In this document: piece after piece, positions 1-13,898 of the stretch
Layout: each line of letters starts with the position of its first letter
How positions within the stretch are numbered: position 1 is the first letter of the stretch
Assembly: GCA_041548245.1 (NCBI GenBank)
Contig: JBFESZ010000050.1
Span: forward strand, 1 to 13,898
DNA length: 13,898 nucleotides
Reading direction: 5' to 3'
DNA from: Sulfurimonadaceae bacterium
GTDB lineage: Bacteria > Campylobacterota > Campylobacteria > Campylobacterales > Sulfurimonadaceae
Notes under the pieces: model-generated
The model's database searches: none
What the model was told of the DNA's origin: nothing
The model's input: the letters and a program-made list of their open reading frames with translations, nothing else
Made by a program: the position numbers and the translations under genes

Positions 1-1464
1 CTCCTGTTTTTATTTTCCCTGCCTATCGTCGTACTTCTATTTCTTACCTTCCCGAGAATATCCTATAAAAAAGCCCGTTTCGGATTTGCAGCTGAAGAGA
101 TCAAGCGAACGGGCCATGATGGGACCATGCATCTTGATTCAAATGCCATGCTTGTACCCTCACCTAAACTGGTTATGGAAGTTACATTTGAAGAGCAAGT
201 TCCCTCTGATCATGCACTCTATTTTCGAGGTTCAGTCCTTTATACGGACATGGGTACACGCTGGGTACAGGAGGGAAGCATCTATGCCAAACGAACCATG
301 CCACTTGATGTGCAGAACGTCATAAACTACAAAATCAAACTCTATCCGCACAATCAACTGTGGCTCTATATGCTAGATATTCCCCTGATGCAACCTCTTA
401 AAAGTACGATTGATAAAGACTTTATCACACGAAGCCAAGAATTGGTCAAAGAGACTCTGTATTACGAAGGACGTTCGGCCTTAAACTACACACTTCCCCA
501 AGAAGACCAAAAAATTCTCTATAAAGCCCTTCAATTCGATAGAAATAGAGACCCTAAAACCTACAAAGCACTCAGAGATGCCATAGACATCAATGCCGAT
601 AGTCTAAGCAAAGCGAATGCGCTACTAAACTTCTTCTCCGAGTTAGAACTTTCTTATTCACTAAAACCTAAAAAAATAGACCTGGCACACCCTGTTGATT
701 CCTTTCTTTACGACTCCAAGATCGGTTACTGTGTCCATTTTGCTTCATCCTTTGCAACAAGTGCCCGTATGATAGGTATACCGGCAAGAGTCGTTACAGG
801 ATATAAAGCGGACCGTTCCAATGCGATTAACAATTATCTTCTTGTAAAAGAGGCGGATGCACATGCCTGGGTTGAGTTGTATATACAAGGTCAAGGATGG
901 CAAAGGTTTGAACCTACATCCACGGCGCGGCGTGTCCTTGCACCCGAGAATCCTCAACTATCCAATACCTATACGAATGCATCATTGCAACTTACTAGCA
1001 TACAAAAGCTCTTCAGACAAATCAATATCTACTATATGTATACCCGATACATCTTAAACAACTGGGTCCTGCAATACAGCCGTATGAAACAAAACGCATT
1101 GCTGCATAAACTACTCAACAACACACTGTTTCTATTCAAGTTCCTTGCCTCTCTTGCTGCCTTAATCCTGCTGAGTATCATCGCCTTTGTTCTGCTTCAG
1201 CGCAAAAGGTGCGATGACCCGGTATTGTGCGAGATGAAAAAACTTGTTAAAGTGTTGAAAAAAGAAGGCATTCGAAGAGAACGTGGCGAGACGATGTTCG
1301 ACTTTTTACAAAGAGCAGGCATTAACGGAGCTCATACAGATGAGATTTCAGAGATAAACACTCTGTATCATCTGTGCAGATACTCCCGGAGAGAAGACGA
1401 TAGCCTTCTCATACGGCTACGTCGTAGTATTCTTGCGCTGAAAAAGTCTCTTAAGAACGGCTAG
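1..1464 (+). CDS. Transglutaminase-like domain membrane protein, TgpA/DUF3488 type (5' end lies outside the window)
   Basis: Frame +1 is open from base 1 (LLFLFSLPIVVLLFLTFPR...TGHDGTM), so the ORF-track start at 127 is internal. Transglutaminase-like core motifs: GYCVHFA (Cys codon 730-732), GIPARVVTGY, AHAWVE (His codon 862-864), RFEPT (Glu codon 910-912). C-terminal hydrophobic helix FLASLAALILLSIIAFVLL. Stop at 1462-1464. Confidence 0.9.
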   Translation, partial: LLFLFSLPIVVLLFLTFPRISYKKARFGFAAEEIKRTGHDGTMHLDSNAMLVPSPKLVMEVTFEEQVPSDHALYFRGSVLYTDMGTRWVQEGSIYAKRTMPLDVQNVINYKIKLYPHNQLWLYMLDIPLMQPLKSTIDKDFITRSQELVKETLYYEGRSALNYTLPQEDQKILYKALQFDRNRDPKTYKALRDAIDINADSLSKANALLNFFSELELSYSLKPKKIDLAHPVDSFLYDSKIGYCVHFASSFATSARMIGIPARVVTGYKADRSNAINNYLLVKEADAHAWVELYIQGQGWQRFEPTSTARRVLAPENPQLSNTYTNASLQLTSIQKLFRQINIYYMYTRYILNNWVLQYSRMKQNALLHKLLNNTLFLFKFLASLAALILLSIIAFVLLQRKRCDDPVLCEMKKLVKVLKKEGIRRERGETMFDFLQRAGINGAHTDEISEINTLYHLCRYSRREDDSLLIRLRRSILALKKSLKNG

Positions 1465-2017
1465 TCACTTCAACGATATGAAAACCGAACTGTGTCTTGA
1501 CGATATGCAGTGTGTTTAGCTCTGCATTAAAACAGACCTCATCAAATTCCGGAACCATCTGTCCTTGTGTAAACTGACCCAAATCACCACCGCTGCTTTT
1601 TGAAGGACAAGCCGAGTTCTCCATCGCGACCTGAGCAAAATCGGCTCCCGCTTCGATCTGGGATCTTAACTCCAGACATTTCTCTTCACTGTCAACTAGA
1701 ATATGACGTGCACTTGCTGTTTGAACGACCGGTTCTTCTACTTCTTCGCGGCTTGTCACCTCAACGATATGGTAACCAAACTGCGTTTTTACGATATGCA
1801 GGACGTTTATTTCATCATTAAAACAGACCTTGTCAAATTCCGGAACCATCTGTCCTTGTGTAAACTGACCCAAATCACCACCGCTGCTTTTTGAAGGACA
1901 AGCCGAGTTCTCCATCGCGACCTGAGCAAAATCGGCTCCCGCTTCGATCTGTGATCTTAACTCCAGACATTTGTCTTCATTATCTACTAATATGTGGCGT
2001 GCACTTGCAATTATCAT
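1451..2017 (-). CDS. ppiC: Peptidyl-prolyl cis-trans isomerase, parvulin family, with two tandem PpiC domains (about 188 aa, no signal peptide)
   Basis: Each domain has ASARHILV, FAQVA..NSACPS, GGDLG.F, MVPEF and TQFG(Y/F)HIV. ATG at 2017 is preceded by AGGAGAG (2021-2027, minus strand), so it is preferred over the ORF-track start at 2053. Confidence 0.93.
   Translation of the reverse strand: MIIASARHILVDNEDKCLELRSQIEAGADFAQVAMENSACPSKSSGGDLGQFTQGQMVPEFDKVCFNDEINVLHIVKTQFGYHIVEVTSREEVEEPVVQTASARHILVDSEEKCLELRSQIEAGADFAQVAMENSACPSKSSGGDLGQFTQGQMVPEFDEVCFNAELNTLHIVKTQFGFHIVEVTSRS
1458..2008. repeat. Intragenic direct repeat with 291-bp period (copies at about 1458-1717 and 1749-2008)
   Basis: Manual alignment: 1542-1660 is identical to 1833-1951 (119 bp), and 1542-1681 vs 1833-1972 has one mismatch. 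The flanks are about 80% identical. Confidence 0.97.
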
Positions 2018-2070
2018 AATCTCTCCTGAATCGTATTTTATGAAATCGTACACTAAACCTCTTTACAAAT

Positions 2071-2079
2071 TGGTATAAT
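2071..2079 (+). promoter_or_regulatory. Extended -10 promoter element (TGgTATAAT) for the gene at 2109
   Basis: Exact TGnTATAAT match ending 29 nt before the ATG at 2109, in the divergent intergenic region. Confidence 0.7.
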
Positions 2080-2108
2080 ACAGGACAAATAAACTACAAA
2101 AGAAGAAA

Positions 2109-2633
2109 ATGAGCCTTATTTCAAGTATCAAACAACCCATCAAAAAGTTCACACAGAGTAAGATTCTTCCCTTCACGTTTAAAGTATCTGAACAACCCAT
2201 GCTCTTTAAAGAGCTTATGCATGCCAATATGATCTATAACGACGGCATGAATCTTGAGTACAACATGAAAGGATTCAGGGTTCGTCTGGGACGTATCTAT
2301 TTTGTTTTCTTTCTCCTATGGTTATCGCTTTTGACCCCACCATCATTGATCTTTCATACACTGCTTGCCAAGATAGACTGCCATGCTTTGATACTCTCAT
2401 CCATAGTCTTTACCGTACTCTTCTTTTCGACCTTCGCTCTGTTTAAGACATGGCTGATAGAATTGATCTCCAAACAGATCATCACCCAAGCCTGGAAAAA
2501 CCATTTTCCGCACTTTGATTATGAAAAGAACTCCAAGAAGGTATCAAAGTTCTACGCTCAAGCCATCGAAAGCGGGGTTACCAATAAAGACCTGCAACTG
2601 CACATCATCACAAAGATGGTCAGCGAAGAATAA
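2109..2633 (+). CDS. Hypothetical membrane protein, 174 aa, two predicted central transmembrane helices
   Basis: The ORF fills the gap between neighbours and has its own promoter. Hydrophobic segments IYFVFFLLWLSLLTPPSLIF and ALILSSIVFTVLFFSTFALF. No family confidently recognised. Confidence 0.8.
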   Translation: MSLISSIKQPIKKFTQSKILPFTFKVSEQPMLFKELMHANMIYNDGMNLEYNMKGFRVRLGRIYFVFFLLWLSLLTPPSLIFHTLLAKIDCHALILSSIVFTVLFFSTFALFKTWLIELISKQIITQAWKNHFPHFDYEKNSKKVSKFYAQAIESGVTNKDLQLHIITKMVSEE

Positions 2634-2648
2634 GCCACCGGCTTTATT
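2629..2648. terminator. Possible weak hairpin between convergent genes
   Basis: AATAAGCC-ACC-GGCTT(T)ATT: a 5-bp core stem extendable with one bulge, over the stop of the 2109 gene. The loop is short and the U-tract poor. Confidence 0.25.
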
Positions 2649-2692
2649 GATCATCTGACTTATCACATGATATATATGCTCGTTATGTAGCC

Positions 2693-4873
2693 TCATACTT
2701 TAGGATGCTTCTTGTCGTTCACAAGTCTATTGATGAAGTTTCCAACAGATTTAAAGACCTTCTTATTTCCCTTGCCTGCAATCATGACATGTCTGGAAAA
2801 ATCGAACATTTCAAGAGCTTTATCCCCTGAACTGATACTCTGCAGTATTTTATCTGCACTTTCAGGCTTGACGACAGGGTCTTTGTCTGCTTGAAGTATT
2901 AAAGTCGGTGTCGTGATTATTGGCAGGATAGACCGGCACTCTTCCATCAATTGGCGCAGCTGCTCAAGGGATTTGATATAGTTTCTCTCATAATTAAACT
3001 CCGGAAACTCGGCTTCAGTGTCAATATATTCCATACCTGCATGAAATATCGATAAAAAATCATTCATCTTGCTAAGCGATGGTACAAAGTATTTGACTCG
3101 TATATCTTGAAGCTCAAGTGCAGCATTAATGACGACAAGTCCGTCTACCTTATTCGACTTTCTTGCAGTGGCCAGCATCGCCAACAAGCCACCTGTTGAA
3201 AAACCAATAAGACAGAGTCTCTTACTCACCTGACGCATAGCGGCAAAACCTCGGTTAAAACTGTCATACCACTCTTCCCAGGTTCTATCTCGTAGGTCCT
3301 CACTCACTGTCCCATGGCCTTCAAGTCTTACGGCATACACGTTTATACCTCGTTCATGCAAGTAGTTTGCCAACTCTTTTACTTCAGAAGGAGATGACCT
3401 GTAACCATGAGATATGACTACACCTGTAGTAAAGACCGGATTATACAGGACAAAAGGCCTACCTGTCTCTTTGGGTTTAGACAGATGTACGGAATAAAAC
3501 CGATTATAGTTTTTTACATAGTGTTTGTAATCTCTGTCATAGATAACTTTGAAGACCTCTTCCTTGACCCTGGTTGAACTTTCACATAAATTATCTTTGA
3601 TACTGCATAGATTATCATGCACACTTTTAGACACTTCGGGAAACAGTGCGATCTCATTCAAGATCACACGAAGCGTATTTTTAACCCGGATGGAATGAAA
3701 GGTATGCTCATCTGCAAACACGTCCCTGTTAATAAGATAAAAATCCTCTTCGACTTTCGACAATACTTTTTGCTCTAACGCCAAAGTAAGACTACTGTCG
3801 TACCAAGGGTCACACTCATCCGTAAGCAATTTAAACAACTCTTCCGTAATACTGTGATGAAGATTGAACTTATTAAGCTGTCCTACATCTCTGGCGGCTA
3901 AAAAAATCGCCCGTTTAAGCTCATTGGAGTCTATATGGTCTTCACCGTAATGCTCCAAAGCCAGGGCAAAGATATGATCAAAATTGATCAGAACATTTTT
4001 ATACACTGCTGCCATAAACTGTGTTGTCAAATCATGACGACAGGTGTTGATTATATCTTCACCTTCGAAAGGCTCACACTCTTCCTTTCTTGTCTCTTTT
4101 GCCTCATACAGGTACTTATAAATATCGATGGGCTTATCAAAAAAGATGTGAATTTCGGAGTTAAGCAATATATTTCCCTCAATTTCAAGTTCTTCTTTAA
4201 TACGCTCATCAATCTTGTCGACAAACCTTTCACCAATACTCATAAGAGGATTCATTCCCGGACGGATAGGCACATAGGTGATATTGATTGGAACCACCAC
4301 CGTATTTTTATAGGCGACACGCTCATCCGGGTTTATAAAATATGTTTCTCGCATCTGACGGACCTTTATGACATCACCCGCCTGTTGCGCTTCTTTGTAC
4401 TCCTGTTTAAGCAGTTCGGACTTCATCGCCAATACGGCTGAGCCTGTATGCATCTTCTCTGTTCCATCCAAAAAGTCTAGTATAAACTCTTTGTTACGAA
4501 TGATCTTTTTATTTTTGACCATCGCACCTTCAGGGTAGATCATCCAATTCTTACGACCTGTCATCAAATCACCCAGTATAATTTCGTCCCGGTGTTTATG
4601 CTGCGTAGAGAGTGTTCCTAATTTGTTTAAAAAACTTCCAAAATATCCGACAAAGATCGAATGATCAGCAAGAGAACGCACTGCCATTTGTGAATGCGAA
4701 GAGATAACATAGGGCATCACAAAAGTCTCAAAACGCGTAAAATGATTAGCGACAAAAAGTGTAGGAGAATCATGTAAAAGGTTTTCTTCACCGTGTACAT
4801 GGATATTCGTCTCAAGAATGGATTCAACCAGACTCATTAAATACGTAGTTGAACTGTAAAATATATTCTCCAT
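2693..4873 (-). CDS. Fusion protein: N-terminal PlsC-like glycerolipid acyltransferase domain plus C-terminal alpha/beta-hydrolase (carboxylesterase/monoacylglycerol-lipase-like), 726 aa
   Basis: N-terminal blocks FVANHFTRFE (H44, E49), IYPEG (about aa 112-116) and VVPINITY. C-terminal SHGY (H489), RLEGHG, GFSTGG nucleophile elbow (S559), DPVV (D665) and RHV (H695). RBS AAGGGA lies in the 19-nt gap after fadE. Confidence 0.87.
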   Translation of the reverse strand: MENIFYSSTTYLMSLVESILETNIHVHGEENLLHDSPTLFVANHFTRFETFVMPYVISSHSQMAVRSLADHSIFVGYFGSFLNKLGTLSTQHKHRDEIILGDLMTGRKNWMIYPEGAMVKNKKIIRNKEFILDFLDGTEKMHTGSAVLAMKSELLKQEYKEAQQAGDVIKVRQMRETYFINPDERVAYKNTVVVPINITYVPIRPGMNPLMSIGERFVDKIDERIKEELEIEGNILLNSEIHIFFDKPIDIYKYLYEAKETRKEECEPFEGEDIINTCRHDLTTQFMAAVYKNVLINFDHIFALALEHYGEDHIDSNELKRAIFLAARDVGQLNKFNLHHSITEELFKLLTDECDPWYDSSLTLALEQKVLSKVEEDFYLINRDVFADEHTFHSIRVKNTLRVILNEIALFPEVSKSVHDNLCSIKDNLCESSTRVKEEVFKVIYDRDYKHYVKNYNRFYSVHLSKPKETGRPFVLYNPVFTTGVVISHGYRSSPSEVKELANYLHERGINVYAVRLEGHGTVSEDLRDRTWEEWYDSFNRGFAAMRQVSKRLCLIGFSTGGLLAMLATARKSNKVDGLVVINAALELQDIRVKYFVPSLSKMNDFLSIFHAGMEYIDTEAEFPEFNYERNYIKSLEQLRQLMEECRSILPIITTPTLILQADKDPVVKPESADKILQSISSGDKALEMFDFSRHVMIAGKGNKKVFKSVGNFINRLVNDKKHPKV

Positions 4874-4892
4874 TACTTCCCTTGATCAGACC

Positions 4893-7289
4893 CTAGTTTC
4901 TTTCTGCATAATCTTTCACGGAGAACTCATCAACCATTATAGTCTCTTCTCTTATCCGCCTGGCTTCTTTCATCAGTGCATGCTCTTCCTCATTGATAAG
5001 ACCTGAGTCAAGTGCATTCTTATAAAGATCGCCTTCTTTACTGAGTTTTCTTGCTTTAAGCTCTTTTTTTACCTTAGTTGCGATGATGTCCGCCTTCCTT
5101 GATAATTGAAAGGCATGTTCAAGTCTGCCTAGCGCCGAGTTATCGTCTTTGGGAATATATATCCCCTCTGTAAGTTTTTCCCTATCTGCATTATCGAAGA
5201 GTATTTTGTGTGCCAACTCTTTTGAATAAAGATCACTTGGTGCTTTGGAAAATGCATTAAGGCGCACATAAAAAGCCACTGGATAAGCGAACAATAACCC
5301 GACTATGGATCGGTCAATGTTATTGCTAATCTCTTCAAAGGCATTTTGTATCTCATACAGAGCATAATCTCCTATCCATTTGACATACACTTTATCTTCT
5401 GCTCTTTCGCCTTCATCTTCATAACGTTTCAATGTAGCGCTTAAAAGATACATCCAAGACAAAATGTCACCAAAACGTGCTGTGACCTTCTCTTTTTGTT
5501 TGAGATTGCCACCGTAATACCCCATGACAAAATCTGTAAGGAAAGCGAAAGTAGCAGAGCTCCAGACTAATTTTCGCTCATACTTCGCAATCAGGGATGA
5601 ACGTGATGAAAAATGCAAATGACCACGGCTAAAACTCAGCAAAATCATACGGACCATATTGCGTAACGTAAAACCGATATGTTTAAAGAAGTTCTCATCA
5701 AAATCTTTCACATTCCCCTTTTCAAGAGCTTCTATCTCCTTATAGGCATAAGGATGGCAACGAATAACGCCCTGTCCGAATTGGATAAGCGTACGTGTCA
5801 TGATATTCGCACCCTCGACCGTAATTGCCACTGGCGCACTGAAGTAGGCATGTCCCAATAGGTTCTTTGGTCCAAGTGAGATTGCAGCCCCGCCCAAGAT
5901 ATCCATGGATTTATTGATGATCTCTCTGAATTTCTCTGTGGAGTGATACTTCATGACTGCATTGATTACAGCCGGTTTTTTCCCCTCGTCAATGGCACCA
6001 ATAGTAAACTTTCGTGAAGCATCCATCATATAGGTAAATGCTGCGATCTTTGCCAGTTCAGTCTCAATGCCTTCAAACTTTCCGATAGATATTCCAAACT
6101 GTTCACGCACTTCTGCATAGGCTCCTGCAACACGGGCACAAAGTTTTGCTCCGCCTGTGCTTGTCGATGGCAGAGAAATACCTCGTCCGACAGCCAAGGA
6201 CTCCATCAACATCATCCAACCTTTGCCAATACCTTTCTCACCGCCGATAATATCATCAATACCTATCTCGACGTCTTTACCACTGATCGGCGAGTTGATA
6301 AATGGTACGCTTAACGGATCATGGCGACGCCCTTGAACTACACCTTTACTCTTAGCATCGACCAAGGCACAACAGATTCCAAGGTCTACACCCCTTCCCA
6401 GAACCTCTTCAGGGTCTTTAAGAATAAAAGCCAGACCTATCACCGTAGCGATTGATCCCAGTGTGATATAACGTTTGTCAAACTGAAGACGAATTTTGAC
6501 ATTTCCAGACTCATCTTTAAAAACCTCTCCGTAAGAGCGTATAGATGTCGCATCTGATCCGGCATGTGGTTCAGTCAATGCAAAACAGGGAATATCCGTT
6601 CCATCGGCCAAACGTGGAAGATAATGTTCTTTCTGCTTTGTCGTACCATAATGCATAAGCAGTTCTGCCGGTCCAAGAGAGTTTGGTACCATTGTCGTAA
6701 TAGCCAAGACCTGTGAACGTGATGCCATTTTTTGTATGACTGCACTATGCCCGAGTGCTGAAAATCCCAAACCACCATACGATTTTGGAATAATCATCCC
6801 GAAGAACTTATTCTCTTTAAGGTATCGCCACACCTCTTCAGAAAGATCGCGCTCCTTAAAGACAGCCCAGTCATCCGTCATTTCACAAACGGTATCGACC
6901 TCATTTTCCAAGAACTCTTTTTCCTCTTGAGAGAGTGAAGGATAGTTCTCTTTGAATATACTGTCAAAGTCTGGTTTTCCACTGAAAAACTCACCGTCAA
7001 CCCATATTGTTCCGGCACGTAATGCCGTCTTTTCTGTCTCTGATATTCGAGGCATCAGGTGTAACCTGTTAACCAGACTTACCAGATGGCGACTAATGAG
7101 CTCCTGACGGATACTTGGCGTCAACAGTATGATATTGACAGGTATATATATCATCCAAAAAAGCATCCCCGGTTCACACCCGAAAAAGATAGTTGCCGCT
7201 AAAACTGCAGCCCAATAGACTGCCTTTGCTCCACGATACCATAAGGTTATTAAAACCAGTAATAGAGCGATTGTTATATATTCCATCAT
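4893..7289 (-). CDS. fadE: Acyl-CoA dehydrogenase, long FadE type with N-terminal membrane anchor, 798 aa
   Basis: MPRISETEKTALRAGTIW, VPNSLGPAELL, CFALTEPHAGSDA, KRYITL, GRGISLP, REQFG, catalytic ITVEGANIMTR and C-terminal IMVDEF. Hydrophobic N-terminus; RBS GGGAG. Confidence 0.95.
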   Translation of the reverse strand: MMEYITIALLLVLITLWYRGAKAVYWAAVLAATIFFGCEPGMLFWMIYIPVNIILLTPSIRQELISRHLVSLVNRLHLMPRISETEKTALRAGTIWVDGEFFSGKPDFDSIFKENYPSLSQEEKEFLENEVDTVCEMTDDWAVFKERDLSEEVWRYLKENKFFGMIIPKSYGGLGFSALGHSAVIQKMASRSQVLAITTMVPNSLGPAELLMHYGTTKQKEHYLPRLADGTDIPCFALTEPHAGSDATSIRSYGEVFKDESGNVKIRLQFDKRYITLGSIATVIGLAFILKDPEEVLGRGVDLGICCALVDAKSKGVVQGRRHDPLSVPFINSPISGKDVEIGIDDIIGGEKGIGKGWMMLMESLAVGRGISLPSTSTGGAKLCARVAGAYAEVREQFGISIGKFEGIETELAKIAAFTYMMDASRKFTIGAIDEGKKPAVINAVMKYHSTEKFREIINKSMDILGGAAISLGPKNLLGHAYFSAPVAITVEGANIMTRTLIQFGQGVIRCHPYAYKEIEALEKGNVKDFDENFFKHIGFTLRNMVRMILLSFSRGHLHFSSRSSLIAKYERKLVWSSATFAFLTDFVMGYYGGNLKQKEKVTARFGDILSWMYLLSATLKRYEDEGERAEDKVYVKWIGDYALYEIQNAFEEISNNIDRSIVGLLFAYPVAFYVRLNAFSKAPSDLYSKELAHKILFDNADREKLTEGIYIPKDDNSALGRLEHAFQLSRKADIIATKVKKELKARKLSKEGDLYKNALDSGLINEEEHALMKEARRIREETIMVDEFSVKDYAERN

Positions 7290-7300
7290 ATCTCCCTTTC

Positions 7301-9403
7301 TTAATAAAATGTCTTGTTGTTTTTTGCCATATCTCGCAAGAGTTTCGCCGGTTCAAACCTCATTCCATGGTTTTTGGACAAAGACTCGAGCGTCATTACA
7401 ACATTTTGCGCGCCCAGTGAATCGGCATAACGCAACAGACCTCCCCTGAACGGTGGGAAGCCTGTCCCCATTACCATTGCCATGTCCAGATATTGCGCAT
7501 TTTCGACAATCCCCTCTTCCAGGCACATCGCAGCCTCATTGATCATGATCAGAAGTGCTCTGTCGATTATCTCCTGCTCGTCAAACCTACGTTTTGAGAA
7601 GACAAGCTTCACAACTTCTTCATTAACTTCACGTTTTTTACTGCCGTGAATATAGAACCCCTTTCCTGATTTTTTCCCAAGCAACTGCATCTGTTGATAC
7701 ACTCTATCAAGAATAGATGAAACTTTCATTCTCTCTCCATAAGCATCTTCAAGTACCTTGGCAACTTTATAACCGACATCAAGTCCGACTTCATCAGCCA
7801 AAACAAAAGGACCCATCGGCATACCAAAATCTGATATCAAGGCATCAATCTTTTCAAAATCGGCACCCTCTTCAAACATTCTTACCGCCTCATTGATATA
7901 AGGAAGCAAAATACGGTTTACTAAAAAGCCCGCACAGTCTCCTACAACGACAGGTGTTTTTCCAGCCTCCTTGGCAAGGGCAACCACCGTCGCTATGGTC
8001 CTGTCGGAGGTCATCTTACCTGGTATAATCTCAACAAGAGGCATTCGAGGCACAGGATTGAAAAAATGCATCCCTATAAATCGTTCAGGATGCTGCATCT
8101 TCTCACTAAGCATTGTAATGGACAAAGAAGACGTATTGGTCGCAATGATGGCCTTCTCGTCCATAATCTCTTCAAGCTGACCATAGAGTTCCTGTTTGGC
8201 CTTTGTATCCTCCACAATAGCTTCAAGCGCGAGGTCACAATTATTAAACCCGCTAAAGTCAGTTGTATAGGTAATATGTCCCATCCTCATGTTGACTTCA
8301 GCCGGAGTCAAACGATGGCGCTTGACAATCCCGTCATAGACTTTTTGGATCGATTTCAAGGCCTCTGTCGCCTGCTCATACCGACGAAGTTTCATCCGAA
8401 CGAGTTTTCCTATTTTAGAAAACTGAAACACTATTCCTGATCCCATCACGCCGGCACCGACAACGTTCATCAACCGCACCTGTAATGGATTGATTCTGCG
8501 TTTGACTCCACGTTCCTTCTTCAAGGCTTCAGAAGTATAAAATAGGGCTATAAGGTTTTTGCTAATGTCTGTGATGGCAAGCTTTGAAAAGGCTCTGGCC
8601 TCATATTCCAGCCCCTCTTCGACTTCTTTGTTCTGTGTCCTTTCCATCAGGTCCAGTACTGCTAGAGGCGCAGGATACTTGTTCTTTGTCTTTGCAGCAA
8701 CACTCTTACGGGCATAAGAGAAGACCAGTTTTGGAAGATAACGATCCATCAAAGAAGCTTTTTTCCGCTTTTTCACTATTTCATGTGGGTTATTCAAAAT
8801 AAGTTCAATAAAACTTTTTTGTTTGAACTCCAAATACCCCTGAGGAACACAAGCATCAACAACACCCAGTTTCTCAGCTTTTTTTCCATTTAATATCTTG
8901 CCGCCAAGAATCAACTCCAATGCTTTGGAGAGACCTGTAAGGTACTTTAATCGTTGTGTTCCTCCAAATCCAGGCAGAACACCCAAGTTGACTTCAGGCA
9001 AGCCTATCTTTGTTTTAGGACTTTCCGTACATAAACGGTAATCACAACACAGAGCCAATTCCAGGCCACCGCCCAAACACGCTCCGTCGATAACAGCCAG
9101 TGTGGGATAAGGAAGCGCTGAGATCTCGCTCAATATTTTTTGACCTTCACGGACTTTTTCATATGCCTCCTCTTCATCTCTTAAGTCTTCTATCTCAGAG
9201 ATGTCAGCACCCGCTATGAATATTCCGTCTTTCGCAGAGGTGATCTGAAGCAGCCTAATATCCTCAGCCTTTTTTATCTCTTGAAGTTTACTATCTAAAG
9301 TCCTTAATACATCCGAAGAAAGAATGTTGATAGCGGACTCTTCCAAATCCAGGCAGAGGGTTGCAATGCCATTATTGTCTACAGAAAAATCAAATGCTTT
9401 CAT
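7301..9403 (-). CDS. fadJ: Multifunctional fatty-acid oxidation complex alpha subunit (enoyl-CoA hydratase / 3-hydroxyacyl-CoA dehydrogenase), FadJ/FadB type, 700 aa
   Basis: Crotonase motifs FIAGADI, CLGGGLELAL and GLPEVNLGVLPGFGGTQRL. Dehydrogenase motifs GAGVMG, EAIVE, TNTSSL, GMHFFNP, GFLVNR and GMPMGP. The probable start is ATG 9403 (MKAF), overlapping the thiolase stop (TAATG) with GGAGG upstream, not 9451. fadJ versus fadB cannot be settled without a tree. Confidence 0.92.
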   Translation of the reverse strand: MKAFDFSVDNNGIATLCLDLEESAINILSSDVLRTLDSKLQEIKKAEDIRLLQITSAKDGIFIAGADISEIEDLRDEEEAYEKVREGQKILSEISALPYPTLAVIDGACLGGGLELALCCDYRLCTESPKTKIGLPEVNLGVLPGFGGTQRLKYLTGLSKALELILGGKILNGKKAEKLGVVDACVPQGYLEFKQKSFIELILNNPHEIVKKRKKASLMDRYLPKLVFSYARKSVAAKTKNKYPAPLAVLDLMERTQNKEVEEGLEYEARAFSKLAITDISKNLIALFYTSEALKKERGVKRRINPLQVRLMNVVGAGVMGSGIVFQFSKIGKLVRMKLRRYEQATEALKSIQKVYDGIVKRHRLTPAEVNMRMGHITYTTDFSGFNNCDLALEAIVEDTKAKQELYGQLEEIMDEKAIIATNTSSLSITMLSEKMQHPERFIGMHFFNPVPRMPLVEIIPGKMTSDRTIATVVALAKEAGKTPVVVGDCAGFLVNRILLPYINEAVRMFEEGADFEKIDALISDFGMPMGPFVLADEVGLDVGYKVAKVLEDAYGERMKVSSILDRVYQQMQLLGKKSGKGFYIHGSKKREVNEEVVKLVFSKRRFDEQEIIDRALLIMINEAAMCLEEGIVENAQYLDMAMVMGTGFPPFRGGLLRYADSLGAQNVVMTLESLSKNHGMRFEPAKLLRDMAKNNKTFY

Positions 9404-10692
9404 TATTCTACCTCCAAAATCAGTGATGCACCCTGTCCACCACCTATACATAAAGTAGCGAGACCTCTGTTCTTGCCTCTACGACGCAATTCTTTCAAAG
9501 TATGTATCACAAGACGTGTACCTGTCATACCGACAGGGTGTCCCAAGGCGACAGCACCACCATTGACATTGAAAGTACTCATATCTATGCTGCCCAATGC
9601 CTGACTTCGTCCAAAATGCTCTTTCGCATAGCTTTTAGAATCAAAGGCGACGACATTTGCCAAGGCTTGAACAGCGAAAGCCTCATTCATCTCTATTAGA
9701 TCAATATCCTTGAGACTCATTTTATACTTTCCGAACAGCTTGGCTGTCGCATATGAAGGTCCCATCCCCATACGTTTTGGTTCAAGACCGGCATAGGCGT
9801 AACGGCTCAAATACCCCAAAGGTTCGAGACCCATCGATTTAGCCTTGGATTCACTCATCAAAACAACAGCGGCTGCGGCATCTGAGACCTGCGATGAGTT
9901 ACCGGCCGTGACTGTTCCATTTTTTCTATCAAAGAATGGTCGCAGTTTTCCCAAGGCATCCATGCTCTGTCCAAAACGTATACCGTCATCATCTTCCATG
10001 ATTTTGCCTGCTTTGCTATCATAGACAAGCGGTGAGATCTCTTCTCTGAATATTCCGGCCTTTGTCGCTGCTTCAGCTTTTTTATGACTCTCCAGGGCGA
10101 ACCTGTCCTGCTCTTCTCTGCTTATTCCAAAATCCTGTGCCAAGACCTCAGCAGTTGAACCCATCATCAAACCGCTAACGGGATCTGTAAGCCCTTGCAT
10201 AAGGCCGATAATGGGTTTAATATATCGAAACCTAAAATGCGTAAGTGTATAAAGCTTTTCTGATATGCTCTTTGCTTTAAAGAGCGCTTCAAAGAGTTCT
10301 TTCATCTTGTCACTGTAAATCAAAGGGATATTGCTCATCGACTCCACGCCACCGGACATAAATATCTCACCCTGACCCGCTAATATCTTAGACGCAGCCG
10401 ATGTAATCGATTCCATACCTGATGCGCAGTTTCTGTGCACCGTGTAGGCTATGGTAGAATCCGGGAATCCTGCTTCCAAAGCAATCACACGTGCCACATT
10501 CGCTGCATGAGCAGGCTGCGAGACATTACCCATAATCACCTCATCGTACATCTCAAAGGGTATTCCCACTCTCAATGCCAGTTCCTGAACGATATGTGCA
10601 CCTAATCTCTCGGCATGGATATCTTTGAAGTTACCGCCTGCCTTTGCGATGGGAGTACGTATTCCATCTATTATTGCTATACGCTCTTTCAT
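9403..10692 (-). CDS. fadI: 3-ketoacyl-CoA thiolase (FadI/FadA type), 429 aa
   Basis: DGIRTP, RNCASG (nucleophile Cys), GGVESMS, VTAGNSSQVSD, NEAFA, GHPVGMTG and LCIGGGQG. The long loop after GGVESMS is FadI-like. The start overlaps the fadD stop (ATGA, 10689-10692). Confidence 0.93.
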   Translation of the reverse strand: MKERIAIIDGIRTPIAKAGGNFKDIHAERLGAHIVQELALRVGIPFEMYDEVIMGNVSQPAHAANVARVIALEAGFPDSTIAYTVHRNCASGMESITSAASKILAGQGEIFMSGGVESMSNIPLIYSDKMKELFEALFKAKSISEKLYTLTHFRFRYIKPIIGLMQGLTDPVSGLMMGSTAEVLAQDFGISREEQDRFALESHKKAEAATKAGIFREEISPLVYDSKAGKIMEDDDGIRFGQSMDALGKLRPFFDRKNGTVTAGNSSQVSDAAAAVVLMSESKAKSMGLEPLGYLSRYAYAGLEPKRMGMGPSYATAKLFGKYKMSLKDIDLIEMNEAFAVQALANVVAFDSKSYAKEHFGRSQALGSIDMSTFNVNGGAVALGHPVGMTGTRLVIHTLKELRRRGKNRGLATLCIGGGQGASLILEVE

Positions 10693-12425
10693 GATTCACT
10701 CCTGTAAAAGTTTTCTATCTCATGTTTGTATATCTCTTCGACCTTCTTGCGTGAGAGCTTCATCGACGGCGTCAAAATACCGCTTTCTATACTTACCTGG
10801 TCACTGACGATATAAAATTTCTGTATCTGTTCCCAATGATTCAATCTAAGGTTTAGTTTTTTGATGATGTTAAATACAATAGCCTGAATACGCTTGTGCT
10901 GTACCAACTCTTCGTATGTGAGTCCATCTAGTCGTTTACGTTCTGCAAAAGCTTGTAATAATGTCTCATCCATAAAAACCAAAGCTGATACAAAAGGTCT
11001 GCCATCAGCAATAATAATCGCATAATCTATCCATTTGTTCGCTGTTATCTCCTGCTCTATGGCGATTGCAGAAACATATTTTCCTGTTGATGTCTTAAAG
11101 AGCTCTTTTTTACGGCTGAGAATTGTAATGTATCCTTCATCATCAATTTCAGCCAGATCTCCTGTATGCAACCATCCTTCTTCATCAATCGTCTCTTTTG
11201 TCTTAAGAGGCTGCTGGTGATATCCAAGCATCATACTCTCCCCTCGCATCAGTAGTTCAGAATCTTCGGCCAGTTTGACTTCAACATGTGCATAAGCTTT
11301 TCCGCATGTTCCTACCTTATTCGCATCAGGTGTGTTCACGCATATGACAGGAGAAGTCTCGGTAAGGCCATAGCCTTGATAAAGAGGTACACCTATATTA
11401 TGAAAAAATCTGTATACCGCCATAGAGAGTGGTGCACCTCCGCTGATAAGATATTTCAGCTCCCCTCCGAGCGCATCTGTGAGTTTTGAATAGACCAGTT
11501 TTGCGAAGATCCTATCAAGGAAGTTCTCTTTATCCCTATTTGGGTCTTTATGGTTTGCCCTAGAAAAAGCCATCCAGGCCACCAACCATTTAAGACCTTT
11601 TGCTGCATGTGCGTTCTCATGCATCTTGATGTAAATTTTGTCCAATAGACGCGGTACCACCGTCATGACATTTGGCCTTATATCTTTTAACAGGTTGGCT
11701 ACATTTTTAACATCATCGGCAAAATAGATCGATGCACCCGTTGTAAGATAAAAACTCATAACCATACGTTCGAATATATGTGCCAAAGGAAGGAAGCTCA
11801 AGACTTTATAACTTTTTTCCATCGTAAAACATTCATGTGTGTCTTTGATTTGCGTGATGATGTTTAGGTGCGAAAGCTCAACACCTTTGGGAACACCTGT
11901 TGAGCCGCTAGTATAGATAATAGTTGCCAGATCATTAGGTGAGATATTTGGTCTTTCATAGGAGATATCCGCTGTTAAAAAATCATCCCACAATTCAATA
12001 TTGTTACCGCTGGCTTGAATATCTTTAAGCAGGACTAACTTCATGCTCTCCAGATAGGAAGCTATTTGATCGTATTTCTCCTGTGAAGCTATATAGGCGT
12101 ACTCAATTTGTGCATCTTTGAGTTCAAAGTTAAGGTTTTCTGAAGAGATATTGGCGAAGATGGGGACCGAGACAGCCCCCAAACATTGCAAGGCATAATC
12201 CACCATCAACCAGAAAGGTGAGGAGTCAGAGATAATGGCGACACTTGTGCCTTGAGATACACCCCGTTTTTGAAAAGCACTTGCCAAAGCATGAACCGAA
12301 CGGACAAACTCTGCAGAAGAGATACTTTTCCACTGAGCGTCTTCAAGATAGTTCAAATAGTTTTCATTGGCTATCTCGTTTTCAATATATTCAACAATTT
12401 CACAGAGGTTATTACATTCAAACAT
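10689..12425 (-). CDS. fadD: Long-chain fatty acid--CoA ligase (AMP-dependent synthetase), about 578 aa
   Basis: IIYTSGSTGVPKG P-loop, FLPLAHIFER, SGGAPL, QGYGLTETSP, WLHTGDL, RKKELFKTSTGKY and LTPSMK. ATG 12425, preceded by AAGGG, is preferred over TTG 12431. Confidence 0.93.
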   Translation of the reverse strand: MFECNNLCEIVEYIENEIANENYLNYLEDAQWKSISSAEFVRSVHALASAFQKRGVSQGTSVAIISDSSPFWLMVDYALQCLGAVSVPIFANISSENLNFELKDAQIEYAYIASQEKYDQIASYLESMKLVLLKDIQASGNNIELWDDFLTADISYERPNISPNDLATIIYTSGSTGVPKGVELSHLNIITQIKDTHECFTMEKSYKVLSFLPLAHIFERMVMSFYLTTGASIYFADDVKNVANLLKDIRPNVMTVVPRLLDKIYIKMHENAHAAKGLKWLVAWMAFSRANHKDPNRDKENFLDRIFAKLVYSKLTDALGGELKYLISGGAPLSMAVYRFFHNIGVPLYQGYGLTETSPVICVNTPDANKVGTCGKAYAHVEVKLAEDSELLMRGESMMLGYHQQPLKTKETIDEEGWLHTGDLAEIDDEGYITILSRKKELFKTSTGKYVSAIAIEQEITANKWIDYAIIIADGRPFVSALVFMDETLLQAFAERKRLDGLTYEELVQHKRIQAIVFNIIKKLNLRLNHWEQIQKFYIVSDQVSIESGILTPSMKLSRKKVEEIYKHEIENFYRSES

Positions 12426-12550
12426 ATCCAACCCTTAAGGTAAATATCTTTATCGCATTACATATTCTATCTCATTTATTTTACGATTCAAACATTTTTT
12501 AACTTTTTTGAATATTGAAATTTTATTTGTACATTTTATTTAAAGTTTGT

Positions 12551-12556
12551 ATTATA
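12551..12556 (-). promoter_or_regulatory. Candidate -10 element (TATAAT) for the fad operon
   Basis: Consensus hexamer on the minus strand about 125 nt upstream of fadD. An alternative TAGAAT lies at 12464-12469. The AT-rich context lowers specificity. Confidence 0.4.
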
Positions 12557-12574
12557 GAAATATCCTTATGCAGA

Positions 12575-12583
12575 TGCTATAAT
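12575..12583 (+). promoter_or_regulatory. Extended -10 promoter element (TGcTATAAT) for the CinA-like gene
   Basis: Exact TGnTATAAT match ending 34 nt before the GTG start at 12618. Confidence 0.7.
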
Positions 12584-12617
12584 TGCCAAAGACAGATATG
12601 CCAAACAGGGAGTAAAT

Positions 12618-13361
12618 GTGATACAAAAACCGAATTTTTATGCTGTTATCATCGGCACTGAAATATTAGACCGCCGCAGAGAGGACAAGCACTTTAATTA
12701 TCTGAGTAAAGCGCTTAAATCCAAAGGGTTTAGTCTTTTTGCCTCCTTTCTTATCAAAGATGACAGACAGCTCATCACAAAGACCTATGAGATGATCAAT
12801 GACGATCCTGTATCGATGATGTTCAGCTTTGGGGGTATAGGTTCTACACCTGATGACCTGACACGCCAGCTTAGTGCTGATGTCTTCTCCGATGGAAAGC
12901 TTTATCGACACCCTAAATTTGAGCAGGACATCATCAACCGTATGGGTGAAAAGGCCTATCCCCATCGCATCCAGATGTCTGATCTACCTAAGAATGCACA
13001 ACTTCTATTTAATCCTGTCAATAACATGTCGGGTTTTCATCTTCACGAACGTTTTTTCTTTATGCCAGGTTTTCCCGAGATGTCTCATCCTATGGTCGAT
13101 GAGATTCTTTCAAAATATATTCCCGAACCTGAAAAAATTTTCAATAAGAGCTTATTAGCCGAATGCGGTGAAGGAAACATACAGCATCTAATGGTGGATC
13201 TTCCTGCTCAGATTGAGCTCTCCTCTTTGCCTATGATGAATAATGGCAATCCAAAAGTCGAACTGAGATTGAGCTCTGCTGACGAGAAGTTGCTAAAGCT
13301 ACACTTTCAAATATTTACTGATTTTTTAAATCACGAAGCAATAGGATACGAACTCTTATGA
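12618..13361 (+). CDS. CinA-like / molybdopterin-binding-fold protein (COG1058 type; no C-terminal PncC domain), 247 aa
   Basis: VIIGTEIL...EDKH, GGIGSTPDDLTR and FMPGFP. GTG start with GGGAG RBS. Confidence 0.88.
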   Translation: MIQKPNFYAVIIGTEILDRRREDKHFNYLSKALKSKGFSLFASFLIKDDRQLITKTYEMINDDPVSMMFSFGGIGSTPDDLTRQLSADVFSDGKLYRHPKFEQDIINRMGEKAYPHRIQMSDLPKNAQLLFNPVNNMSGFHLHERFFFMPGFPEMSHPMVDEILSKYIPEPEKIFNKSLLAECGEGNIQHLMVDLPAQIELSSLPMMNNGNPKVELRLSSADEKLLKLHFQIFTDFLNHEAIGYELL

Positions 13362-13898
13362 GGTTTTCGCTTTTCTTTTTAGCCTTTATAGCTGTGATGG
13401 CTCTATTAAACCTTTACATCTATAGACGCTTCTTTCAAAAGCTGCATCCTCCCTTTAATCGCTATGCCTTTGTCATTCCTTCTGTCTTGATGTTAGGCGA
13501 ATTTTTCTTTGTCGTTGAAGCGATGACACATCTGCTTAAACAGAGCCCTGCTATCTATTTCTTGCTCTCGGCCTCGATTGGAATCACCTTTTTACTCTTT
13601 GTTACGGCACTTATCTATGACCTTAACCTTTCTCTGTTTAAACGTGTACCTTATCAGGAAAACCGTCGGAAGTTTATCAAGATCATCTTTGATACGACTA
13701 TGCTTATTTTAGCCTTTAGCTACTTTTTCAAAGGTCTGAAAGGAGGCCTATCTACTCCTATATTAAATACTATAGATATCAATATTCCCGGGTTTGGCGA
13801 AAAGGAATATGTACTGATTCAACTTAGCGATATCCACGTAGGAAAAACCATACAAAAATCCTTTGTTAGGGAGCTTGTACACAGAGTCAATGCTCAAC
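13358..13898 (+). CDS. Membrane-anchored metallophosphoesterase (calcineurin-like, YkuE-related), 3' end outside the window; absent from the ORF track
   Basis: ATG 13358 overlaps the upstream stop (ATGA) and the frame is open to the window end: MRFSLFFLAFIAVMALLNLY...NRRKFIK...IQLSDIHVGK...ELVHRVNAQ. Four hydrophobic segments are followed by the first metal-binding motif DxH (Asp codon 13829-13831). Confidence 0.88.
   Translation, partial: MRFSLFFLAFIAVMALLNLYIYRRFFQKLHPPFNRYAFVIPSVLMLGEFFFVVEAMTHLLKQSPAIYFLLSASIGITFLLFVTALIYDLNLSLFKRVPYQENRRKFIKIIFDTTMLILAFSYFFKGLKGGLSTPILNTIDINIPGFGEKEYVLIQLSDIHVGKTIQKSFVRELVHRVNAQ

Follow-up and report, generated by a model that had tools for sequence, protein, structure and literature searches.

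In a sulfur-oxidising Sulfurimonadaceae bacterium, the minus strand of the window (the whole stretch of DNA analysed, 13,898 nt) carries five consecutive genes, the first four of which correspond to beta-oxidation enzymes, while the terminal one encodes an uncharacterised fusion of lipid-building and lipid-cutting enzymes. We propose, with about an even chance of being right, that this is a fatty-acid use and salvage operon, which would either burn fatty acid or return its acyl chain to membrane lipid. Based on the list of open reading frames and a reading of the junctions, the genes run from 12425 to 2693 in the order acyl-CoA synthetase, thiolase, FadJ-type protein, FadE and 726-aa fusion:

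12455..12517, minus strand: conserved upstream block, near-invariant or invariant in 8/8 aligned Sulfurimonadaceae loci
12513..12486, minus strand: inverted repeat ATTCAAA-N14-TTTGAAT, read from the sequence, inside the upstream block
12491..12464, minus strand: promoter-like TTGAAT-16-TAGAAT, matching 9/12 positions, also inside the upstream block
10689..12425, minus strand: fadD-like gene, 578 aa, with its ATG at 12425
9403..10692, minus strand: thiolase gene, 429 aa
7301..9403, minus strand: fadJ, 700 aa
4893..7289, minus strand: fadE, 798 aa
2693..4873, minus strand: fusion gene, 726 aa

A preliminary description of the window had presented these genes as one tight unit with no obvious internal terminator, and both points hold. 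The fadD-like stop (TGA) and the thiolase start share the sequence ATGA, the thiolase stop (TAA) and the fadJ start share TAATG, and the two remaining junctions are gaps that each carry their own ribosome-binding site, namely 11 nt between fadJ and fadE (GGGAGA) and 19 nt between fadE and the fusion gene (4892..4874, with AAGGGAAG). A scan of both strands placed no terminator-like site in any intergenic gap of the operon; the eight sites detected over both strands compare with 6.5 +/- 3.2 expected, and all four on the minus strand fall within coding sequence. The five genes are probably co-transcribed as one operon, for which the upstream block is a candidate promoter or operator. The ATG of the fadD-like gene is kept in 8/8 aligned relatives; translation could alternatively begin at a TTG at 12431. 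For fadJ, a start at 9451 giving a longer reading frame was rejected and 9403 taken, because residue 17 of the longer frame is where the NCBIfam alignments start. No fadL, regulator or etf gene was found within the whole window.

In a domain search, the fadD-like product contains AMP-binding (234.6 bits) and AMP-binding_C_3 domains, and it scores 314 bits against the FadD11 model (cut-off 950) and 121 bits against the E. coli FadD model (cut-off 884). We assign it as a long-chain acyl-CoA synthetase of the ACSL/FadD11-like type, which is 'fadD' by function without being orthologous to E. coli FadD. The thiolase (Thiolase_N 251 bits, Thiolase_C 137 bits) reaches 444.7 bits against TIGR01930 (cut-off 240.55) and 437.9 bits against the FadI model PRK08963, under its cut-off of 560, and is classified as a 3-ketoacyl-CoA thiolase of the FadI/FadA class. 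FadJ comprises ECH_1, 3HCDH_N and 3HCDH domains, scores 722.9 bits against PRK11154, under the cut-off of 869, and matches the structures of E. coli anaerobic FadJ (8bnu/6ysv) with an E value of 6e-155; the alignment to E. coli FadJ shows the Glu residues of the hydratase and the His/Glu of the dehydrogenase to be conserved, and the protein is assigned as a bifunctional enoyl-CoA hydratase / (S)-3-hydroxyacyl-CoA dehydrogenase. FadE, with ACDH_C (281.7 bits) and Acyl-CoA_dh N, M and 1 domains, scores 980.7 bits against PRK09463 (above the cut-off of 600) and is classed as a FadE-type long acyl-CoA dehydrogenase, not an enoyl-CoA reductase. The FadE N-terminus is hydrophobic. Together, the synthetase, FadE, FadJ and the FadI-like thiolase would form a complete beta-oxidation cycle for saturated chains in the catabolic direction. 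This direction is favoured, and the earlier suggestion that the operon also elongates chains is unsupported, because the set has a FadE-type dehydrogenase as its fourth enzyme and not an enoyl-CoA reductase.

The fusion protein consists of three parts:

4124..4804, minus strand: acyltransferase core (residues 24-250), LPLAT/PlsC superfamily, with N43-H44-x4-E49 and Y113-P-E-G116
3464..4123, minus strand: middle domain (residues 251-470), conserved and mostly helical, packing between the catalytic domains in the model
2693..3463, minus strand: esterase (residues 471-726 and stop), with H489-G490, G-F-S559-T-G-G, D665 and H695

Structure models of the fusion are confident (pLDDT about 87, pTM 0.85-0.86), and the full-length model is compact. 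Acyltransferase PF01553 matches residues 24-128 with 33.4 bits (cut-off 23). Compared by fold, the N-terminal 470 residues come closest to human GPAT1 (8e4y, E 8.6e-10; TMq only 0.50, rmsd 12.6 A), followed by PlsC (5kym, E 7e-4) and plastid GPAT; the GPAT1 alignment spans 545 columns versus 294 for PlsC. E. coli PlsB shows no significant sequence similarity (hhalign E 0.18), in a register that sets H-x4-E on H-x4-D and YPEG on FVEGG. No Pfam family matches the middle domain at an E value below 0.029. In the C-terminal part, Hydrolase_4 matches residues 485-697 with 88 bits (cut-off 27), and a profile search finds the monoacylglycerol lipase (MGL) chains 7e0n/7e04/5xks/3rm3 with E values of 3e-47 to 1e-43, ahead of the weaker Est30 (1e-36); with Foldseek, 3rm3 gives an E value of 5.8e-20 and a TMt of 0.87. 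The Ser-Asp-His triad of this half is intact as judged from the alignments, and its family is assigned as monoacylglycerol-lipase / Est30.

The fusion family is discrete, with about 581 clusters at 50% identity, and its members appear in the sources only as 'alpha/beta fold hydrolase' or 'esterase/lipase/1-acyl-sn-glycerol-3-phosphate acyltransferase'. The N-terminal module is rarely found unfused: among the best 150 representatives, 106 are at least 650 aa long; N-H-x4-E occurs in 102 of these 106 full-length representatives and the form with D in none. Across 68 fusion sequences, H44-x4-E49, YPEG, S559, D665, H695 and H489-G490 are invariant, as are the basic residues R47, R95, K120 and K122, with R66 nearly so. 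Both halves look catalytically competent from this conservation.

The fusion would be a cytoplasmic bifunctional lipid enzyme, probably membrane-peripheral. Its esterase half would strip the acyl chain off a mono-acylated glycerolipid (monoacylglycerol or lysophospholipid), and its GPAT/PlsC-like half would move an acyl group to a glycerol-phosphate-type acceptor from acyl-CoA, the donor made by the synthetase of this operon. Fatty acid could thus end as acetyl-CoA and reducing power, or go back into membrane lipid. We infer both the substrates of the two halves and the direction of flux. If the two halves acted on one lipid, they would run a futile cycle unless their specificities differ. In the cycle of release, activation and re-esterification suggested earlier, the two conserved catalytic centres stand, and the cycle itself is plausible. 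A metaproteome study reports that FadL, for long-chain fatty-acid uptake, is expressed in Sulfurimonas (bioRxiv 10.1101/2021.11.16.468786).

Relatives of the fusion gene number 351 in one-genome-per-species contigs, and the neighbourhoods of the best 80 were surveyed. An acyl-CoA dehydrogenase gene lies directly upstream on the same strand in 45 of these best 80 of 351, a sample skewed to close relatives, so that much of this linkage may be shared ancestry in one family. In 44 of the 80 that gene is FadE, the other being of a non-orthologous VLCAD type. As measured from tblastn hit ends, the spacing between fadE and the fusion gene is 7-65 nt in 43 of the 44 and, in most fad-linked loci of the best 80, 7-25 nt, which implies co-translation from one mRNA. 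Among the best-80 loci with at least 7.7 kb of upstream DNA, all five genes occur in the same order in 28 of 33, which argues against a chance arrangement. The addition of the fusion gene to a fad cluster had been described as unusual, and this is supported; neither 'acyltransferase' nor 'PlsB' occurs in the main text of an E. coli fatty-acid degradation review.

The linkage is real and recurrent, yet not obligatory. In 27 of the best 80 loci, mostly alphaproteobacterial MAGs, no fad genes lie nearby, and an adjacent fad cluster is therefore not needed by the fusion enzyme; in five further loci, the upstream DNA is too short to judge. Together with the absence of fadD from 5 of the 33 operons with at least 7.7 kb upstream (best 80 of 351), this leaves the earlier label of a self-contained module unsupported. 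Nine of the loci without fad genes were annotated (60 ORFs), and their neighbours are mostly housekeeping genes; in two alphaproteobacterial ones (L053, L060) an amine-oxidase-type flavoprotein gene adjoins the fusion gene, and in L053 it also adjoins a cyclopropane-fatty-acid-synthase-family gene, a membrane-lipid context.

These loci could suggest an ordinary beta-oxidation operon with an unrelated passenger: a housekeeping enzyme of general membrane-lipid metabolism, with no specific part in fatty-acid breakdown, whose place behind fadE in Sulfurimonadaceae is due to inheritance only. A large alphaproteobacterial clade does keep housekeeping synteny (AIR-synthase-related, TrbI-like, kinase/pyrophosphorylase and sigma-54 activator genes), and 38 of the 43 fad-linked loci on the tree (best 80 of 351) belong to one clade. 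In that Campylobacterota clade of the fusion tree, the dehydrogenase is directly upstream in 38 of 40 informative rows. The fad link is also absent from two Campylobacterota loci, L021 and L031. We nevertheless consider this reading unlikely. Among the best 80 loci, the upstream dehydrogenase also occurs in several lineages titled Rickettsiales, Alphaproteobacteria or Planctomycetota, and fad-linked rows fall in both main clades of the fusion-protein tree. Outside Campylobacterota, five loci titled Rickettsiales have the same gene order, a Planctomycetota locus (L061) has fadD-thl-fadJ and then a non-orthologous ACAD9/VLCAD-type dehydrogenase 17 nt ahead of the fusion gene, and three alphaproteobacterial loci among the 80 (L050, L063, L067) carry the fusion gene divergently beside thl-fadJ-fadE. 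Such a recurrence pattern would not be expected from simple vertical inheritance. The short spacing, with the co-translation it implies, also speaks against a passenger, as does the match between the operon's acyl-CoA product and the usual acyl donor of LPLAT-family acyltransferases, which is acyl-CoA.

It is likewise improbable, in our estimate, that the fusion serves beta-oxidation apart from glycerolipid remodelling, with a (thio)esterase clearing stalled acyl-CoA or other esters and an acyltransferase working on a non-glycerolipid acceptor. Wax, acyl-carnitine-like and polyester substrates are examples of such esters. Glycerolipid acyltransferases carry H-x4-D in place of the H-x4-E seen here, and E127 of the lipid A acyltransferase LpxM presumably sits in an H-x4-E motif too. 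The title of PDB entry 5knk calls E127 a catalytic residue of LpxM. The esterase family includes the general carboxylesterases Est30, LipS and FphH, there is a weak NCBIfam match to intracellular PHA depolymerase (32.9 bits, cut-off 300), and the middle domain belongs to no known Pfam family. However, monoacylglycerol lipases lead both the sequence and the fold matches of the esterase half, GPAT1, PlsC and plastid GPAT lead the fold matches of the N-terminal part, and the invariant R47, R95, K120 and K122 would suit a phosphorylated acceptor.

The cofactor site of FadJ had been noted to lack its Asp, and this is real in the alignment to E. coli FadJ (8bnu/6ysv), where 'VRIKD' aligns with 'VRMKL', followed here by RR:

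8381..8389, minus strand: FadJ Rossmann beta2 tip L339-R340-R341, replacing the ribose-binding Asp

Among 41 operon FadJ orthologues, the Asp is absent from 31, all with Arg at +1 (31/31), and none of the 10 that retain it has this Arg. The loss is confined to Campylobacterota, the Asp being kept in 8/8 orthologues outside that phylum and in two within it. The Asp-less FadJ is not tied to the fusion gene, because operons with the fusion keep the Asp elsewhere. L339-R340-R341 is an NADP(H)-type signature by its residues, and the dehydrogenase probably accepts NADP+, alone or alongside NAD+, a preference read from three residues only. According to PMC4777477, NADP use requires that the beta2 Asp/Glu be lost, and another study describes a non-canonical complex I in Sulfurimonas, in which an NfnB-like NADP(H)-binding subunit replaces NuoF (bioRxiv 10.1101/717884). 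The most probable cause of the Asp loss is use of NADP(H) in a lineage whose redox centres on NADP, rather than a role outside catabolism; this would explain the cofactor switch and leave the pathway direction unchanged. The non-standard FadJ role proposed earlier is not supported, this lineage-wide explanation being simpler.

The NADP-type signature, the acyltransferase at the operon's end and the usual use of NADPH as biosynthetic reductant would all suit a biosynthetic, reverse-beta-oxidation module, in which NADPH enters through the Asp-less FadJ to elongate chains and the fusion esterifies them, but this is very unlikely given a FadE above its subfamily cut-off instead of a trans-enoyl-CoA reductase, the NAD-type Asp kept where the same operon with the fusion occurs in other genomes, and a redox background that accounts for the switch. 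The FAD-linked acyl-CoA dehydrogenase step is also described as constrained in reversal, with enoyl-CoA reductases favoured, in a review of reverse beta-oxidation (PMC13126070).

The fatty-acid use and salvage operon therefore remains our preferred reading, and the pairing of fad genes with the fusion in many genomes suggests that fatty-acid burning is tied to recycling into membranes. Four enzyme activities are common to this operon and the E. coli set of FadI-FadJ, FadE and FadD/FadK, and the order of thiolase then alpha subunit is that of fadIJ. In E. coli, however, the genes for these four activities are dispersed, whereas here they form one operon with a fifth gene; the synthetase is ACSL/FadD11-like, FadJ lacks the NAD ribose-binding Asp, and the FadJ and FadI equivalog cut-offs are missed.

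In fold, HG oxyanion motif and Ser-Asp-His triad, the C-terminal 256 residues of the fusion agree with bacterial MGL (Bacillus sp. H257 bMGL, Geobacillus MGL) and Est30 (TMt 0.85-0.90), at an identity of only 24-28%; those are free enzymes of about 250 aa, in contrast to a domain of a 726-aa protein. GPAT1/PlsB and PlsC have the LPLAT core with motif I (His) and motif III (EG), then a large helical domain, as here, with H-x4-D in motif I where the fusion has H-x4-E. The fusion lacks the N-terminal region of PlsB and adds an esterase domain.

E. coli Aas, a 2-acyl-GPE acyltransferase / acyl-ACP synthetase, recycles lysophospholipids with LplT, and its logic of adenylate-forming activation coupled to PlsC-family re-acylation of lysolipids resembles the one proposed here. 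In Aas, the activities are fused and work via ACP, whereas here they are separate genes, probably acting via CoA, within a beta-oxidation operon and with the acyltransferase fused to an esterase; the Aas models score far under cut-off (150.8 versus 1221). The yeast lipases Tgl3/Tgl4/Tgl5, which also have lysophospholipid acyltransferase activity, likewise combine a GXSXG lipase centre and an H-x4-D-type acyltransferase centre in one protein that remodels lipid, but they are eukaryotic, have a patatin fold and carry both motifs in one domain, whereas the protein described here distributes them over two fused domains.

The operon consists of five consecutive open reading frames on the minus strand, as read from the ORF list and from the sequence of each junction, and is headed by a short block that is conserved among relatives.

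12455-12517, minus strand: conserved upstream block ahead of the first operon gene, conserved in 8/8 aligned Sulfurimonadaceae loci
10689..12425, minus strand: fadD-like gene
9403..10692, minus strand: thiolase gene
7301..9403, minus strand: fadJ
4893..7289, minus strand: fadE
2693..4873, minus strand: fusion gene, encoding an acyltransferase and an esterase in one protein of 726 aa

The first gene starts with the ATG at 12425, which is kept in 8/8 aligned relatives and has an AAGGG ribosome-binding site ahead of it. Its stop TGA and the ATG of the thiolase overlap as ATGA (10692..10689), the thiolase TAA overlaps the fadJ ATG as TAATG at 9403, and the last two genes follow short gaps, of 11 nt with GGGAGA before fadE (start 7289) and of 19 nt (4892..4874) with AAGGGAAG before the fusion gene (4873..2693). 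The terminator scan of the region placed no terminator-like site in any intergenic gap, and with 8 such sites observed against a shuffle expectation of 6.5 ± 3.2, their total was not above chance; the hairpin past the stop of the fusion gene does not exceed shuffled sequence in stability (z -0.34). The operon as first outlined in the preliminary description, including its ORFs and junctions, was right in all the details that we checked. Within the upstream block lies an inverted repeat, ATTCAAA-N14-TTTGAAT, that overlaps a promoter-like site, and we regard the block as a candidate operator. The window holds no Rfam match and no tRNA, and it lacks fadL, fadH, etf and regulator genes. An origin from a mobile element is unsupported, since GC content is even along the window (0.39-0.46) and relatives keep the flanking genes in synteny.

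Both of the flanking ORFs at 2109-2633 and 13358-13897 (plus strand) are syntenic in relatives and have no Pfam or NCBIfam match. The former encodes 174 aa with hydrophobic stretches, while the latter, open at its 3' end, carries hydrophobic segments at its N-terminus and an LSDIHVG motif at its end, which we take to be reminiscent of metallophosphoesterases. The PpiC-type parvulin gene (2053..1451, minus strand) contains a 291-bp tandem duplication (1458-2008, 1.9 copies, 90% identical) that yields a two-domain rotamase; in several relatives (e.g. L005, L009, L010 and L012-L014) the tblastn hits of this protein span only about 95 residues, suggesting a single-domain gene there, so that the duplication looks recent. 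In two related loci, the fusion gene is followed on its own strand by a Pfam-assigned REC-DUF3369-HD response regulator, HD-GYP-like (L001:12254-13807 and L005:12223-13803), and L004, L006 and L010 carry an ORF of similar size at that place, matched by size alone. We rejected this gene as a sixth operon member: it is missing from the window, in which the fusion gene is directly followed by the convergent 174-aa ORF, and it thus lies outside the window's operon. Also absent from the window is a cluster in L005 (13787-16087) between the operon and the conserved 174-aa gene, in which Pfam identifies an NTP_transf_5 nucleotidyltransferase together with a PqqD-like protein and an HPr-kinase-like protein, resembling a peptide-maturation cassette; L004, L006, L010 and L012 have ORFs that match it in size alone.

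Genes 1 to 4 together encode a full beta-oxidation cycle for saturated chains, and their domain and profile matches indicate ordinary members of their superfamilies. The product of the first gene is an ACSL/FadD11-like acyl-CoA synthetase with an AMP-binding domain. Its best model is FadD11, at 314 bits (cut-off 950), against only 121.3 bits for the E. coli FadD equivalog PRK08974 (below the cut-off of 884), and 'fadD' is consequently used as a functional label only. The second gene encodes a degradative thiolase with Thiolase_N and Thiolase_C domains, scoring 444.7 bits with TIGR01930 (above the cut-off of 240.55); its nearest named models are PRK08170 and FadI, and the FadI equivalog score of 437.9 bits is below the cut-off of 560. 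The product of the third gene, a FadJ-type hydratase/dehydrogenase, has the trifunctional alpha-subunit architecture, with an N-terminal ECH_1 crotonase domain followed by 3HCDH_N and 3HCDH (Pfam), and aligns over its full length with the solved anaerobic FadJ of E. coli (E 6e-155), conserving the hydratase Glu residues and the dehydrogenase His and Glu. Both FadJ equivalogs score below their cut-offs (PRK11154, 722.9 versus 869; TIGR02440, 641.6 versus 968). The fourth gene encodes a long acyl-CoA dehydrogenase of the FadE type, with a hydrophobic N-terminus, the Acyl-CoA_dh N, M and 1 domains and the bacterial ACDH_C domain (281.7 bits); it belongs to subfamily PRK09463 (980.7 bits, cut-off 600) and falls below the E. 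coli FadE 'exception' model (836, cut-off 1300). Only FadE and the thiolase therefore pass a curated subfamily cut-off, with FadJ, FadI and FadD below the equivalog cut-offs.

The NAD ribose-binding Asp at the tip of strand β2 is missing from the FadJ of the window, where the VRIKD of E. coli FadJ corresponds to VRMKL-RR (L339, R340 and R341; 8381..8389, minus strand). Comparison of 41 operon-linked FadJ proteins, from the window and 40 loci, revealed that L, V, A, G or T stands in place of Asp in 31/41, each time with Arg at the next position (31/31), and that Asp is kept in the remaining 10/41, where Arg never follows (0/10). All 31 Asp-less proteins come from Campylobacterota-type records. 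Asp is kept in 8/8 orthologues titled Rickettsiales, Alphaproteobacteria or Planctomycetota, and also in two Sulfurimonas MAGs, L023 and L044. On the fusion tree, the Asp-bearing L023 is the sister of the Asp-less L020, with tips LKDLN and LKGRS, respectively, and this difference between sister MAGs suggests that the Asp/Arg switch is evolutionarily labile within Sulfurimonas.

Arg at such a position is a textbook ligand of the 2'-phosphate of NADP. Loss of the β2 carboxylate is given as a prerequisite for NADP binding in PMC4777477, and its S11 legend provides an example of Arg as a 2'-phosphate ligand. A non-canonical complex I is described as universal in Sulfurimonas and Sulfurovum in a preprint (10.1101/717884), which also reports that NuoF of S. 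denitrificans is replaced by an NfnB-like protein keeping the NADP(H) phosphate-binding residues. Based on these two lines of literature, we interpret the loss of Asp at this site as an adaptation of the lineage to NADP-centred redox. The altered site had initially been taken as a sign of a non-standard role for FadJ; that interpretation gives way to the lineage reading in view of the Asp kept in orthologues outside Campylobacterota, and the Asp-less FadJ would be an ordinary catabolic enzyme adapted to the redox metabolism of its lineage.

The fifth gene represents an enzyme family that has yet to be characterised. Its product combines an N-terminal LPLAT-type acyltransferase (residues 24-250), a middle domain (251-470) and a C-terminal esterase (471-726), and AlphaFold models the full-length protein with confidence as a compact structure (pLDDT 86.9, pTM 0.86). 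Pfam assigns Acyltransferase (PF01553) to residues 24-128 (33.4, gathering cut-off 23) and Hydrolase_4 (PF12146) to residues 485-697 (88, gathering cut-off 27), and by sequence the protein belongs to the LPLAT superfamily and to the Hydrolase_4/monoacylglycerol-lipase family. In alignments of 13, 68 and 44 relatives, the invariant positions are N43-H44-F-T-R-x-E49 and Y113-P-E-G116 in the acyltransferase, and H489-G490, G557-x-S559-x-G561, D665 and H695 in the esterase. Motif I of the window protein reads N-H44-F-T-R-F-E49 and motif III Y-P-E115-G116, with Glu where the LPLAT dyad H-x4-D has its Asp. This Glu is found in 102/106 full-length representatives and Asp in none, which marks it as a hallmark of the family. 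The change need not inactivate the acyltransferase, given that the title of LpxM entry 5knk names Glu as a 'catalytic residue'.

Because a full-length fold search was swamped by alpha/beta hydrolases, residues 1-470 were folded separately (pLDDT 86.7). Their best match is human GPAT1 (8e4y; E 8.6e-10, 545 columns, TMq 0.50), a loose superposition at an rmsd of 12.6 Å, the next matches being T. maritima PlsC (E 7e-4) and plastid GPATs. The conserved middle domain, which finds nothing better than E 0.029 in Pfam when searched alone, may be a counterpart of the large extra domain of the GPAT1 type, although the superposition is loose. Profile comparison with E. coli PlsB was not significant (E 0.18) and covered the core motifs alone, with H-x4-E of the fusion in register with H-x4-D of PlsB and YPEG with FVEGG; for this reason the protein is not filed under PlsB. 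The tests run do not place it in PlsB, PlsC sensu stricto or Aas.

The C-terminal domain is clearly homologous to bacterial monoacylglycerol lipases. Profile searches retrieve 7e0n, 7e04, 5xks and 3rm3-type chains at E 3e-47 to 1e-43, with Est30-type carboxylesterases ranking after the lipases at about 1e-36; Foldseek matches the fold to 3rm3 (E 5.8e-20, TMt 0.87), and the Ser, Asp and His of the fusion align on those of the lipases. The N-terminal module has 581 related clusters (at 50% identity) with E ≤ 1e-3, including 264 with E ≤ 1e-30, and forms a discrete family that is normally fused to the esterase. Among the best 150 representatives of this module, 106 have at least 650 aa; P0167, one of the shorter ones, ends inside the esterase domain, and some of the shorter representatives are thus probably truncated predictions. 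Relatives, among them the homologue P0064 of the cultured Sulfurimonas sp. HSL3-7, bear no more specific source names than 'alpha/beta fold hydrolase' or 'esterase/lipase/1-acyl-sn-glycerol-3-phosphate acyltransferase', and look-alike clusters in a protein atlas come from Campylobacterota, Pseudomonadota and Thermodesulfobacteriota.

To describe the genomic context of this family, we surveyed the best 80 of the 351 places at which relatives of the fusion protein occur in a one-genome-per-species collection covering 185,579 species, searching these loci by tblastn with the ten proteins of the window. Taxon labels are record titles and are rough, several MAG titles looking doubtful (e.g. freshwater MAGs titled Rickettsia typhi).

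Arrangement of fad genes around the fusion gene in the best 80 of 351 loci
44/80 loci: FadE immediately upstream of the fusion gene, same strand
4/80 loci: other arrangement near fad genes
27/80 loci: no fad gene in the locus
5/80 loci: upstream DNA shorter than 1.5 kb

The spacing between FadE and the fusion gene, measured from tblastn hit ends, is 7-65 nt in 43/44 of the FadE-linked loci. In L061, titled Planctomycetota and one of the four loci with another arrangement, fadD-thl-fadJ (thl being the thiolase gene) is followed by a 635-aa dehydrogenase of the ACAD9/VLCAD type ending 17 nt before the fusion gene; this locus has the same logic as the window's operon with a non-orthologous dehydrogenase, and raises to 45/80, among the best 80 of 351, the loci in which an acyl-CoA dehydrogenase gene directly precedes the fusion gene. 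The remaining three of the four (L050, L063 and L067) carry thl-fadJ-fadE on the opposite strand, divergent from the fusion gene. Of the 33 FadE-linked loci whose upstream DNA reaches at least 7.7 kb, 28 show the complete five-gene order of the window, and the other five are without the synthetase, so that the constant core is thl-fadJ-fadE-fusion.

A FastTree tree of 75 fusion proteins, from which six loci with less than 85% coverage were left out, separates two clades and, owing to a long-branch warning (L061 with L065), is used for broad groupings only. The Campylobacterota clade (41 rows) comprises 38 fad-linked, 2 unlinked (L021 and L031) and 1 uninformative row, and the second clade (34 rows) comprises 5 linked, 4 near, 21 unlinked and 4 uninformative rows. 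Nine of the no-fad loci were annotated (60 of the 96 ORFs listed from 12 loci), and these 60 ORFs include no beta-oxidation gene. Four no-fad loci (L048, L060, L071 and L080) share TrbI-like, kinase/pyrophosphorylase and sigma-54 activator genes downstream, and three of them (L048, L071 and L080) have an AIR-synthase-related gene upstream. An amine-oxidase-type flavoprotein adjoins the fusion gene in the alphaproteobacterial no-fad MAGs L053 (6198-9943) and L060 (8641-9951). In L053, where it stands beside a cyclopropane-fatty-acid-synthase-family gene and where a chalcone-isomerase-like gene and an MFS transporter also occur, the neighbourhood is a membrane-lipid modification context.

In the best 80 of 351 loci, the link of the fusion to beta-oxidation is strong, recurrent and present in several forms, which argues for a functional connection. 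The operon had been proposed to be a self-contained module: the recurrent fad linkage (45/80) bears out the association, whereas the 27/80 loci without fad neighbours indicate that the five genes are not an indivisible unit.

Fatty acids would be taken up, or released from lipids; an expressed Sulfurimonas FadL is reported in a metaproteome study (bioRxiv 10.1101/2021.11.16.468786). The synthetase would convert them to acyl-CoA, for which two fates can be envisaged. In the first, FadE, FadJ and the thiolase would cycle the chain to acetyl-CoA, reduced quinone and probably NADPH; acetyl-CoA and NADPH would be exactly the biosynthetic currencies for an rTCA-cycle autotroph. In the second, the acyltransferase half of the fusion would acylate a glycerol-phosphate-type acceptor, while the esterase half would cleave a monoacylglycerol or lysolipid into free fatty acid and free acceptor. 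Chain elongation, which had also been suggested, is unlikely, as the operon carries a FadE-type dehydrogenase and has no enoyl-CoA reductase; a review of reverse beta-oxidation (PMC13126070) describes the FAD-linked acyl-CoA dehydrogenase step as constrained and enoyl-CoA reductases as favoured. A more speculative scheme, to which we assign a rather low likelihood, is that the fusion is a dedicated acyl-chain editor, whose esterase strips membrane lysolipid or monoacylglycerol and whose GPAT-like half re-acylates from acyl-CoA, that the operon, through the conserved coupling of the fusion to beta-oxidation, works as a 'burn or rebuild' lipid switch, and that the pathway of the chemolithoautotrophic Sulfurimonadaceae has been rewired to supply NADPH and acetyl-CoA directly for anabolism, giving a lipid-based mixotrophy in bacteria that are commonly held to be autotrophs.

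In dark, sulfidic habitats, Sulfurimonas and related bacteria are dominant, and they are generally viewed as specialists in CO2 fixation. If they possess a conserved and complete operon for fatty acids, lipids could serve them as a further source of carbon, reducing power or ready-made acyl chains. FadJ, in which Asp loss goes together with Arg gain, provides a natural case in which a cofactor switch in a central catabolic enzyme can be tested. The fusion joins two predicted, opposing lipid activities in one compact protein, and identifying its substrates would introduce a new node into the lipid turnover of bacteria. The open-access literature that we searched contains no description of the operon, the fusion family or an NADP-type FadB/FadJ, which may be in print elsewhere.

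In the main text of a review of fatty-acid degradation in E. coli (PMC9329746), an acyltransferase and PlsB go unmentioned, which agrees with the earlier statement that canonical fad clusters do not include such an acyltransferase gene. The Aas equivalog scores 150.8 here, below its cut-off of 1221. Aas combines acyltransferase and AMP-binding domains in one polypeptide, whereas in this operon the two are encoded by separate genes about 5.8 kb apart.

What the first reader, a model, noticed from the sequence alone, without database searches (positions are those of the whole stretch)
8381..8458. 3-hydroxyacyl-CoA dehydrogenase domain lacks the NAD-selecting Asp and has Leu-Arg-Arg: possible NADP(H) switch
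Seen: the Rossmann segment reads GAGVMGSGIVFQFSKIGKLVRMK-L-R-R (L339, R340, R341 from the 9403 start). Established: in FadB/FadJ this segment ends in an acidic residue (E. coli FadB, from memory: [26 protein letters not shown]) that binds the adenosine ribose of NAD and excludes the 2'-phosphate. Loss of that acid plus adjacent Arg is the usual signature of NADP preference. The alignment is gap-free and the catalytic HFFNP and TNTSS motifs are intact, so this does not look like decay. Inference: the complex may yield NADPH from fatty acids or run reductively (chain elongation).
Basis: partly seen in the sequence, partly recalled or inferred. Interest (0 to 1): 0.8.

Follow-up and report, generated by a model that had tools for sequence, protein, structure and literature searches.

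The report
NADP-type cofactor site in beta-oxidation enzyme
A fatty-acid-degrading enzyme of a marine sulfur bacterium and about a hundred relatives has replaced the residue that selects NAD with a Leu-Arg pair typical of NADP users, so these bacteria may make NADPH rather than NADH when they burn fat; this is a prediction that still needs an enzyme assay.

Summary
Window 8381-8458 (minus strand) encodes GAGVMGSGIVFQFSKIGKLVRMK-L339-R340-R341 of a 700-aa FadJ-like alpha subunit. It lies in a fadD-fadI-fadJ-fadE operon of a Sulfurimonadaceae-like genome that has only this one 3-hydroxyacyl-CoA dehydrogenase gene. L339 aligns without gaps to the Asp of E. coli and P. fragi FadB (MKDIN). In a confident model it is the first residue after strand beta2.

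This is not decay. All 15 same-genus genomes with the gene keep L-R through synonymous codon changes, and the catalytic residues are invariant.

In 267 aligned relatives, 115 of 119 proteins without the acid have Arg at +1, against 2 of 148 with the acid. A clade of 120 proteins is 112/120 non-acid+Arg. Four separate returns to Asp/Glu in that clade all lost the Arg.

Two published mutant studies calibrate the pattern. D31A/I32R at these same positions of a clostridial Hbd switches it to NADPH. Human 17beta-HSD1 uses a natural Leu37-Arg38 for the NADP 2'-phosphate.

Best reading (about 0.6): the dehydrogenase domain prefers or at least accepts NADP(H). The gene context argues for oxidation that yields NADPH. 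No such trifunctional enzyme turned up in the literature I searched. It is a new variant of a known kind and has not been assayed.

The parts
8381..8458 (-). Rossmann beta1-alphaA-beta2 segment of the dehydrogenase domain, residues 316-341: GAGVMGSGIVFQFSKIGKLVRMKLRR
   Evidence: In the AlphaFold2 model beta1 is 311-315, alphaA 319-330 and beta2 334-338.
8381..8389 (-). Codons of L339 (CTT), R340 (CGT) and R341 (CGG). L339 takes the place of the NAD-selecting beta2-tip Asp; R340 is the predicted partner of the 2'-phosphate.
   Evidence: Gap-free alignment to E. coli FadB, P. fragi FadB and Hbd residues 31/32. Synonymous codon variation with the amino acids kept in 15 same-genus genomes.
7301..9403 (-). 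FadJ-like alpha subunit of the trifunctional beta-oxidation enzyme (700 aa): enoyl-CoA hydratase domain plus 3-hydroxyacyl-CoA dehydrogenase domains
   Evidence: Pfam ECH_1, 3HCDH_N and 3HCDH. Best PDB match by sequence is E. coli FadJ at 3.6e-155. Foldseek TM 0.93 to 6ysv. NCBIfam FadJ 722.5 bits, below the 869 cut-off.
7934..8464 (-). 3HCDH_N (NAD(P)-binding and catalytic) domain, the only one over the cut-off in the genome
9403..10692 (-). FadI-like 3-ketoacyl-CoA thiolase (beta subunit). Its stop overlaps the fadJ start by one base.
   Evidence: Pfam Thiolase_N/C. Best PDB match is E. coli FadI 8bnu at 8.8e-97. Junction read.
10689..12431 (-). Long-chain fatty acid-CoA ligase (FadD-like), first gene of the operon
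   Evidence: Pfam AMP-binding and AMP-binding_C_3. The NCBIfam fatty-acid-CoA ligase models are all below their cut-offs.
4893..7289 (-). FadE-like acyl-CoA dehydrogenase (798 aa) with a hydrophobic N-terminus, immediately downstream of fadJ
   Evidence: Pfam ACDH_C and Acyl-CoA_dh_N/M/1. NCBIfam PRK09463, 980.7 bits, over the 600 cut-off. The gene order is conserved in relatives.
2693..4873 (-). Last gene of the cluster: a fusion of a PlsC-type acyltransferase domain (residues 24-128) and an alpha/beta-hydrolase domain (485-697)
   Evidence: Pfam Acyltransferase and Hydrolase_4. No NCBIfam model is over its cut-off.

Best explanation
The gene encodes an intact FadJ-type alpha subunit of a FadI/FadJ beta-oxidation complex. 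Its 3-hydroxyacyl-CoA dehydrogenase domain carries an NADP-type adenosine-ribose pocket.

The carboxylate at the tip of strand beta2 normally binds the 2'/3'-hydroxyls of NAD and repels a 2'-phosphate. Here it is replaced by Leu339. [quoted passage not shown] The enzyme is therefore predicted to prefer, or at least efficiently accept, NADP+/NADPH.

The gene sits between a FadD-type ligase and FadI thiolase on one side and a FadE-type flavin acyl-CoA dehydrogenase on the other. The pathway therefore most likely runs oxidatively. Each turn would then yield NADPH in place of NADH, along with acetyl-CoA.

The organism fixes carbon by the reverse TCA cycle, and I found neither PntAB nor glucose-6-phosphate dehydrogenase in its genome. 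In such an organism both products would feed biosynthesis directly (inferred).

Shown: the sequence state, its position, its conservation, its coupling with Arg, and the gene context. Inferred: the cofactor preference, the direction and the physiological benefit.
For: Position. L339 aligns gap-free with the Asp of E. coli FadB, of P. fragi FadB 1wdk and of FadJ 6ysv. It corresponds to residue 31 of Hbd chains 4kug/4r1n, by a gap-free match of residues 2-59 to 2-59. In the AlphaFold2 model (pLDDT 94.6) strand beta2 is 334-338, L339 is the first residue after it, and a helix starts at 343. In human HAD (1F17) the beta2-tip Asp makes the canonical bidentate contact with the adenosine ribose, and its replacement is described as a prerequisite for NADP use (PMC4777477, passages).

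Conservation. All 15 same-genus genomes with the gene have L-R-(R/G/H). Six different Leu codons and three Arg codons are used.

Coupling. In 267 aligned proteins of at least 600 aa, 115 of 119 without the acid have Arg at +1, against 2 of 148 with the acid. On a FastTree built without the trait columns, a clade of 120 (support 100) is 112 non-acid+Arg, 7 acid without Arg in four separate places, and 1 V-L-H. Three further non-acid+Arg proteins lie singly among acid-type proteins outside the clade. In independent pairs on supported branches, Arg goes the same way in about 4 of 6 and never the other way.

Experimental calibrators. In T. thermosaccharolyticum Hbd (same Pfam family), D31A/I32R/P36I lowers Km(NADPH) from 1.1 to 0.03 mM and raises Vmax from 15 to 765 (PMC6652007, Table 5 passage). 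Human 17beta-HSD1 has a natural L37-R38, with R38 on the 2'-phosphate, and L37D/R38I abolishes NADP+ use (PMC11454497, whole abstract). C. kluyveri Hbd1 is a natural NADPH-specific member of the enzyme class (PMC6134114 and PMC9393629, passages).

Context. This is the only 3HCDH_N gene over the cut-off in the genome. The thiolase-fadJ-ACAD order is kept in relatives. ATP-citrate lyase is present. PntB, G6PD and isocitrate lyase were not found in the 96%-complete genome.
Against: No assay, no ligand-bound structure and no docking was done; the specificity rests on sequence rules.

In the engineered Hbd variants NADH activity fell only about 2-fold. Wild-type 17beta-HSD1 prefers NADP+ only 7-fold by Km. 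Dual specificity is therefore as plausible as strict NADP preference.

Leu and Val are bulkier than the Ala/Gly/Ser/Thr usually found at this position in NADP enzymes (recalled).

Thermodynamics (recalled): 3-hydroxyacyl-CoA oxidation is already uphill with NAD+, and would be more so against a reduced NADP pool. That argues for the reductive direction or for a need for strong pull by the thiolase.

The genome has a complete complex I with NuoE/F/G, so NADH could be used. The sign test on independent pairs is not significant (median p 0.125). PntB is rare throughout the order (4 of 41 genomes at E <= 0.001, 3 of them over the family cut-off), so its absence here is not specific to this genome. 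I could not read the sequence of C. kluyveri Hbd1, so it is a precedent for NADPH specificity only, not for this motif.
Confidence: 0.6

Rival explanations
1. The enzyme still works mainly with NAD+/NADH, or has no useful preference. On this view the loss of the acid and the Arg residues reflect clade-specific drift or a non-canonical way of holding the NAD ribose, and beta-oxidation here yields NADH as in the textbook pathway.
For: Removing the acid and adding Arg lowered NADH activity of Hbd only about 2-fold. 17beta-HSD1 with L-R still uses NAD+ with a Km of 44 uM. A full NADH-oxidising complex I is encoded. Four non-acid proteins lack the Arg (V-L-H, L-L-A, G-N-R, A-I-D), so the acid can be lost without an Arg at +1.
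Against: The tight and repeated coupling of acid loss with Arg at +1 (115/119 against 2/148) is hard to explain by drift, as is the loss of Arg at each of four returns to an acid. L and R are kept through synonymous codon turnover. In both calibrator enzymes the same two positions dominate NADP(H) affinity.
Confidence: 0.22
2. The NADP-type site marks a reductive role. The FadI/FadJ pair would run in reverse: thiolase condensation, NADPH-dependent 3-ketoacyl-CoA reduction, then dehydration. The product would be (S)-3-hydroxyacyl- or enoyl-CoA for lipid, storage-polymer or chain-elongation products, as with NADPH-linked Hbd1 of C. kluyveri.
For: The known natural NADPH-specific relative, C. kluyveri Hbd1, works reductively. 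NADPH pools favour reduction (recalled thermodynamics). The operon ends with an acyltransferase/hydrolase fusion that could handle acyl products.
Against: The gene is flanked by a fatty-acid-CoA ligase and a FadE-type flavin acyl-CoA dehydrogenase, in an order conserved in relatives. No ETF and no Ter/FabV-type enoyl reductase was found to close a reductive cycle, although the control for rang in no genome, so that negative is weak. The acid-type relative in G026 sits in the same fadJ-ACAD context.
Confidence: 0.13
3. The L-R-R reading is an assembly or sequencing error, or the gene is decaying.
For: The window comes from a metagenome-style assembly of 165 contigs with 5.7% contamination.
Against: The same residues are found in 15 other genomes of the genus and in about 110 database proteins. 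The frame is intact, the catalytic residues are invariant, and the model has pLDDT 94.6.
Confidence: 0.01

Closest known systems
E. coli FadJ/FadI, the anaerobic trifunctional beta-oxidation enzyme (PDB 6ysv, 8bnu)
   Same: Same domain order and fold: 39-40% identity, TM 0.93, phmmer 3.6e-155. The partner thiolase is closest to FadI. The two genes are adjacent and translationally coupled.
   Different: FadJ has VRIKD-I-N at the beta2 tip; this protein has VRMKL-R-R. It scores below the NCBIfam FadJ equivalog cut-off, 722.5 against 869. Here ligase, thiolase, alpha subunit and FadE-like dehydrogenase form one operon.
FadB of E. coli K-12 and of Pseudomonas fragi (PDB 1wdk)
   Same: Gap-free alignment across the Rossmann segment. 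The same catalytic motifs.
   Different: 35% identity. FadB reads MKD-I-N where this protein reads MKL-R-R.
Engineered Thermoanaerobacterium thermosaccharolyticum Hbd D31A/I32R/P36I (PMC6652007)
   Same: Same Pfam family. The mutated positions 31 and 32 correspond to L339 and R340 by gap-free alignment to Hbd chains of the same numbering. The change is of the same kind: acid to a non-acid residue, and +1 to Arg.
   Different: It is a monofunctional 282-aa-class enzyme, made in the laboratory, with Ala rather than Leu at the first position. I inferred the correspondence through C. butyricum Hbd (4kug), the template used in that paper, not from the Tt_Hbd sequence itself.
Clostridium kluyveri Hbd1, a natural NADPH-specific 3-hydroxybutyryl-CoA dehydrogenase
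   Same: A natural NADP(H)-specific enzyme of the same reaction class.
   Different: It is monofunctional, short-chain, works reductively in chain elongation and comes from a clostridium. I could not obtain its sequence with the tools, so its beta2-tip residues were not compared.
Human 17beta-hydroxysteroid dehydrogenase type 1, Leu37-Arg38 (PMC11454497)
   Same: The same Leu-Arg dipeptide in the cofactor-binding domain. Arg38 binds the 2'-phosphate. L37D/R38I, which is the D-I of FadB, abolishes NADP+ use.
   Different: It belongs to the short-chain dehydrogenase family and is not homologous beyond the Rossmann core. This is an analogy of mechanism only.

Membership tests
FadB/FadJ-type alpha subunit of the trifunctional fatty-acid oxidation complex | N-terminal crotonase (enoyl-CoA hydratase) domain followed by 3HCDH_N and 3HCDH dehydrogenase domains in one chain of about 700 aa | tested here: met
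   Pfam ECH_1 5.2e-34, 3HCDH_N 9.8e-58, 3HCDH 3.3e-37. Foldseek TM 0.93 to 6ysv over 718 columns.
FadB/FadJ-type alpha subunit of the trifunctional fatty-acid oxidation complex | Catalytic residues of both active sites present: the hydratase Glu pair, and the dehydrogenase His-Glu pair with Ser and Asn. The roles of these residues are recalled, not from a call. | tested here: met
   E115, E137, S425, H446, E458 and N496 are invariant in 55 aligned sequences. HFFNP and TNTSS read.
FadB/FadJ-type alpha subunit of the trifunctional fatty-acid oxidation complex | Adjacent gene for the thiolase beta subunit | tested here: met
   A FadI-like thiolase lies directly upstream, with a one-base stop/start overlap. 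The order is kept in relatives.
FadB/FadJ-type alpha subunit of the trifunctional fatty-acid oxidation complex | Score over NCBIfam's curated equivalog cut-off for FadJ or FadB | tested here: not met
   FadJ NF008363 722.5 bits against cut-off 869. FadB NF008727 626.9 against 870. It is a divergent relative, not an equivalog by that criterion.
FadB/FadJ-type alpha subunit of the trifunctional fatty-acid oxidation complex | Acidic residue at the tip of beta2 (the NAD+-linked dehydrogenase step) | tested here: not met
   Leu339 stands in place of Asp. 141 of 147 aligned proteins outside the clade have Asp/Glu there.
NADP(H)-dependent members of the 3-hydroxyacyl-CoA dehydrogenase (3HCDH) family | No carboxylate at the beta2 tip | tested here: met
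   L339.
NADP(H)-dependent members of the 3-hydroxyacyl-CoA dehydrogenase (3HCDH) family | Basic residue next to the beta2 tip able to bind the 2'-phosphate | tested here: met
   R340 and R341. Arg at +1 in 115 of 119 non-acid relatives. The I32R equivalent raises NADPH use in Hbd.
NADP(H)-dependent members of the 3-hydroxyacyl-CoA dehydrogenase (3HCDH) family | Measured preference for NADP(H) over NAD(H) | not testable with these tools
   Needs enzyme kinetics. No tool here docks or scores NAD against NADP.
Reverse beta-oxidation / chain-elongation module | An NAD(P)H- or ETF-linked enoyl-CoA reductase to close the reductive cycle | tested here: inconclusive
   ETF (PF01012) was not found in the genome. 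The Ter/FabV family PF12241 was not found, but its control rang in no genome. The neighbouring dehydrogenase is FadE-like.

The most novel reading that the evidence does not exclude
A whole clade of Sulfurimonadaceae-type bacteria runs an NADP+-linked beta-oxidation cycle. It would be the first natural trifunctional FadJ/FadI complex whose dehydrogenase step makes NADPH. Fatty acids would then supply acetyl-CoA and anabolic reductant together to reverse-TCA autotrophs in which I found neither transhydrogenase nor an oxidative pentose-phosphate pathway.

Within the clade the site has flipped back to the NAD type at least four times, each time dropping the Arg. That gives a natural series of matched NAD/NADP enzyme pairs.
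Probability: 0.45. Interest if true: 0.72.

Novelty: new variant of a known kind. Interest (0 to 1): 0.6.

Why it matters
Beta-oxidation is taught as strictly NAD+-linked at the 3-hydroxyacyl-CoA step. My full-text searches for NADP(H)-dependent 3-hydroxyacyl-CoA dehydrogenase and for cofactor specificity in this family found two kinds of case only. One is the monofunctional C. kluyveri Hbd1. The other is a trypanosome activity that is not encoded by the trifunctional-enzyme gene. These searches cover open-access papers and preprints only.

If the prediction holds, three things follow. Second, it would provide a natural long-chain, NADPH-linked hydratase/dehydrogenase for engineered reverse beta-oxidation, where NADPH coupling is sought. 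Third, it would offer natural NAD-type and NADP-type sister enzymes for studying how cofactor specificity evolves.

If the prediction fails, it shows that the 'no acid plus Arg' rule can mislead in this family.

Tried and rejected
1. A second, canonical dehydrogenase in the genome. PF02737 finds only this gene over the cut-off; the other hit scores 20.5 bits, below 22.

2. E343 as a substitute acid. Rejected: an E/D at that column is equally common in acid-type proteins, and in the model E343 starts a helix.

3. 'The organism cannot oxidise NADH', as in Campylobacter and Helicobacter (recalled). Rejected: a nuo cluster with NuoE, NuoF and NuoG domains is present.

4. PntB absence as a correlate of the NADP-type enzyme. 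PntB is absent from all 16 other same-genus genomes, but it is found in only 4 of 41 genomes of the order at E <= 0.001, 3 of them over the cut-off. The test is not informative.

5. [quoted passage not shown] A knock-out of the trifunctional-enzyme gene kept the activity, so it is not a precedent (PMC4262433, abstract and passages).

6. The M. tuberculosis FadB2 structure paper has no text on NADP or ribose contacts. The reverse beta-oxidation review cites only NADH for HAD-family enzymes and NADPH for the unrelated PhaB.

7. Papers on Sulfurimonas and fatty-acid degradation: nothing about this operon.

8. A 60-residue query against the PDB gave spurious top hits to TAL-effector repeats, each a sum of many sub-threshold repeat matches. 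I ignored them.

9. Names for the independent non-acid+Arg proteins. The cluster look-up gave almost no organism names.

10. Earlier notes of this scan: none for this genome or these words.

11. The sequence of C. kluyveri Hbd1 could not be obtained with the tools, so its beta2 tip was not compared.

12. No NAD-versus-NADP modelling was possible: complex prediction does not score ligands, so I did not use it.

Rows dropped. Three of the 270 database proteins were under 600 aa and were left out of the alignment: P0077 (L-R-H), P0105 (L-R-R) and P0265 (acid type), as read.
Full report
WHAT IS THERE

The window is contig C50 of a 2.16-Mb, 165-contig genome (96% complete, 5.7% contamination). Source names attached to homologues place it among Campylobacterales/Sulfurimonadaceae: Sulfurimonas, Sulfuricurvum, 'Campylobacterales bacterium'.

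On the minus strand lie five tightly packed genes:
- a fatty-acid-CoA ligase (10689-12431);
- a FadI-like thiolase (9403-10692);
- the FadJ-like alpha subunit (7301-9403);
- a FadE-like acyl-CoA dehydrogenase (4893-7289);
- a fusion of a PlsC-type acyltransferase with an alpha/beta-hydrolase (2693-4873).

The thiolase stop and the fadJ start share one base (TAATG), and a GGAGG lies nine bases upstream. The longer ORF that starts at 9451 is therefore not the gene. The full-length homologues are 694-709 aa, which fits the 9403 start.

THE OBSERVATION

- P. fragi FadB (1wdk) gives the same result.
- E. coli FadJ (6ysv), the closest solved relative (3.6e-155), needs a one-residue gap in the preceding helix. 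It also puts L339 under its Asp.
- An AlphaFold2 model built on a 55-sequence alignment (pLDDT 94.6, pTM 0.91) has beta1 at 311-315, alphaA at 319-330, beta2 at 334-338 and the next helix from 343. L339 is therefore the residue at the tip of beta2, the classical ribose-binding position.
- The model superposes on FadJ with TM 0.93.
- In human HAD (1F17) the beta2-tip Asp makes the canonical bidentate contact with the adenosine ribose. Its replacement is described as a prerequisite for NADP use (PMC4777477, passages read).

NOT DECAY AND NOT AN ERROR

- G316, G318, G321, S425, H446, E458 and N496, and the hydratase residues E115 and E137, are invariant in 55 aligned sequences.
- 15 of the 16 other genomes of the genus hold the gene. 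The one without it is 61% complete.
- All 15 read L-R-(R/G/H).
- The Leu codon varies among CTT, CTG, CTA, CTC, TTA and TTG, and the Arg340 codon among CGT, CGC and AGA. The amino acids, not the bases, are conserved.
- It is the only 3HCDH_N gene over the cut-off in the genome.

DISTRIBUTION AND COUPLING

I aligned 267 proteins of at least 600 aa. Of these, 118 came from the 120 listed close hits, and 149 from the 150 best representatives at 50% identity. Three shorter rows were dropped.

At column 339:
- 148 proteins have Asp/Glu, and only 2 of them have Arg at +1;
- 119 proteins have another residue, and 115 of them have Arg at +1.

Among the 149 distant representatives, 141 carry the acid, so the acid is the family norm.

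A FastTree was built with the trait columns removed. It shows a clade of 120 proteins (support 100, stem 0.28) that holds the window's protein:
- 112 members are non-acid+Arg (L-R-R 49, L-R-G 7, then V-R-R, V-R-G, A-R-S, G-R-S, T-R-G and others);
- 7 members carry Asp/Glu, in four separate places (E-I-S; E-L-H/D-L-N; D-Q-N; D-M-D), and none of these has the Arg;
- 1 member reads V-L-H.

Outside the clade, three lone proteins among acid-type neighbours are again non-acid+Arg (T-R-S, V-R-K, S-R-S).

The fewest changes on the tree are 10 for the acid state and 11 for the Arg. In the six independent pairs on supported branches the Arg goes the same way in about four and never the other way. With so few pairs the sign test is not significant (median p 0.125).

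The tree is a quick one and is unrooted. 'One gain and several reversions' is the simplest reading, not a demonstrated one.

IS E343 A STAND-IN?

No. An E/D at that column occurs in 96 of the 149 mostly acid-type representatives. It also occurs in 5 of the 7 acid-type members among the 118 close hits. In the model E343 opens the next helix.

WHAT THE PATTERN MEANS

Two experimental calibrators were found in print.

1. In Hbd of Thermoanaerobacterium thermosaccharolyticum, a member of the same Pfam family, D31A alone lowers Km(NADPH) from 1.1 to 0.03 mM. The D31A/I32R/P36I variant raises Vmax with NADPH from 15 to 765 µmol/min/mg, while NADH activity falls about two-fold (PMC6652007, passages including Table 5). 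Residues 31 and 32 of Hbd chains with that numbering (4kug, 4r1n) correspond to L339 and R340 by a gap-free match of residues 2-59. I inferred this through the template that the paper used, not from the Tt_Hbd sequence itself.

2. Human 17beta-HSD1, an unrelated Rossmann enzyme, has a natural Leu37-Arg38. Arg38 binds the 2'-phosphate, and L37D/R38I or L37D/R38D abolish NADP+ use. The wild type prefers NADP+ only 7-fold by Km (PMC11454497, whole abstract).

So Leu-Arg is a proven NADP motif, and D-I, the FadB state, is its proven NAD counterpart. C. kluyveri Hbd1 shows that natural NADPH-specific enzymes of this reaction exist (PMC6134114 and PMC9393629, passages). I could not read its sequence.

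DIRECTION AND PHYSIOLOGY (inferred)

The flanking ligase and the FadE-like flavoprotein argue for degradation, as does their conserved order. Thiolase-fadJ-ACAD is seen in the same-genus loci wherever the flanks reach, and in G022 and G024. In G026, the acid-type relative, the locus ends before any thiolase gene but the ACAD follows fadJ. G008 has the ACAD in the opposite orientation, and G032 has none within 1.5 kb.

No ETF and no Ter/FabV-type reductase was found to close a reductive cycle. The control for one search was silent, so that negative is weak.

The genome encodes ATP-citrate lyase, so it uses the reverse TCA cycle. Isocitrate lyase, PntB and glucose-6-phosphate dehydrogenase were not found in this 96%-complete genome. 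In such a cell a beta-oxidation that delivers acetyl-CoA plus NADPH would feed biosynthesis directly.

Three points weigh against this.
- A complete NADH-oxidising complex I is present.
- PntB is rare in the whole order: 4 of 41 genomes at E <= 0.001, 3 of them over the cut-off.
- From recalled thermodynamics, oxidising 3-hydroxyacyl-CoA against a reduced NADP pool is harder than with NAD+. This keeps the reductive reading alive.

COMPARISON WITH WHAT IS KNOWN

By architecture, fold, catalytic residues and partner gene this is a FadJ-type alpha subunit. It falls below NCBIfam's FadJ and FadB equivalog cut-offs, and it fails the family's normal NAD-selecting feature.

Full-text searches found no NADP-linked trifunctional enzyme. 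I searched for NADP(H)-dependent 3-hydroxyacyl-CoA dehydrogenase, for cofactor specificity in this family, and for Sulfurimonas with beta-oxidation. The trypanosome NADP-dependent activity is not due to its TFE-alpha gene (PMC4262433). These searches cover open-access papers and preprints only. I did not look at supplements.

VERDICT

I put about 0.6 on NADP(H) preference or efficient use in an oxidative pathway. I put about 0.2 on mainly NAD or no useful preference, about 0.13 on a reductive role, and about 0.01 on an artefact.

It is a new variant of a known kind. It is worth an enzyme assay, because the clade supplies its own natural NAD-type controls.

Noticed in passing
window 2693-4873 (-): The last gene of the fad cluster is a 726-aa fusion. 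It has a PlsC-type acyltransferase domain (residues 24-128), about 350 residues with no family match, and an alpha/beta-hydrolase (Hydrolase_4, residues 485-697). No NCBIfam model is over its cut-off. It could link lipid deacylation or reacylation to beta-oxidation.
   Followed up: partly
window 4893-7289 (-): The FadE-like acyl-CoA dehydrogenase has a hydrophobic N-terminus of about 60 residues. No ETF (PF01012) was found in the genome, so its electron acceptor is open, as it is for E. coli FadE (recalled).
   Followed up: partly
window 2109-2633 (+): A 174-aa ORF with no Pfam or NCBIfam match. It lies between the fad cluster and a double PpiC-type rotamase gene (1451-2053, minus strand).
   Followed up: no
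window 1-1464 (+) and 12618-13361 (+): The flanking genes are a TgpA-like transglutaminase (Transglut_core, TgpA_N, DUF4129; cut by the window start) and a 247-aa MoCF_biosynth-domain protein. Neither seems related to the fad operon.
   Followed up: no
window 8300-8380 (-), residues 342-368: The helix after the cofactor loop (YEQATEALKSIQKVYDGIVKRHRLTP) gave summed phmmer hits to TAL-effector repeats in the PDB (E 1.4e-05). Each repeat match on its own is far below threshold, so this is a repeat-summing artefact and not homology.
   Followed up: yes
proteins P0063, P0064, P0081, P0095, P0098, P0102, P0103 (database proteins, not in the window): Seven clade members carry Asp/Glu at the beta2 tip and lack the Arg. 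They sit at four places in the tree next to non-acid+Arg sisters. They are apparent reversions and make ready natural controls.
   Followed up: partly
L020 (G032:C196) and P0186: A more distant Campylobacterales relative (42% identity) reads L-L-A at the site: no acid and no Arg. Its genome does have PntB. Its cofactor use cannot be guessed from the rule.
   Followed up: no
L019/L021 (G010:C58) and L014/L022 (G007:C10): In two same-genus genomes the fadJ match is split by one in-frame stop (TAA in G010, TGA in G007) into two pieces. This may be a broken gene or an assembly error; I did not examine it.
   Followed up: no

What the first reader, a model, noticed from the sequence alone, without database searches (positions are those of the whole stretch)
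8381..8458. 3-hydroxyacyl-CoA dehydrogenase domain lacks the NAD-selecting Asp and has Leu-Arg-Arg: possible NADP(H) switch
Seen: the Rossmann segment reads GAGVMGSGIVFQFSKIGKLVRMK-L-R-R (L339, R340, R341 from the 9403 start). Established: in FadB/FadJ this segment ends in an acidic residue (E. coli FadB, from memory: [26 protein letters not shown]) that binds the adenosine ribose of NAD and excludes the 2'-phosphate. Loss of that acid plus adjacent Arg is the usual signature of NADP preference. The alignment is gap-free and the catalytic HFFNP and TNTSS motifs are intact, so this does not look like decay. Inference: the complex may yield NADPH from fatty acids or run reductively (chain elongation).
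Basis: partly seen in the sequence, partly recalled or inferred. Interest (0 to 1): 0.8.

Follow-up and report, generated by a model that had tools for sequence, protein, structure and literature searches.

The report
NADP-type cofactor pocket in FadJ-like enzyme
A fatty-acid-breakdown enzyme of a marine sulfur bacterium lacks the residue that normally makes this enzyme use NAD and has an arginine beside it, as in its relatives across the phylum, so it probably uses NADP, though no assay has tested this.

Summary
The FadJ/FadB-like alpha subunit (7301-9403, minus strand) reads GAGVMGSG...VRMK-L339-R340-R341. L339 aligns without gaps to the NAD-ribose-binding Asp of E. coli FadB and P. fragi FadB, and is the first residue after strand beta2 in a confident model.

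It is not decay or error. Catalytic motifs are intact, and the state "no acid plus Arg at the next position" occurs in 114 of 265 homologues. It occurs in 17 of 17 FadB-like genes found in 401 Campylobacterota species genomes, and in 7 of 7 named Campylobacterota loci. By contrast, 142 of 151 family-wide representatives keep Asp/Glu.

Inside one well-supported clade, four nested groups have an acid again, and each has also lost the Arg. One of these groups is Desulfobulbaceae, which carry the same five-gene operon. Across six contrasts, positions 339 and 340 are the only ones of 700 that change in a consistent direction.

Best reading (about 0.6): the dehydrogenase domain accepts NADP(H), in a catabolic beta-oxidation operon. 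No enzyme data exist. A reductive role is less likely. I rate it a new variant of a known kind, of moderate to good interest.

The parts
10689..12431 (-). FadD-like fatty acid-CoA ligase, first gene of the operon
   Evidence: Pfam AMP-binding 2.1e-69 plus AMP-binding_C_3. The best NCBIfam match is FadD11-type ligase, below its cut-off.
9403..10692 (-). FadI/FadA-like 3-ketoacyl-CoA thiolase (beta subunit). Its stop overlaps the next gene's ATG.
   Evidence: Pfam Thiolase_N 1.5e-74 and Thiolase_C 2.3e-40. NCBIfam TIGR01930 scores 444.7 bits, above its cut-off of 240.55; the FadI model scores 437.9, below its cut-off. The TAATG overlap is seen.
9411..9415 (-). GGAGG ribosome-binding site 7 nt before the ATG at 9403
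   Evidence: Read directly from the sequence.
7301..9403 (-). FadJ/FadB-like trifunctional-enzyme alpha subunit (enoyl-CoA hydratase plus 3-hydroxyacyl-CoA dehydrogenase), 700 aa
   Evidence: Pfam ECH_1, 3HCDH_N (9.8e-58) and 3HCDH. NCBIfam FadJ model scores 722.5 bits, below its cut-off of 869. AF2 model has pLDDT 95.3. Foldseek TM is 0.92 to E. coli anaerobic TFE alpha, 6ysv.
8381..8458 (-). Rossmann beta1-helix-beta2 segment, from GAGVMG to K338-L339-R340-R341 (the finding)
   Evidence: Model secondary structure: beta1 311-315, helix 319-330, beta2 334-338.
8381..8389 (-). Codons of L339 (in place of the NAD-selecting Asp), R340 and R341
   Evidence: Alignment to the Asp of FadB/FadJ structures. 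Positions 339 and 340 are the only columns with a consistent directional change in 6 of 6 contrasts.
8126..8140 (-). TNTSS motif (residues 422-426) of the dehydrogenase active site, intact
   Evidence: T424 and S425 are invariant in 91 sequences.
8054..8068 (-). HFFNP motif (residues 446-450) holding the catalytic His, intact
   Evidence: H446 and P450 are invariant.
4893..7289 (-). FadE-type acyl-CoA dehydrogenase (798 aa)
   Evidence: Pfam ACDH_C 1e-83 plus Acyl-CoA_dh_N/M/1. NCBIfam NF007000 scores 980.7 bits, above its cut-off of 600.
2693..4873 (-). Acyltransferase plus alpha/beta-hydrolase fusion, last gene of the conserved five-gene operon
   Evidence: Pfam Acyltransferase (residues 24-128) and Hydrolase_4 (485-697). 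The same gene follows FadE in Sulfurimonas, Sulfuricurvum, Desulfobulbaceae and Desulfocapsa loci.

Best explanation
The gene encodes the alpha subunit of a FadJ/FadB-type fatty-acid beta-oxidation complex. Its 3-hydroxyacyl-CoA dehydrogenase domain has an NADP-type adenosine pocket.

In NAD-using members, the Asp at the tip of strand beta2 hydrogen-bonds the adenosine ribose hydroxyls and repels a 2'-phosphate. The next residue (Ile/Leu/Val) lines the adenine pocket. Here the Asp is Leu339 and the next residue is Arg340 (followed by Arg341). This removes the repulsion and offers a guanidinium to a 2'-phosphate. I therefore expect the enzyme to accept NADP+ and NADPH, either preferring them or using both nucleotides.

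Because the gene sits in a catabolic operon (ligase, thiolase, this gene, FadE-type dehydrogenase), the most likely role is oxidation of 3-hydroxyacyl-CoA, giving NADPH.

Shown here: the residue states, their position in the fold, their conservation and their covariation. Inferred: the contact with the 2'-phosphate, the cofactor preference, and the direction of flux.

The trait belongs to the lineage, not to this gene alone. It is the rule in Campylobacterota FadB-like genes, and it reverts when the operon is found in Desulfobulbaceae.
For: 1. Position. L339 aligns gap-free with the Asp of E. coli FadB and P. fragi FadB, and with the Asp of E. coli FadJ. In the AF2 model (pLDDT 95.3) beta2 is 334-338, so L339 is the beta2 tip.

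2. The family norm is acidic. 142 of 151 rows have Asp/Glu, and only 2 of those 142 have Arg next. Of the 9 non-acid rows, 6 have Arg next.

3. Across 265 homologues of at least 600 aa: 145 acid without Arg, 114 non-acid with Arg, 4 non-acid without Arg, 2 acid with Arg.

4. Phylum pattern. 17 of 401 Campylobacterota species genomes have a FadB-like gene, and 17 of 17 are non-acid plus Arg. All 7 of 7 loci whose record names a Campylobacterota taxon are the same. So are only 5 of the 67 other loci with a hit.

5. Reversions. In a clade with 99% SH-aLRT support (36 rows), the 8 acidic rows fall in four separate nested groups, and every one lacks the Arg.

6. Natural pair. A Campylobacterota-labelled locus (L009, K-V-R-S) and a Desulfobulbaceae locus (L007, K-D-I-N) are 68% identical overall. 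They are identical over the 24 residues before the site. They share the ligase-thiolase-FadB-FadE gene order (the L009 contig ends after FadE).

7. Site scan. Over 700 positions and six contrasts, only 339, 340 and 351 differ in all six. Only 339 (D/E versus non-acid) and 340 (I/L/M/Q versus R) change in one chemical direction.

8. The enzyme is not decaying. GxGxxG, TNTSS, HFFNP and E458 are intact. It is the only 3HCDH_N gene found in the genome; a second, weak hit is a UDP-glucose-dehydrogenase-type fold.

9. Literature passages read. [quoted passage not shown] In F. prausnitzii HBD, Asp31 binds the ribose and Ile32 lines the adenine pit (PMC11476959). A member of the same family, C. kluyveri Hbd1, is NADPH-specific (PMC9393629).

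10. Context. The genome has ATP-citrate lyase. I found no PntB and no G6PD in an assembly that is 95.95% complete, so a direct NADPH source would be useful (inference).
Against: - There is no enzyme assay, and no model with a bound nucleotide.
- Losing the acid is necessary for NADP use but not sufficient. Such enzymes can stay NAD-linked or become dual.
- The phylogenetically corrected covariation test is underpowered. It has 5 independent pairs on well-supported branches, about 4-5 going the same way and none the other way, with p = 0.0625-0.125. The uncorrected Fisher p of 2e-67 ignores relatedness.
- The rule is not absolute within the phylum. P0068, named Sulfurimonas sp. by its source, has V-D-Q.
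- The genome encodes NuoD-E-F-G, so NADH could be re-oxidised. There is no obvious need to avoid NAD.
- Cells usually keep NADP largely reduced, which would make an already unfavourable oxidation harder. The known NADP-linked enzymes acting on this substrate work reductively.
- The one experimentally NADPH-specific family member (C. kluyveri Hbd1) could not be fetched, so I did not check whether it has the same motif.
Confidence: 0.6

Rival explanations
1. The enzyme is still NAD(H)-linked. The Leu-Arg-Arg state is a tolerated, lineage-specific drift of a surface loop, with the ribose held by backbone or other residues. There is no change of cofactor.
For: Nothing has been measured. Four rows have lost the acid without gaining Arg (P0064 V-L, P0182 L-L, P0247 G-N, P0265 A-I), which shows the acid can be lost on its own. 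The genome has an NADH-oxidising complex I module, NuoE/F/G. Characterised FadB-type enzymes prefer NAD: R. eutropha FadB' shows 5-10% activity with NADP(H) (PMC4230905, abstract and passages).
Against: Drift does not explain several observations. Arg follows the non-acid residue in 114 of 118 non-acid rows but in only 2 of 147 acid rows. All four nested returns to an acid also lose the Arg. Positions 339 and 340 are the only two of 700 with a consistent directional change in six contrasts.
Confidence: 0.2
2. The NADP-type pocket serves a reductive role. The complex runs backwards as reverse beta-oxidation or chain elongation, using NADPH to reduce 3-ketoacyl-CoA, as C. kluyveri Hbd1 does.
For: The known NADP-linked enzymes acting on this substrate work reductively: C. 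kluyveri Hbd1 (PMC9393629; PMC13010368) and PhaB (PMC13126070). A high cellular NADPH/NADP+ ratio favours reduction (general knowledge). The last operon gene carries an acyltransferase domain.
Against: The operon starts with a fatty acid-CoA ligase and includes a FadE-type FAD acyl-CoA dehydrogenase scoring above its NCBIfam cut-off. Both are catabolic parts. No enoyl-CoA reductase was seen among the window's ORFs scanned. No ETF was found in the genome, so an Etf/Bcd-type reductive step is not supported. The review read states that acyl-CoA dehydrogenases mostly act oxidatively in vivo (PMC13126070).
Confidence: 0.12
3. The site is an assembly or sequencing artefact, or the gene is decaying.
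For: The window comes from a fragmented assembly (165 contigs). The only public run holding the stretch is probably its own source sample.
Against: The same K-L-R-R occurs in dozens of homologues from separate assemblies. A second assembly of the holding run matches 8369-8700 with no differing letters (not independent). The frame is open and the catalytic motifs are intact. Going from an Asp codon to CTT needs two base changes.
Confidence: 0.01

Closest known systems
E. coli FadJ, alpha subunit of the anaerobic trifunctional enzyme (PDB 6ysv, 8bnr)
   Same: Same domain order (hydratase, dehydrogenase N domain, two C domains). It is the best sequence match among solved structures (3.6e-155) and the best fold match (TM 0.92, 39% identity). 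The best NCBIfam model is also FadJ. A FadI-like thiolase lies next door.
   Different: FadJ has Asp-Ile-Asn at the beta2 tip, where this protein has Leu-Arg-Arg. This protein scores 722.5 bits against the FadJ model, below its cut-off of 869. The operon also carries the ligase, FadE and a fusion acyltransferase/hydrolase.
Pseudomonas fragi FadB (PDB 1wdk) and E. coli FadB (PDB 6tnm)
   Same: They align over the whole length. The Rossmann segment aligns without gaps, and the catalytic motifs are shared.
   Different: Both have Lys-Asp-Ile-Asn at the site.
Ralstonia eutropha FadB' (characterised bifunctional dehydrogenase/hydratase)
   Same: It has the same two activities in one chain and sits in a beta-oxidation operon.
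   Different: It is measured as NAD-preferring, with 5-10% activity on NADP(H) (PMC4230905, abstract and passages). Its domain order is reversed according to that paper. Its residue at the site was not examined here.
Clostridium kluyveri Hbd1 (NADPH-specific 3-hydroxybutyryl-CoA dehydrogenase)
   Same: It is the one member of the 3-hydroxyacyl-CoA dehydrogenase family that papers read here report as NADPH-specific (PMC9393629; PMC13010368). It shows that the family can use NADP.
   Different: It is monofunctional, short-chain and reductive (butyrate/caproate synthesis). Its sequence could not be fetched, so whether it uses the same beta2-tip solution is unknown.
NADP-binding Rossmann dehydrogenases in general (for example carbonyl reductase 1CYD with Arg39 at the beta2 tip)
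   Same: No acid at the beta2 tip and an Arg there that binds the 2'-phosphate (PMC4777477, passages). From recall only, the N-R-S/T motif of 6-phosphogluconate and beta-hydroxyacid dehydrogenases resembles the A/S/V/T-R-S variants seen here.
   Different: These are different families and substrates. The resemblance is one of mechanism, not membership.

Membership tests
FadJ/FadB-type trifunctional-enzyme alpha subunit | Domain order: enoyl-CoA hydratase, then the dehydrogenase NAD(P)-binding domain, then the 3HCDH C-terminal domain(s) | tested here: met
   Pfam ECH_1 (27-233), 3HCDH_N (330-506) and 3HCDH with 2 stretches, in P0001 numbering.
FadJ/FadB-type trifunctional-enzyme alpha subunit | Whole-chain fold like solved alpha subunits | tested here: met
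   AF2 pLDDT 95.3, pTM 0.92. Foldseek TM 0.92 to 6ysv and 0.93 to 1wdk.
FadJ/FadB-type trifunctional-enzyme alpha subunit | Dehydrogenase catalytic residues: His of HFFNP, its partner Glu, Ser of NTSS | tested here: met
   H446, E458 and S425 are invariant in 91 sequences. The motifs are read.
FadJ/FadB-type trifunctional-enzyme alpha subunit | Hydratase catalytic Glu pair | tested here: met
   E115 and E137 are invariant in the 91-row alignment. That these are the catalytic pair is recalled, not tested.
FadJ/FadB-type trifunctional-enzyme alpha subunit | Adjacent thiolase (beta subunit) gene | tested here: met
   The thiolase at 9403-10692 overlaps the alpha start by 1 nt. Binding between the two was not tested.
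FadJ equivalog (NCBIfam NF008363 / TIGR02440) | Score at or above the curated cut-off | tested here: not met
   722.5 bits against a cut-off of 869, and 641.7 against 968.45. It is FadJ-like, not a FadJ equivalog.
NAD-specific 3-hydroxyacyl-CoA dehydrogenases (EC 1.1.1.35 type) | Asp/Glu at the beta2 tip that binds the adenosine ribose | tested here: not met
   Leu339 sits at that column. It is the beta2 tip in the model.
NADP(H)-using Rossmann dehydrogenases (functional class) | No acid at the beta2 tip | tested here: met
NADP(H)-using Rossmann dehydrogenases (functional class) | A basic or hydroxyl residue placed to bind the 2'-phosphate | tested here: inconclusive
   R340 and R341 are present and covary with loss of the acid. 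Their geometry could not be inspected and no nucleotide was modelled.
NADP(H)-using Rossmann dehydrogenases (functional class) | Measured preference for NADP(H) | not testable with these tools
   This needs an enzyme assay.
C. kluyveri Hbd1-type NADPH-linked 3-hydroxybutyryl-CoA dehydrogenase | Same beta2-tip motif as the characterised NADPH enzyme | not tested
   The Hbd1 sequence was not obtainable through the tools. Only its cofactor specificity was read.

The most novel reading that the evidence does not exclude
Campylobacterota as a phylum run the third step of beta-oxidation on NADP+ instead of NAD+. Fatty acids would then be a direct NADPH source for autotrophs that use the reductive TCA cycle and have neither an oxidative pentose-phosphate pathway nor a membrane transhydrogenase. 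The two-residue cofactor switch (beta2-tip acid to non-acid, next residue to Arg) flips back when the same five-gene operon moves into another phylum (Desulfobulbaceae). If so, cofactor choice follows the host's redox economy rather than the gene's ancestry.
Probability: 0.4. Interest if true: 0.72.

Novelty: new variant of a known kind. Interest (0 to 1): 0.6.

Why it matters
The papers I read treat beta-oxidation as producing NADH: every FadB/FadJ-type enzyme they describe is NAD-linked. My searches of the held paper library found no NADP-dependent FadB/FadJ-type enzyme assigned to a gene. The one reported NADP-dependent activity, in T. brucei, was shown not to come from its TFE-alpha gene (PMC4262433).

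A natural NADP-type alpha subunit would matter in three ways:
- It would change how these are drawn for marine and sediment Campylobacterota that carry the operon.
- **A natural experiment.** There are four reversions, plus a cross-phylum pair that is 68% identical. Together they offer a test of how two residues set cofactor choice.
- **Pathway engineering.** It would supply ready-made NADPH-linked parts for reverse beta-oxidation, where (S)-specific dehydrogenases using NADPH are scarce.

Tried and rejected
- **Complex I lacking the NADH module.** I considered that this organism, like Campylobacter and Helicobacter (recalled), lacks the NADH-binding module of complex I and so avoids making NADH. 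Rejected: NuoD, NuoE, NuoF and NuoG-like genes lie together on contig C3.
- **E343 replacing the Asp.** Rejected. E343 is the first residue of the next helix. It is K, A, P or S in many clade members that also lack the acid. Canonical enzymes also carry an acid near there.
- **A second, NAD-type paralogue in the genome.** Not found. The only other 3HCDH_N hit (20.5 bits) is a UDP-glucose/GDP-mannose dehydrogenase-type N-terminus.
- **Literature on the structural basis of Hbd1's NADPH specificity.** None was found in the passages read.
- **Literature on Sulfurimonas beta-oxidation.** Two papers were listed; neither was read beyond the listing.
- **Sequencing runs.** One DNA holder was found (share 0.95), probably the source sample, and no RNA holder was listed. 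Its contigs match 8200-8347 and 8369-8700 with no differing letters, with a contig break between them. These are contigs, not raw reads, so minority variants cannot be excluded.
- **Model coordinates.** They were not available to scripts, so no side-chain geometry or docking was done.
- **Complex prediction.** Not used, because it scores protein partners, not ligands.
- **ETF.** Not found in the genome. Only absence in a 95.95%-complete assembly can be stated.
Full report
**What is there**

The window's minus strand carries a five-gene operon:
- a FadD-like fatty acid-CoA ligase (10689-12431);
- a FadI/FadA-like thiolase (9403-10692);
- a FadJ/FadB-like alpha subunit (7301-9403);
- a FadE-type acyl-CoA dehydrogenase (4893-7289);
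- a fusion of an acyltransferase domain with an alpha/beta hydrolase (2693-4873).

The alpha subunit starts at the ATG at 9403. The database copy of the protein has 700 aa, Met1 is invariant in the clade, and a GGAGG lies 7 nt upstream. The thiolase stop overlaps the start as TAATG.

**The observation**

The translation reads GAGVMGSGIVFQFSKIGKLVRMK-L339-R340-R341-YEQ. A script places it at nt 8458-8381, exactly as reported.

phmmer against solved structures aligns L339, without gaps, to the Asp of P. fragi FadB (1wdk) and of E. coli FadB (6tnm). It also aligns to the Asp of E. coli FadJ (6ysv).

An AlphaFold2 model built on 91 sequences is confident (pLDDT 95.3, pTM 0.92). It puts beta1 at 311-315, the glycine-loop helix at 319-330 and beta2 at 334-338. 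L339 is thus the beta2 tip, and E343 opens the next helix. The model superposes on E. coli anaerobic TFE alpha with TM 0.92.

TNTSS and HFFNP are intact. S425, H446 and E458 are invariant in 91 homologues.

**Is it unusual in the family?**

Yes. Among the 150 nearest 50%-identity cluster representatives plus the query:
- 142 of 151 have Asp or Glu at this column, and only 2 of those have Arg at the next position;
- 9 lack the acid, and 6 of these have Arg next (the query, P0122, P0123, P0129, P0180, P0232).

**Is it conserved in a clade?**

Yes, broadly. Of the 120 closest homologues (57-100% identity), all but seven read non-acid (L, V, A, G, T, S) followed by Arg. Six have Asp/Glu followed by a non-Arg residue, and one reads V-L.

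Over 265 homologues of at least 600 aa, the states are:

| State | Rows |
|---|---|
| Acid, no Arg | 145 |
| Non-acid plus Arg | 114 |
| Non-acid, no Arg | 4 |
| Acid plus Arg | 2 |

The clade is Campylobacterota. Names given by sources include Sulfurimonas, Arcobacter and Campylobacterales. In named genome records, all 7 of 7 Campylobacterota loci have the state: Campylobacterales L-R-R, Sulfurimonas A-R-T, Helicobacteraceae V-R-R, 'Campylobacteraceae' V-R-S, Sulfuricurvum A-R-S and two Sulfurovum A-R-K.

Of the 80 loci, 6 gave no hit in this segment. Of the 67 other loci with a hit:
- 5 have the state (two Bacteroidales, a Christensenellaceae, a Peptoniphilaceae, an actinobacterium);
- 58 are acidic;
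- 1 is acid plus Arg;
- 2 are ambiguous because of gaps;
- 1 (L078) scores as non-acid only because its alignment is shifted by one residue.

In a sample of 401 species genomes of the phylum, only 17 have a FadB-like gene (own family: the window's genome plus 2 of 34 others; other families 2/20, 11/23 and 1/19; the two largest families 0/118 and 0/158). All 17 of 17 read non-acid plus Arg.

**Covariation**

A FastTree of 265 rows and a tree of 180 rows that includes the named loci place the query in a well-supported clade. The rare acidic members are nested inside it.

An IQ-TREE run on 47 rows (LG+G4, SH-aLRT) gives a 99%-supported clade of 36 rows: 27 non-acid plus Arg, 8 acid and 1 non-acid without Arg. 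The acidic rows form four separate nested groups:
- P0101 and P0104;
- P0086;
- P0063, P0068 and P0096;
- L007 and L008.

Each group lies inside a starred clade, and each has lost the Arg.

The fourth group is Desulfobulbaceae and Desulfocapsa. These loci carry the same five-gene operon as the Campylobacterota loci. Their nearest relative, L009, is labelled Campylobacterota. It is 68% identical to L007 overall and identical over the 24 residues before the site. It then reads V-R-S-A-K where L007 reads D-I-N-N-D.

I also scanned all 700 positions over six acid versus non-acid contrasts. Only 339, 340 and 351 differ in all six. Only 339 (D/E versus G/A/V/L/T) and 340 (I/L/M/Q versus R) change in one chemical direction.

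The formal independent-pairs test finds 5 pairs on well-supported branches, about 4-5 concordant and none discordant, with p = 0.0625-0.125. It cannot reach 0.05 with so few pairs. The uncorrected Fisher test (2e-67) ignores relatedness and should not be leaned on. I did not remove the two trait columns from the roughly 710 columns used for the trees.

**Mechanism**

From papers read in passages:
- The beta2-tip carboxylate binds the ribose hydroxyls of NAD, and its replacement is a prerequisite for NADP use. In an NADP-dependent carbonyl reductase an Arg at the beta2 tip binds the phosphate (PMC4777477).
- In a solved family member, Asp31 binds the ribose and the next residue, Ile32, lines the adenine pit (PMC11476959).

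Replacing Asp-Ile by Leu-Arg therefore removes the repulsion of a 2'-phosphate and puts a guanidinium beside it. This contact is inferred. I had no coordinates and no nucleotide-bound model.

The family can use NADP: C. kluyveri Hbd1 is NADPH-specific (PMC9393629). I could not obtain its sequence to see whether it uses the same solution.

**Direction and physiology**

The operon content is catabolic (ligase, FadE-type dehydrogenase, thiolase). No enoyl-CoA reductase is among the window's ORFs scanned, and no ETF was found in the genome. I therefore favour oxidation that yields NADPH over reverse beta-oxidation. Two points keep the reductive reading alive at about 0.1: a reduced NADP pool would disfavour oxidation, and the known NADP-linked enzymes on this substrate work reductively.

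The genome has ATP-citrate lyase, a marker of the reductive TCA cycle. I found no PntB and no G6PD in a 95.95%-complete assembly, so a direct NADPH source is plausible. This is inference.

The idea that the organism cannot oxidise NADH is rejected, because NuoD-E-F-G are present.

**Known or new?**

Searches of the held paper library found no FadB/FadJ-type enzyme assigned to NADP:
- R. eutropha FadB' prefers NAD, with 5-10% activity on NADP(H) (PMC4230905).
- The NADP-dependent activity of T. brucei is not encoded by its TFE-alpha gene (PMC4262433).
- A 2026 review lists the family's solved members as NADH enzymes (PMC13126070).

Subscription-journal papers are not in the library, so 'not in print' is limited to these searches.

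**Verdict**

The NADP(H) reading is well supported by comparative evidence but unmeasured (confidence about 0.6). It is a new variant of a known kind of enzyme, with ready-made natural controls for a decisive assay.

Noticed in passing
window 2693-4873 (-); also L005:11387-13525, L013:11491-13647, L007:11274-13409, L008:11277-13421: A ~720-aa fusion ends the operon in both Campylobacterota and Desulfobulbaceae. It has a PlsC-like acyltransferase domain at the N-terminus, an S33/alpha-beta hydrolase domain at the C-terminus, and ~350 residues between them with no Pfam match. Its role is unknown; lipid hydrolysis or re-acylation feeding the pathway are possibilities.
   Followed up: partly
L007, L008 (Desulfobulbaceae, Desulfocapsa) versus L009, L014, L015 (Campylobacterota): The whole ligase-thiolase-FadB-FadE(-fusion) operon appears to have moved between Campylobacterota and Desulfobulbaceae. 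The Desulfobulbaceae FadB proteins nest inside a Campylobacterota clade with 100% support.
   Followed up: partly
L015:9127-12180: In a Sulfurovum locus, FadB is followed by a TPP-dependent enzyme and an aldehyde dehydrogenase instead of FadE.
   Followed up: no
L066, L068, L070, L071, L081: Shorter relatives outside the phylum also read S-R-S, A-R-S or V-R-N at the beta2 tip. They come from Bacteroidales, Christensenellaceae and Peptoniphilaceae (matching query residues ~24-584) and from an actinobacterium (matching residues 312-587). These are possible further NADP-type members, perhaps in butyrate-type pathways.
   Followed up: no
window 1451-2053 (-): A 200-aa protein made of two nearly identical PpiC-type rotamase domains in tandem, that is, an internal duplication.
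   Followed up: no
window 1-1464 (+): The 3' part of a TgpA-like transglutaminase, with TgpA_N, Transglut_core and DUF4129 domains, running off the window's start.
   Followed up: no
window 9401-9405: The thiolase stop and the FadB-like start overlap as TAATG, with a GGAGG inside the thiolase's last codons. This suggests translational coupling of the beta and alpha subunits.
   Followed up: yes
P0064, P0182, P0247, P0265 (homologues): Four homologues lack the beta2 acid and also lack the Arg (V-L, L-L, G-N, A-I). Their cofactor use is hard to predict, and they are exceptions to the covariation.
   Followed up: no
G000 genome: C3 (L003), C20 (L101): The genome has NuoD-E-F-G and ATP-citrate lyase. 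PntB, G6PD and ETF were not found in the 95.95%-complete assembly.
   Followed up: partly
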